DNA from: Pseudomonadota bacterium
GTDB lineage: Bacteria; Desulfobacterota; Desulfobacteria; Desulfobacterales; RPRI01
Length of the DNA: 58,746 bases
Assembly: GCA_043825875.1 (NCBI GenBank)
Contig: JBDRRF010000022.1
Location: 1-58,746 of the forward strand
Direction: 5' to 3'
Shown here in pieces: positions 1 to 58,746 of the stretch (positions within the stretch are counted from its first letter, which is position 1; each line of letters starts with the position of its first letter). Position numbers and translations under genes: made by a program. Under the pieces are notes generated by a model. That model saw nothing but the letters and a program-made list of their open reading frames with translations. It was not told the DNA's origin and did not search any database.

Positions 1-141
1 AGCCACTTTCAAAACGTTTCAGTTTGGTCAAGCTCAAGGCGGGAGAAAATTTCAACCACAGGAATACATTTAGTATTTCGAGGATTGAAATTTGAGCCCA
101 ACGCAGAGATCGGCCAAAATGGGGCGTTTTGAAACTGGCTC
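1..141. mobile_element. 142-bp MITE-like hairpin element, copy 1 (first base cut by window edge)
   Basis: Near-identical to 26064-26205 and 48675-48816; ends AGCCACTTTCAAAACG...CGTTTTGAAACTGGCTC form a terminal inverted repeat. Confidence 0.9.
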
Positions 142-313
142 GTAATGCCTGTATTAATTCAGGTTTTAGGATAAATGCTATATTTGGCACATCAATATTA
201 TAAATTGCCAAATAGCGCAATAATTATTCTAAATAACGCATTAAATATAATATATTTAATAATTGCAACTTTGAATACTATCTAACTACTTATTATTTTT
301 TGTTATAATATTA

Positions 314-330
314 TTGGCATGATATAAGCT
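314..330 (+). promoter_or_regulatory. Possible sigma-54 (-24/-12) promoter of the 400-6571 operon
   Basis: TTGGCATGATATAAGCT has GG-N10-GC spacing, but the -12 element is AAGC rather than TTGC. Confidence 0.35.
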
Positions 331-399
331 ATACAATACAAATAAGATCACCGACAAGAAACCCAAAGAAGTCACTATTTGCAAAAAGGGGAATGAAAA

Positions 400-1626
400 A
401 TGTCAGTTAAAATTGGAGAAATGAAAAATGCAGGTCCATATTACGGCAAGACCCTTGATGAACTTGGGGAAATGGAGTGGAGACCCGAAGAGGAACGTCT
501 GATAGAACGCTATTGCGAAAAGATCCATAAGAACATCAGCCAGGAAGAGATGACACCCATGGAACGCTTCAAAGCCACATGTGAGGGCAGCGAGAGAGAT
601 CGGTTGTTCGTGGAAGCCTATTTCTATAGTACTTATACCATGAGGATCTACGATGCATTTTCCGGGGCCTTAAAGGCTATAGATGCCTATTCTTTCCCCC
701 AACTATTAATACTGTCCCATCTTGCCTGCATTGCTCGTTTCAATCCTGACAATTTACATATCGGTGGCTTCAGTTACGGAGAAAATATGTTTGGTGCTCC
801 CGCTATGATGATAGAAGACGGTAGTCCGGTATTTCTTATGCCGATGCCCATAAAGACAATAGAGGACATGGAAGGCCTGGAAGCACCCGATCCCACTAAG
901 TACGGACTGTTTCCTCAACTATTGTGGACTCTTCGTGAGGTCAGGCGGATATTCGACAAATACGAGTTAAGCGGAAAACTGCCTATTGAGGCGGAGTGCT
1001 GCGGATCAGCGGAGCATTTGGCAATGCATGCGATGTTAGGGTACGAGGAATTCATAAGGGCGATGCGAAATAATCCCGATCTTATCAAAGCTACCATAAA
1101 GCTGGGTACTGATTTTCTGATCAGCCTGGGCAAGGCATTGTTTGAAATAGGAAAAGTGGATATGGCCGACTTGCCTGAGAATACAGGCATGTTTCCCACC
1201 AAAGGCTATGAGTGGGTTGCGGACGAGTTTGCAAGGCTCGGCAAGGCTGTGCAGGCCGCTGCCGGCCCGGCACCGTTTGTTCACGGCATGGTATTCGATA
1301 AATGCTACGAATGGCTGCAAGTTTTTTGGGACGCCGGAGCTTTGGGTCCGGATAGCTTTGATGCAGTAATTGTCGCAGGTATAGAAAACTACAAAAGGGC
1401 AATTGATTTTTGCAAGGAGCATGATCTGCGGGTCGGATCAAGTCCGGTGGCTGAACTTAGCGTAAAAGGCCCGGCATCCGCGATCGAAGAGAATTACAAG
1501 AAACGCTGCTCCATTTTAAAGAATGCAAAAAAAGGCTACGTGGGGGCCGGCCCCATCGATTATTGGACACCCCCTGAATTTATGGATATCACCATAAAAG
1601 CGGCCAAGGGATATGGAAAGTTCTGA
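400..1626 (+). CDS. Uroporphyrinogen decarboxylase / MtaA-CmuA superfamily protein (atypical)
   Basis: 408 aa; MTPMERF...DR N-terminal motif, 'APDP..G.FP..L' segment and C-terminal 'TPPE...A..YG' typical of the family; GGGG-containing RBS upstream. Confidence 0.75.
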   Translation: MSVKIGEMKNAGPYYGKTLDELGEMEWRPEEERLIERYCEKIHKNISQEEMTPMERFKATCEGSERDRLFVEAYFYSTYTMRIYDAFSGALKAIDAYSFPQLLILSHLACIARFNPDNLHIGGFSYGENMFGAPAMMIEDGSPVFLMPMPIKTIEDMEGLEAPDPTKYGLFPQLLWTLREVRRIFDKYELSGKLPIEAECCGSAEHLAMHAMLGYEEFIRAMRNNPDLIKATIKLGTDFLISLGKALFEIGKVDMADLPENTGMFPTKGYEWVADEFARLGKAVQAAAGPAPFVHGMVFDKCYEWLQVFWDAGALGPDSFDAVIVAGIENYKRAIDFCKEHDLRVGSSPVAELSVKGPASAIEENYKKRCSILKNAKKGYVGAGPIDYWTPPEFMDITIKAAKGYGKF

Positions 1627-1712
1627 GAACACTACTCAAATTCGGGTAACCCCGGACATAAGAATTTATACCTTTTAAATATCTATCTATACAACAGAAA
1701 GGAGATTCAAGA

Positions 1713-3284
1713 ATGGCAAAACATGATGTGGTTGTAATTGGAGCAGGGCATAACGGGCTTGTTGTAGCCGCCTACCTGGCCAAGGCAGGTATGGATGTTT
1801 GTGTTGTGGAAAGAGCGGACTATGCCGGAGGAGCCGTTAATACAAAGGAAATTACAGAACCGGGTTTTAAACATGACTGTTGCGGCACAGGACATTTCGT
1901 GATACAGTATAACCCGCTTATTGTACATGATGAGCTGAAGCTAAAGTCCAAATTCGGTTTAAAATATATTTATCCTGAAGCACCTGTCGCAAACATATAC
2001 CCCGACGACACGAACATCATGTTGTATGCCGATCTTGACAAGACATGCCAGTCTATTGCCAAGTTTTCGGAAAAGGATGCTGATGTCTACCGGCAGTATA
2101 TTAAGAATTGCAAGCAGATTATCGATATGTTGATTCCGGGAATGTTTTCACCTCCTGTTCCGCTTGGACCTTTCTTCGCACAGCTTGACGCAAGTCCGCT
2201 TGGACAATCTCTGCTTAACAGTTTTTTCATGAGTGCCTGGGATGTGATTGACGATATGTTCGAACATGATAAAACCAAGCTTTTCATGGCAAAGATGATT
2301 ACAGAACCGCTTGTAGGCCCTGAAGAAAAGGGGACCGGCATGAATCTATTCATATCTCTTCCTATTTTGCACTACTATCCTGTGGGCTTGCCTGAAGGTG
2401 GTTCCGGTGAGCTTTCAAATTCTCTGGTTCGTTGCCTGGAGTCTCATGGAGGCCAGGTCAGATTAAACAGTGAGGTCAAAAAAATAACCATCAAGTCCGG
2501 AAGAGCCACAGGCGTTGTGCTGACATCCGGAGAAGAAATTGAAGCAAGAAAAGCAGTAGTGGCCAACCTTGATCCCAGGATTGTATTTCCACAAATGATA
2601 AGCGATGTTGAACCGGATTTTTTGCATAAAGTTCAAGGCATTAAAAATCCCAGCTTTTCCGTATTAATAAGCCATTATGCACTTAACGAGGCTCCCAAGT
2701 TTAAGGCCGGAGATGAAGTCTTAAATGGGCACAGCATAGAGCCACTCCCATGGTTGGAAGAATTCAGGCGCGGTTATGATTCCTTACGGTATGGAGAAAT
2801 ACCAACTTCCATACAGCCTCTTGTGTGCGTACAAAGTTATCATGATCCCACACGTGCTCCAAAAGGAAAGCATGTAATGTATCTTTCACATTATGTACCA
2901 TGGGATCTCAAGGATGGCGGGCCTGAAAAGTGGGATGAGATTAAGGAAAAAGTAGCCGATTTTATTCTCGGTGAGATGCAAAAATATACTACCAATATGA
3001 ATTCCGGGAATATAATTGCCCGTAAGGTGCACAGTCCTATGGACTATGTGAGAATGAACCCGAATCTTTACAATGCATCTATCGACGGGCCGGGAGTCTT
3101 TTTGAATCAGATGTTTTCTCACAGGCCGATAGCCGAGCTTGGTCAATTGCGCGGGCCTTTTGAAGGTCTTTACTGGTCCGGCCATGCTTTTCACCCGGCC
3201 GGAGCTATATCCGGAGCAGGAAGAAATACTGTACAGATGATCATGGCGGATTTGGATATGGAATTTGATGATGTAATTGCCTAA
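1713..3284 (+). CDS. FAD-dependent oxidoreductase, phytoene desaturase (CrtI/CrtO/PYROXD2)-like
   Basis: 523 aa; VIGAGHNGL FAD motif, 'GGAV.T.E...PGF', 'DPTRAP.GKH', C-terminal 'HP.G.ISG'; AGGAG RBS. Confidence 0.85.
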   Translation: MAKHDVVVIGAGHNGLVVAAYLAKAGMDVCVVERADYAGGAVNTKEITEPGFKHDCCGTGHFVIQYNPLIVHDELKLKSKFGLKYIYPEAPVANIYPDDTNIMLYADLDKTCQSIAKFSEKDADVYRQYIKNCKQIIDMLIPGMFSPPVPLGPFFAQLDASPLGQSLLNSFFMSAWDVIDDMFEHDKTKLFMAKMITEPLVGPEEKGTGMNLFISLPILHYYPVGLPEGGSGELSNSLVRCLESHGGQVRLNSEVKKITIKSGRATGVVLTSGEEIEARKAVVANLDPRIVFPQMISDVEPDFLHKVQGIKNPSFSVLISHYALNEAPKFKAGDEVLNGHSIEPLPWLEEFRRGYDSLRYGEIPTSIQPLVCVQSYHDPTRAPKGKHVMYLSHYVPWDLKDGGPEKWDEIKEKVADFILGEMQKYTTNMNSGNIIARKVHSPMDYVRMNPNLYNASIDGPGVFLNQMFSHRPIAELGQLRGPFEGLYWSGHAFHPAGAISGAGRNTVQMIMADLDMEFDDVIA

Positions 3285-3319
3285 GAATTGCAAAAAACAT
3301 TTAAGAAAAGGATCAACCT

Positions 3320-3553
3320 ATGAGCATGAAGATGTACGATTCATACAAAAACGTCATGATGGACATTTCCTCTCTTAAACGAAAAGGAGATGATATAGTG
3401 ATGAAAGGCACGTTGATGGGTACTATGCCGTCAACCATATATGTCAAACCTGAAGAAGTCTGGAATGCAATAAAAATGCTTTCCTGGTCGATAATCAGTT
3501 ATCTGCCCATGATGATTATAAAAGGATGGAGGGTGTCCAGGCGATCAAAGTAG
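3320..3553 (+). CDS. Small hypothetical protein (77 aa) within the operon
   Basis: AAGGA RBS; co-directional between two operon genes; hydrophobic C-terminal segment. Confidence 0.7.
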   Translation: MSMKMYDSYKNVMMDISSLKRKGDDIVMKGTLMGTMPSTIYVKPEEVWNAIKMLSWSIISYLPMMIIKGWRVSRRSK

Positions 3554-3608
3554 TTAACAACTATTGAATATCCGGAAAATTCAAAACATAAATAAAGGAG
3601 ATAATATT

Positions 3609-4721
3609 ATGGAAGACTACGGAGTTCAACTTACTACAGAAGAAGAAGCCAAAGTAGACGAGATATGCGGAAACATCCGGAAACGGGTTGCAACAGAAGC
3701 CATAACGCCTCGCGAACGATTTGAAGCTGTATACCGGGGAGAAACACCTGACAGGATTCCCATTCAGGTGTGTGCTATAGGTCTTCATGCAGCATCCAAC
3801 TACGGGGTAACAACATCCGAACTATACAGCAATCCGAAAACAGCACTTTTTGCATATCTTACTCATTTGGAGAGATTTGGCTATGACACACCTTCCGCCT
3901 TCCGGTTCAGCGCAGGAGAAAAAGAATTTGGTGCAAAAATGGTCTACAGTGATCATGGAGTTCCTTTTGTTAGTGAAAGTATAATTAATACGGCAGCGGA
4001 TCTGGTAAAAGTAAAAATACCGAACCCACGCAAAGACGGCACTCTGCCATGGCAGCTCTGGATGCTTAGCATACTCAAGAAAAAGCTTGGCGATATTATG
4101 CCTATCTTTGGCTTTATGCCTATTCCAGGCGCAATTGGTCCTGTTATTATGCCTATGGACAAGCAATTTCTGGCCCTTCGTAAAGATCCGGTGCTGGCTC
4201 ACAGTATAGCTGCTTTGGTCATGAAATTTACAATTGATTACGGGACAGCAATGTTTGAGGCTGGTGCTGACATGATCTATATTGTAGGAGTCGATGACCA
4301 GGTATCATACGCCATGCATAAAGAATATGAGTTCCCATATGTATGCGGCCTGGTTAAATCTTTACCTTGTCCCTGCTTTATAATAGGAGCCGGAGACTGG
4401 TCACATGTTTTGGAATCATATGCCAAGGCCGGTGTTCATGGCTTTTTCTTGCACAGCGGCCAGCCTACACCTCTGGATAAAGCAAAAAAAGTAGCAGTAG
4501 ACTATAACCTTACACTGCGTTATGGTATGAGCAGCAATATATTAGTTCATGGACCTGCGGATAAAATTCGTGATGAAGTAAAAAGGCTTATAAAGGAAGG
4601 ATGGGCAGGCGGCCGCTTTGTATTGGCAACAGATGGTTTGGATACAAACACTCCGGCGGAACACCTGGATATTTTTATGGAGGCGGCAAAAGAGTATGGA
4701 AAACTCCCTTTGAAAATTTAG
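3609..4721 (+). CDS. Uroporphyrinogen decarboxylase / MtaA-CmuA superfamily protein (atypical), paralogue 2
   Basis: Start moved to ATG 3609 after AAGGAG; 'ITPRERF..V..GE.PDRIP', 'P.P..DG.LP', 'TP.E.L..F.EAA.EYG'. Confidence 0.8.
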   Translation: MEDYGVQLTTEEEAKVDEICGNIRKRVATEAITPRERFEAVYRGETPDRIPIQVCAIGLHAASNYGVTTSELYSNPKTALFAYLTHLERFGYDTPSAFRFSAGEKEFGAKMVYSDHGVPFVSESIINTAADLVKVKIPNPRKDGTLPWQLWMLSILKKKLGDIMPIFGFMPIPGAIGPVIMPMDKQFLALRKDPVLAHSIAALVMKFTIDYGTAMFEAGADMIYIVGVDDQVSYAMHKEYEFPYVCGLVKSLPCPCFIIGAGDWSHVLESYAKAGVHGFFLHSGQPTPLDKAKKVAVDYNLTLRYGMSSNILVHGPADKIRDEVKRLIKEGWAGGRFVLATDGLDTNTPAEHLDIFMEAAKEYGKLPLKI

Positions 4722-4807
4722 TGTATATTTTGGTGAGATAGATTTTCTATTGAACAGCATTTTCCGCTGCTTGCGACGGGGGCTTCAAATAAAGGAGAAC
4801 AAGACTA

Positions 4808-6385
4808 ATGGAAGAATACGATGTAATTGTTATAGGTGCCGGACATAATGGTCTTACTGTTGCCGGATATCTTGCAAAAGCAGGCTTAAATGTCTGTGTC
4901 TTAGAACGGGCCGGTTTTATAGGAGGTGAAGCAATAACCAGAGAACTGACTGTGCCTGGTTTTAAGCACGATCGTTCTTCTTCTATACATGGCCTTATTC
5001 ATGCTAACCCTCTTCTTTTAAATGATGAATTGGAGCTTTTATCCAAACACGGGCTTAAGTACATTTTCCCTGATTCAAGCATGTCTTACATATTTCCCGA
5101 TGAAACTTCTATGATCAGTTACGAGGATCTCGACAGAACCTGTCAGCAAATTGCACAGTTTTCTGAAAAAGATGCCGATACCTATCGTAGTTTCTGTGAA
5201 ACAAGCAAACCAATGCTAAATATGCTTGTAGAAGGAATGTTCAACCCGCCAGCGCCTCTTGGCGAATTTTATGCCCAGCTTGATCGAAGCCCGGAGGGCC
5301 AACAGATTTTCAAGCGTCTGTTCATGAGTGGCTACGATATTGTCACCAAGTTATTTGAACATGAAAAAACAAGAGTTTCACTATTAAAATTTATGAGTGA
5401 GCCTATGGTTGCTCCAGAAGACAAAGGCACTGCTTTTTATCTTTATGTGGCTATACCCTTAAGTCATTATTTTCCTCATGGCATACCTGTTGGTGGTTCA
5501 GGCATGCTTTCGGAAGCCATGGGAAGCGCCATAAAAGCCTATGGAGGTACCATTAAAGTTGCCAGTGAAGTAAAAAAGATTACTGTTAAAGGCGGCAGAG
5601 CAACTGGTGTTGTTCTTTCTTCCGGAGAAGAGATAAGTGCTCGTCGTGCAATTGTTGCAAACATTGATCCGAGACTGGTCTTTCCTCATATGGTTTCTGA
5701 AACAGACAAGGGTCTGATTGAACGGCTATCTGAAATTCAGGATATTCCATTTTCCGCTATCTTACAGCATATAGCATTAAACGAGGCACCAAAATGGAAG
5801 GCAGGCGAAGATATGGGTAAATCCATGAGCATAGAGCCCTTATGCTGGCTGGATAACTTAAGGCACTTATTTGACGAACTCAGATACGGCTTGATTCCTT
5901 CACCTGAAAATCTTGCTCCATGCGTTTTCTGTACTACGGTGTTTGACCCGACACGCGCGCCGGCGGGTAAGCATACTCTGTATTTATGGCACTACATGCC
6001 CTATTACCTTAAAGATGGCGGACCGGAAAAATGGGATGAAATAAAAACACAAGTCGCTGATATGGTACTTGATAAAATGAGGTTACATACAACCAATATG
6101 GGACCTGAAAATATAATAGCACGAACTATATATTCTCCCATTGATTATGAGAGGATGAATCCAAACATAGTAAACGGATCAGTTCTTGGGCCCGGCGCTT
6201 ATCTTCACCAGTTCTTTTCTCACAGACCCATACCCGAACTGGGTCAATACCGGACTCCTATAGAGGGCCTATATATGAGCGGTCAGGCCTTCCATCCCGG
6301 AGGATCAATCACCGGCGGAGGCAGAGCTACCGTTCAGACAATTATGGCAGACCTTAAAATAAATTTTTCCGATGTTATAAAGTAA
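4808..6385 (+). CDS. FAD-dependent oxidoreductase, phytoene desaturase-like, paralogue 2
   Basis: 525 aa; colinear with 1713-3284 (shared GAGHNGL, LKDGGPEKWDEIK, FSHRPI.ELGQ, AFHP.G). Confidence 0.85.
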   Translation: MEEYDVIVIGAGHNGLTVAGYLAKAGLNVCVLERAGFIGGEAITRELTVPGFKHDRSSSIHGLIHANPLLLNDELELLSKHGLKYIFPDSSMSYIFPDETSMISYEDLDRTCQQIAQFSEKDADTYRSFCETSKPMLNMLVEGMFNPPAPLGEFYAQLDRSPEGQQIFKRLFMSGYDIVTKLFEHEKTRVSLLKFMSEPMVAPEDKGTAFYLYVAIPLSHYFPHGIPVGGSGMLSEAMGSAIKAYGGTIKVASEVKKITVKGGRATGVVLSSGEEISARRAIVANIDPRLVFPHMVSETDKGLIERLSEIQDIPFSAILQHIALNEAPKWKAGEDMGKSMSIEPLCWLDNLRHLFDELRYGLIPSPENLAPCVFCTTVFDPTRAPAGKHTLYLWHYMPYYLKDGGPEKWDEIKTQVADMVLDKMRLHTTNMGPENIIARTIYSPIDYERMNPNIVNGSVLGPGAYLHQFFSHRPIPELGQYRTPIEGLYMSGQAFHPGGSITGGGRATVQTIMADLKINFSDVIK

Positions 6386-6397
6386 TAAAATCAAACA

Positions 6398-6571
6398 ATG
6401 ACTTTCATCAATATGCAAATATGTATCAAGTGCACTGGTTGTATAGATATCTGTCCGGAATCAGCTCTTTTTCTGGGAGAAGATGCTGCAATAAAGTGTG
6501 ACGCTGATAAATGTATAGTTTGCGGTGATTGTGTGGATTTTTGCCCGGTGGATGCTATAAGTATCAATTGA
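6398..6571 (+). CDS. 2[4Fe-4S] ferredoxin (57 aa; absent from ORF track)
   Basis: Manual translation MTFINMQICIKCTGCIDICPESALFLGEDAAIKCDADKCIVCGDCVDFCPVDAISIN; two CxxCxxCxxxCP motifs. Confidence 0.9.
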   Translation: MTFINMQICIKCTGCIDICPESALFLGEDAAIKCDADKCIVCGDCVDFCPVDAISIN

Positions 6572-6635
6572 AGTTGTATTGAGTTTATTATTGTTTTATT
6601 GATGAACTTTATCCATTAATTTTGAAAGGCTGCGG

Positions 6636-7316
6636 ATGAAAAAAAGTAAAATATTTATCCTCCTGTTTGTTGTAATTATGTTAGTTGTTTTTTACATGGC
6701 CGGGCTTGAGCAGTATCTGTCTCTTGACTACCTCAAACTCCGGTTAAGTGAATTTATCGAATATTACAATTCCCACAAACTTTTTGTCATATCTGCCTAT
6801 GCATCAATTTATATATTGGTTACAGCTTTAGCACTGCCAGGGGCTGCCGTTATGACACTTGCCGGCGGCGCTATTTTCGGAGTTTATATCGGAACCGCAG
6901 TTGTCTCAATCGCATCTACTACCGGAGCAGCTCTTTCTTTTGCTGGTGCAAGATATCTGTTTCGTGAATGGATAGAAACTAAGTACAAAACTAATCTAGT
7001 AAAATTCAACGAAGGCATTGAAAAAAATGCTTTTAACTATATCTTGTTTCTAAGGCTTGTTCCATTATTTCCATTTTTTGTAATCAATCTCGTGCTTGGA
7101 CTAACAAGGGTAAAATTTAAAACCTATATACTTACAAGCTGGATCGGTATGATTCCCGGCACTTTTGTTTTTATTTACGCAGGGAAACAACTTGCAGAAA
7201 TTGATTCTGTAAAATCCGTAATGTCGGGGCGGGTATTGCTGGCTTTATCCATGCTGGGACTGCTTATGCTGGTTCCTTTGTTTTACAAAAAAATAAAATC
7301 CAAAATGCTCAAATAG
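6636..7316 (+). CDS. TVP38/TMEM64 (VTT/DedA-like) membrane protein
   Basis: Hydrophobic; 'LPGA..TL.GG..FG', 'LRLVPLFPF..IN', 'IGM.PG'. Confidence 0.9.
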   Translation: MKKSKIFILLFVVIMLVVFYMAGLEQYLSLDYLKLRLSEFIEYYNSHKLFVISAYASIYILVTALALPGAAVMTLAGGAIFGVYIGTAVVSIASTTGAALSFAGARYLFREWIETKYKTNLVKFNEGIEKNAFNYILFLRLVPLFPFFVINLVLGLTRVKFKTYILTSWIGMIPGTFVFIYAGKQLAEIDSVKSVMSGRVLLALSMLGLLMLVPLFYKKIKSKMLK

Positions 7317-7344
7317 TTATAAATTTGTATTGAAGGGGGCTTGC

Positions 7345-8757
7345 GTGAAACATGATTATCAAATTGCAGTAATCGGCGGAGGAAGCGCCGGTCTATCCAC
7401 AGCTGCCGGGGCTGCCGGACTTGGAGCTAAAGTTGTGCTTATAGAGCGCGAGAAAATGGGTGGGGAATGCTTAAACAACGGCTGTGTTCCTTCAAAAGCA
7501 TTTTTGCGCTGCGCCCATCAGGCAGCAGAAATTAAACATTGTGCAAAATACGGAATCCGGGCTTCATTTGAAGGAGTCGATATGAAAGCCCTTATGCAAA
7601 GAGTACACAGCGTAATCAGGGAAATTGAACCCCATGATTCTGCCCAAAGGTTTACAAGCCTTGGTGTTGATGTAATATCCGGCCAGGCTCAGATTACCGG
7701 AACACACAGCATAAAAGTCGGAGAAAGAGAATTAAGCGCAAAGTACATTGTTATCGCAACGGGTTCCGAAGCAATAGTTCCGCCAATCAAAGGGCTTAAA
7801 GAAACAAAGCACTATACAAACCGCAATATCTTTTCTCTTGATTATTTGCCGAAAAAGCTTGTGATATTAGGTGGAGGCCCTATCGGGCTTGAGCTTGGAC
7901 AGGGATTTCGTCATCTTGGCTCCGAAGTAGCAGTTATCGACATGGCTCCAAAGCTTTTCATGAAAGATGATCACGAAGTTGGCCCCTTGATGGAAAGAAT
8001 CATGCGTTTAGAAGGTATGGAGTTTTACCTGGGCGCAAAGATTGTGGAAATTATACAAAATGGTGAATCAACTTTTGTGCGCATCAATAAAGATGGAAAA
8101 GATATAGACATAGCTTTTGACACTCTTCTTGTTGCACTTGGAAGGGCGGCTGTTACAAACGGGCTTGGTCTTGCTGCTGCCGGAGTTGCAACCGATAAGA
8201 GAGGCTATATAATAACAAATGAGCGCCAGCAAACCAACGTATCTTCAATATATGCCTGCGGGGATATCTGCGGACCTTTCCAGTTTACACATATGGCCGG
8301 ATACCAGGCGGGAATTATTCTTAGAAACATTATATTTAAAATTCCCGCAAAGGTTGATTATTCCACTGTACCCTGGGTAACTTATGCAATGCCTGAAGTA
8401 GCCCATGCAGGTTATACTGAAGAGATGGCAAGAGAAAAAGGATTATTGGGAGATATTTTCCTTGAAAACCTTTCAGGGATCGACAGGGCAAAAACAGAAG
8501 ATGATACGCAAGGATTCATAAAAATTATAATGGATAAAAAAAAGCGTATTATCGGAACAACTATTGTAGGCAAAAAAGCAGGTGAGATGATTGGACTTTC
8601 GGCTATGGCGATAAAGCAAAAGATAAAGGCTACATATTTTATGAATATGATATTTCCGTATCCGACAGAGTCTGAAATTTATGCTCTGGCATCCAGAAAT
8701 ATTGCTAAACAATCTTTGAAACCCTGGATGAAAAAAATTATAAAGATGCTGATATGA
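7345..8757 (+). CDS. Flavin-disulfide oxidoreductase, dihydrolipoamide dehydrogenase/mercuric reductase-like family
   Basis: GGGSAG, redox disulfide GGECLNNGCVPSK, NAD motif GGGPIGLE, C-terminal YPTESE; likely GTG start at 7345. Confidence 0.85.
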   Translation: MKHDYQIAVIGGGSAGLSTAAGAAGLGAKVVLIEREKMGGECLNNGCVPSKAFLRCAHQAAEIKHCAKYGIRASFEGVDMKALMQRVHSVIREIEPHDSAQRFTSLGVDVISGQAQITGTHSIKVGERELSAKYIVIATGSEAIVPPIKGLKETKHYTNRNIFSLDYLPKKLVILGGGPIGLELGQGFRHLGSEVAVIDMAPKLFMKDDHEVGPLMERIMRLEGMEFYLGAKIVEIIQNGESTFVRINKDGKDIDIAFDTLLVALGRAAVTNGLGLAAAGVATDKRGYIITNERQQTNVSSIYACGDICGPFQFTHMAGYQAGIILRNIIFKIPAKVDYSTVPWVTYAMPEVAHAGYTEEMAREKGLLGDIFLENLSGIDRAKTEDDTQGFIKIIMDKKKRIIGTTIVGKKAGEMIGLSAMAIKQKIKATYFMNMIFPYPTESEIYALASRNIAKQSLKPWMKKIIKMLI

Positions 8758-8878
8758 AAAATGCCAAAAAGCATCAGGAAATTCAGGATAACCGCATTGG
8801 GTAATCAACCTGCCAGGACTTTCATGAGATAATCATGATCCCAACCAGCTCTGTAGTTTTGTGTTTGGAATTATTCTG

Positions 8879-9589
8879 TCATTGATCTTTGTTCGTATCT
8901 TGAGGCATATTATCGTTTATCATCTGCTCCATAATTTGCATATTGTGCATATTAGTGAACCTCTTTTGCAGGCTGAAATCAAATGCAAATGAAGCTAAAG
9001 CTGCAATAATGACAGATGTTAGCATGGCTGCAATCCAGGTTCTTAAAACATTCCAGGATAATAATGGAGAGGTTTTTCCAAAAAATTCTTTCAGGATCAA
9101 AACATCATTTTTTTTAAGAATATATATGCATACATACAGATTTATAGCATCAATAATATATAATGCTGAACACATAATGCAAATAGCTTTAAGCACCACG
9201 AATGATATAATAGCTTCATAAACACAGAACAGTACCATAAGAACAAGCACAAGGAATATATATGTATATGCCGCCTTTAAGGCTTTTATGCGGAATAAAT
9301 GAGCATTTAGCAAAAATAATAATATGAATAGATGTGCAAACAGGCCTAGCGTTGCCACGGGTATGCCCATAAATCGAGACTCATCGCTTTTAGCGATCTT
9401 ATCACAGTCAAAGGTTTCATTTATTGCGCAGAAACTTTTGGTAGTAGGTTGCATGATATTGATATAATGGTGATGATAAGTAAGGTATGCAGTATTAACA
9501 ATACCTAATAGCATGAGCCATATCAATGTGGCTGCCCAATGTCTATAAAGCCCTTGTTTCCTAACAGGTTGAGAATTTTCTATGGCCAT
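8879..9589 (-). CDS. Vitamin K epoxide reductase (VKOR) family membrane protein
   Basis: Loop cysteines C(AINETFD)C..IAKS, 'GIPVA..G', active-site CIMC, several TM segments. Confidence 0.85.
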   Translation of the reverse strand: MAIENSQPVRKQGLYRHWAATLIWLMLLGIVNTAYLTYHHHYINIMQPTTKSFCAINETFDCDKIAKSDESRFMGIPVATLGLFAHLFILLFLLNAHLFRIKALKAAYTYIFLVLVLMVLFCVYEAIISFVVLKAICIMCSALYIIDAINLYVCIYILKKNDVLILKEFFGKTSPLLSWNVLRTWIAAMLTSVIIAALASFAFDFSLQKRFTNMHNMQIMEQMINDNMPQDTNKDQ

Positions 9590-10197
9590 AAATATCTTTC
9601 GTTTTTCCTAATTTAAAATGAAGCCAATATCATTAGCAGTAAGAGTTTTAAACAATATTTTGAATCAGTAATGAACCTAATCAAATGCCAAAGTATTGTG
9701 CCGCTTTATAAAATAATCAACTAAAAAAACTAAAATAGTAAAGCACTAAAACAAATAAAGTAAGTAAAACCATTAAATTACAAAACTATGATAACTTGAT
9801 AGCAGACAAATATTTTATTGGACATCTTTATAGGATAAGGGCCCTTCTTTAAATTATATTTTTAGATTAATATTTAAGGTCAAATGCTAAAATCTGAATA
9901 GATATAGCTATTAAGTGGGACATATATCAGGCTAAGTTTCATAATAGGTTTTAGATTATTACCATGTAACTGTAAGTTAATTATCAGATGCCAAGAATAT
10001 TATCAAGAAGTAATTTTGAAATAATTCCTAAAATCTTCAAAATTGGAAATCACAAAACCAGTATGTACCCCCAATATTTTAAGAGCCACTGGTAATTATT
10101 TCCATTTTTTCCCCTTTCTATTCAATATTGACCCAAAAATTACAATAGAATTGTAAAATTGCATTGCATTCTTACAAAATAGTTGTATATTTAGCTT

Positions 10198-11379
10198 ATG
10201 GAAAAGAACCTGATATATAGATTGCTTCATGTCCCAGAATATTCTTTTTTTCTTTTCGGACCCCGTGGCGTTGGTAAAACTACATACTTACGGGAAGTTA
10301 TGCCTGGCGCCATCTTTTTTGATTTGCTTGAAGCGTCTTTAAACCTTGAACTTTCTATAAACCCCGGGCGTTTGGAAGCCATGATTGGAACACGCCCTAA
10401 AGATTCCTGGGTAGTCATTGATGAGATTCAAAGAATTCCCGGCCTTTTGGACGAAGTTCATCGCCTGATAGAAAACAAAGGCTGGAAGTTTGCCTTATGT
10501 GGCTCGTCTGCCAGGAAGCTTCGACGCGGTGGTGTCAATCTTTTAGCCGGACGAGCGGTTACGCGAAGTCTTGACACCTTCTCTTTTGGGGAATTGGGAC
10601 AAGCTTTTGATATTGAGTTTTCTCTGGAATGGGGACTTTTGCCTTGGATTCAGATGCATCGTGATAATCCGACAGATTTTCTGAGTGCGTATGTAGATAC
10701 TTATCTTAAAGAGGAAATTAAAGAGGAAAGTATTGTTCGCAGCTTACCTCCATTTTTGCGATTTATAAGTATTGCCGGACAGTTGAACGGTCAAATGGTT
10801 AATGGGCAGAATATTGCGCGTGAGGCTGGGGTACCAAGAAGCAGTGTAGATGTATATTTTTCTATTTTAGAAGACACCTTGCTTGGGCACTTTCTTCCTG
10901 CCTATAAACCGGGGGCAAAAGTACGGGAACAGACACACCCGAAATTCTTTTGGTTTGACCCTGGCGTTGCCAGAGCGGCAGCAGGTCTGCTTTTTGATCC
11001 GGTCGACCGGATATGGAAAGGTTCAAGTCTTGAAACTATGATTTTGCATGAGTTGAAAGTTTACAACCAAACTCAGGAAAAACATCGAGGGATCTATTTC
11101 TACAGAACCGGAAGCGGAGTTGAAATTGATTTTGTAATTGAGACAAAAAAACGGCAGCAGTTGTCCAATCCTCATGTTGTGTGCATGGAAGTCAAGATGG
11201 CGGAAAAATGGGACAGAGGGTGGGAAAAACCTATGCGTTCGCTCAATGAATATAAAGGAATTCATGTAGATCGTATGATCGGCATCTACAATGGCGCAAG
11301 GGTCTACCATTATGATGGTGTAGATGTCCTTCCTGTAAAAGAATTTCTTGAACAACTGCATCACGGTAAAGTTTTTTAG
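10198..11379 (+). CDS. AAA ATPase with DUF4143 / C-terminal PD-(D/E)xK-like domain
   Basis: Walker A GPRGVGKT, Walker B VVIDEIQ, GSS, LAGR, 'K..WFDPG', 'EIDF..E...EVK'. Confidence 0.9.
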   Translation: MEKNLIYRLLHVPEYSFFLFGPRGVGKTTYLREVMPGAIFFDLLEASLNLELSINPGRLEAMIGTRPKDSWVVIDEIQRIPGLLDEVHRLIENKGWKFALCGSSARKLRRGGVNLLAGRAVTRSLDTFSFGELGQAFDIEFSLEWGLLPWIQMHRDNPTDFLSAYVDTYLKEEIKEESIVRSLPPFLRFISIAGQLNGQMVNGQNIAREAGVPRSSVDVYFSILEDTLLGHFLPAYKPGAKVREQTHPKFFWFDPGVARAAAGLLFDPVDRIWKGSSLETMILHELKVYNQTQEKHRGIYFYRTGSGVEIDFVIETKKRQQLSNPHVVCMEVKMAEKWDRGWEKPMRSLNEYKGIHVDRMIGIYNGARVYHYDGVDVLPVKEFLEQLHHGKVF

Positions 11380-11427
11380 ATTTTAGAAAAGATGAATTTC
11401 TTAGCACGCTATTGGACTAATGGCAAT

Positions 11428-11456
11428 AAAAAAACCCGCTATTATTAGCGGGTTTT
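11428..11456. terminator. Intrinsic terminator hairpin (bidirectional geometry)
   Basis: AAAAAAACCCGCTA-TTAT-TAGCGGGTTTT. Confidence 0.7.
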
Positions 11457-11691
11457 GCACTTATTTGGATTGTATTGGATTAGGTCTTGGTGGAGGACAC
11501 GGAGCCTTACCCCAATTCGTTCTCCAAACAAAAATACATCCGAAAACCCTGTTTATTCAACACTTTACAAGACATCAAATCCCTCCAAGCTGCCGGACTC
11601 CGAGAGAAATTTAATTCTCTACATTTTCCCGAAACAGAGAACGGACGTGGGTTCGATTCCCGATTGAATACCCGAGGGTGTGTTTTACAAC

Positions 11692-12675
11692 TCATGTCTT
11701 AACCGCCATAACCGAGCTGATCAGCCACGCGGTATAGCCCACATAAACCACCAAAAGAGCTGCACCTTCAAAGCGGCTTATTCGCCCCTGACGACCTCTG
11801 AATCCATATCCGATCAGGAAGAGTGAAACGGTCAAAGAACCCATCACAATCATGTCGCGTGAGAGCGTTTCCGGCTCCACCGCAAAAGGATGGATCGATC
11901 CGGCAATCCCGACAACGGCCAGCGTGTTGAACAAGTTTGAGCCGAGCACATTTATAAGAGCGATATCATGCTCACCCTTGCGGGCGGCAATGACGGATGA
12001 CGCCAACTCCGGCAAGGAGGTGCCCACCGCAACAATCGTCAAACCGATGATCATGTCGCTAACACCGAAAATCTGAGCAATTTCCACCGATCCCCATACA
12101 AGGATGCGCGAGCTGGCAATGAGCAACAGCAACCCGGCGACAAGCCAGAAAACAGCCCGCTTGATCGGCATTTCTTTTTCGGCAGTTTCAGACTCAACCT
12201 CTTTGGCCAACGTATCGGTTTTTCGTTTCAAGCCCTGAATTATGGTCCATGCCATCAGCCCACCAAAAACCAAAAGCAAGACTACGGCATCGAGCCGTGA
12301 TAAATCGAGGTCTGCGAGAAGGCCCACGGTGAGAATGGTCACGAGTGTCAGTATGGGCAGTTCTTTGCGTAATACCGTCGAATGAACCATGATTGGATTT
12401 ATCAGGGCGGACACCCCGAGGATCAGGGCAATATTACAGATGTTTGAGCCATAGGCATTCCCAAGGGCAATTCCCGCATTCCCGTCGATCGAGGCCAGTG
12501 CCGACACCACCATCTCCGGTGCGGAAGTCCCGAATCCAACGATCACCATGCCGATCAACAGCGGCGGCATGCCGAAATGACGTGCTGTAGAAGCTGAACC
12601 TTCCACAAACCGATCCGCGCTCCAAACGAGCAGAACCAGACCGGCTATTAAAGCCACAATCGCCATTCCCATCAT
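11692..12675 (-). CDS. Calcium/sodium antiporter (YrbG / CaCA family)
   Basis: Two alpha repeats GTSAPE / GTSLPE and GSNICN / GSNLFN. Confidence 0.92.
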   Translation of the reverse strand: MMGMAIVALIAGLVLLVWSADRFVEGSASTARHFGMPPLLIGMVIVGFGTSAPEMVVSALASIDGNAGIALGNAYGSNICNIALILGVSALINPIMVHSTVLRKELPILTLVTILTVGLLADLDLSRLDAVVLLLVFGGLMAWTIIQGLKRKTDTLAKEVESETAEKEMPIKRAVFWLVAGLLLLIASSRILVWGSVEIAQIFGVSDMIIGLTIVAVGTSLPELASSVIAARKGEHDIALINVLGSNLFNTLAVVGIAGSIHPFAVEPETLSRDMIVMGSLTVSLFLIGYGFRGRQGRISRFEGAALLVVYVGYTAWLISSVMAVKT

Positions 12676-12699
12676 CTAATTCCCTTATCAATAAACAAA

Positions 12700-13773
12700 T
12701 CAGTCTTCTTTATTTTTATCATTCTCATGTTCCAGTTGTTTTATAACTCGGTCAAAGTCACTCTCAAAGAGCCGATCCTGAATAATGCGGTATTTTTCAA
12801 ATTCGCTTTCGGCATGCGCTTTGGCAATTTCCGCCGTTACCCTTCCAGCGTCCTGCAGGATTTCCCGGTCGGTAGCTTCGATGAATTTGTTCAAGCGTGT
12901 TTCCCAATCCTGCATGGTCATCGGCATCTTGCGCAGGGCCATATCCTCGGCCACATCCAGGTAGGCGTTCACCAGACGGGTCAGTTGTGCCATTTCATTT
13001 TCGGTCAGATAGTTTTTAGCTACGCTCACATCAAACTTCTGGATTTTACCTTTTGGAGCATCCTTCCAAGTTGTCAGCCCCATGTTCTGCTTCTGGTGGT
13101 CTGCCCGGTCGACGATCACTTCGGCAGCTGTCTGGCCGTGAATAGCCCAGTGCAGCTTGTTTTGAACCGTGGCAAAGAATCGCTTGGTCGCCTTAGCTGT
13201 CACATCATAATCAATGGACGTGGCGTAGATGTCGGTGATCTTCTGGTAGAACTTGCGTTCACTCAGGCGTATTTCCCTGATGCACTCTAGCTGCTCTTCA
13301 AAATACTGCTCAGTCAGTATAGAGCCGCCGCTTTTTATCCGTTCATCATCCATCACATAGGCTTTGATGGTGTATTCCTTTATGATGATGGTGGCCCATT
13401 TGCGGAACTGGACGGCACGCTCTGAGTTGACCTTATAACCGACGGCGATGATGGCCGAGAGATTATAGTGTTTGGTGTTATAGTTTTTGCCGTCAGCGGC
13501 AGTTATTCGAAAATTTCGAATAACTGAATCTTCTTCCAACTCACTGTCGGAAAACACCTTTTTCAGATGATAATTGACGGTGTGGGTTTCAACATCGTAG
13601 AGAACCCCCATCATTTTCTGAGTCAGCCAGATGTTCTCGTCTGCGTAAACCGCCTGAACGCCGCCCTTGCCGGTGGCGGCAACAAATGTCAGGTATTCCG
13701 CAGCCGAGGATCGAACAATCGATGTCTCTTTTTTTCCGGACTTTTGAAGTTGCTTGTTTTTGTCCTTCTTCAT
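12700..13773 (-). CDS. Virulence RhuM family protein
   Basis: 'IWLTQK.M..LY', 'YNL.AII.VGYKVNS..A..FR.WA', 'IREIR.SE..FY', 'FFA.VQNKLH.A..G.TAAE'. Confidence 0.9.
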   Translation of the reverse strand: MKKDKNKQLQKSGKKETSIVRSSAAEYLTFVAATGKGGVQAVYADENIWLTQKMMGVLYDVETHTVNYHLKKVFSDSELEEDSVIRNFRITAADGKNYNTKHYNLSAIIAVGYKVNSERAVQFRKWATIIIKEYTIKAYVMDDERIKSGGSILTEQYFEEQLECIREIRLSERKFYQKITDIYATSIDYDVTAKATKRFFATVQNKLHWAIHGQTAAEVIVDRADHQKQNMGLTTWKDAPKGKIQKFDVSVAKNYLTENEMAQLTRLVNAYLDVAEDMALRKMPMTMQDWETRLNKFIEATDREILQDAGRVTAEIAKAHAESEFEKYRIIQDRLFESDFDRVIKQLEHENDKNKED

Positions 13774-14360
13774 TCAACGCCTCCCCAGTTTTGATACCTG
13801 TCCCGGGACCAGCGGAGATATTTCACCAATTCCCAGTTGATCGATTCGGAATCAAACCGCTCACTGTCGTAATCGCCACCGGACCATTCCATGTAACTTT
13901 TGTGCTCTTCATGGTTCGGGTCCTTCAGGGCGTTGCAGAATTCAAAGTAGCCGGGTACGCCGCCCACATCTTCAGGTGGGCAGGCCCGTTCGCCTTCAAG
14001 GCAGGCCAGGTCCGTTCTCAGTTCCGGATTAAAATAGCGGCTTTCTTCGAGAACAAGTTCATGCTCCCAGCTGTCCCCGAAGTCATACAGATAACGGAAG
14101 GTGCGGCCTTTCTGTTTGATCAGGTCTCCAAGACGATATCGTCCGCAGACCAGCCCGTCTTCTTTCGATTCAGGGTATTCCGTGTATCGTTTATTCCCGA
14201 TGGTAAATTCGTGCAGATGGCTGTCGGTCCAGCCCATGACAATCTGGATAACATCATGCAGCCGATCCAGCGTAATGCTGGCGGGCACCACAAAACGACG
14301 CCAGATTACCGATTCTATATCAAGCAGCTGTACTTTCAGCAGATAAAATCGTTCGTTCAT
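13770..14360 (-). CDS. Plasmid pRiA4b ORF-3 family protein
   Basis: 'IWRR..VP...TL..LH..IQ..MGW...HLHEF', 'YLYDFGD.W.H', 'G.RACPPED.GG'. Confidence 0.9.
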   Translation of the reverse strand: MNERFYLLKVQLLDIESVIWRRFVVPASITLDRLHDVIQIVMGWTDSHLHEFTIGNKRYTEYPESKEDGLVCGRYRLGDLIKQKGRTFRYLYDFGDSWEHELVLEESRYFNPELRTDLACLEGERACPPEDVGGVPGYFEFCNALKDPNHEEHKSYMEWSGGDYDSERFDSESINWELVKYLRWSRDRYQNWGGVE

Positions 14361-15715
14361 GTCTTCACCTCATATTTTGACCAGAAGCTTCGTTTACGAC
14401 CATGGTCCTCAATGATCCGAGCTTTGAAAGCTTCGTGATGATGAAATTTTTTCCAGTCAGCGACACTTGCCGCCAGTTTGTCCAGCTTTTTCAAATACCG
14501 GATACCATGGGGATACGCTTTGGTGTACCCACGTTCCAGAATGGAGATAAGTAAACTGCGGTAGATCAGGTTGGTGACAAGGTGACGGTTTTCTGCCTCC
14601 ATCGCTTCTGCCAGAGATAGCAGGCTGCCGTAATGGTTCCCATCAAGCTGGTCGGCACGCCCCAGGAGATATAGTTCGGCTTCATCTATCTTTCCGACTG
14701 CAATCAGGAATTCCGCATCCGACTCCCGGAGTCTGTCGGCTTTCAGAATCACCTTCACCTCATCAGTAACGACTTCATCCCGCTTGTCATGACCAATCAC
14801 ATCCAGAAGCGCCTGCAATGTGTCTGTGGAATGATAGGATCTGAATTTCTGGAGCAGGAGTTCCGTCAGCTTTTCGGAGTCGCCTTGCTTCTGATAGATC
14901 TCCTCCAGCAGCTTATCCCGCTCGTATGCCTGATAGGTTTCTCCTTCCGGGATTTTTTTCAGCCATGAATGGGCCGTTTCAACATCACCGCTTTCAAGGT
15001 AGACACGGGCAATATCAATCAGCGCCGCAGTGGAAAGCTTTCCCCATGAAGCAATGCGCGTTTTTTCAAACAGCTTTGCATCCTTGATCTGGCTGGCCAG
15101 TGATTCGATGGATCTTAGGTGATGACGTTTGCCGTACTCATCCTTTGCTTTGTCCGCCCATTTCTGGAGCGTGGCGATCATGGTGCGGATAACATCCTCG
15201 GGCAGGCACTCTCCGGCACAGTCAATCAAGGTATCCCTTATGCCGTAATTGTCCTTTTGGTTCACCTTGAGAATGATGTCTGCAATTTTATCCTTGTCAG
15301 AACAACGGGAGGCATAGTCCACAAACAGTTCTTTGGCATCATAGCGGAACACATCGCCAATATTGCCGCTGGAGTCATCACACATCTCGAAAATGGTGTT
15401 GTCGGCCTCGTAAAATGCCGCAACCAGTTCAACGCCGGTAAGCGGATCATCCACACCGGCTTTCAGATCCTGCAACAGCATTTCCAGTTCACGGGAAAAA
15501 CTGGCGGATTCGCGCCAGTCAATAAAGCGCCTTGAATGTTTCAGGCTCGAAAGCTTCTTCTTAAATCGCTGAACATTTTCCTTGGGTGTGGCAATCAGTT
15601 GCTCGATCAGGTCATCCGCTTCGTCGGAATGAACGGCAAGATTCAGCAAAGCATCTGCCAGAGCATCCGCACCAAGAGCGATCAGTTTTTGTTTGCGGTC
15701 ACTACCCGATGTCAT
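14357..15715 (-). CDS. Alpha-helical hypothetical protein, DUF6880-like
   Basis: 452 aa; 'CDDS.G.IGD', C-terminal 'Y..G..YL..L...H.RK.SFW'; translationally coupled on both sides. Confidence 0.6.
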   Translation of the reverse strand: MTSGSDRKQKLIALGADALADALLNLAVHSDEADDLIEQLIATPKENVQRFKKKLSSLKHSRRFIDWRESASFSRELEMLLQDLKAGVDDPLTGVELVAAFYEADNTIFEMCDDSSGNIGDVFRYDAKELFVDYASRCSDKDKIADIILKVNQKDNYGIRDTLIDCAGECLPEDVIRTMIATLQKWADKAKDEYGKRHHLRSIESLASQIKDAKLFEKTRIASWGKLSTAALIDIARVYLESGDVETAHSWLKKIPEGETYQAYERDKLLEEIYQKQGDSEKLTELLLQKFRSYHSTDTLQALLDVIGHDKRDEVVTDEVKVILKADRLRESDAEFLIAVGKIDEAELYLLGRADQLDGNHYGSLLSLAEAMEAENRHLVTNLIYRSLLISILERGYTKAYPHGIRYLKKLDKLAASVADWKKFHHHEAFKARIIEDHGRKRSFWSKYEVKT

Positions 15716-17343
15716 GAGGTTTCTCTCTCCAATACAGCGCCTGCATCCTCCAGTATCGCTTTGATTTCCGGGGTCAATTTCCCCTGTATTTCAGCCTCCT
15801 GGGATATCTGAACATACTTGAAGGTGTTGAGATCAAACGGAACCCTGTCGCCGGAATCCTGAGGTTCAAACAGATAGATAAGCCGGTTTTGCTCATGGTG
15901 CTTGAGGGCGTAGCCTGCTTCCACATAGACATTGGGGCGATGCCCGGTCAGGTCGCAGATGATGATTTCGGAACCGGCAATGGCTTCGTACATTTTCTGA
16001 TGGATCGGGAAGGTTCCGCCTTCTTCCGTCCCCATGTCGATCAGTTCCAGTGAAATACCATACGTCCGTTGAAAATTTTCAAGGGTTTGCCGCAACTGTT
16101 CCAATCTCAGATTCGCTTTGTTGAAGGCGCCGTTGGGGGCATCAGCCGGAGGATACCACCGGGCCAGAAACACCTTCCGTGGAATTCGATTTTGGGCGGC
16201 ACGAAATGTGGTCAGAAGCTGTTGTGCCGGGGAAGTCGGATTCAACAGACCGGTAATCCCTTCACTGCCAAGCCATCGGCCGATGCGATCCAGTGTCTGA
16301 ACGGACAGGGATACCCGGTCTTCATGGGTGCCGGTCGTTTCCCGCCAGATGCGTGCGGCCAGTTCAAGAAACGAATGGGTTTTACACAGTGACGGATGAT
16401 TGACCGTCAACCGAACCAGGATATCGGAAAGACCGGCAAAAAGATCATCGGCAAATGCTTCCAGAGCCCCTCTGCTATCCACAATGGTTTCATCCACAGC
16501 AATGAGATTTCGGGCCGCTTCCCAGAGAACTGTCAGTGGACGCTCACCAAAACGCTCCCGGGCCGGTTGGGGCAAACCCTGCAATTTGGTTGACAACAGT
16601 CGGGTCAGATAGAGTTCGGGGCTGTAGTTGAATTCGTTTTCCGGGGTCATGTCGTAGGCCGAATCCTGTCCCAACAGAAGCCGCAAGCCATGTTCGGATT
16701 CCAAAGGAAGTGCGGTATTGTTGATGGTATGAAAGATCAGCGACTCGGCATAATCATCCGCCTCGTTTCCCGCATCTCCCAACAGGATCAAACAAAAGGG
16801 GGCAATAAATTTGGTGGGTACGGTGGGATCATCCTGAAGCTGCTCGGCCAGTGCCAGCCGATGGTTACCGTCAATCCGTCGAATCAGTTTATCTTCCTTG
16901 ATTTGGTCAAGATCCTGCCGCGCCATTCGAATCGTCTGAATACGTGTGGTTTTGCTGCTGTAACGACGCCTGATGGAAACTGGGGTGCGCTCGTCATCCT
17001 GCACCCCGATCACAAATCCCGGTGGTTCATCCGTTTCCGCCACCATGCGTTGATCCTGATCAATGGGAAGAACCGGCACCCGGCAGGAGAGCACCACTTC
17101 CGGCAAAAAGCGGTTGTCGCTCTGTTCCAGATAGTTCTTGATGTCCAGGGCATGCTTTTCATTCAGCTCCCGCTGATGGCCGACAACCCGGCATGCCTGG
17201 GTGTCATGCTCGGTCATCTCATAGGGCACCGACACCGCCGCCAGATCCCGCAGATCGGCAAAGCCCCGGATCACCCGGAAAATACCCAACACGTTTTCGG
17301 CAAAATACCCTTCAAACTGGATGTATTGACGACCGCGTGACAT
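15712..17343 (-). CDS. DGQHR (DndB/ParB-like) domain + C-terminal nucleoside 2-deoxyribosyltransferase-like domain fusion
   Basis: GHQR.L...H...I..Y, 'FLPEVVL', IDGNHRL, 'IFHTIN..A.PL'; C-terminal 'IIICDLTGHRPNVYVEAGYA...VPFDL'; start moved to ATG 17343 just after the S-gene stop. Confidence 0.7.
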   Translation of the reverse strand: MSRGRQYIQFEGYFAENVLGIFRVIRGFADLRDLAAVSVPYEMTEHDTQACRVVGHQRELNEKHALDIKNYLEQSDNRFLPEVVLSCRVPVLPIDQDQRMVAETDEPPGFVIGVQDDERTPVSIRRRYSSKTTRIQTIRMARQDLDQIKEDKLIRRIDGNHRLALAEQLQDDPTVPTKFIAPFCLILLGDAGNEADDYAESLIFHTINNTALPLESEHGLRLLLGQDSAYDMTPENEFNYSPELYLTRLLSTKLQGLPQPARERFGERPLTVLWEAARNLIAVDETIVDSRGALEAFADDLFAGLSDILVRLTVNHPSLCKTHSFLELAARIWRETTGTHEDRVSLSVQTLDRIGRWLGSEGITGLLNPTSPAQQLLTTFRAAQNRIPRKVFLARWYPPADAPNGAFNKANLRLEQLRQTLENFQRTYGISLELIDMGTEEGGTFPIHQKMYEAIAGSEIIICDLTGHRPNVYVEAGYALKHHEQNRLIYLFEPQDSGDRVPFDLNTFKYVQISQEAEIQGKLTPEIKAILEDAGAVLERETS

Positions 17344-17344
17344 A

Positions 17345-18728
17345 TCAGAGGTTCTCCACTGAAAGGGTGCCGAGGATGAGTTTTTCAACCGTTTTGGTAG
17401 ATTCCTTCACAAGGGTCTTTGCTTTATTATCAAGCAAATTTGATTCTTCTCTCATAGTTGCAATTGCGTCTATTGTATTTTTTTGAATATTTAGAGATGG
17501 CAAAGGGAACTTCAAACCCATTAGCCCAGGTTTTGAGATTTTTTTCATTGTCGGCGATGTCCCTGTGAGGTTTGTCTCAATTTGCCAACGTAAATGGGGA
17601 ATTTTGAAGATTTCATCTAAATACTCTGGAAGGATTACCGAGTTTTCTTTCCAGATCACCCTAAACATCAAATCACAGAGCATTAACTTTGCACGAACTT
17701 CACCAGCTAAAGCACAAGCACCAACATATCTAGGCACATTTCCTCGGCAAATTAGTAGGTCCCCTGTTTTAACTTCATATTGAGGTTTGGGCTTCATTTT
17801 TGCTGGCAGGGCTTTGTTTTCATTCTCGTTAAATACCCCAAAAGATATAGCACCAAGTTTAAGGGTGCCCCATTCGTCAATATTTGCTGGACGATTTAAA
17901 CTTTTTGGACTCCATCCTGTTTCCAAATCAACAATAACATCCGAGAGAGAAACAATAGGAAAAGAGCTCCTGGATAAGTTTGGTCGGCATGTCCTTTCAC
18001 GGGCAATGTTTACACCCCACCGGTCGATTTCTTTCCATGATGAAACAAATGACCTTCTTGAATGAGCCTGCTTTAATGGTTTTAAACCTATTTCTGAAAC
18101 CAAATAATTAGGTATGCTATTATTTATTTCATTTGACTGCTCAATACATTTATTAGCGATAAAATTTTCACCCTTCCAATACTCCACAATTTTTTGCTGA
18201 ATAGGGATCGGGGGCAGAGGAACTTTCAACGTTTCAAGCAACGGGTATGTCAGGTTCATCCTTACAGAACCGGCAGTTGCTGCACGAAGGGTTTTATTGA
18301 AAAATTCTGATTTCAGAATAAACCAAAACAGTTCCGGCAAAATAATATTTTCATCAATAGAAAAAAACAACATAGGCCGGACTGATAAAGGCCCCGTCAT
18401 GTTTATCCGGAACCCACCCGATTGATCCAACGTTAATCCGGTATGGGTTGTATGCAAAATCTCCTGCTGATACTTTTTTATATGGCTGTTTAATTCCTTT
18501 ACCAAGGGCATCATAGGCATGAAAAATTCCGTCAATGTTATTAACACCAAGAATTTTGAAGGTATCGTCCGGGAAATTAAACGGACGTACTTTTTCATTA
18601 TGCTCACGAACAAACGTGGATAAAGAAACCAAGGGATACTTTGATTTGATTCGTCCGGTAAAGTATTTGACATCCCAACGATCAAGTTCGCTGAAATTGA
18701 TATAGCGAGGGGTTGCGGCAGTACTCAT
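17345..18728 (-). pseudogene. hsdS: Restriction-modification specificity (HsdS-like) subunit, frameshifted in a T7 run
   Basis: ORF 18728-18354 (..AFISPAYVVFFY*) continues in another frame (..FSIDENIILPE..); removing one base of the A7 run at 18361-18367 gives SPAYVVFSIDE and two TRDs with 'PLPP...QQKIV' spacers. Confidence 0.8.
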
Positions 18729-20968
18729 TATTCCGCCCCTCCAGCATCGGCAAACGCCTCAGGATCAGCCAAAAACTCCCGATACCACTCCAGGCAGGTC
18801 TTTTCATCATCCTTCGGTTGGTTGGGCCGGGGGTATAGCTCGTTCCCGTCTTCCTCACCGGTGGCAGTGATGCCCACCTTTTCGGCCTCGTACATAAAAA
18901 TGGGATAGTCGAAACGCACTTTGAGCAACTGGCGGGATTCGGCGATCTTTTTTTCGTCCATCTCTTTGAGGTAGATTTTCAACTCTTTTTGCAGCTCTTT
19001 GCGCCCTTCAGTATCCTTTTCCTCCTTGGCTTTGGCAATGGCGGTTTCCAGCCGTGTTGTTTCGGCGTCGATCTCATCGGCGTATTTGTCTTCTATTTCC
19101 TTTTTGGATTGTGCGTAGGTCTCATCGAACTTTTGTTTCTGCTCTTCTGTATATTTTTGCAGAAACAGCAGGGAACATTTCACGCTGGCCCCGGAACTGA
19201 CAAAGGTTTCCTGGGGCAGGCTGACCACTGCTTTTAAAAAAGCCCGGTCTTCCGTGAATTCACGCACATGGGCCAGGGAGGGGTTATTGTATATTCCTTC
19301 CGGCAATACGATCCCCATGCGGCCGCCGGGTTTAAGCAGATCCAGACACCGTTCAATGAAGAGGATTTCGGTTTTGATCTTTCCATAGACTATTTCCCCC
19401 TTCTTGCGCGTGTGTTTCGGCAGGGTAAAGAGGGAGGCGATGGATTTATTCATGGCAGCCTTTACCCTTGCCTGGGCCTCTTCGTATAAATCCCCGTACT
19501 CGTCCTTATATCGCTTAGCGGCTGCCGGTGTTACGGCAATCTCGCTCTCGGCAATCTTGTCACTGGGCTCAACATTGGCCCCGAATGGCGGATTGGTGAG
19601 AATAATATCGAAACGCCCCTCAAAAATTCCGTTTACATTCAGAAAGCCGTCATGGTGATGCACACCGCCGTGGCCGTCTCCATGCATGATCATGTTCATC
19701 TTGCTGGTGCGGGCCATGCGGTCATTGGCGTCGGTACCATAGATACAGCGGTTGGAAAGTTTCCACATGCGCGACCCTTCGTTGCGCTGGTCGATGGTTT
19801 TTTGGATCTCATCAAACTTTTTGCGTAATTGAAGAGCTTTCTCCTCTTCGCTCAGCGTTTTGTCTTGGGTGAGTTTTTCCTTGAACGCGTTATACTGCCT
19901 GTCTGCATCGGCCAGAATCTGTTCCCGAACCATTTCAAAGACACGAATCAGAAAGCCGCCGGAGCCGCTGGCCGGGTCGCAGACAATCTCCCCCTCTTTG
20001 GGGTCGACCATGTGAACCATGAATTCGACGATCGAGCGCGGCGTGAAAAATTGCCCGATCTCACCCCGGAAGGTCCGGCCGAGAAACCGTTCAAATGCGA
20101 CACCTTTGATATCTTCACTGGTGTCAGAGAGATTGTATTTTTCCAGTTGGCGGACAATTTCCGTTCCGGTGGCCGGTTTTAGGTTGATGCGCTCATCATC
20201 CTCAAAAATCTTGTCCGTGGAATAGGCCTGTTTGGTCTGTTGAAACAACCAGTCCAGCGGATTGTCACCCAACTGCTCTTCGAGATAATCAACACTGAAA
20301 AGGTTCTTGCGTTTGCGTTTTTTGTTCAGTTCCCGTTCCACCCAGACCTTTACAAACAGGATCTTGGCGATTTCATCAAAGGCGGCTGCCGGATCTTTCT
20401 TTTCCCGGTTACGGATCACGTTATGGCACTGGTGCAGAAGGTCGGCAAATTCCTTCTCTTTAAATACACGGAGTTTGGATAACAATTCCTTGATCTCTTT
20501 ATCCGACGCATCGGCATGGGGAATGTTTTCGATCTCCTCTATATAGCCGGGCATTTTGTCTTTTTTGACACGCCAGAACTTGGTTTCCCGCGAGTTATGC
20601 GTCACAAAAAAAGGCGCATCAGCGATGCGGGCATAGTTTTCACCCTGGGCATAGTCCGCCGCTTTGATCGTCACATTATCGGCCTTGCATTCAATGATAA
20701 TAAACGGCGCTTTCTGATCGGCCTTGTCTTTGGCGGTTCGCCAGATAATGAAGTCTGCCCGTGCCTGGGCGCTGCCCCGGCCTGTGACATTGACTTCCTC
20801 ATCAATCTGATCCAAAGAATAGCCGTATTCGTCAATCAGGACGGTCAGGTATTGCTGCCTTACCTCTTCCTCCGGCGTCAACGTCAACCATTTCTGACGT
20901 ACCGGACTGAAAATTTTATTGCCCTCAATCCGAACCTCGTCCGCCTTTTTAAATTTTTTTCCTGCCAT
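18728..20968 (-). CDS. Fused restriction endonuclease-N6-adenine methyltransferase (HsdR_N-like + HsdM; Type IIB/IIG-like)
   Basis: N-terminal 'PEE.VRQ...RADF.I...IIECK' nuclease motif; GQFFTPR, DPASGSGGF, TNPPF. Confidence 0.88.
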   Translation of the reverse strand: MAGKKFKKADEVRIEGNKIFSPVRQKWLTLTPEEEVRQQYLTVLIDEYGYSLDQIDEEVNVTGRGSAQARADFIIWRTAKDKADQKAPFIIIECKADNVTIKAADYAQGENYARIADAPFFVTHNSRETKFWRVKKDKMPGYIEEIENIPHADASDKEIKELLSKLRVFKEKEFADLLHQCHNVIRNREKKDPAAAFDEIAKILFVKVWVERELNKKRKRKNLFSVDYLEEQLGDNPLDWLFQQTKQAYSTDKIFEDDERINLKPATGTEIVRQLEKYNLSDTSEDIKGVAFERFLGRTFRGEIGQFFTPRSIVEFMVHMVDPKEGEIVCDPASGSGGFLIRVFEMVREQILADADRQYNAFKEKLTQDKTLSEEEKALQLRKKFDEIQKTIDQRNEGSRMWKLSNRCIYGTDANDRMARTSKMNMIMHGDGHGGVHHHDGFLNVNGIFEGRFDIILTNPPFGANVEPSDKIAESEIAVTPAAAKRYKDEYGDLYEEAQARVKAAMNKSIASLFTLPKHTRKKGEIVYGKIKTEILFIERCLDLLKPGGRMGIVLPEGIYNNPSLAHVREFTEDRAFLKAVVSLPQETFVSSGASVKCSLLFLQKYTEEQKQKFDETYAQSKKEIEDKYADEIDAETTRLETAIAKAKEEKDTEGRKELQKELKIYLKEMDEKKIAESRQLLKVRFDYPIFMYEAEKVGITATGEEDGNELYPRPNQPKDDEKTCLEWYREFLADPEAFADAGGAE

Positions 20969-20981
20969 AACCTTGCGTTCC

Positions 20982-21680
20982 TTAATTTAAAATCTTTCCG
21001 TGTTCCATAAAACTGTAATAGCATTCCCGCCCGATAATAATGTGGTCCTGAAGAATGATTTCCAAAACCTCAGCCGCCTGCTTCATTTTTTGAGTTGTCT
21101 CGATATCCTGTGGCGATGGGGTTACTTCACCAGAAGGGTGATTATGAACCACAACAACAGCACTGGCCGATAGTCTCAGGGCCTCTTCCATGACTTTCCT
21201 TGTATAGACAACGGATTGCGTCGGGATACCCTCCGAAATAATCCGTTCTGCTAAAAGATTGTTCTGCCCGTCAAGCAGAAAAGCCAAAAATTGTTCGTAA
21301 CGTTTACTTTCAAACTTCGGATAGCAATACCGGGCAATAGCTCCGGCCGAATCAAATGAAACCGGTTTCACATCCAGCCTTCGTACACGTTTACCTATCT
21401 CGATAGCCGCCTTTAGCTGCGCTGTTTTTGCCAAACCCAGCCCTTTGATCTGCATGATATCTTCAGCGTGTGCCCGGTCAATTCCCTGAAGTCCTCCCAG
21501 TCTGGCTACAAGATCTCTTCCCATATCAATAGCAGAAGCCCCCTCATTGCCGATACGTAGCAGAATAGCCAATAACTCTGCGTCGGTCAGCAATTCTGCT
21601 CCAAACTGAATCAGCTTCTCTCTGGGACGCTCACCCTCAGGCCATTGTTTTATTGAAAGATTATGGGGTTTCTTAGTCAT
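20982..21680 (-). CDS. radC: RadC / JAB-domain protein
   Basis: 'ERPREKL...G...L.DAELLA', HhH, HNHPSG...PS..D, 'DHIIIG'. Confidence 0.92.
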   Translation of the reverse strand: MTKKPHNLSIKQWPEGERPREKLIQFGAELLTDAELLAILLRIGNEGASAIDMGRDLVARLGGLQGIDRAHAEDIMQIKGLGLAKTAQLKAAIEIGKRVRRLDVKPVSFDSAGAIARYCYPKFESKRYEQFLAFLLDGQNNLLAERIISEGIPTQSVVYTRKVMEEALRLSASAVVVVHNHPSGEVTPSPQDIETTQKMKQAAEVLEIILQDHIIIGRECYYSFMEHGKILN

Positions 21681-21885
21681 TCAGATTCCCCAGTTCTTTT
21701 TGTGTTGCGCAAAAGGAATTGAACTGCTTAAGTGCTAGTTTGGATGGTAATGTTTTTCCATTTTCCCACCGGTTGACAGTGGCAAAGCTGACACCAATCG
21801 CATGGGCAAGGTCCTCCTGACTTAGGTTTAGCTGAATGCGTACCTTTTTTACACGTTCAGAAAATGGTTCTGATTCTATTGTCAT
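21673..21885 (-). CDS. XRE-family HTH regulator (controller-like), 70 aa
   Basis: 'R....LSQEDLA..IGVSFATVNRWENG...PS'; start moved to ATG 21885 after AAGGTG. Confidence 0.85.
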   Translation of the reverse strand: MTIESEPFSERVKKVRIQLNLSQEDLAHAIGVSFATVNRWENGKTLPSKLALKQFNSFCATQKELGNLND

Positions 21886-21945
21886 TGTGCCACCTTGATT
21901 CTTTTTGATGCATAATTTACCTCGATCTTCAACCCTATTGACGAC

Positions 21946-21973
21946 GTTATAACATTTGCTATTGCACGTGCAA
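21946..21973 (-). promoter_or_regulatory. Candidate sigma-70 promoter of the island operon with overlapping palindrome
   Basis: Minus strand TTGCAC-N16-TATAAC with TGn extension; perfect palindrome TTGCACGTGCAA at 21962-21973. Confidence 0.5.
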
Positions 21974-22094
21974 GTATTTTGTGCAACAGGCACCCTCGAT
22001 TGTCTTACTCAATCAAAAAAAGATTAGAAAGTTACCGACACGTTCTCCGTCTCTCCGGTAAGTAAGGCTCAGACAAACTAAACACAGGAGAAAC

Positions 22095-22286
22095 ATGGAT
22101 ATTAATGAATTGTTTGACGGCATTGCCGAGGCGTTTCGGCAGTATCAGGCGAAAATGGCCGAGCAGGGGAAGGCTTCAGTCAACCCGGTTCCCACTGGAC
22201 TTGGGGCGGAAGCAGAAGCTGAGAAAACGGAGAAGAAAGTGCCAACAGAGAAGGGAATTGAACAAGATTTCCCGAAACGGGAGTGA
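22095..22286 (+). CDS. Small hypothetical protein (63 aa)
   Basis: AGGAG RBS before ATG; divergent from the XRE gene; no recognisable motif. Confidence 0.4.
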   Translation: MDINELFDGIAEAFRQYQAKMAEQGKASVNPVPTGLGAEAEAEKTEKKVPTEKGIEQDFPKRE

Positions 22287-22342
22287 TTGCAGGACACTTA
22301 GCAGGATGGACAAAACGACGTAATCTACTAATTTGTCAAAAC

Positions 22343-22387
22343 AAAAAAACCGATTCTGTTTGCTGGACTCGGCAACAGGATCGGTTT
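22343..22387 (-). terminator. Terminator downstream of tmRNA
   Basis: AAACCGATTCTGTTTGC...GCAACAGGATCGGTTT stem with A7 (U tract on minus strand). Confidence 0.6.
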
Positions 22388-22400
22388 GCTTAAAATTGGG

Positions 22401-22753
22401 TGGTGGAGGCGGCGGGAGTTGAACCCGCGTCCGAAAATCTTCCGCACAGGCGTCTACATACTTTTCCTGAAATTTATATATCGCTGAATTATGCCTCCTT
22501 CAGGCAAGATGCATAAGCCGGCTACCCTGTTATTGTTTCGATGGTCTGCAACAGGTGGTACAAATCATCTATCCTACTAGTCGACGTCCTTATCTTATCC
22601 GCAGGAAAAACAGGACAGGACGTTGGCCCTAAGCGGCCAATGCGTAATTATAATCGTCTGCGATTATGTTTATTTCCCGTCTCTTTAACGAGCTGACAGG
22701 CGCTCGGTATGCAACCTGGACTTCTTTATCCCCGTCGAAGCCGTTTCGCCCCC
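22401..22753 (-). ncRNA. ssrA: tmRNA, tag peptide (A)DDYNYALAA
   Basis: 5' GGGGGCGAAACGGCTTCGAC; 3' GGACGCGGGTTCAACTCCCGCCGCCTCCACCA; tag ORF at 22661-22629; 353 nt. Confidence 0.97.
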
Positions 22754-23140
22754 AAATGAGCAGACTTTATAATAAAGATCATTTATGTTTATATAATAAG
22801 CGTAGAATGGGTATTTGTCAATAAACTTGAAAGTAATGTTCTTTATATATCAGCAATTCTCGATGAATGTTATTTATTTAAAAGAGCAAGACCACAGCAA
22901 TAGCAGAACTATTCGATCTTTTTATGTAAAGACCGGTCTTGCTTTGGTAAAACCGACTGATCTGTATGTACTAACCCATGCTTTTGATATGGAGCTGTTA
23001 TTTGTATGTGGAGTTGCCTTGCTGGCAGCAATTATCACCTTTATGCGAGGCAATGATCGCCCAAAAATAAAGCACAAATAACAATAGTACCTTTGACAAT
23101 CAATCCGATAATATATCCTGTGAAAATATTGAGAATATTC

Positions 23141-23154
23141 TTGACTTAAGTCAA
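23141..23154. promoter_or_regulatory. Crp/Fnr-family-like operator upstream of asrA
   Basis: Perfect palindrome TTGAC-TTAA-GTCAA about 60 bp before the start codon. Confidence 0.55.
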
Positions 23155-23212
23155 AGCCTTTTTCAGCATTAAATGTTTGAGTATAAATTAATTTAAAGAA
23201 AGGAATATAAAA

Positions 23213-24232
23213 ATGGGATGGAAATTCACAAAGGCCGCCTTCAATAATCTGTTCGTCAGACTGAATACAGCAGGTTACACAATACTTGCTCCGAAACGCT
23301 TTGTTAAGCGCGGTAGGTTCTCTGATACAGACCTTATTAGATATGACGAAGTAAGCAAACCTGAAGAAATTGTCTGGAGTGAGAAATCAACTTTTTCCCC
23401 AAAGGAAGCGGTAATTCCGATCACACAGACACTTTTTTATTTTACAGAAAATGAGTTTCAGGAGCCAAGGCCTGAAAAAAAGCAGTTTCTGGTTTTTCTT
23501 CGCCCCTGTGATATCAATGGCATCCGTCGTCTGGATACAATTTATCTGAAAAACGGCCCCGAGCCTGATTCTTATTATGCTAATCTGCGAAAGCGTGTCA
23601 AATTTGCTATGATTGAATGTACGGAAAGCTTTGATACTTGTTTCTGCGTATCCATGAAATCTAATATCACTTCAGACTACGATATGGCTGTGCGTTTTGG
23701 TGATGATGAGTTTTTAATTGAAGTAAAAAATGATCTCCTCCTTAGATATATCAATCCTGATATACCCAAAATCGAATTCAGTCCCGAGTTTGCATTGGAA
23801 AACAAAATCAAAGTAAATGTTCCTGATGTAAATGAAATTTCTCCTGATATTTATAACCACGATATGTGGAATGAATATAAAAGTCGCTGCATTGCCTGCG
23901 GACGCTGTAACACAACCTGCATAACATGCAGCTGCCACATAACAAATGACATCTTCTATGATGATAATACCAATGTCGGGGAGAGAAGAAGGACATGGGC
24001 AGCATGTCATATAGACGGCTTTACAGATATGGCGGGAGGCATATCTTTCAGGAAAGATAACGGGTCCCGTATGCGGTTCAAGGTTTTACATAAAATTTAT
24101 GACTACAAGAAACACTTCGGAGAGCATATGTGTGTTGGATGCGGCCGGTGTGATGACAATTGCCCGGAATATATTTCTTATTCAAACTGTATAAACAAAC
24201 TCAACAAAGTAATTCAGGAGGAAAACCTATGA
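23213..24232 (+). CDS. asrA: Anaerobic sulfite reductase subunit A
   Basis: 'GRFSDTD..RY', CIACGRCN..C.TC.C, CVGCGRCDDNCP; operon order. Confidence 0.9.
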   Translation: MGWKFTKAAFNNLFVRLNTAGYTILAPKRFVKRGRFSDTDLIRYDEVSKPEEIVWSEKSTFSPKEAVIPITQTLFYFTENEFQEPRPEKKQFLVFLRPCDINGIRRLDTIYLKNGPEPDSYYANLRKRVKFAMIECTESFDTCFCVSMKSNITSDYDMAVRFGDDEFLIEVKNDLLLRYINPDIPKIEFSPEFALENKIKVNVPDVNEISPDIYNHDMWNEYKSRCIACGRCNTTCITCSCHITNDIFYDDNTNVGERRRTWAACHIDGFTDMAGGISFRKDNGSRMRFKVLHKIYDYKKHFGEHMCVGCGRCDDNCPEYISYSNCINKLNKVIQEENL

Positions 24233-25026
24233 CTAAAAATCCTCTGACGCCCAAACCGCACAGAATACTTGAAATAAACCGGGAAACCGATCTTGAGTCG
24301 ACATTTCGGATTGAAATGGATACTCCTCCCGTAATAGGGCAATTCTACATGGTATCTATTCCAAGAATCGGAGAAATGCCTATATCCATCAGCGGAATCG
24401 GAGATGGCTGGATCGATATGACGATCCGCAATGTGGGCAAGGTAAGCCAGGCCGTACATTCTATGAATAATGAATCGATATTGTTTTTACGTGGTCCCTA
24501 TGGAAACGGTTTTTCTCTTGACGAGTTGAAAGGACAACATCTTGTTATTGCTGCAGGTGGATCAGGCATAGCGCCTGTCCGTCCTATAGTAGAATATTAC
24601 TATCACAATGCGCACGAAATTGATAAACTTGACCTGCTATTTGGGTTCAAAACTCCTGATACCATAATGTTTAAAAAAGATATCGAACGCTGGAAGAACA
24701 AATTTGAAACAATTCTTACCGTTGATGATGGTTGCGGTATCTGGGAAGGCGAATGTGTGGGTCTTATCACAGGATATGTAAAAAATATAAAGCTTTCTGA
24801 ATATAACAAGATGGATATTATCATAATCGGCCCGCCTGTCATGATCAAATATACTGCCGCAGAATTCATCAAAAGAGGAGTTAACGAGGAAAGAATCATT
24901 GTATCCATGGAACGGCGAATGTCCTGCGGACTTGGCAAATGCGGCCACTGCAAGATCGGAGAATATTATATCTGCATAGATGGCCCGGTATTTCGCTATA
25001 AAGATGCTTTCAAAATGATAGATTAA
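24229..25026 (+). CDS. asrB: Anaerobic sulfite reductase subunit B
   Basis: ATGA overlap with asrA; RGPYGNGF, AGGSGIAP, GPPVM, ERRMSCGLGKCGHC...C.DGPVF. Confidence 0.9.
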   Translation: MTKNPLTPKPHRILEINRETDLESTFRIEMDTPPVIGQFYMVSIPRIGEMPISISGIGDGWIDMTIRNVGKVSQAVHSMNNESILFLRGPYGNGFSLDELKGQHLVIAAGGSGIAPVRPIVEYYYHNAHEIDKLDLLFGFKTPDTIMFKKDIERWKNKFETILTVDDGCGIWEGECVGLITGYVKNIKLSEYNKMDIIIIGPPVMIKYTAAEFIKRGVNEERIIVSMERRMSCGLGKCGHCKIGEYYICIDGPVFRYKDAFKMID

Positions 25027-25039
25027 CAGGAGAAATATT

Positions 25040-26047
25040 ATGACTCTTGATATAAACACAAAGACAGTTATAAAAAATGCTTACCGGATTACCAAGGAAA
25101 GAGGAAAAACAGCATTGCGGATTCGCGTTCCCGGAGGATATCTGAAGGCAAAGCATTTCGACCTGCTTAAAGAGATTGCCGAAGTTTATGGAGACGGAAT
25201 AGTACACCTTACTACAAGACAGGGCTTTGAGATTTCAGGTATCGATTATAACAGTATTTCTAATGTTAATAATCTGATTAAACCTTTATTACAGGATCTT
25301 GAAATTGATATAGGCGTTACAATCAAAGATGCTTCCAAAGGTTATCCGTCTGCAGGAACCCGTAATATTGCAGCATGTATAGGAAACCGTGTGTGTCCTT
25401 TTGCCAACTATAATACTACTGCTCTGGCACAAAGTATTGAAAAGGAAATCTATCCGAACGACTACCATGTAAAAGTTGCTCTCACGGGCTGCCCAAATGA
25501 CTGCATTAAATCGCGTATGAATGATTTCGGAATTGTGGGTATGGTTGAACCGCAATATGATTACCAGCGCTGCATAGGATGTGAAGCATGTGTCAAAAAC
25601 TGCAAAAGCAATGTTACAGGAGCGCTTAGCTTTCATAAAGGAAAGGTGAAACGTGATACAAGGCGTTGTATCGGCTGCGGGGAGTGTATACTCAAATGCC
25701 CAACAGCCGCCTGGACACGTAACCCTACCAAGTTTTATGATATCCTTATTATGGGCCGCACAGGAAAGAAGAACCCCCGCATTGCAGAAGAGTTTATTCA
25801 GTGGGCTGATGAAGAAGTTGTAATAAAAGTGATAAAAAACACATACAAATTTATTGATGAACACATTGACAAAACTCTTCCCAAAGAACACATCGGATAT
25901 ATTGTTGATAGAACAGGATATCAGGTTTTCCGCGACAAGGTGCTTGAAGATATCAAACTAAATCCTGAAGCACGGGTATCCGGACATATCCAATGGGGTG
26001 GCTTCAGATATAGCAGTGATGTATTTATGTCTGAAAGATTGCAGTAA
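25040..26047 (+). CDS. asrC: Anaerobic sulfite reductase subunit C (siroheme)
   Basis: TTRQG, ACIGNRVC, TGCPNDC plus two ferredoxin motifs. Confidence 0.92.
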   Translation: MTLDINTKTVIKNAYRITKERGKTALRIRVPGGYLKAKHFDLLKEIAEVYGDGIVHLTTRQGFEISGIDYNSISNVNNLIKPLLQDLEIDIGVTIKDASKGYPSAGTRNIAACIGNRVCPFANYNTTALAQSIEKEIYPNDYHVKVALTGCPNDCIKSRMNDFGIVGMVEPQYDYQRCIGCEACVKNCKSNVTGALSFHKGKVKRDTRRCIGCGECILKCPTAAWTRNPTKFYDILIMGRTGKKNPRIAEEFIQWADEEVVIKVIKNTYKFIDEHIDKTLPKEHIGYIVDRTGYQVFRDKVLEDIKLNPEARVSGHIQWGGFRYSSDVFMSERLQ

Positions 26048-26063
26048 TATTTCTAAAGTTATC

Positions 26064-26205
26064 GAGCCACTTTCAAAACGTTTCAGTTTGGTCAAGCTCA
26101 AGGCGGGCGAAAATTTCAACCACATTAATACATTGAGTATTTCGAGGATTGAAATTTGAGCCCAACGCAGAGATCGGCCAAAATGGGGCGTTTTGAAACT
26201 GGCTC
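26064..26205. mobile_element. 142-bp MITE-like element, copy 2
   Basis: 17-bp TIR (16/17 match); flanked by TTATC direct repeat (26059-63 / 26206-10). Confidence 0.9.
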
Positions 26206-26245
26206 TTATCAATTGCATTAAAACTCAAAAAGAAAGGGTTCGGAA

Positions 26246-26551
26246 ATGAAATCAAAAATTAATGAAATGATAGATTATCAGGCAAATGCTGTAGTAAGCA
26301 AAACAATAATAGATAAAAAAGCCGGGACAGTTACGATTTTCGCCTTTGACGAAGATCAGGGCTTAAGTGAGCACAGCGCTCCCTTTGATGCCATGGTTCA
26401 GGTAGTTGAGGGAGAAGTCGAAATTAAGATTTCAGGAAAACCCCATCAATTGTCTGAAGGTGAAATGATTATTATGCCTGGAAATAAACCCCATGCATTA
26501 AAGGCAATAAGCAAATTTAAAATGATTCTGACCATGATCAAGTCTCAATAA
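26246..26551 (+). CDS. Cupin domain protein
   Basis: 'FAFD..QGLSEH.APFDA.V.V.EG', 'MP...PHAL.A'. Confidence 0.9.
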   Translation: MKSKINEMIDYQANAVVSKTIIDKKAGTVTIFAFDEDQGLSEHSAPFDAMVQVVEGEVEIKISGKPHQLSEGEMIIMPGNKPHALKAISKFKMILTMIKSQ

Positions 26552-27028
26552 TTTTATGATATAAGAGGTAAGTGCAACACGTTTGGCCATGCCCGAATGC
26601 TCTTATCGGGCATTCATAATTTGAAGCATTTGCAAAATGGATTCCCGATCAACGATTAAAAGAACTATATCCCGACATTTCTCTTTCCGAATAACTTTCG
26701 GCAGGCCAACGTATACTATTTAGCTCTCGGGTCGCCACAGTCGGCAATTCTCTATTTTAGCCCTCTTCTCCGGGTTCTCACCTGACACTTACTTATCAGT
26801 ATAGTTTGTTATTATGAAGCGAAATATTATTTCGTGGCAATAAGGCCTCGAATGACATAATAATTTCTTTTGCAATGAAGAGCTTTTAGTGTCAGGACAT
26901 TAGGGGCCGATAACGGATTGAATGCAATAAATCTCTTAAAATTCTCTTTTATCAAATAACCTTTACTACTTTGGAAGTAATATTTTCCTGTTACAAATAG
27001 CTAAAAATCCAAAAAGGGGGTAATAAAA

Positions 27029-28441
27029 ATGTCGGAAAAATTTGATTGTATCATAGTGGGTGCCGGTATATCGGGAATTACATGTGCGGGATATCTGACC
27101 AAGGCCGGCAAGAAGACGCTGGTGGTGGAAAAACTTTCCGAAGTGGGAGGCGTCACCGCTGCCAGAGAAGTGATGGGATGCAAGGTCTCAATGAATATTC
27201 CCCTGGTTTCAAAAGACAGGTACGGCGATGCAAATGGATGGGCTAAGGCAGCGCAGGACTTTGGAGCAGACGTGCGTATCGTGAACTGTTCCGTGCCGCG
27301 CATTTATTTGGCGGGGTCCGGAAAGCCGCCTATGCCGCTTCCAATATGCCTTTCTCCGGAGGGGGCAGCAAAATGGATGACAGAAATACTGGCTGCTTCG
27401 CGGCCCGATCTGATGGAAAATAATATTGAACAGGAATTAGTTCCCATCATGAAAGAAATTTACGAAACCCCGGTCGAAAAAATGACTGTGGATTGGGACG
27501 AAATGCCGGTAAAGGACTGGATCACCCGTCGCACGGATATTAAAGGCATCCATTTTGTATTCAACATGATGATGAGTGTCTCTATATACACATCGGATGC
27601 CGATTATACATGGAACTATGGAAACGTCGGTAAGGCCCTTGAGCAGTTTCGCATCTGGATTTCAGGCGACGGAAAGATGGCGGTTCCATTGCCAAATACA
27701 CAATATGGGATTTGCGTACCTCTTGCTGAAGCCATCCAGAAATATATTAACTGTGAGATACGCTTGAATCAGGAAGTGAAGAAGGTCATCATCGAGGATG
27801 GCAAGGCCAAGGGAATCGAGATATTAGGCAAAAACGGAGAAATTCAAAAGATATTTGCAGACGATGTAGTGGTTACTACCAGGTGGGTCAGCTATAGCAG
27901 CATTTTCGATCCAATGCCGGCATTTCTGGAAGAAATCGTTAGGCAAGCGTCTTTGCCAGAACATTACATGGGAGGCGCCTTTATTACCTTTATCATGAAC
28001 GATTCCATCAAGCTTGATGGGGCATATTTCATAATATTCGATGCCAAGACCGGAACAAATATCCTTGGTGGATGCGCCCAAAGCACGGAGCAACCCTGGA
28101 GCGCTCCCGAAGGAAAACAATTCATATGGATTTTCAAAATTCTTACGGGCAAAGAGTACGAGAAATTGGGGTTAGAAAGCATAGGCGTGGAAATGAAAAC
28201 ACATATGGAAACAATGTTTCCAGGGTTCTCGGACGCTCTCGTCTGGGAAAGCCCGGCGCAAGGACGACATGCTCCAACCCATTTCTATTACAACTCGCAG
28301 CCCAAGGTAAGACATAGTTACCCCGCAATAAAGCACCTTTATTTCGCCGGTGATTGTACTTACCCAATGTACGGTTTGCTTACAGACGGAGCATCCAGCA
28401 CCGGATTCATTACTGCAATGGAGATTTTGGGAGTAGAATAA
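27029..28441 (+). CDS. FAD-dependent oxidoreductase (phytoene desaturase/amine oxidase superfamily)
   Basis: VGAGISG..A..L...G...VVEK...GG; 'APEGKQ'; C-terminal LYFAGD. Confidence 0.75.
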   Translation: MSEKFDCIIVGAGISGITCAGYLTKAGKKTLVVEKLSEVGGVTAAREVMGCKVSMNIPLVSKDRYGDANGWAKAAQDFGADVRIVNCSVPRIYLAGSGKPPMPLPICLSPEGAAKWMTEILAASRPDLMENNIEQELVPIMKEIYETPVEKMTVDWDEMPVKDWITRRTDIKGIHFVFNMMMSVSIYTSDADYTWNYGNVGKALEQFRIWISGDGKMAVPLPNTQYGICVPLAEAIQKYINCEIRLNQEVKKVIIEDGKAKGIEILGKNGEIQKIFADDVVVTTRWVSYSSIFDPMPAFLEEIVRQASLPEHYMGGAFITFIMNDSIKLDGAYFIIFDAKTGTNILGGCAQSTEQPWSAPEGKQFIWIFKILTGKEYEKLGLESIGVEMKTHMETMFPGFSDALVWESPAQGRHAPTHFYYNSQPKVRHSYPAIKHLYFAGDCTYPMYGLLTDGASSTGFITAMEILGVE

Positions 28442-28502
28442 CCGGTAGGTATTTAGATAACGAAGAAAGCGGCTGCACCCTTATGAAACCAGCTCTTACC
28501 AC

Positions 28503-28533
28503 AAAGGCAGGGGTATTTGACCCTGCCTTTTTT
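28503..28533 (+). terminator. Intrinsic terminator
   Basis: AAAGGCAGGG-loop-CCCTGCCTTTTTT. Confidence 0.75.
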
Positions 28534-28934
28534 ATTGCGTTTCTTAAACAGTATTCGTTAATTTTGCGAACAACCTGTTTAGAATAGTTGTAGGCAACAT
28601 GTTTAATACTGACAATCTTCCTTCCTAAAATCTACCTTTTTCAATCTCGTTCTTCCATACAGGATTTCAAATGGAAATCAAACCATTGATACACAAGAGC
28701 AGAAGATTATTCTCACTAAAACTTGACAAAAATACATAATTCCTTTACAAATTAACAGCTTTCATACAGATTTTGTTTCCGACATCAAATAAAAATATAT
28801 TACGTATATTAATTGGTTGCTGCCGCGCTACGGCAACCAATCGCTCAAGTAGAATCCGTATAACCCGCTGTGCAAATATTCGTTTACTCCTCTTATTATA
28901 CGGATTCCGCGTAACACCGCCATTGACAACAGAC

Positions 28935-31766
28935 ATGACTCAAAAAACAAATATTAGCCGTATTGGCAAAATAATTGAGGCTGTTCAAAAGGTCATCGAC
29001 AGCGATTTGTACTTTCAGATCGAAACCTCCGACAGAAACGATGAAATTGACATGCTCGCAGGTTTGATCAATCAACTTGCGGAAAAGTTGAAGGAGCCTA
29101 TTGCCGGTGGCAAGAAATTCCTAAGTACGCTCTTTGATGTTGAAGAGAAATATCGCCGTCTGGAGGCAAATATTCCCGGCATGGTTTACCTGTTCGTCAT
29201 GCATCCAGATGGAACTTTTTCTTTTTCCTACGTGAATGAGGCTTCGCAAAAGCTGTTCGGGATTTCACCTGAGGACCTCATTCACGATGCGACTCTCATA
29301 ACCAGGCTTATCCATCCTGACGATAGTGAAAGATTTGATACGTCAGTAAAGCGCTCGGCTGAGACATTGCAACCTTGGCGAGAGGTATTGCGACACATTG
29401 TACATGGACAGGTGCGCTGGTACGACTGCATGTCCCGTCCTGAGCTACAACCCAATGGCGATATCCTTTGGGATGGAATAATCCTGGAAGTCACCGATCG
29501 GATGGAAACATTCGAGGCCTTAAGCGAAAGCCGACAAAGACTATCTGACATCATTTCAGCCTCTCCTGTGGGAATAGCCATTTATGACAGCTCCGGACAA
29601 TGCATTTCGGCCAACGATTCCTTTGCCCGTATTGTTGGAGCGTCAAAGCAACAGGTACTCGACCAAAACTATAACCATATTGAGTCTTTGAAGAAAACAG
29701 GGTTGTTGGATATGGCCCGAACGGTGGCCGCCACAAAGTCCGCCAAGCGCAATGAAGTGGTGACAATCTCCAGCTTTGGGAAAGAGGTCTTCCTCGATTG
29801 CCATCTTGTTCCCTTTGGCGGGGAAGATCTGCTCTTTATGGCGCAAGACATCACCGAGCGAAAGCGGGCTGAGGAAGAGCTCAAAACCACTCTTCAGATG
29901 GCAGATGATATTGTACGATATATTCCGTTTGGCATGCTCATATATCAGTATGTTGAGCCTGACAAATTGTACCTGAAGTCCGGCAATCCCGAAGCTGAAA
30001 AGATAACCGGCGTGAAAATAGCTGACTTGATCGGAAGAGAATACGAGGAAAGCTGGCCTGGGGCGGAAGCGAGCGGGCTGACGAAGGCATATCTTGAAGT
30101 CATGCGAACCGGCAATAACTACGAAACCGACGAATTATCCTATAAGGATGAAAAGCTGGAAGGATCATTTCACATCTGTGCTTTTCGTCTGCCAAATGAT
30201 CTACTTGCGGTCTCTTTTGAAGACATCACCGAACGCAAGCTGGCGGAGAATGAGCTGCGTCGTGCTAAAGCTTATTCAGAAAAGCTTTTAGAATCCGCGA
30301 ATGCAATGATAGTGGTGCTGGATGTCGAAGGACATATCCGGGTGATAAATAAGGCAGCGGAGGAAATCACCGGCTACACCCGTCAAGAGCTGCTTGGCAG
30401 CAACTTGTTCGCGGTACTTGTTCATAAGAATAAATATCAAAATGTTTGGGATGCTTTCCAAAAGTCTAAGAAGGAGGGAATTTCTGCTTCATTTGAAAAT
30501 CCCATTTTAACTAAGACGGGTGATGAACGGTTTATATCTTGGCAAAATACCGAACTTTGGGAAAACGGCGCTTTTAGCGGGTCCATTTCATATGGCATCG
30601 ATATCACAGAACGCAAAAAATTGGAAACACAACTTCTACAAACACAAAAGATGGAAGCTGTTGGGCAATTAGCCGGCGGCATAGCGCATGATTTCAACAA
30701 TATGCTAAGCGTCATTTTGGGGTATGCTGAGTTGCTCAAATCCAACTTGCCTTCGGGAGATCCTTTGTTAAAGGATGTCTTGGGGATTGAAAATGCTGGC
30801 CTTCACTCAAGAGATATCACCCGCCAGCTTCTGGCTTTTTCAAGGAAGCAGATCATCGCGCCTAAGACTGCTAATCTGAATCAACTAATAATGAGAATAG
30901 AAAAGACGCTTGCAAAGCTTATCGGTGAGAATATTGATTTGCGATTTTTCCCGCAAAACGATCTCTGGAATGTCAGGTTTGATCCAACGCAGATAGATCA
31001 GATTCTTATCAACTTATCTGTAAATGCTCGTGATGCCATGCCTGACGGCGGTACCCTGACAATCAAAACATCTAATGCTAAACTCGATGATCTCTATTGT
31101 GCTTCGCACATGGAATGCCGGCCTGGGCACTTCGTATTGTTGTCTATTTCGGACGATGGCGATGGAATGGATAACGAGATCCTCTCTCATGCCTTTGAAC
31201 CGTTTTACACAACTAAAGGCGTGGGAAAAGGTACGGGGCTCGGCTTAGCTACTGTTTATGGTATTGTCAAACAAAACGGTGGTTTTATAAATATATATAG
31301 TGAATCGGGAAAAGGTACCACTTTCGAAATCCATATTCCCAGGCTAATGGATGAGGTTGAAAAAGAAGAAGTGGCCAAGGAAGCACCGCCGGAATTTCAT
31401 CCAGCGACGATTCTGTTGGTTGAAGATGATGACATGGTACGCAAAATGACAGCAAAAGTTTTGAAAACGTTTGGATACTCGGTTTTGATAGCAGAAACCC
31501 CTATTGAAGCATTAACATTTTTTGAGAAAGAAGATATTCCCATCGATCTTCTGATAAGCGATGTGATAATGCCGCAGATGAGCGGTTCAGAATTAGTCGC
31601 TAAGATTAAAGTAATAAAACCTGAACTTAAAGTCCTTTTTATGTCCGGGTATACGGGAAATGTCATTGTCCGTCAGGGGGTATTGAAGAAAGGAATACAT
31701 TTTGTTCAGAAACCTTTCAGCATGAACGATTTAGAGCGCAGGGTACGCGAGGCGATTGACGGCTAA
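28935..31766 (+). CDS. Hybrid sensor histidine kinase with multiple PAS domains and a receiver domain
   Basis: Repeated PAS/PAC ends (DITERK); H-box AGGIAHDFNN; N, G1, F, G2 boxes; receiver 'LLVEDD...LISDVIMP...FMSGY...KPF'; start probably ATG 28935. Confidence 0.92.
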   Translation: MTQKTNISRIGKIIEAVQKVIDSDLYFQIETSDRNDEIDMLAGLINQLAEKLKEPIAGGKKFLSTLFDVEEKYRRLEANIPGMVYLFVMHPDGTFSFSYVNEASQKLFGISPEDLIHDATLITRLIHPDDSERFDTSVKRSAETLQPWREVLRHIVHGQVRWYDCMSRPELQPNGDILWDGIILEVTDRMETFEALSESRQRLSDIISASPVGIAIYDSSGQCISANDSFARIVGASKQQVLDQNYNHIESLKKTGLLDMARTVAATKSAKRNEVVTISSFGKEVFLDCHLVPFGGEDLLFMAQDITERKRAEEELKTTLQMADDIVRYIPFGMLIYQYVEPDKLYLKSGNPEAEKITGVKIADLIGREYEESWPGAEASGLTKAYLEVMRTGNNYETDELSYKDEKLEGSFHICAFRLPNDLLAVSFEDITERKLAENELRRAKAYSEKLLESANAMIVVLDVEGHIRVINKAAEEITGYTRQELLGSNLFAVLVHKNKYQNVWDAFQKSKKEGISASFENPILTKTGDERFISWQNTELWENGAFSGSISYGIDITERKKLETQLLQTQKMEAVGQLAGGIAHDFNNMLSVILGYAELLKSNLPSGDPLLKDVLGIENAGLHSRDITRQLLAFSRKQIIAPKTANLNQLIMRIEKTLAKLIGENIDLRFFPQNDLWNVRFDPTQIDQILINLSVNARDAMPDGGTLTIKTSNAKLDDLYCASHMECRPGHFVLLSISDDGDGMDNEILSHAFEPFYTTKGVGKGTGLGLATVYGIVKQNGGFINIYSESGKGTTFEIHIPRLMDEVEKEEVAKEAPPEFHPATILLVEDDDMVRKMTAKVLKTFGYSVLIAETPIEALTFFEKEDIPIDLLISDVIMPQMSGSELVAKIKVIKPELKVLFMSGYTGNVIVRQGVLKKGIHFVQKPFSMNDLERRVREAIDG

Positions 31767-32505
31767 AAAGCTTAAGTACACTATCGTACGCTTCAGTTTC
31801 CACTGTCATAAAACCAAAGGTGATCGCAAGGCATGATAGGAAATCTGAATTTGCCAACCATGGCATGAACTCTGACTGAAATTTCGCTGCGCTAAATTCC
31901 AGCAGATTATGCCATCGATACTCTCTTTCAATCCGTAATAAACATTTTTCAAAGAATCCGAGAGTATTTATTCGTAGGGGAAGACAGCGATTAAAGAAAA
32001 TAGCATATATCATATAGTTATACAAAGACCCGTTCCTACTTTGCTGCTCGTCATGAGTGTTTAGATTATAATTTTATGTTTCCGGTATTCGGCTTCATCG
32101 GTGATGGGAAGTCAAAATCCAATCCTTTAAATTTAGTGGTGCTTATTTAACGTAAGGCCAAGTGAAGTAAATCAATCGCAGTCTTGACATTTCTTATACA
32201 TACATGCCTCTATCTAAACCAACTTACCCTACCCTACTCGCAATCAAATGAACCCCACTTACAAAATGTTTCCATGTGAATGTCTCCCCGCTCTCCGGCA
32301 GACACACACCTCCCGGCAAATTACACTTACTACGATGCTTAAACCCGGCTAAACTCGATTAGTTCCACGTGGTAATTAAGATTGACATAGGCTTAAGAAG
32401 TGAGAAAATGAATTTTAGGGATAAAATTGTGGAATATGGGTATCATTTTTTCTGTAAACACTACGGCAGGAAACTGATACCAAAACATTATAAGGAGATA
32501 TATCC

Positions 32506-33684
32506 ATGCACAAAAGAAAGATAAAAGAAAACATTTATTTGCTGGGAGCTATTGATTGGGACAGACGTCTTTTTGATTCTCTCATTCCGTTACCGGACGG
32601 CACTACGTACAATTCTTATCTTGTTGAAGGAAGTGAGAAAACCGTTTTGCTGGACACTGCCGATCCGGCCATGGCCGATGAATTAATATCACAACTGGAT
32701 GGAGTATTTAAAATTGACTTTATCGTCTCTCACCATGCCGAGCAGGACCATTCCGGGAGCATCCCGCAAGTTCTTGAAAGATTTCCGGAAGCAAAAGTGA
32801 TTACCACCCCCAAAGCTAAACAGATGCTTATTGATTTACTGAAAGTCCCTGAGAACGCTTTTATCACTGTGACAGATGGCGAAACTTTATCCCTCGGAAA
32901 CAAGACTCTTAAATTTATCCACACACCCTGGGTTCACTGGCCGGAAACCATGGTGACCTACCTGGAAGAAGATCAAATTCTTTTCAGTTGTGATTTTTTT
33001 GGGTCCCATATAGCAACCACAGATCTTTTTGTGACCGACCAGGGACGTGTGTATGAAGCAGCTAAACGATATTTTGCCGAGATTATGATGCCATTTCGGA
33101 ATATAATCAAAAACAATATCGAAAAGCTCAAAGGGTATGATATTCAAATGATAGCCCCGAGTCACGGGCAGATCTATGACCAGCCAGCCTGGATAATTGA
33201 TGCTTACCGGGAATGGATTCTTGGAACACCTAAAAACACGGTTGTGCTGCCTTATGTGTCCATGCATACCAGTACAAAAATAATGGTGGATCATCTTCTG
33301 TCATCTCTTGTGAGTAAAGGAGTTCGTGTTGAGCTTTTTAATCTCACTGTAACAGATATCGGCAAACTTGCCATGGCGCTGGTTGATGCGGGAACTATTG
33401 TCGTTGGTACTCCAACGGTACTGGCTGGTCCGCATCCTTTAGCCGCATACTGCGCTTTTCTGGCTAATGCCTTACGGCCCAAGGCTCAATTTCTTTCGAT
33501 TATCGGTTCGTATGGATGGGGTGGCAAAACCGTTGAAACACTTGCCGGAATGATACCCAATTTGAAAGTTGAGGTATTAGACCCTGTATTATGTAAAGGG
33601 ACACCTTCGGAAAACGATTTCAAAGCGCTGGATAAATTGGCTGACACTATTGCAAAAAAACACGCTGAGAACGGATTCAGATAA
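32506..33684 (+). CDS. fprA: Flavodiiron protein (FprA family; O2/NO reductase)
   Basis: GTTYNSYL, H.EQDHSG, PWVHWPETM, SCDFFGSH, APSHG, flavodoxin domain GSYGWGG. Confidence 0.92.
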   Translation: MHKRKIKENIYLLGAIDWDRRLFDSLIPLPDGTTYNSYLVEGSEKTVLLDTADPAMADELISQLDGVFKIDFIVSHHAEQDHSGSIPQVLERFPEAKVITTPKAKQMLIDLLKVPENAFITVTDGETLSLGNKTLKFIHTPWVHWPETMVTYLEEDQILFSCDFFGSHIATTDLFVTDQGRVYEAAKRYFAEIMMPFRNIIKNNIEKLKGYDIQMIAPSHGQIYDQPAWIIDAYREWILGTPKNTVVLPYVSMHTSTKIMVDHLLSSLVSKGVRVELFNLTVTDIGKLAMALVDAGTIVVGTPTVLAGPHPLAAYCAFLANALRPKAQFLSIIGSYGWGGKTVETLAGMIPNLKVEVLDPVLCKGTPSENDFKALDKLADTIAKKHAENGFR

Positions 33685-33701
33685 TATAAAGACAGTACTA
33701 T

Positions 33702-34082
33702 ATGATAAGCACCAACATAATTCTTTATTGTAAAGAATGGGAGAAAACGGTTTGCTTTTATAAAGACCGTTTGCACCTGCCCGTAAATTTCTCAAATGAC
33801 TGGTTTGTTGAATTCAGCTTAACCGCAAGTTCAAGACTTAGCATTACCGACGAAAAACGATCTTCCATAAAGAGCTGCGCGGGTAAAGGTATTACTTTAG
33901 CGCTGGAAGTTGAAGATATTGAAGCAGTGCGGGAAGATATGGTAAAAAACGGATTGGAGCCGACGGCAATCAGTAAGCATGCATGGAATGCCAGGGTGTT
34001 TTATCTTTTTGATCCTGAAGGACACCGCATAGAAATATGGCAAAAGATCGCAGACGAAACAAAAGATAATTTTGTTTGTTGA
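33702..34082 (+). CDS. VOC/glyoxalase family protein
   Basis: 'FY...L.L', 'LEVEDIE', 'W.AR.FY..DPEG.RIEI'. Confidence 0.85.
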   Translation: MISTNIILYCKEWEKTVCFYKDRLHLPVNFSNDWFVEFSLTASSRLSITDEKRSSIKSCAGKGITLALEVEDIEAVREDMVKNGLEPTAISKHAWNARVFYLFDPEGHRIEIWQKIADETKDNFVC

Positions 34083-34103
34083 ACTAAGGAGCAGGGCTCT
34101 GAA

Positions 34104-35216
34104 ATGAAAAAACCCATCAAACGCATAATTTGGATTTTAATCGGAATTGCCTTAATTCTTGCAGCAGTTATTCTGATCCGTCACCGAAAATCGGAACTGG
34201 CAAATTTGGCACAGCCATCAATTCGTCCAATTCCCGTTCATATCAAAACGGCAATCAGTGGAAAGCTTCCGATAATCGAACACTATCTGGGAACCATTGA
34301 ACCAGTAGTAGAGGCAGTATTGTCCGCCCAGGCAACCGGGTATCTCACATCAATTGATAAGGACACAGGAGACCGGGTTGTAGCCGGAGAGACTGTTGCC
34401 AAAATTGACGATCGATTGCTTGTCAGTCAAAAAAGCGCTATAGCGGCAGAGCTGGCAGGGGCCAGGGAAGATTTGGGAATTAAAAAAACGATGCTGGATC
34501 GGCGTAAAGAATTAATTAAAACAAAAGCTGTTTCCATAGAATCTTTAAATGAAGCATCGCTTGCCTATGAATTGGCATCCTCACGACTGCAACGATTGAA
34601 ACAGGAAATTGAAGCATCGAATGTTTCCCTGTCATTTACCGGCATCAGGTCTCTTTTTAACGGGGTCATTACAAAGCGTTTGAAAAATCACGGCGATATG
34701 GTCACGACCGGAACCCCCGTATTTATGATTGAAGACACAAAACGGGGATATAAAGTTATCGTTCACGTATCGCAGGAAACAGTCACTCGATTATCCAAAA
34801 ACATGCCGTTTCATTTGAATCATGGCGGCGCTTTTCTTGATGCGACCGAATATCGTATTCATCCGGCCATTAACACCGGGAATCTGGCGACTGTGGAAAT
34901 TCGCATACCGGATCGGCCGTTCGGACTGCCAAGTTACGGCACCGTTGGGGTGGATATGGTTGTCGGGATGCCGGAAGGCCTTGTTGTTTCCTCAGACTGC
35001 ATTCTTGAACAGGAAACAGGAGCTTTGGTCTTTGTGGTTCAAGATAAAGAAAGTGTCCGTCCGGTTCCTGTAAATATACTCGGACACAACGGGGAACAGG
35101 CTGTTGTTGAAGGATCATTGTCACCCGGTACACCTCTGGCAGCCGGTGCTGAATCCATGCTTATGCAGTTAAGCCGGCATGGGCGCATCATGATAATTTC
35201 CGAAGGGGAAAAATGA
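34104..35216 (+). CDS. RND efflux periplasmic adaptor subunit
   Basis: N-terminal TM anchor, lipoyl-like halves (GD.V..G / 'IRS.F.G.I.....GD.V..G.P') around a coiled coil. Confidence 0.9.
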   Translation: MKKPIKRIIWILIGIALILAAVILIRHRKSELANLAQPSIRPIPVHIKTAISGKLPIIEHYLGTIEPVVEAVLSAQATGYLTSIDKDTGDRVVAGETVAKIDDRLLVSQKSAIAAELAGAREDLGIKKTMLDRRKELIKTKAVSIESLNEASLAYELASSRLQRLKQEIEASNVSLSFTGIRSLFNGVITKRLKNHGDMVTTGTPVFMIEDTKRGYKVIVHVSQETVTRLSKNMPFHLNHGGAFLDATEYRIHPAINTGNLATVEIRIPDRPFGLPSYGTVGVDMVVGMPEGLVVSSDCILEQETGALVFVVQDKESVRPVPVNILGHNGEQAVVEGSLSPGTPLAAGAESMLMQLSRHGRIMIISEGEK

Positions 35217-38200
35217 ACTGGGTATCTGCCTATCTCAAGCGACCGCATGCGGTAACTGCTTTGATACTGTTAGGAGTAGCATTCGGCTTTATCGGTTTTA
35301 AAACCCTGCCCTTGAATCTATTCCCGGACTCCAATTATCCCAAGATATCTATTTTGCTGATCTGGCCCGGGGCGTCGGCTGAAGATATGGCGGATAAAAT
35401 TTCCCGGCAGGTGGAAAAAGAAATGGCCTCTTTGGACAAATTCCGGACCATCAAATCCACCGTGCGTGACGAAACCGCTGCCGTAAAGGTAGAATTTGAA
35501 TATGACAAAAGTCTTGATGCTGCTGTTACAGATGTGAATGCCGCCTTAAATCGCATCATGCCAACACTTCCAGCGGAAATGCTGCCACCAAGAATTTTCC
35601 GGATTAGCGACGCCACCGCACCGGTTCAGACCATGGCTGTTTATCCAAAGCCTAAATCATCTCTTACTCTGTCAAAGATTCGTCAATTATGCGACAATGA
35701 AATCCAGGAAATGTTTCTTCGGGTCAAGGGCATTGCTGATGTAGAAATTTTTGGTGGGTACGTTCCAGAGATCAATTTGACTGTTGACCGGGACAGGCTA
35801 TCCCGATTCGGATTATCGATTGAAAATGTCATAGCCGCCATATACTCTCAAAATCGGAACATTCCCAGCGGCCTACTGATCCGGAAAAACGATGAATTAA
35901 TGATCAAGATTCAGGGGGAACGCACCCGGCGGCATGAACTGGCTGATATCATCATTGGAAAAAACGCGGGTGGCGGGGCCGTTTATTTACGCGATATTTC
36001 CGACATCGAAACATCCCATCAGCAGCGGCGCTCATTTTTTCATGGGAACGGCAAACCGGCCATCGGTATTAATATTCTTCGAACTGAAGGCGGTAATGTA
36101 ACAACAACGCTTACTGCTTTAAACAAAGTACTACCTGAAGTACGCGCTGCCTTCCCGGAGCTGGTATTTGAAGTAGCCGATACCCAGGGTGAACTGATCA
36201 ACACATCGGTATCCAATCTGCTTACATCCCTTCGTGATTCTGTCATTTTAACCATTGCCGTTATTTTCCTGCTTATTGCACGCATGCGGACAACGCTTTT
36301 AGCCGCCATCTCCATTCCGTTTACATTTCTGCTGACCTTTGCCGGCATGAAGCTCATCCATTATGAACTAAATATCGTCACTATGACAGCTATTATCCTT
36401 GCTGTAGGTCTGCTGGTGGATGATGCCATTGTCGTGATTGAAAATATTGACCGGCACGTCACCTCCGGAGATAAATCCCTTTTTCAGGCCTCTGTTGACG
36501 GCACAAAAGAAATCTTTCTTGCTGATTTTGCCGGCACCGCAACCACACTGACCGTTTTGCTGCCGATTATGTTTGTAGGCGGATATTCCCAGAAAATCCT
36601 TCGGCCGCTTTCTGTGGTGCTGTCTCTGGCCCTTTTGTCTTCATTCGTGATATCTGTTACGGTTATTCCTTTGCTGGCACCGATTCTTATGAAACCAGGC
36701 CGACAGGCAAACCGGATCGAAACTGCGCTCCAGCGTTTTTGTGAATTCTGGATCACACCGCTTCAGAATTTTTTTATACAAAGTTTTCGGATGGCAACCT
36801 CGAAATGGGGTGTGCTGATTTTACCAATCCTGATCGGCCTGCTGCTGATCAGTATGCGACAGATGCCGGTGGTTGGAAGGGATCTGATGCCGTCAATGGA
36901 TACCGGTATTGTTAAGATCGAATTTGAAGTCTGGCCTAACAGCACCATTGAACAAACCGAAATGGTGGTGGAAAATATGGAGCGCTTAATTAAAAAGGTG
37001 CCGAGTTTTGTCCGTATGGCCACGATTGTGGGTGCCGAACCCAATGTCATTAGTTTCGGTGCGGATCGCACCTCCCAGGAAGGACTGATCACTGTGCATT
37101 TTCAAAACCGGTTTGCACGTACCAAATCCATCTGGGAAATAGAAGAAGGCCTTCGCAACACATTCCGTGAATTGTCCGGCCTGAAGCGTTTTAATGTTTA
37201 TGATTACGGCGCAACCCCCCTGTCCTCCATAGCAGCGCCGATTGATGTCATGATTTCCGGGCCGGATCCGCGAATTCTGGATCAGCTTGCCGATGAAGTC
37301 TCCAACAGGCTTCACCAGATCAGGGGACTGACATCCATATCCCGCTCATGGGACTGGTCCAAACAGGAAATTGCCATCGATCTTGATGAAACGAAACTTG
37401 CCCGTTACGGTATTTCTCCCAAAGACGTTTCAGAAACGCTTATGACGGCAACAACAGGTAAAATAGCTTCACAATTCAGTATTGCCGGAGAAGACGGTTA
37501 CGGCATTCGACTGCGCTTTGATCAGAATACAATAAACACCGTCAACGACCTGGCTGTGCTGCAGATTCCGGGACCGGCAGGCACCGTGCCGCTGAAAGAA
37601 ATCGCCGATTTCCACACCGTCTGGCGCCAGTCAAAGATCACCCGGCAGAACCTTTTGCCTGTTGTCAACCTGCTGGGTTATCGTTCCAGAACCGCCATCA
37701 CCCATCTTCAGGATCAGGTCACTGCCGTGCTGTCAGACATTAAACTTCCCGGCGGATATACGCTGAGTCAGGAAGGAGAAATCCGGCAAATGACTGAAAG
37801 CTTCGGCAATCTTGGCGGTGCAATGGCACTGGCGATTATTTTTCTGTATTTTTCACTGGTGATTACTTTTAAGTCATACCTGCACCCCATAATTATTATG
37901 AGCGCCATTCCTCTGGCCTTTATCGGGGTGCCCTGGGGCATGCTGCTCCTGGAACGGCATTTATGCATGCCTGCGGCCATGGGCATGATCCTGCTGGCCG
38001 GTATCGTAGTAAACAATTCAATCCTGCTTGTCGATTTTATTGAAACCGCGCGCTCAAACGGGGCGGACATTCATTCAGCCATTGAAGACGCGATCCGCCG
38101 TCGGACACGGCCGATTTTAATGACGGCCCTGAGTACCATAGCCGGGATGCTCCCGATTGCCGCTGAAATGGCTGTCGGACTCGAAAGATTATCACCTTTA

Positions 38201-38314
38201 GCGGTTGTAGCCATTGCAGGGTTGCTGGTCTCAACCTTTCTAACTTTGGCCTACGTGCCGGCGCTTTATCTGGTAACTGATCGAATCAAAAGAAAAGTAA
38301 TAATTACAGTCTAA
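35213..38314 (+). CDS. RND efflux permease (AcrB/AcrD/AcrF family)
   Basis: 1033 aa; GLLVDDAIVVIENI, GIVVNNSILLVD, RTRPILMT. Confidence 0.93.
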   Translation: MNWVSAYLKRPHAVTALILLGVAFGFIGFKTLPLNLFPDSNYPKISILLIWPGASAEDMADKISRQVEKEMASLDKFRTIKSTVRDETAAVKVEFEYDKSLDAAVTDVNAALNRIMPTLPAEMLPPRIFRISDATAPVQTMAVYPKPKSSLTLSKIRQLCDNEIQEMFLRVKGIADVEIFGGYVPEINLTVDRDRLSRFGLSIENVIAAIYSQNRNIPSGLLIRKNDELMIKIQGERTRRHELADIIIGKNAGGGAVYLRDISDIETSHQQRRSFFHGNGKPAIGINILRTEGGNVTTTLTALNKVLPEVRAAFPELVFEVADTQGELINTSVSNLLTSLRDSVILTIAVIFLLIARMRTTLLAAISIPFTFLLTFAGMKLIHYELNIVTMTAIILAVGLLVDDAIVVIENIDRHVTSGDKSLFQASVDGTKEIFLADFAGTATTLTVLLPIMFVGGYSQKILRPLSVVLSLALLSSFVISVTVIPLLAPILMKPGRQANRIETALQRFCEFWITPLQNFFIQSFRMATSKWGVLILPILIGLLLISMRQMPVVGRDLMPSMDTGIVKIEFEVWPNSTIEQTEMVVENMERLIKKVPSFVRMATIVGAEPNVISFGADRTSQEGLITVHFQNRFARTKSIWEIEEGLRNTFRELSGLKRFNVYDYGATPLSSIAAPIDVMISGPDPRILDQLADEVSNRLHQIRGLTSISRSWDWSKQEIAIDLDETKLARYGISPKDVSETLMTATTGKIASQFSIAGEDGYGIRLRFDQNTINTVNDLAVLQIPGPAGTVPLKEIADFHTVWRQSKITRQNLLPVVNLLGYRSRTAITHLQDQVTAVLSDIKLPGGYTLSQEGEIRQMTESFGNLGGAMALAIIFLYFSLVITFKSYLHPIIIMSAIPLAFIGVPWGMLLLERHLCMPAAMGMILLAGIVVNNSILLVDFIETARSNGADIHSAIEDAIRRRTRPILMTALSTIAGMLPIAAEMAVGLERLSPLAVVAIAGLLVSTFLTLAYVPALYLVTDRIKRKVIITV

Positions 38315-38669
38315 AAAGATAATACATTGAAGAAGCCATTTCATCATGTCCGGTCGAATGCATCCATTGGGAATAGTTATTTGAGCCACACCACCTTGTA
38401 AATGACTTTGCGTCGATTTTCATGATTTCGCACACTTTCCTGCTGCCTTGGCTCTTTCAACAAATCAAGGTAGTAACATGTTTTGTACTGATAGCTTCCT
38501 GCAATAAATCGGACATTATTACAATAGTTGTAGATTCCTATTTCAAATCATGATAATAAATTATCGCACTTAAATTGAAAGTCTCGAAACTCACAGATAT
38601 TAAAATCAAATTATTTAAAGCATCGTTCATCTGATTTCAGCTTTGCTTTAAAACTAAATGAATGTTAAT

Positions 38670-38972
38670 ATGGCTATAAATTATAATTTTGAGTGGAATC
38701 CTATAAAGGCCCGTAGTAACCGAGACAAACATGCTGTAACTTTTGATGAAGCAGCATCAGTATTTAGAGATTCAAAGGCACTTTCCATATTTGATCCGGA
38801 ACACAGTGAAACTGAGGACAGGTGGATAACTTTAGGCATTTCGGAAAAAGGAAGATTATTGATCGTAATCCATACTTTCCAAGAAGACAGTAAAGAAGCT
38901 GCCACTATCAGAATTATTTCATGCCGTAAAGCGACAAAACACGAAAGCAAAACATATGGTGAAAAAACATGA
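38670..38972 (+). CDS. BrnT family toxin
   Basis: 'FEW...K...N..KH.V.F.EA..VF.D', 'HS..EDRW..LG', 'IRIIS.RKA...E'. Confidence 0.9.
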   Translation: MAINYNFEWNPIKARSNRDKHAVTFDEAASVFRDSKALSIFDPEHSETEDRWITLGISEKGRLLIVIHTFQEDSKEAATIRIISCRKATKHESKTYGEKT

Positions 38973-39169
38973 AAAAAGAATATGATTTCTCGAAAGGTGA
39001 AAGAGGCAAGTTTTATCGTCCGGATATGAAACTAAACATTCCAATTTATCTTGATGACGAAGTTTTAAGCTTTGTTGAAAAAATCGCTTCAAAGAAGGGA
39101 ATAGATCGATCCTCAGTGGTTAATGAACTTCTCAAGGGCGATATAAAGCTCGCCGAGGTAATGAAATAA
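38969..39169 (+). CDS. BrnA-like antitoxin (RHH/CopG)
   Basis: MKKEYDFSKG.RGKF, 'I.LD..V'; ATGA overlap with the toxin. Confidence 0.85.
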   Translation: MKKEYDFSKGERGKFYRPDMKLNIPIYLDDEVLSFVEKIASKKGIDRSSVVNELLKGDIKLAEVMK

Positions 39170-39351
39170 AAAGAGAAATGAATAAAATTATAAGCGTTAT
39201 TTTTACTCCAATAAATAAACTTTCTTTTAATAATAAATAAGAGATCGCGGACTTGACCCCTATCCTTTTTTTTGAGGTATAATTATGAATAAATTGGGCC
39301 CTATAATGTTAGGAATTGTACTTATTTTATATGGATCTGCTATTTGGGTCA

Positions 39352-39802
39352 CCCATTAAAGGGTTCGTCAAGAGAAAAAGCACCCCCCTATTAAAAAAGA
39401 TGGTCTCTTTTTTAAATGACGTGTCAGTCTGCACTTACTCGGACACCGTTTTGTCTCCCGCCCCGCATACGACATTTCTTTGTTATGGTTAGAGTCGGTT
39501 TGATCCGCTCCGCTCCAGTCAACCATCAGGATCAAGGTCGAAAAAGAATTCTATGTGTCTATAAGTTGATACCGATCAAGAGAGTTCTTTATGACCCCTG
39601 GCAGTACTTATGCCCCAGAAAATCATCGGTTCCATGCTGTGTCCAATAGGATTTATTACAAATCTTATGGTTGTTAGCCAGCCCCTTTTTAGCTCACAGC
39701 ATAGGCGAATCAGGATAAAAAACGGATTATATTGTGCGGCAGATTCCAATCAAACCTTGTGGCTTTATACCAACCCCATTACCGGATCTCTGCCGCACAA
39801 AC
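39352..39802 (-). ncRNA. Candidate bridge/seek RNA region of the IS110 element
   Basis: ~450-nt structured NCR downstream of the transposase; 12-bp stem 39732-43/39789-800; position as in IS1111-group elements. Confidence 0.55.
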
Positions 39803-40812
39803 TTATAACCTGAAAAGTTTTTCCGGATTATAAGGAACCTGATCTCTCATCACATAGTAGGATGCTCTGGCCAGTTTATTGCTCAAAGCTTTTATTGCTA
39901 CTATGCCATTCTTCCTGGCCTTTTTGCGTTGATAAAATCTCTCTGCCTCAGGATATGATCTTACAGCAAAATTAGCCGCTTCAACATAGGCCCAGGAAAG
40001 ATATTTGTTTCCGTTCTTCCTGTTTCCTTCTCCTTTCTTTTTGTTATTGGAAAGCTTTTCACTTTTTACTGCTCTGCAATACGAAGAATAATTGCCTACT
40101 TTAGCAAATCTCTTTATGTCTCCAACCTCAAGCATGATCGTCAACCCCAGGATAATCCCAATACCAGGCAAAGTAAGAAGAAGTTTAAATTCCGGTTTTA
40201 TCTTCACATGGGATGTTACCGCCTTCTCAATCTCCTTAATCCTGGCGCTTAAAAAATTTATTACAGATATATGGTTTCTTGCCGTCAAGATTAAAAAAGG
40301 ATCGCTAAACAATTCTTCAGCACTCTGCTCATTAAGTCTTTTTATCTCCCTTCCCGACATCTTTGTACCAAGATTTCTCGTGATCGCACTCTGGAAGCTT
40401 AAGATATGAGATGTCCTGTGTCTTACGAATAAAAGTCTTCTTCTCAGTGTATCTCTCACATGCCGTTCTTCCTTTGGATATATATATCCTGTTGGCAGTA
40501 TATTTAATCTGCCAGCCAGAATGAATCCCATTTGTCGTCTGTGTGTTTTAGACCTTCATATTGCTTTATCGCTGAGGGATTCGCCAGAGATACTTTATAT
40601 CCTTGTTGCTCCAGACCGTCCACTATCCAGTACCAGTTATAGGTTGATTCAACAACAACACCTTCTAAAGATTCCTTAAACGGTTCCAAAGCCTGCAAGA
40701 CTGCCCCCAATTCATTCGGTAACCTCTTCTGAAATAATCTTTGATCCTGTTCATTGATAATACCGATAAAATTATTGCTTGAATGTAAATCGATTCCTGC
40801 GTATGCTTTCAT
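39803..40812 (-). pseudogene. IS110 transposase, frameshifted near 40510
   Basis: GIDLH, VVES, 'KHTDDKWD' in one frame; 'LPGIG', 'GNKYL.WA.VEAA', 'AL..KLAR' in another; junction WL-GC-RLNILP suggests a small deletion. Confidence 0.9.
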
Positions 40813-41090
40813 AAGACACCTCCGAAATCCAAATAGTTAATGATATCTCGTTACGCTTATGCGTACTGGTTCCATAGTATAACACCTATGGATAAGGAGG
40901 TGTCTTAATATTTTTAAATCTCGTGTATGAACTTAACCCTTTATATGATTATCAAGCCTGTTTATTATAGCGATAAGTATAGTAAGGTAATGGACTATAG
41001 CGGTTATAATATTCCTTTTGGTATATTTATGATTGTACTTGGGGTTGGCTTTTTATGGACTACTTTTAGAAAAAAATAAGGTGAAGTATT

Positions 41091-41400
41091 GGGGGGCAGT
41101 TCGACTCCCTTTACATTTATAGTTTGCAATCTGAACATTTTATGTTAACAGAATGATATGCTATAAAAAGCAATAGTAGATCCACCGAAAGCCCTTCATC
41201 ATATCATTATACGGAGAATCAAGCGGGCCAAAATTTTCCAAACCGATTACGATCGTGATGATTTTCTGAACCGGTTTGGGACAGTTTAACGCCCTTTATA
41301 TTTAAAGTTAACAATCTGAATATTTATCAAATTGATAGAGTTATATGATAAGGAAAACGAGAGTAAATGCTCCTGGGACTTTGCAAAATGTTATTATCTT
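41091..41400 (+). pseudogene. Two tandem 5' remnants of REP-associated tyrosine (Y1/RAYT) transposase
   Basis: 41158-41290 reads ML*KAIVDPPKALHHIIIRRIKRAKIFQTDYDRDDFLNRFG; ~41345-41400 reads MIRKTRVNAPGTLQNVII; each follows a similar ~50-bp leader. Confidence 0.7.
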
Positions 41401-41539
41401 TTATCCCTAGTATTTGAGTAAAAACAAATCGTGGGTGATGGTCAATAAAAAGTAACGCCTCGTGGTGACAACGCCGTTGAACTTATGTACTAATGGACGT
41501 CCAATCCGCCATCATCGGATTTTTTATTGAGAGGTAGTT

Positions 41540-42235
41540 ATGACAAAATATGTATTGGCAAACTGGAAGGCCTATAAATCCATGTCCGAAGCTGAAGCAT
41601 GGCTTGAAAAGTTCTGTCAGTTGTATCGTCCCAATCCCCAGGTAGAAGTAATCATCGCCCCACCTGCATTATACCTTATCCCCATGCAACAGAAATTACA
41701 GAAATATACAACTGAGCATCTAACCTTTGCAGCTCAGGATCTGTCGCCATTCCCCCTGGGCGCTTATACCGGGGCAATGGCCGCTGAAATGGCACGAGAC
41801 CTGGTTGAGTTTGCTATTCTCGGTCATTCTGAACGGCGTCGTTATTTTCATGAAACCAACCAGGATGTTGCTAACAAAGTCAGCGAGGCCAGGGCTGTCA
41901 ATATAAAACCCATCGTCTGTGTTGACAAAACCTATGCAAGGTCTCAGATAGCGGCCCTGAACGAAGCAGATCTTGAGGATTTGATTATCGGCTATGGACC
42001 TGTTGATGCCATTGGTATTAATGTTCCCCAATCTCTTGAAAAGATAAAAGAGGTGATAGGGGAGATCCGGATAATCGCACCTGATAAACCGATCCTTTAT
42101 GGTGGCTCAATTAATGAGGATAATGCTGGCGATTACCTGGCGATAGCTGGTTTGTCCGGGTTAATGGTAGGGACGGCAAGCTTGGACCCAGTGGCTTTCG
42201 CACGTATTTGCGAGAAGGCCTCCTATGATGAATAG
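41540..42235 (+). CDS. Triosephosphate isomerase family protein, catalytic Glu replaced by Gly
   Basis: ANWK, AQD, GAYTG, GHSERR, YGGS, VG.ASL retained; AYEPVWAIG reads GYGPVDAIG. Confidence 0.85.
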   Translation: MTKYVLANWKAYKSMSEAEAWLEKFCQLYRPNPQVEVIIAPPALYLIPMQQKLQKYTTEHLTFAAQDLSPFPLGAYTGAMAAEMARDLVEFAILGHSERRRYFHETNQDVANKVSEARAVNIKPIVCVDKTYARSQIAALNEADLEDLIIGYGPVDAIGINVPQSLEKIKEVIGEIRIIAPDKPILYGGSINEDNAGDYLAIAGLSGLMVGTASLDPVAFARICEKASYDE

Positions 42236-42262
42236 GGGATATTCGGGGACATTCTATACTCC

Positions 42263-42620
42263 TTATGTCAAGCAAAAATATGTAAAATATAATTCAAACT
42301 TTTTAAGCATAGTCCATGCAATCACTAATAACCTGGCAGCCAATTTTACCCGCAATTTTTTACGGACACCTCGTTCCTTTTGACGGCCTTCCAGCATGTT
42401 ATGAAACAAACTTCGAAAATTTTCATTGAAATTTGGAAGCAATAAATCCGGCCTGGTACAGTCCGTATCGCAGAAAGGTGATTTTATAGTAAACACTTCA
42501 TTTTTTATTGTCAGGTCTATATTGGGAAGATGCTAAGCAATCTATATTCCAAGGCCGCTACATTGTATTTACGGCATATACGTATCCGCATCCTTAAGCT
42601 CCAAATGAGTTTTTAAGTTC
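42263..42620 (-). pseudogene. Second IS110-like transposase C-terminal remnant
   Basis: 'FRSLFHNMLEGRQKERGVRKKLRVKLAARLLVIAWTMLKK' resembles IS110 C-terminal helices; boundaries approximate. Confidence 0.5.
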
Positions 42621-42633
42621 ATGACTCACTGGA

Positions 42634-42882
42634 TTCCGGGGACACCTTACTTGATTATTGTTAAAAATAACTGTATTTGTTATTAAATAAACATGGTACA
42701 AATGGCACGAGCAGTAGGGCCGGGTATTTAGCATCATGTGACACAGCGGGGAAACAGGCGGCAGTATGCATTTTGCAATGATGAAGATTCCCATGCTTAT
42801 CTGGAATTTATGTAGCAATGGTGTGGGAAATATAATGTGGTGATTTGGGCGTATTGAAACTGGTTCTAAGGTGTACCCGGAA
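42634..42882 (+). mobile_element. Internally deleted RAYT element with 16-bp inverted ends
   Basis: TTCCGGGGACACCTTA ... TAAGGTGTACCCGGAA (15/16); 42693-42857 reads MVQMARAVGPGI*HHVTQRGNRRQYAFCNDEDSHAYLEFM*QWCGKYNVVIWAY*. Confidence 0.75.
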
Positions 42883-42919
42883 ATAGGTATTAAAAAATAA
42901 AACTGCATATAAGATATAA

Positions 42920-43762
42920 ATGGTGTTTGTAATGACTGAAAATGTAAGCTGGTTTCCAAAACATATGAAAACTTCTGAGGAACTTTTGAAAAAGAACTTG
43001 AAAGCCGTAGATATTGTTTTCGAGGTTTTGGATGCAAGAGCTCCCTTATCCAGTAAAGATATGAATATTGATAGAATAATCGGGCAAAAAGCAAAAATTA
43101 TAATTTTGAATAAATGCGACCTTAGCAGTGATGATGGCAACAAAAAGTGGGTTTCCTTTCTTAACAGAGGTGATACCGAGGTAGCGTTGGTAAGTGCTGT
43201 TACAGGTGATGGTTTAAAAAATATTGCAAATTTAGCCCGTAAGGTCATTAATAAGGCTGGAATCAAAAATAAATCCATAAGAGCCATGGTGGTAGGTATA
43301 CCCAATGTGGGCAAATCCACTTTGATAAATTGCATAGCTGGGAAAAAAAAGGCCAAGGCTGCCAATAAACCTGGAGTTACACGGGCTAAACAGTGGATAG
43401 ATGCAAAATCACAATTTGAACTTCTGGATACTCCCGGAATTTTGCGCCCCAGAGAAGATAAAGAAACTTTTTCAAATCTCGCCTTTATCGGAACCATAAA
43501 TGATGATGTTCTGGATGTGAGGACTCTTGCATCTGATCTTATAGAAAAACTGGTCGAAATTGTCCCGGAAGAATTATGTGCCAGATTCAAAATTGATATT
43601 AAAGATAAAACGCCCCTTGAAATTCTGGAAAATATTGCAGCCAAAAGGGGCTGCCTTTTGAAAACTGGTATTGTCGATTATATGCGAGCGTCCAATATTG
43701 TTTTGAGTGAATTCAGGAAAGGGAAACTGGTTAAAATTACTTTAGAATATCCAGGTTCTTAA
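42920..43762 (+). CDS. rbgA: Ribosome biogenesis GTPase YlqF/RbgA
   Basis: WFP.HM, DARAP.SS, NKCD, G.PNVGKSTLIN, PGVT, LLDTPGI (circularly permuted GTPase). Confidence 0.92.
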   Translation: MVFVMTENVSWFPKHMKTSEELLKKNLKAVDIVFEVLDARAPLSSKDMNIDRIIGQKAKIIILNKCDLSSDDGNKKWVSFLNRGDTEVALVSAVTGDGLKNIANLARKVINKAGIKNKSIRAMVVGIPNVGKSTLINCIAGKKKAKAANKPGVTRAKQWIDAKSQFELLDTPGILRPREDKETFSNLAFIGTINDDVLDVRTLASDLIEKLVEIVPEELCARFKIDIKDKTPLEILENIAAKRGCLLKTGIVDYMRASNIVLSEFRKGKLVKITLEYPGS

Positions 43763-43901
43763 TGGAAACGAAGAAACCTATGATCTTGCAACGGGAATCG
43801 GTTAAACTCACCTGCACAGCTATGGAGAGCAAAATATGATAGATCCTCATGAAAATATAAAAACTACATTTTAAATTGTATACGGATGGTCAAACCAAAA
43901 G

Positions 43902-45314
43902 ATGATCGAACAATCAAATGAAAACAAAGGAAAGAAGACGGCAGTCTTGTTTTCAGTTCAAACTCAAGGTGTTTCCGATGAACAGAACGATTCGTCTCTC
44001 CTCGAACTCAGGCGTCTGGTTAAAACCCTGGGTCTCGAAGTCGTCGCAACGCTAACCCAACGCCGCCCAAGACCTGAGATGGGAACCTTATTGGGCGCAG
44101 GAAAATTAAAAGAACTTGCCGGCTATACCGGCGGCACTGGAATTGTTGAAGGATTCAGCCGGAAATCACCAGATGAAACCTGCGAAGATGAAACCTGTGA
44201 CGACATGGACGAAGATTATCCAGTCGGCAGTATATCCGGCTCAGATGAAGAGAGTTCAAGCGATGACCCAATGACAAAAAAAAGCGTGCAAGCCGATGTT
44301 GTCGTCTATGATGGTGAAATTTCCACTAAGCAATTGAAAAACCTTGAAAAAGCTACCGGCGTCGAAGTTTTAGACCGAACCGGTGTGATCCTCGAAATAT
44401 TCAGCCGTCATGCCAAAAGCCGGGAGGCCCTCATTCAGGTGGAGATTGCCAAATTGACTTATTTGGCGCCAAAGTTGAGAGCATCTCATTTTGGAGGTGA
44501 TCGTCAAGGCGGCGGTATTGGATCTAAAGGCGCAGGAGAGACTTCTCACGAACTCGACAAACGTCGTATTAGAGGCCGCATATCCGAACTAAAGTCACAA
44601 CTAGTTGGAATTCGCGACGAGCAAAATAGACGGCGCAGCCGGAGGAAAGAAAATCTCCAAGTCTCTCTGGTCGGTTATACCAATGCCGGCAAATCGTCGC
44701 TGATGCGAAAACTGACCGGTAGCGATGTATTGGTACAGGATAAATTATTTGCAACGCTTGATACCCGTGTGAAATCTTTGCAACCAGAGGCTTTTCCTCT
44801 GGTACTCGTCTCCGATACCGTTGGATTTATAAAGAAATTACCTCACGATTTAGTTGCATCTTTCCAATCTACTCTTGATGAGGCGCTTGCCGCTTCGTTA
44901 CTTTTGTTTACGGTCGATGCCTCCGATCCGGCTTTTCGATCTCAATTGGCTGTGACGCAATCGGTCCTGAAAGAGATCGGTGGCGAAAAAATTCCAAACC
45001 GGATAATCCTGAACAAAATTGACAAACTCACAATCGGGGAGCTGGAAGAGCTACAACTTGAATTTCCCGATGGAATCTTCATCTCTGCGCATAACCCCGA
45101 GGATGTCGCATTTCTACGAAAGAAAATTCTTCAGTATTTCGAATCAAATATGATTGAAACTACGATGGTGATCCCGTACGACAAAGGACACCTTTTAGGA
45201 CAGTTAAGAACCAAAGCTGGCATCATAAATGAATCCTACGACGAAACAGGAACACAAGTAACATTCAAGACTTTCCCGGAAACATTAATCTGGTTACAAA
45301 AAAAGATGGATTAA
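43902..45314 (+). CDS. hflX: GTPase HflX (variant with acidic insertion)
   Basis: DRT.VIL.IF..HA...EA..QVE.A, G.GE, GYTNAGKS, LFATLD, DTVGFI..LP, NKID. Confidence 0.92.
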   Translation: MIEQSNENKGKKTAVLFSVQTQGVSDEQNDSSLLELRRLVKTLGLEVVATLTQRRPRPEMGTLLGAGKLKELAGYTGGTGIVEGFSRKSPDETCEDETCDDMDEDYPVGSISGSDEESSSDDPMTKKSVQADVVVYDGEISTKQLKNLEKATGVEVLDRTGVILEIFSRHAKSREALIQVEIAKLTYLAPKLRASHFGGDRQGGGIGSKGAGETSHELDKRRIRGRISELKSQLVGIRDEQNRRRSRRKENLQVSLVGYTNAGKSSLMRKLTGSDVLVQDKLFATLDTRVKSLQPEAFPLVLVSDTVGFIKKLPHDLVASFQSTLDEALAASLLLFTVDASDPAFRSQLAVTQSVLKEIGGEKIPNRIILNKIDKLTIGELEELQLEFPDGIFISAHNPEDVAFLRKKILQYFESNMIETTMVIPYDKGHLLGQLRTKAGIINESYDETGTQVTFKTFPETLIWLQKKMD

Positions 45315-45575
45315 ACAGATGTGAACTTGCTTTTTTCGGGGAAGAATAGGGTCTATGCTTTTATGCGTTTCTCAAACAGATGGTAATTTACTGCCCCATT
45401 TTTGAAACAATATCATCCAACAAGGCAGTTTGAACAGGCAAGCACTCAACTGCCTGTTACTACCTTTCCAACAGTAATAAACATTTTTCAAAGCATTCTA
45501 TAACATTTTTTGCTGTTCAAACAATCCCGAGCACCGCTGTTTGAGTTATTGGTAAATGCCCGTTCCCTCTCTCAG

Positions 45576-45652
45576 ATTCCCCCTTTAAAGGGGGATTAAG
45601 GGGGTTGTGATAAAATACGGAACAACCCCCTGACCCCTTTTAAAGGGGGAAT
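45576..45652. repeat. REP-like nested C/G-run hairpin
   Basis: ATTCCCCCTTTAAAGGGGGATTAAGGGGGTTG...CAACCCCCTGACCCCTTTTAAAGGGGGAAT; related copy at 49024-49145. Confidence 0.7.
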
Positions 45653-45715
45653 TTACTGTGATTTGTTTTTTATGCGGGGGTTGATTATGTCATTTCCAAA
45701 TGCGGTTACCCTAAT

Positions 45716-45899
45716 CTCCCGGCAGCTCACACTTGCTACGATTTTTTAACCCGGTTAAACTTGATTATCCACTGCGGTAAATAAGATTGACATAGGCTTA
45801 AGAAATGGGAAAATGAGTTTTCTGGATAATATTAAGAGCTCCTTCGGAAAACGATTTTATAGCGCTGGAAGTTGAAGATATTGAGGCAGTAAGGAAAGA
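45716..45899 (+). repeat. Decayed duplicate of the fprA promoter plus fprA/VOC fusion scar
   Basis: 45716-45833 resembles 32310-32428; 45841-45899 joins 33604-33632 to 33899-33938 through AGCGCTGGA. Confidence 0.85.
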
Positions 45900-45915
45900 C
45901 AAGGAGAAAGAATCC

Positions 45916-46110
45916 ATGGGTAAAAGAGTTCTTATCGACACAAAAGAATGTATCGGTTGCCAAAGCTGCGTTGAACTTTGTCCGGAAATATTTGAATTTG
46001 ATGAAGAAGAGGAAAAAGCCAAAGTCATACTCCCGAAAGGAGGCGATGAAGAATGTATTGAAGAAGCTATTTCGACATGCCCAACTGAATGCATTCATTG
46101 GGAAAAATAA
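45916..46110 (+). CDS. Ferredoxin (single-cluster type)
   Basis: CIGCQSCVELCP ... CP.ECI; AAGGAG RBS. Confidence 0.92.
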   Translation: MGKRVLIDTKECIGCQSCVELCPEIFEFDEEEEKAKVILPKGGDEECIEEAISTCPTECIHWEK

Positions 46111-46179
46111 CGACAAATATAGCTTCTATAATCTAATAATTTAATTTAATTGTATTAAACATTAAACTAATGAAATAAA

Positions 46180-46995
46180 ATGAGCGATTTCTTCCTACAA
46201 TTTGATCCTGTTACACAGGCCTTTATCGCCACGCTTTTTACCTGGGGTGTCACTGCTGCCGGGGCTTCACTTGTATTATTTACAAAAGCTGTAAACCAAA
46301 AGCTTATGGACTCAATGCTTGGCTTTGCCGCAGGCGTTATGATTGCTGCAAGTTTCTGGTCTCTTCTCGCACCAGGCATAGTAATGGCGGAACAGTTGGG
46401 GCACACTCCTTGGTTGACGGCAGTCATTGGCTTTATGGGTGGCGGAATTTTTATGAGACTTACCGACAAATTTCTGCCTCATCTTCATCCAGGCCTAAGT
46501 ATTGATAAAAAAGAAGGAGTAAAAACTTCATGGCAACGAAGTACACTTTTAGTACTTGCCATAACGCTTCACAATATACCTGAAGGCCTGGCTGTCGGTG
46601 TTGCATTTGGAGCTGCGGCGGCTAATCTTCCTTCTGCCACAATTGGAAGTGCGATTGCTTTGGCAATCGGCATTGGAATTCAAAATTTTCCTGAAGGCAC
46701 CGCTGTATCTGTGCCATTGAGAAGAGAAGGGATGACTAAGGGCAAAAGTTTTTTCATGGGACAAGCTTCAGGCCTTGTGGAACCGATTGCCGGAGTAATC
46801 GGAGCAATCTTTGTTCTCAAAATGCAAAACATTCTTCCATACGCACTTTGTTTTGCAGCAGGAGCCATGATATTTGTGGTGGTTGAGGAACTGATTCCCG
46901 AATCTCAAAGAAACTACGCAAATATCGATCTGGTAACAATGGCAACAATGGCCGGTTTTTCAGTAATGATGATTCTCGATGTGGCTTTGGGATAA
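46180..46995 (+). CDS. ZIP family metal transporter (ZupT/GufA-like)
   Basis: [33 protein letters not shown]. Confidence 0.92.
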
Positions 46996-47082
46996 ACCGC
47001 TAATCTTTATATTTGCAACAAGCCCCACAAATCCGACAAAATTTCGATAACAGGCAAGAGATTCATCGCTGTATGAAAAAAC

Positions 47083-48615
47083 TCATTTGAGCCATACTAC
47101 CTTGTAAAGATCTTTGCGCCGGTTTTCGAGATTTCGCACACTCCCCTGCTGCCGTAATTCTTTGAGTAAATCAAGGTCCAGATCAACCATAAGAGTCATT
47201 TCGGTGTTAGGTGTTGCTTCTGCTGCAATAGCATCGTGCGGAAAAGCAAAATCCGATGGTGTAAATACAGCCGACTGAGAATATTGAATATCCATGTTTT
47301 CAACTTTCGGCAGATTTCCGACACTTCCTGATATCGCCACATAACATTCATTTTCAATGGCACGGGCCTGAGCGCATCGCCGAACCCTGAGATATGCATT
47401 TTTGGTATCGGTCCAGTACGGAACGAATAAAAATGTCATGCCCTTATCCGCCAGATACCGAGCCAACTCAGGAAACTCTATGTCATAGCAGATGAGAATA
47501 CCGATTTTGCCTATATCGGTATCAAATATCCGGACTTCATCGCCCCCCTTCAATCCCCAATATTTTGATTCGTCCGGCGTAATGTGCAACTTGTACTGCG
47601 CATCCCATGTACCGTCTCTACGGCATAAAAAGGATACATTGTACAAAAAATCATTTTTTAGTTGAGGAACACTGCCTGCGACTATGTTGATGTTGTAAGT
47701 AATGGCCATATTGACAAATGCAGCCCGAATATCATCGGTATATTCCGCAAGGGAACGCATAGCTTCGGCCGGATTTTCCTGGTTGAAATTTTTCAAAAGT
47801 GGCGCGTTGATAAGCTCCGGAAACAAAACAAGATCCGAATTATAACCTGCCACCGCATCCACAAAAAATTCAGCTTGCTGCAAAAAATCATCCAAATCAT
47901 TAAAAGGACGCATCTGCCATTGAACAACACCTATGCGCGGATAGGATTTGCGCCCGCCGAATAATTTTTGCCGTTTTTCATAATAGATATTGTTCCACTC
48001 CATCAATACCCCATATGCTTGGGACTGGGTATCTTCAGGTATATAATTTTTTATTATCTTTTTTATATGAAAATCATTTGAAAGCTGAAATGACAATACA
48101 GTGTCATAGATTTCATTGGCCTTGACTTTTTGAATATATTCGGAAGGCGACATGGCATCCGAGTGTTCACCATAACCGGGGATTCGTCCGCCAAAAATAA
48201 TGCATTTCAAATTCAATTTTTCACATAATTCCTTACGGGCATCATATAAACGCCTTCCGATACGCAAACCACGGTAATCCGGGTCAACAAAAATATCGAC
48301 TCCATACACTGCGTTTCCATCAGGGTCGTGGCCTGTCATTTTGCCCCCGCTAACAACATCCTCATAGCTGTGCCGACTCTCAAACTCTTCCGCATTTACA
48401 AGAATCGAAAGAGCAGCAGCTACTACAGCACCCTTATCTTCGATACAAATTTGTCCTTCCGGAAAATTATCGATTAATGCGTTGTATTCATCCTCCTGCC
48501 AGGCGCCGCCCATTCCGGAATAAACTTTATCCATTATTCGTTTGATGTGAGGGTAATCGTGGCGGGTCAGCCCGCGCAATATTAATTTATATTCAGCCTG
48601 ATCGATTTCGCTCAT
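47083..48615 (-). CDS. Bifunctional GNAT / carbon-nitrogen hydrolase
   Basis: GNAT 'V.P.YRGLRIG.RLY'; nitrilase triad FPE, QYKLH, ICYD.EFPE. Confidence 0.9.
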   Translation of the reverse strand: MSEIDQAEYKLILRGLTRHDYPHIKRIMDKVYSGMGGAWQEDEYNALIDNFPEGQICIEDKGAVVAAALSILVNAEEFESRHSYEDVVSGGKMTGHDPDGNAVYGVDIFVDPDYRGLRIGRRLYDARKELCEKLNLKCIIFGGRIPGYGEHSDAMSPSEYIQKVKANEIYDTVLSFQLSNDFHIKKIIKNYIPEDTQSQAYGVLMEWNNIYYEKRQKLFGGRKSYPRIGVVQWQMRPFNDLDDFLQQAEFFVDAVAGYNSDLVLFPELINAPLLKNFNQENPAEAMRSLAEYTDDIRAAFVNMAITYNINIVAGSVPQLKNDFLYNVSFLCRRDGTWDAQYKLHITPDESKYWGLKGGDEVRIFDTDIGKIGILICYDIEFPELARYLADKGMTFLFVPYWTDTKNAYLRVRRCAQARAIENECYVAISGSVGNLPKVENMDIQYSQSAVFTPSDFAFPHDAIAAEATPNTEMTLMVDLDLDLLKELRQQGSVRNLENRRKDLYKVVWLK

Positions 48616-48674
48616 ACTTGCTCCATTTCTTTGCTTTTGATTTTATGAGAAAGCCATTTCATAATTGAACTATG

Positions 48675-48816
48675 GAGCCACTTTCAAAACGTTTCAGTTT
48701 GGTCAAGCTCAAGGCGGGTGAAAATTTTAACCGCAGGAATACATGGGGTATTTCGAGGATTAAAATTTTCGCCCAACGCAGAGATCGGCCAAAATGGGGC
48801 GTTTTGAAACTGGCTC
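48675..48816. mobile_element. 142-bp MITE-like element, copy 3
   Basis: Same TIRs; TATG on both flanks (48671-74 / 48817-20). Confidence 0.9.
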
Positions 48817-49023
48817 TATGCTTTAAGATTAAACCATAGTTGTTGTGAATGCAAATTCCATGTTATATGAATTTCTAAACATTGCGCCCATTATGGCAAT
48901 TGTTGTAAATGCGATCGCACTGTAAACATCGTCAGATGTATCCGCATTTGTGCTTAATATAAACAACCATCCTAATAAATAAATTCATGTTAATTACCTC
49001 TTAATGAAGGGGGCACCACTTTA

Positions 49024-49145
49024 ATTCCCCCTTAACAAAGGGGGTTAGGGGGTTGTTTTTTCTTTATACTTCTTTAAATCGATCCTTCGATTGCAATCAA
49101 ATTTTTCATTACAACCCCCTTTATCCCCCTTTTTTAAGTGGGAAT
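49024..49145. repeat. REP-like nested C/G-run hairpin, copy 2
   Basis: ATTCCCCCTTAACAAAGGGGGTTAGGGGGTTG...CAACCCCCTTTATCCCCCTTTTTTAAGTGGGAAT. Confidence 0.7.
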
Positions 49146-49320
49146 TTGAAAGTCGGCTCATTGGTACCAAATACTTATTTCCATTGGTTTGCCTATATGT
49201 AATATACGGTTTTGTGTAAAATCCAAAAGCGGTTACCCTGTAAACATCGTTCGCCAATCTTGACATTATACGCAAATACGGTAATATCACCCTATAAAAA
49301 ATATAATCGGAGGTATTAAA

Positions 49321-49746
49321 GTGTATTCGAGAATACTGATTCTCAGATTTCCTGAAACTGAAGTGCAAAAACCATTAGTGTGTTCTCTTGTTAAAAACTA
49401 TGATCTTATGTTTAATATCTTAAATGCAACCATTCTTCCAAAAAAAGAAGGAATCATGGTGCTTGAGCTTTTCGGTTCAAGAAAAAATTTTAACGAGGGA
49501 GTTAAATACTTAAAAGACCAGGGAGTAAAAGTACAAAACGCTTCCCAGGAAATAAAACGGGATAATGAAAAATGCACCCATTGCGGAGCATGCACCGCTG
49601 TATGCCCCACCGGGGCTCTTTCAATTCAGCGCCCGGAAATGATCATAGTTTATGATCAGAGCAAATGCAGTGTTTGTGAACTCTGCGTCCCGGCCTGTCC
49701 ACCACGCGCAATGAAAATGCGCCCTGTAGATAATAATTTTTTTTAA
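49321..49746 (+). CDS. NIL domain + 2[4Fe-4S] protein
   Basis: GTG start after GGAGG; 'FNIL.A'; CTHCGACTAVCP and CSVCELCVPACP. Confidence 0.88.
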   Translation: MYSRILILRFPETEVQKPLVCSLVKNYDLMFNILNATILPKKEGIMVLELFGSRKNFNEGVKYLKDQGVKVQNASQEIKRDNEKCTHCGACTAVCPTGALSIQRPEMIIVYDQSKCSVCELCVPACPPRAMKMRPVDNNFF

Positions 49747-50811
49747 ATGCAAAAAAAAGCTGCTATTGCCATAAGCGGCGGAGTTGATTCGCTTTTTGCC
49801 GCATATCTTCTAAAACAACAAGGATATGATGTAACGGGAATACATTTTATAACCGGTTATGAACATGGCGAAAATTCGGATACAAGTAAAAACATATCTT
49901 ATCATCGTAAAATAGAAGATCTGGGAAAACAGATAGGCATTAAAATTGAATTCATTGACTGTAGTAAAGAATTTAAAAAAAATGTTATAAACTATTTTAC
50001 ACAAACTTATAAAGCCGGAAAAACTCCCAACCCATGTCTGGTATGCAACCCGTTAATTAAATTTAAAACGGTTCTTGAATTTGCCCAAAAAACAGGATGC
50101 ACATCTCTTGCTACAGGGCATTACGCCGGTAAATTTTTAGACCAAGACGGCCTGTTTCATCTTATAAAAGGAAAAGACACAAAAAAAGACCAGTCTTATT
50201 TTCTTTCCTTGCTTACTCAGAAACAACTTTCATGCGCGATGTTTCCGCTATATGAATTTAGCAAAAAAGAAGTAATAAGACTTTCGGAAGAAAAAGGGCT
50301 GCGTCCTGTTGTCCAAAAAGAAAGCCAGGATATATGCTTTATCAAAGACAATGACTACGGTAGTTTTCTTGTAAAAGAGACAGGGCGTAAACCCAAGTGC
50401 GGGATAATTGTTAATTCAAGCGGAAAAACAATAGGAACCCACAATGGAATTCATTTGTTTACCATAGGACAAAGACGTGGAATTAACTGCCCGGCTCCAA
50501 ACCCTTATTATGTTCTTAACATAGATGCCGATTCCAACCGTGTGGTAGTCGGATCAAAAAATGAGCTTTTGACAAATCATTGCAAAGTAGTAAACATAAA
50601 CTGGATAGCAAAATCATTCTCAACTCCGGTTAAAGTTCACACACGCATCAGATACCGCAACAAAGCGGTTCCATCTACACTCGTTCCGGAAAAAGGCAAT
50701 TGCGTAACAATAGAATTTGAAACTCCCCAGTCTGCGGTAACGCCTGGGCAAGGCGCTGTTTTTTATATTGGAGATGAAGTTATAGGCGGAGGTTTTATAG
50801 AAAATGCCTAA
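49747..50811 (+). CDS. mnmA: tRNA 2-thiouridylase MnmA
   Basis: SGGVDS, TPNPC..CN, ATGHYA, KDQSYFL, ESQDICF, T.GQR, PGQ. Confidence 0.95.
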   Translation: MQKKAAIAISGGVDSLFAAYLLKQQGYDVTGIHFITGYEHGENSDTSKNISYHRKIEDLGKQIGIKIEFIDCSKEFKKNVINYFTQTYKAGKTPNPCLVCNPLIKFKTVLEFAQKTGCTSLATGHYAGKFLDQDGLFHLIKGKDTKKDQSYFLSLLTQKQLSCAMFPLYEFSKKEVIRLSEEKGLRPVVQKESQDICFIKDNDYGSFLVKETGRKPKCGIIVNSSGKTIGTHNGIHLFTIGQRRGINCPAPNPYYVLNIDADSNRVVVGSKNELLTNHCKVVNINWIAKSFSTPVKVHTRIRYRNKAVPSTLVPEKGNCVTIEFETPQSAVTPGQGAVFYIGDEVIGGGFIENA

Positions 50812-52129
50812 GTTTGTCACTACAACTCTGGGGTGTAAAGTAAATCAGTGCGAATCAGAATATATTTCAAAAAGCCTTACCTTATCCGGCTGGTCATCGA
50901 CTGAAAATGTTGCCGAAGCTGATGTATGCATTATAAATACTTGTACCGTAACCGCAAAAGCTTCCATGCAGTCAAGACAGGCCATAAGAAAGGCGATACG
51001 TTTACATCCTGAAGCAAAAATTATTGTAACCGGCTGTTATGCCCAAACCGAGCCTGATGAGTTAAATAAAATAAAAGGCGTTCATCATATAATCGGACAA
51101 AAGGAAAAACATAAAATCATTTCCGTAGCAAACAGCTTTTTTTCCGATACCTCCCCTGCCCCGTTTAAAGAAAACCTGATTGATAACATGGGATTTATGC
51201 AGCTTCCCGCGCTCCACTCCGAAAGCAGGACAAGGGTTTTTCTTAAAATACAGGATGGCTGTGAAGCTTTCTGCTCATATTGTATAGTTCCCTATACACG
51301 GGGCAAAAGCCGCAGCATGCCTTTAGAAACCGTGATTGAAAGTATAAAAAATATTAAAAAAGCAGGGCACCGTGAAGTAGTACTTTCAGGAATTCATATC
51401 GGAAAATACGGTCTTGATCTGTCTCCGAAAACTTGCCTGCTTGAATTGCTTACATTATTAGACTCCTTAAAAATAATTGATCGTATCCGCATAAGTTCGA
51501 TAGAGCCGAAAGAACTTGTTCCTGAAATTATAAAGCTTGCAGCAAAATCGGACATTATCTGCCACCATTTTCATATTCCGCTTCAAAGCGGGGACAACGA
51601 AATACTTAATAAAATGCGAAGACCCTATACTCGTGAATTTTTCAAGGATCTTATAACCAAAATAAATGATAACATCATAGACGCTGCAATAGGTGTAGAT
51701 ATTCTTGCCGGGTTTCCCGGTGAAACAGATGAAGCTTTTGAAAATACATATTCCCTGATTCAGGAACTGCCGGTAACTTATCTTCATGTTTTTCCTTTTT
51801 CACCGCGTAAAAATACTGTTGCAGAAAATCTGCCCGGAAAGGTTCCGGCAGATATTGTAAAATCCCGATGCGAAAAAATGAGAAAGCTCGGCAATTTGAA
51901 AAAAACGGAATTTTACAAAAAAGCAGCCGGAGCCGATCTTGATGTCTTAATCGAAGAAAAAAGAGACCCGAAAAGTAACCTGCTGAAGGGATTGTCCTCA
52001 AATTACATACCGGTTCAAATAAGCGGTGATGACCGTTTTAAAAATACGATCGTAAAAGTAAACATCAAAAAAGCTTTTGGGAATTATGTTGAAGGATCAA
52101 TGTTGGAATTGACATCTAATACAAGGTAA
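50804..52129 (+). CDS. mtaB: tRNA t6A37 methylthiotransferase MtaB
   Basis: TLGCKVNQ.ES, NTC.VT, GCYAQ, KIQDGC..FCSYC, SSIEP, GFPGET. Confidence 0.92.
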   Translation: MPKFVTTTLGCKVNQCESEYISKSLTLSGWSSTENVAEADVCIINTCTVTAKASMQSRQAIRKAIRLHPEAKIIVTGCYAQTEPDELNKIKGVHHIIGQKEKHKIISVANSFFSDTSPAPFKENLIDNMGFMQLPALHSESRTRVFLKIQDGCEAFCSYCIVPYTRGKSRSMPLETVIESIKNIKKAGHREVVLSGIHIGKYGLDLSPKTCLLELLTLLDSLKIIDRIRISSIEPKELVPEIIKLAAKSDIICHHFHIPLQSGDNEILNKMRRPYTREFFKDLITKINDNIIDAAIGVDILAGFPGETDEAFENTYSLIQELPVTYLHVFPFSPRKNTVAENLPGKVPADIVKSRCEKMRKLGNLKKTEFYKKAAGADLDVLIEEKRDPKSNLLKGLSSNYIPVQISGDDRFKNTIVKVNIKKAFGNYVEGSMLELTSNTR

Positions 52130-52217
52130 ATTATTATTCCACAGCATAAACAGCTTCTTGAAATTATATAATATTGATTTTTTATATGATCAACTTACGA
52201 TTTTTCATTCTATAAAT

Positions 52218-54458
52218 ATGAAAAAAATAAAACTAAATCCTATCATAATTTCCATACTCGTTATTATAGTTGCTATTATATCTTATGTTTTTGGCATCAA
52301 CTTTCTTGATTTCATGGAATTAAAGACTATTGATTTACGATTTGAATCAAGGGGAGCTGTTACTACATCTTCAAACATTGTTCTTGCGGTTGTTGATGAA
52401 AAAAGCATAAGAAATGAAGGTACTTGGATCTGGCCAAGGTCAAAAATGGCAGACCTTGTAAATAAACTTTCGGATGCAGGTGCAAAAGTAATTGCATTTG
52501 ATATAGGATTTCTTGAAGCTGATGAAAAAATCACTGTAAAAGCAATAGAAAGCATTCAAAACAAAATCAAAGCATTCAATCAGTTAAACCCTTCCTTATC
52601 AACATACCTTGAAGATCTCAAATTTCAAACAGATAGCGACAGGCTGCTTGCCACCGCAATTCATAATTCCAAAGCAAAAGTCGTACTCGGATATTTTTTT
52701 CAAAACGATGATTCCACGACTGGTGATATTAATGAAAAAGAAATTGAAATGCATCTGGCAAATGTGCAAAGCTCCGAATATAACACAATATTTTATTTAT
52801 CAAAATCTGCCCAGAAAGCACAGCTGAGAGAAGCAGTATTTCCTCAATCAAATATTAAGGAAATTTCGGATGCAACCAATTATTCCGGTTATTTCAACAT
52901 GTTTTCCGATAAAGATGGAGTAGTCAGAAAGCTTCCTGCTGTATTAAAATGCAAAGACGCTTTGTATGCTCCTCTTTCTCTTATAACTGTTAGCGCTTTT
53001 CTTGATAAACAACTTTCTCTTAAAATATATGAATACGGCGTTGGAGAAATTGCTATTGGAAAACACTTGATACCAACCGATGAATTAGGAAATATATTGA
53101 TCAATTACAGGGGCCCGGCACAAACTTTTAAGCCTATTTCAGTTACTGATATATTAAAAGGAAAGGCGGATTTAAATCTTATAAAAGATAAAATTGTGCT
53201 TGTAGGTGTTACTGCAATAGGTATTTATGATCAAAGAGTAACGCCTTTTTCCAGTATTTTCCCGGGGCTTGAGATTCATGCAAATATTATAGACAATATT
53301 TTATCAAATGATTTTTTGTATCAACCCAGTTGGGCCATTATCTCTGATATTTTTGCAATAATTTTTGCAGGTCTTACGCTTGGATTAATTGTACGAAGAA
53401 CCAGCCCTATAATAAGCATTGGTGCATTATTGTTCTTATTTGGCGGATATATTATTTTATGTCAGCTTCTTTTTTCACAAAAAGGATGGATATTAAACAT
53501 TGTGTATCCGCTTTCGACAATGATCATTGTCTATGTCAGTATAACCCTTTACAAATATTTAACGGAATCGAAACAGAAAAAATATATAAAAGATGTATTT
53601 TCAACCTACCTTGCCCCTTCGGTAGTAAAACAGCTTATAGAATATCCCGAAAAGCTTGATCTTGGTGGTCAGGACAGGGAGATTACTGCATTTTTTTCAG
53701 ATATCCAAGGCTTTACAACTATATCCGAATCGCTTTCACCTAAAGAGCTGGTTGAATTATTAAATGAGTTCCTGACTGAAATGACGGAAATTATTTTTAA
53801 GTATGAAGGAACCGTAGATAAGTTTGTTGGCGATGCAATAATAGCTTTTTTCGGAGCCCCAAACGATTTGCCCAATCATGCTGAAGTTGCCTGCATGGCC
53901 TGTATCAAGATGCAGAAAAAACTGGTTGAACTTAGAACAAAATGGAAACATGAGAACAGAGCAGCTCTTAAAATGCGTGTCGGAATTTGCAGTGGGCCTG
54001 CCGTTGTTGGTAACATGGGATCAAAATCCAGAAAAAACTATACAATGATGGGAGATACCGTAAATATTGCTTCAAGACTTGAAAGCGTAAACAAAATTTA
54101 CGGGGTATATTCATTAATAAGCGACTCAACGGCAACAGCGCTTGGAAGTAATATTGTAACACGCGAAATAGACTCTGTAAGTGTTGTAGGCAGAAATGAA
54201 CCTGTAACTATATACGAGCTTGTAGGGTATTTAGAGGAAGTAACCGACAGGATGCAAATGACTTTTGACTTTTACGCAAAAGGACTTTTGGCATACAGGA
54301 AGAAAAACTGGGATCAGGCAATATCATATTTCATATCCGCCCTTGATATAACAATAAGCGACGGGCCAAGCAAAACAATGCTGACCCGCTGCAATGAATA
54401 TAAAACCAACCCGCCGCATAACGGCTGGAATGGGGCATATACGATTAAATCAAAATAG
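52218..54458 (+). CDS. CHASE2-domain class III adenylate/guanylate cyclase
   Basis: WPR, 'D.DGVVR', 'PG.EIHA', 3 TM; FSDI.GFT, DKF.GDA, GD.VN.ASRLE; start probably ATG 52218. Confidence 0.92.
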   Translation: MKKIKLNPIIISILVIIVAIISYVFGINFLDFMELKTIDLRFESRGAVTTSSNIVLAVVDEKSIRNEGTWIWPRSKMADLVNKLSDAGAKVIAFDIGFLEADEKITVKAIESIQNKIKAFNQLNPSLSTYLEDLKFQTDSDRLLATAIHNSKAKVVLGYFFQNDDSTTGDINEKEIEMHLANVQSSEYNTIFYLSKSAQKAQLREAVFPQSNIKEISDATNYSGYFNMFSDKDGVVRKLPAVLKCKDALYAPLSLITVSAFLDKQLSLKIYEYGVGEIAIGKHLIPTDELGNILINYRGPAQTFKPISVTDILKGKADLNLIKDKIVLVGVTAIGIYDQRVTPFSSIFPGLEIHANIIDNILSNDFLYQPSWAIISDIFAIIFAGLTLGLIVRRTSPIISIGALLFLFGGYIILCQLLFSQKGWILNIVYPLSTMIIVYVSITLYKYLTESKQKKYIKDVFSTYLAPSVVKQLIEYPEKLDLGGQDREITAFFSDIQGFTTISESLSPKELVELLNEFLTEMTEIIFKYEGTVDKFVGDAIIAFFGAPNDLPNHAEVACMACIKMQKKLVELRTKWKHENRAALKMRVGICSGPAVVGNMGSKSRKNYTMMGDTVNIASRLESVNKIYGVYSLISDSTATALGSNIVTREIDSVSVVGRNEPVTIYELVGYLEEVTDRMQMTFDFYAKGLLAYRKKNWDQAISYFISALDITISDGPSKTMLTRCNEYKTNPPHNGWNGAYTIKSK

Positions 54459-54517
54459 CTTTCATCCTCCCTCAAGCTTAAGTAGTAAAGCATAAATCTA
54501 TCAAGCTTGACCTCGTG

Positions 54518-56266
54518 CTAAAAAAGTGGAGCTGTGGTCGAACCTTGATTTGTTCCATGGAATATACCTGTGGCATGGTCAGTACCTGCTGATATAGGCT
54601 CTATAGCCCATGCTCCTCCAATACTATTTGCCGCAGGCCCATAAAATGACCCATTGGCAGTAAAACCCATTGATGTAGAATCAATTTGAGCTGCCCCTCC
54701 GCTAAGCTGAAATTCAGGTGATCCGGTTGTTAAACTGCCGCTTGCATTTTCAACGCTTGCAATGAATCCGTCTTTTGAAACAGAAAGATTAAATTCTTCA
54801 ATAGCACCATCCATAAAATTTACCTTGGCATCAAATGTGCCTGTCATGTCAGTACCACCGGTACTTGTCCAATAGGTTCCCTCTGCACCTCCGGTATATG
54901 ACCACCAGCCTGAAGCATTATGTAATAAAGTCATCATATCGGTTGCTGATGTGGGATCTCCGACTATATAGTATCCCTTATTATCAACATAATAAGTATA
55001 AGTACCTGACATAGGTAGAGGCTGTGTCCAGTCTCCCCATTCCATATATGCATTATGTCCACGCTCGGTAGAAGTTATGGGGTAATTACCGGAAATAGTA
55101 TCACCATAAGAAGTTGCAAGGTTAGTCAACTTTGCATCAGACATTCCGCTTGAAGCATCTATTTTCATAGAATAACTGCCAAACTTGGCTTCTGCATCAG
55201 GATTAGCAAGATTCTGCAGGGAAGTACTTGTATAGGTACCACCATGAACAACAGTAGGGATATTAGCTTTAAGCATTGCCGTAAAATAGCCCAATTTATT
55301 GACTGGTCGAGTGGATACATCAGTTGTTAAAGTGGTTAAAGTGGTTATATTTTGGGAAATATTTTCCAGATAGCCATCAGCACCGGCTGTTGTTATAATA
55401 TTATCTATTACATCTCCTGCATCGTCTGCGCCCGATCCCAAAAGCCCGGCAAGAATAAACCCGCCTCCCTCGGTTTGCTGAATAAACTGATTCGCAATAT
55501 TGGGATCTGTGGGTTCAACATTACCCGCACCAAGATTGTCAACAAAAAGGCTTTCACCTGCTCCAACCGTGTTTGTGCTTCCATCGGCATTTGAAGTTAC
55601 ACCAACACTGCCGTCAAAACCGTGAATTATGGTTTCAAAATTTCCGGAACCATTTTCAGCAAGATAAATCAGGCTTTCGTCAGAAAGATCGGCTATTTTT
55701 TCGCCAGCTTTTCTTACTTCAACACCAAACTTGGTGCCCCTTACACCCATTACGGCTGTAGGCGTCTTAACAGAAGCTGAAATCTTTCTATATTTAAACA
55801 GGCGCATAACATAAAACATGGTTTTGCCCCTAAGCATGCTCATAACGGATTTCTTCTCTTTGGCAGCACTGTCTTCAGAAACTTCTTCAACTATAATTTT
55901 GCCGTTTTCACCCATAGTTATAATATCTTCCGTTTTAAACCTGATACGGCATCTGGAATCCTTTAAAGTATAAAAAACATCCTGCTGATAAACGGCATCT
56001 CCGGCAGTTGCATAAAAAGCTTTATTTGAATCCTTGTGCAGTACTACAACATGGCCGGAGGCTTTTTGAATGGTTCCCACATCTGATTCATTTGATTTAA
56101 TAAAATTATCTTCAATTTGTATGGATTTAAGCTCTTCCGGAAGAAGGCCGGCGTCTACTGATTTACCACGGAAACCTTTAGAATCGGTTCTATTATCAGC
56201 TAACAATAAACCTGCCCATACCAGCAAAAACATAACCGTAAATATAAATATCAAGTATCTCTTCAT
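54518..56266 (-). CDS. Exported FecR-domain protein with C-terminal TbpB-like beta-barrel
   Basis: Signal peptide; 'TPTAVMGVRGT.F.V'; C-terminal 'Y.G.A...G.F...VNF..G', 'GSFYGP.A..IGG.W', 'G.F.G'. Confidence 0.7.
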   Translation of the reverse strand: MKRYLIFIFTVMFLLVWAGLLLADNRTDSKGFRGKSVDAGLLPEELKSIQIEDNFIKSNESDVGTIQKASGHVVVLHKDSNKAFYATAGDAVYQQDVFYTLKDSRCRIRFKTEDIITMGENGKIIVEEVSEDSAAKEKKSVMSMLRGKTMFYVMRLFKYRKISASVKTPTAVMGVRGTKFGVEVRKAGEKIADLSDESLIYLAENGSGNFETIIHGFDGSVGVTSNADGSTNTVGAGESLFVDNLGAGNVEPTDPNIANQFIQQTEGGGFILAGLLGSGADDAGDVIDNIITTAGADGYLENISQNITTLTTLTTDVSTRPVNKLGYFTAMLKANIPTVVHGGTYTSTSLQNLANPDAEAKFGSYSMKIDASSGMSDAKLTNLATSYGDTISGNYPITSTERGHNAYMEWGDWTQPLPMSGTYTYYVDNKGYYIVGDPTSATDMMTLLHNASGWWSYTGGAEGTYWTSTGGTDMTGTFDAKVNFMDGAIEEFNLSVSKDGFIASVENASGSLTTGSPEFQLSGGAAQIDSTSMGFTANGSFYGPAANSIGGAWAIEPISAGTDHATGIFHGTNQGSTTAPLF

Positions 56267-56280
56267 AAATTTCTCCCTGA

Positions 56281-57726
56281 CTAAAAACGGCAACCTAAAC
56301 TCAAAGTGTAAGTTGTCCGATCATAATCATAAATATCGGCGTTTGAATTGTTATCAGTATATGCAAAAGCAAATGAAGCATAAAAGTATTTTAAAAAGCC
56401 CTGGCTAACTATGGCGGTTACCCCATCCCGTTTATCTTGCCTGCCTTCGATATAAAGAAGAGGTTTTTCATCAAAGTCTTTCTTTGTCCACAAATACTGC
56501 ACAAATAATTCCGTTTTGGTTGGAAACCTCGTAAAATACGATAAACCAAGATATGGTCCATCATAGGTAAACCGGTCATCATCAGCATCCATGTAATCAT
56601 ATCCGGCTGTAAAAGATAAAACATGTTTTCGGTTATCAAGATAAATAGTAGGAATAAGTCCAAAACGGTATCTTTCATTATCAAGTCCGGATCTGCTGGT
56701 ATAATAAAAATTCTCCGTAGTGTAAGAGAAAAGACCTTTTATGCTAAAATACTGGCAAAAATGATGCTCGTATTCCGGGTCAGCATGAAAAGCATATGAA
56801 AGGCGATCGCTTCCGTATTCTCTTTCAGTATAACCTACAGGAACTTTAAAAATATCTCTTTGCGCTACCCACCATGGTCCTGTACTAACATCAATTGATA
56901 AGAAATCAAACTGGCTGTAATCAAGATGTGCTTTGTTATAAAAAGAAAGCGACGTATTCCACATAAGCCCTTTTGCTTCTCCGGCATCGAAAAGAAGATT
57001 TCCTGCAACACTTGTAACCATAGCTTCATCTCTGAGCTTGGCAGTCAACTTGGCAGGGGTAAGAAATCCTCCAAAAACCTGATAGGTATCCAGATCGGGG
57101 CCTGAATTTATATTATCATCCCAAACAAACCCTTCTGCAACTCTAAGATTCCAGGTTACTTTTTTGTTTTTTTGATCAATTGCAGAAAGCATTTTTGAGA
57201 TATTATCAAGAACTGCTTTCGGAGGAGATGCAGCCTTAACAATTTCAAGCTCTCTGCGTGCTTTTTCAAAGTTTCCCATATTAAAATATGCTGCAGCAAG
57301 TTCAAGCCTGACTCTGTTTAGTTTTGGATCAACAGAAAGCATTTGCTTGAATTTCTTAACCGCAAGCTCGCTTTCACCCGTTCTCATAGCACTTGTGCCA
57401 ATCCAGAACATGATATCCATCGTTTCGGCCTTGCTGGCAATTTCCATAAAAATCGGAAGCGCCTTGGCAAAATCTCGATCGTAATAAAGAATAAGGGCAT
57501 CAGCAAGTTTTTTATCGAGAGCACGGATTTCTTCAGGATTCATTTTACTAAGCCTTTTAACAACTTTTTTATCGACAGCATCGGAGCCGTTTTCACTTCC
57601 AATTGTTTTCACACTCTCAAGCGAAGCTTCCGTACCATCAGGCTGAGCCACAGCCAAACCGTTTAGCATAAAAATTAATAAAATAATGAATCCAAAAAAA
57701 GAAGCTGGTTTAATCTTGAAATGCAT
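56281..57726 (-). CDS. TPR + outer-membrane beta-barrel protein (Slam/DUF560-like)
   Basis: Signal peptide; TPR 'P...RVRLELA.AYF..G....A'; 'DDNIN'; aromatic beta strands ending ...LGCRF. Confidence 0.7.
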   Translation of the reverse strand: MHFKIKPASFFGFIILLIFMLNGLAVAQPDGTEASLESVKTIGSENGSDAVDKKVVKRLSKMNPEEIRALDKKLADALILYYDRDFAKALPIFMEIASKAETMDIMFWIGTSAMRTGESELAVKKFKQMLSVDPKLNRVRLELAAAYFNMGNFEKARRELEIVKAASPPKAVLDNISKMLSAIDQKNKKVTWNLRVAEGFVWDDNINSGPDLDTYQVFGGFLTPAKLTAKLRDEAMVTSVAGNLLFDAGEAKGLMWNTSLSFYNKAHLDYSQFDFLSIDVSTGPWWVAQRDIFKVPVGYTEREYGSDRLSYAFHADPEYEHHFCQYFSIKGLFSYTTENFYYTSRSGLDNERYRFGLIPTIYLDNRKHVLSFTAGYDYMDADDDRFTYDGPYLGLSYFTRFPTKTELFVQYLWTKKDFDEKPLLYIEGRQDKRDGVTAIVSQGFLKYFYASFAFAYTDNNSNADIYDYDRTTYTLSLGCRF

Positions 57727-58051
57727 ACAAAAGTCTCCTTTTAGCTAACTATACAAAATGAATGAAATAAAATATTAGGATATAATTATCAGTATAGAAA
57801 TTTATTGATAAGAACAGTATTATTAAGAAAGCAAAAAGTAAAATTAAAAGAATAGGTAAAATCATATATAATCTATTTTATAGTTTTATAATTATCTATG
57901 TCAAATCTTTTTCCAATTTCTTTTGAGATAATATCAGAAATAACACGCTTTTGTATTTTTTGATTTAAATATTTGCCAAAAAAAATATTTCAACTGGCAA
58001 CACTTCATTTTATTGCTTGATTTAAGTATAAACATTGCTATAAGGAGATGC

Positions 58052-58513
58052 ATGATCAGAAAAGCAAAAATAAGTGACATAAAAGCTATTTACAACCTGC
58101 TTCAGATATACAGCAGCAAGGGGGAACTGCTCCCTCGACCTTTCAGCAAACTCTATGATCATCTGCGTGATTTCTTTGTTTATGTTGATAAGGACAACGA
58201 TAAAATAATAGGATGTTGCGCTTTGCAGTTTTGCTGGGAATATCTGGCCGAAATAAGATCTCTTGCCGTTCATCCCGACCATTTAAAAAATAAAATAGGT
58301 ACAGCTCTTGCTGAAACAGCACTTTCCGAAGCAAAACTTTATGAAATAAAAAGAGTTTTTACTTTAACATATAAACCCGATTTTTTTGAAAAAATTGGAT
58401 TCGTTAGGGTAGATAAAGAGGAACTGCCCCTTATTAAAATCTGGTCAGACTGCTTGCTTTGCGTCAATTTCCCCAATTGTGATGAAATAGCTCTAATTAA
58501 AGATATTACCTGA
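58052..58513 (+). CDS. GNAT N-acetyltransferase (short ArgA-like)
   Basis: 'IRKA...D', 'LLPR', 'LAEIRSLAV', 'F.LTY...FF..GF', 'KIW.DC..C..FP.CDE'; AAGGAG RBS. Confidence 0.85.
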   Translation: MIRKAKISDIKAIYNLLQIYSSKGELLPRPFSKLYDHLRDFFVYVDKDNDKIIGCCALQFCWEYLAEIRSLAVHPDHLKNKIGTALAETALSEAKLYEIKRVFTLTYKPDFFEKIGFVRVDKEELPLIKIWSDCLLCVNFPNCDEIALIKDIT

Positions 58514-58746
58514 ATAAAGCTCTTATAAACGGCGGAGAGGCCAAAACAAACATTCGGAAACGCAACTTTTGTCCATTCCCTTTCCGAGATACTCCTGCCA
58601 TATACATACAGCCTGATCTAATCGGTATATACGGTAAATGGCAAAACTTTCATTTTGATACCTTTGACACCATTTACTCTTTCTGCTTTTGATATCAACT
58701 CGGGAGAAATATTTGATCTCTGATATTCGTGAACTCTGGCTACCAC
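58506..58746 (-). CDS. Possible 3' end of a gene running off the window edge
   Basis: One minus-strand frame is open from the edge to TAA at 58508-58506; no recognisable motif. Confidence 0.3.

Follow-up and report, generated by a model that had tools for sequence, protein, structure and literature searches.

Related defense systems

In GmrSD, BrxU and SspE, N-terminal QR, DGx(H/Q)R and FxxxN motifs, a helical domain and an effector follow one another in a single chain (PMC4619093, PMC12065111), the QR and FxxxN motifs being features of ParB-DUF262-type N-domains (PMC4619093). The 543-aa protein studied here has the same order of parts. It differs in that the C-terminal HNH (DUF1524) nuclease of these systems is replaced by an NDT/TIR-like glycohydrolase domain, in that its family is tied to an adenine-methylating restriction-modification (R-M) cassette, and in that the GmrSD_N model matches only 2 of 49 family members, which match DGQHR/DndB models instead. 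The nearest sequence family of the N-domain is DndB/DpdB, from the phosphorothioate and 7-deazaguanine systems. These proteins have DGQHR where DGNHR is found here, and the 543-aa protein stands apart from them by its sub-cut-off scores, its added C-terminal enzyme and a genome with no match to dndB or dndC.

Guards of R-M systems are few, PrrC and PARIS being the examples. PrrC is an ABC-ATPase/HEPN anticodon nuclease, and neither of its domains occurs in the 543-aa protein. Guards of the PrrC type are switched on by inhibition of their R-M enzyme, a response that is hypothetical for the 543-aa protein. The likeness to both guards lies in the accessory gene within or beside an R-M locus, proposed to serve as a second line of defense (PMC12707154). 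The retron type II effector RcaT, BcTpr and the CBASS/Pycsar TIR effectors share the NDT/TIR-like domain with its first-strand Phe and catalytic Glu; NAD+ use and assembly-dependent toxicity have been reported for them. In contrast to RcaT and CBASS/Pycsar, no retron reverse transcriptase or cyclase adjoins the gene here and the gate would be the N-terminal DGQHR NTPase, while the middle acidic residue of RcaT has no clear counterpart. MilB, DNPH1 and the nucleoside 2'-deoxyribosyltransferases (NDTs) have the same fold and nucleophile Glu, whereas here the general acid and phosphate Ser are replaced, Phe is present as in MilB rather than Tyr, and the domain sits in a 543-aa defense-island protein.

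The partner R-M enzyme presumably resembles the type IIB (BcgI-like) class, which cleaves on both sides of a bipartite site. Type IIB R-M and mad2/mad5 of MADS likewise pair a fused nuclease-methyltransferase with a separate specificity (S) subunit; in the present locus the fusion has intact catalytic motifs and the separate S gene is frameshifted. We know of no third gene of this kind in type IIB R-M or MADS.

Genomic context of the cassette

The window, that is, the whole 58,746-nucleotide stretch analyzed, contains the following features, in the order of transcription.

22401..22753, minus strand: tmRNA gene, immediately upstream of the island of higher GC content in which the cassette lies
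21673..21885, minus strand: small XRE-type HTH gene, candidate cassette regulator
20982..21680, minus strand: RadC/JAB gene, often found upstream of the cassette
18728..20968, minus strand: nuclease-methyltransferase fusion (RM), 746 aa, HSDR_N_2 and N6_Mtase, with PD-(D/E)xK residues D72/E93/K95, Q108/Y112 and NPPF intact
17345..18728, minus strand: HsdS-like specificity subunit gene, frameshifted at the T7 run 18361-18367; near its 3' end, a GGAG precedes the start codon of the 543-aa ORF by about 10 nt
15712..17343, minus strand: third gene of the R-M cassette, predicted fusion of DGQHR/DndB-type NTPase, helical domain and NDT/MilB/TIR-like glycohydrolase (543 aa)
12700..15715, minus strand: variable downstream genes (DUF6880, pRiA4b ORF3-like, RhuM), outside the conserved unit

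The genes after position 15712 are placed outside the conserved unit because close relatives have a different gene there. The cassette forms part of a GC-shifted island adjoining the tmRNA; a search for a duplicated tmRNA 3' end found none, and promoter-like sites occur at chance level (13 versus 12.3). In RNA runs, at most 0.14 of the sequence words are present, and one of these runs, X17, is probably DNA.

The third gene had been described as starting 1 nt after the S-subunit stop. The spacing is right, with the last base of the stop at 17345 and the first base of the ATG at 17343, but this stop is unreachable from the S start: the first frame of S ends after 124 aa owing to the frameshift at the run of seven T. 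The same T7 run is present in the probable source run's own contig, at depth 35; in three other runs, which contain close relatives, it is one base shorter. With S frameshifted, R-M in this strain is likely dead. The nuclease residues of RM are intact and conserved across homologues (D72 in 36/37, E93 and K95 in 37/37), so the enzyme needs no outside effector.

The genome, 99.8% complete, has no DndB/DndC match, on which ground a role for the protein as a trans-acting DndB of a dnd system was rejected. Among the neighbors scanned there is no dnd or dpd gene, in line with the initial annotation. A role as a retron effector was likewise rejected, since RVT_1 matches occur only on contigs C109 and C68 and not on C22, in keeping with the reported lack of retron genes.

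Domain architecture of the 543-aa protein

The protein divides into three domains.

16684..17343, minus strand: N-terminal DGQHR/ParB-like domain, about aa 1-220 (Q57 R58, FxPE 79-82, RIDGNHR 156-162, FHxIN 204-208, E217)
16189..16683, minus strand: all-helical middle domain, about aa 221-385 (conserved R248 and W357; AlphaFold2 model)
15733..16185, minus strand: NDT/MilB/DNPH1/TIR-like domain, aa 387-537 (F392, D464, P470-N471-V472, nucleophile-position E475, PFD 502-504)

Translation of the ORF places the motifs where they had been claimed, namely H56-Q57-R58, D158-G-N-H-R162 and F204-H-T-I-N208 in the N-terminal part and D464-L-T-G-H-R-P-N471-V-Y-V-E475-A-G-Y-A and P502-F-D504 in the C-terminal part. 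Conservation was assessed in 49 diverse full-length homologues with a mean column identity of 23%. Invariant in all 49 are Q57, R58, D158, G159, R162, W357, F392, N471, V472, E475 and G477, and at so low a mean identity these invariant residues mark the motifs as more than chance. The N-domain thus carries the QR pair of DGQHR/DndB domains (both residues 49/49), the pentapeptide in its variant form DGNHR (D158, G159 and R162 49/49; N160 and H161 48/49) and the FxxxN motif (F204 in 48/49, N208 in 47/49).

Profile searches agree with this assignment. TIGR03187 is matched by 46 of the 49 members at E<=0.001, below its curated cut-off, and PF14072 by 15 at E<=0.01; the 543-aa protein itself scores under both curated cut-offs (34.8 versus 58.85 bits and 15.3 versus 29.1, respectively). 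The atlas assigns it to a DndB cluster (0.96). Motifs and profile matches together support the DGQHR/ParB-like domain that had been read from the translation. A profile of the N-domain (24 rows) gave 0 matches to PDB sequences, with which a ParB fold is still compatible; in structure searches with the whole model the match lists were filled by the C-domain, and the ParB/Srx fold of the N-domain is a prediction from its sequence.

An AlphaFold2 model (pLDDT 90.3, pTM 0.74) shows the N-domain as alpha/beta, the middle as helical and the C-domain as Rossmann-like; a previous model, made with 34 close homologues, reached a pLDDT of only 65 and was discarded. With the single sequence as query, the best PDB match had an E value of 0.12. 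In the model, the helical domain occupies the slot of the eight-helix DNA-binding domain of GmrSD/SspE. Judged by this position, it is likely equivalent to the helical domain that binds DNA and comes after ParB-DUF262 in DndB, GmrSD and SspE (PMC12065111).

The initial annotation had called the protein nucleotide sensing. This is probably too narrow, as characterized members of the DGQHR/DUF262 class are NTPases that bind DNA and are stimulated by it (PMC10164549, PMC12065111); DpdB, for instance, is a DNA-stimulated ATPase modeled as a dimer around DNA (PMC10164549). By analogy with DpdB, SspE and GmrSD, we infer that the third-gene protein binds DNA and has NTPase activity. What DGQHR/DndB domains sense is still disputed, with repressor, NTP sink and DNA sensor all proposed, and this family would offer a direct test.

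C-terminal domain and probable substrate

The C-domain adopts the flavodoxin-like alpha/beta fold of the NDT/MilB/DNPH1 N-glycosidases. Its best structural matches are MilB (Z 14.6, rmsd 2.9, 135 aligned residues) and DNPH1 (Z 14.5, rmsd 2.3-2.5), followed by TIR structures, which match less well (Z 11-13). A C-domain profile matches Rcl (E 5e-7), and the PADLOC CBASS 'TIR' effector model matches aa 427-520 (E 1.4e-10). The NDT-like assignment made from the letters alone is thereby upheld. In other proteins the C-domain occurs joined to different N-domains (Schlafen, receiver).

Within the putative active site, the nucleophile-position E475 (49/49) aligns to the Glu of Rcl and of trypanosome NDT. 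F392 (49/49) aligns to the strand-1 Tyr with which NDTs select 2'-deoxyribose; Phe at this position is the ribose-accepting choice in MilB (PMC10603095) and is also a residue of the RcaT triad (10.64898/2026.10.13.758329). The general acid D80 of DNPH1 corresponds, in a gapless alignment, to position 451, which is hydrophobic in all 49 homologues (I in 23, M in 20, L in 5, V in 1), and the phosphate-position S98 is replaced by Arg/Asn. The P-N-V-x-x-E motif matches P81-N82...E86 of BcTpr in its spacing as given in the text of that paper rather than by alignment; in BcTpr, N82A and E86A abolish production of a cADPR isomer and reduce NAD+ loss (10.1101/2023.05.26.542521, preprint). A Phe for the deoxy-selecting Tyr, the missing general acid and a BcTpr-like PNVxxE point to NAD+ rather than deoxynucleotides. 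The residue pattern is compatible with NAD+ cleavage as in TIR/DrHyd effectors and makes NAD+ or a close ribose nucleotide the likely substrate, which narrows the earlier, general prediction of a nucleotide-cleaving domain. Against NAD+ counts that the top structure matches, MilB and DNPH1, are hydroxymethyl-pyrimidine nucleotidases, not NADases.

These matches bear on a different reading, in which the C-domain hydrolyzes phage-made modified nucleotides (e.g., hydroxymethyl pyrimidine monophosphates) or excises DNA bases, fed by the ParB-type NTPase, so that phage DNA stays sensitive to R-M and cells survive. MilB hydrolyzes hmCMP and DNPH1 hydrolyzes hmdUMP, and both outrank the TIRs; DndB has been proposed to target phage-made modified nucleotides (PMC10853773), and NDT domains in conflict systems have been proposed to act on DNA (PMC3710099). 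We nevertheless consider this reading unlikely, given F392 in place of the deoxy-selecting Tyr, the absent D80 general acid and the Arg/Asn at the S98 position; a harmless sanitizer also fits the repeated deletion of the gene (see below) less well.

The likeness to BcTpr, in which the domain bearing this PNxxxE motif produces a cADPR isomer, and the TIR-like fold would also suit a protein that senses phage DNA and converts NAD+ to a cyclic ADP-ribose-type messenger for an effector encoded elsewhere, like ThsB of Thoeris. TIR/DrHyd domains serve as effectors, signal makers or sensors (10.64898/2026.10.19.760177). Since no conserved partner gene lies downstream, where genes vary freely, such a role is decidedly unlikely.

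Coupling, loss and replacement of the third gene

A survey of homologue neighborhoods bore out the proposed coupling to R-M, with an R-M gene upstream in 66/66 readable loci. In 65 of these 66 distinct gene-first loci it is a nuclease-methyltransferase fusion and/or an S gene, within 60 nt in 60 of them; in the remaining locus the family gene follows a type I hsdR. The R-M-first search yielded 18 readable cassettes: the third gene is present in 15 of them, intact in 4 and as a remnant or frameshifted copy in 11, and it is replaced in 1 and without trace in 2. As the genomes sampled are related, these counts do not stand for independent events. Five of the 11 broken copies adjoin full-length R-M and S ORFs, with differing deletion end points, and another five adjoin broken RM or S genes. 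Among 400 genomes of the phylum of G401, one further RM gene was found (G544, 47%), without a third gene. The third gene is a conserved but dispensable member of the nuclease-methyltransferase + S cassette. Its deletion beside full-length RM and S led us to reject it as an essential R-M subunit. The frequent deletions could alternatively reflect general decay at a variable island edge.

The third slot also accommodates other genes, namely a SIR2-like gene in G135 (atlas 0.98, PADLOC E 1e-4) and, on a Flammeovirga plasmid, an ABC ATPase resembling PtuA/AriA. An intact third gene stands beside a split RM or S in three gene-first loci (L014, L062 and L098), as it does beside the broken S in this strain. 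Survival of the third gene next to a broken RM or S argues against a mere toxin that intact R-M subunits keep silent.

Third gene and RM gene are broadly co-inherited (Mantel rho 0.73, 36 loci), and their translational coupling is tight. Both features would be expected of a DndB-like regulator of the R-M operon, acting as repressor or restriction-alleviation switch with a C-domain that binds nucleotide without bulk destruction, and DndB has been described as repressing the dnd operon in an ATP-dependent manner. However, all 49 homologues keep the Glu at the catalytic position, 5/18 cassettes have lost the gene while R-M and S remain full length, unrelated effector-type genes take its place elsewhere, and a separate HTH gene already heads the cassette here; this makes a regulator quite unlikely. 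Of 16 well-supported splits in the third-gene tree, 10 conflict with the RM tree, and this speaks against close co-evolution of the two partners.

The protein could also be the main effector of a MADS- or SspE-like methylation-based system, in which methyltransferase and S mark self and the protein recognizes DNA lacking the mark; or it could be a selfish addiction gene that plays no part in defense. RM resembles MAD2 (298 bits, cut-off 720) and S resembles MAD5 (35 bits, cut-off 400), both far under the scores required for the eight-gene MADS set; among the 8 window proteins scanned, mad3, mad4, mad6 and mad7 were unmatched and mad8 gave a weak match at E 0.026. SspE reads a DNA mark with a related NTPase. 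Yet RM has conserved nuclease residues, the broken S probably leaves self DNA unmarked here while the third gene is intact, and in the R-M-first sample the third gene is lost more often than RM. We regard this reading as very improbable. When RM residues 284-746 and the 543-aa protein were modeled as a complex, without folded controls, the score was 0.00, which weighs neither way.

Proposed function

The three-part anatomy, the conserved active-site residues, the R-M coupling and the repeated loss were observed directly. The explanation we prefer, and to which we give about an even chance, is that the third-gene protein senses DNA under NTP control and sets off an NAD+ glycohydrolase, as a costly abortive backup of the R-M cassette. 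The DGQHR/ParB-type domain and helical middle would form an NTP-gated dimer binding DNA. Activation would assemble the C-terminal glycohydrolase domains, as inferred from RcaT and DNPH1, and these would cleave NAD+ or a close ribose nucleotide, arresting the infected cell when restriction has failed. Our preferred guess for the trigger is phage DNA that escapes restriction through modified bases or shielding by anti-restriction proteins. A backup role in defense, already suggested by the initial annotation, gains indirect support from the repeated loss beside intact R-M and from the SIR2-like and ABC-ATPase genes in the same slot. Weighing against this explanation are the third genes that stay intact beside a broken RM or S, the conflicting splits of the two trees, the nucleotidase activity of the top structural matches and the general decay at the island edge that may underlie the deletions.

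More tentatively, and doubtful as a whole, the family may represent an undescribed, widespread R-M guard in which a GmrSD/SspE chassis carries an NAD+ glycohydrolase in place of the nuclease, senses uncut phage DNA and depletes NAD+, with SIR2-like or ABC-ATPase guards as alternative occupants of the cassette's third slot. If true, a single three-gene cassette would couple restriction directly to abortive infection through NAD+, and a one-chain guard that combines an NTP switch with an NAD+-type effector would reveal how failed restriction is detected in cells. The fusion is absent as a system from PADLOC 2.0 and is not described in the open full texts and defense-discovery preprints searched; subscription papers, supplements and DefenseFinder could contain it.

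Distribution of the family

Longer fused homologues, of 952-2715 aa, were not found, which is weak evidence, and the phage collection gave no match to the 543-aa protein. The plasmid collection gave one weak match, annotated as an N-6 methylase; it was rejected as a natural fusion, because its translation runs from a truncated methylase into the middle of a DGNHR protein without the QR motif, and is read as a deletion product. The family spans Desulfobacterota, Pseudomonas, Sphingomonas, Chlorobium and gut clostridia, and the Pseudomonas members include close homologues of the protein described here.

Conservation and domain composition of the third gene

The third gene of the cassette, behind the nuclease-methyltransferase gene (RM) and the specificity subunit gene (S), is a real gene. 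The features discussed below are as follows.

17343..15712, minus strand: third gene, 543 aa
17388-18184: part of S exchanged in a relative
18361-18367: T7 run in S
20982-21885: radC and small HTH gene, which precede the cassette in many loci
12700-13773: RhuM candidate (PDC-S05), far end of the island
10198-11379: AAA_14+DUF4143 candidate (PADLOC PDC-S01-like), far end of the island

Of 8000 candidates scored in a protein search, 622 are relatives at E<=0.001; the 120 matches listed show 64-96% identity over nearly the full length. A representative search yielded 568 proteins at E<=0.001. The query and 48 near-full-length homologues, chosen among 150 matches listed, were aligned. Eleven columns are invariant at a mean identity of 23%, and the motifs highlighted in the initial annotation make up most of them. 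One homologue (P0217) has a GmrSD-type N-domain, poorly aligned there, and is included in every count.

The N-domain carries QR, DGNHR, and FxxIN motifs. QR, DGQHR-type, and FxxxN-type motifs are described as the three defining motifs of DGQHR and DUF262 domains (PMC4619093; PMC12065111). TIGR03187 matches 46/49 members and the DpdB model 6/49 (both E<=0.001), PF14072 matches 15/49 (E<=0.01), and the query's own N-domain scores under the model cut-off. The protein lies close to DndB clusters in the atlas (0.96). Its structure-search lists are occupied by C-domain matches, and the ParB fold of the N-domain is a predicted one. By position, the helical middle may be the counterpart of the DNA-binding helical domain of DndB, GmrSD, and SspE (PMC12065111).

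Active site and predicted substrate

The C-domain (residues 387-537) resembles MilB (Z 14.6; rmsd, 2.9; 135 aligned), DNPH1 (Z 14.5), NDTs (Z 10-12.6), and TIRs (Z 11-13) in the structure search, and a 28-row C-domain profile matches Rcl/DNPH1 (E 5e-7). In profile alignments, E475 occupies the nucleophile position and F392 the NDT Tyr position, both in 49/49. The DNPH1 acid D80 aligns to a hydrophobic residue in 49/49, and the phosphate Ser position is Arg or Asn in 43/49. Phe at the NDT Tyr position is the ribose-accepting residue of MilB, which F17Y switches to deoxyribose (PMC10603095), and the first residue of the RcaT triad is likewise Phe (10.64898/2026.10.13.758329). In the MilB-like domain of BcTpr (N80-P81-N82...E86), N82A or E86A abolishes production of the cADPR isomer and lowers NAD+ loss (10.1101/2023.05.26.542521); that the third-gene protein is itself a signal maker seems improbable to us. 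R469-P470-N471...E475 of the third-gene protein resembles this BcTpr motif. A charged nicotinamide leaving group requires no general acid. Because F392, the absence of a D80-type acid, the BcTpr-like motif, and the nicotinamide chemistry combine, we infer that NAD+ is favored over deoxynucleotides as the predicted substrate. The Ec86 NDT effector was reported in an earlier preprint to deplete adenine derivatives, not NAD+ (10.1101/2023.08.16.553469), so substrates differ within the NDT-type fold. Hydrolysis of a modified nucleotide would be an unlikely role, if one to keep in mind.

Genomic context and the broken S gene

The minus strand carries, in order, tmRNA, HTH, radC, the 746-aa nuclease-methyltransferase, S, the third gene, DUF6880, pRiA4b ORF3-like, RhuM, and a Na/Ca exchanger. 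GC content is 42-53% over 12000-22000, versus 41-42% in the window flanks. The ORFs examined from tmRNA to the cassette include no integrase, and no duplicated tmRNA end was found.

The T7 run frameshifts S, whose first frame stops at 124 aa. The same run occurs in the probable source sequencing run, which is not independent; in close relatives from three other runs, the T run is shorter by one base. Simple decay could explain the frameshift, as could a slippage switch turning R-M off. In two of these three runs, the matching stretch stops exactly at 15712, with a different gene next; the conserved unit therefore ends with the third gene. In a close relative from run X3, the exchanged part of S is replaced by 777 different bases in an otherwise near-identical cassette, which by sequence is a swap of one target-recognition domain.

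Association with restriction-modification genes

The survey started from 101 third-gene loci, some of them drawn from the best 80 of 473. Loci that lacked an N-terminal match (11), those whose upstream sequence was shorter than 900 nt (12), and duplicates (12) were left out. Of the 66 that remain, with those from the best 80 of 473 included, 65 have an S or nuclease-methyltransferase ORF upstream (within 60 nt in 60); in the 66th, a type I hsdR immediately precedes the third gene. Detection profiles were built from 36 of the surveyed loci, and the window's own RM protein as query gave the same picture. Five of the 11 loci without an N-terminal match (L012, L015, L017, L019, and L020) are fragments that have no R-M gene close by. 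The link persists to 24-30% identity and into a distinct RM subfamily (L118-L132). Across 36 loci, RM distances are correlated with those of the third gene (rho 0.73; Mantel p 0.001), while the FastTree trees of the two genes have only five well-supported splits in common and 10/16 conflict, which points to broad co-inheritance with swaps.

Two further arrangements were observed. In a gut-type subfamily, S and the third gene are separated by an unannotated gene of about 240 aa (L125:4632-5345, L127:3437-4171, and L121:7257-7988), and one genome has, downstream of its first cassette, another R-M-like gene set that appears broken (L018:14652-16141).

Loss and replacement of the third gene

The RM protein was found in 11/400 phylum genomes and 13/400 class genomes (22 distinct), with only two candidates scored per genome. 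Four of the 22 stop at a contig edge. In the 18 readable cassettes, the third gene is intact in 4, remnant or frameshifted in 11, replaced by a SIR2-like gene in 1, and without trace in 2. Five of the 11 damaged copies lie beside full-length RM and S, five beside a broken RM or S, and one beside an intact S where the contig truncates RM. Several deletions retain both gene ends; their end points differ, indicating separate events. RM nuclease residues are kept in 36-37 of 37 rows.

The replacement (G135, L136:3939-5285) encodes a 448-aa SIR2-like protein 29 nt behind S (atlas, 0.98; weak PADLOC match; no Pfam match). Its upstream neighbours encode a TIR protein and a DUF2726 protein. A more distant RM gene occurs in three plasmid records, two of which were examined. 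A Flammeovirga plasmid has the order HTH, RM, S, and a 568-aa ABC ATPase (PtuA/AriA/mad3-like) whose gene overlaps the S stop (L160:9503-11209); the second has nothing related behind RM/S.

The third gene is an old yet dispensable member of the cassette, which can probably restrict without it. Frequent loss, with an invariant active site where the gene is kept, fits a costly effector; a primary or selfish effector appears very unlikely.

Proposed mechanism and relation to known systems

The third gene is intact beside the broken S in the window and beside a split RM or S in three other loci (assembly errors possible). On this ground, activation by a trigger seems more likely than repression by R-M subunits. 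A role as R-M regulator is judged rather unlikely. Lost translational coupling could be an alternative route to a silent third gene in the window strain. By analogy, the two domains on the N-terminal side would act as an NTP-controlled reader of DNA, as in GmrSD and SspE, and bring glycohydrolase domains together, as in RcaT and DNPH1, whose activity is assembly dependent (PMC10603095; 10.64898/2026.10.13.758329). N-domain relatives that have been characterised are NTPases: DNA stimulates the ATPase activity of DpdB, for which a model places a dimer around DNA (PMC10164549), and both ATP and GTP bind to a DndB-like protein (10.1101/2025.10.10.680097). We give such a trigger-gated, costly effector roughly even chances.

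PrrC and PARIS are established R-M guardians (PMC12707154), DndB has been proposed as a backup nucleotide-degrading effector (PMC10853773), and DrHyd domains are listed among NAD+-degrading effectors (10.64898/2026.10.19.760177). The third-gene protein probably has its chassis in common with GmrSD/SspE, its effector domain type with NDT/TIR-type effectors, and its gene position in the R-M locus is similar to that of PrrC. The passages of PMC3710099 and PMC12839542 examined hold no description of a DGQHR-NDT/TIR-like fusion, and a full-text literature search found no publication on it. PADLOC 2.0 gave no more than partial-domain matches for the query and the 23 homologues scanned, and no NCBIfam model scored above cut-off for the query. 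The domain combination is real, uncatalogued, and strongly linked to R-M. New here are the pattern in which the gene is lost, the swaps in its slot, the case for NAD+ made from the active site, and the finding that S is broken.

Other fusions of the domains

The C-terminal domain family is also fused to a response-regulator receiver domain elsewhere in the same genome (contig C12, L023:1051-1884) and, in other genomes (L030-L052), to Schlafen/AlbA_2 and unknown domains. On a Leisingera plasmid, a gene annotated as N-6 methylase (L146:4870-7113) joins a cut-off methylase to a third-gene homologue of which the final two thirds are present, a joint that is likely a deletion product.
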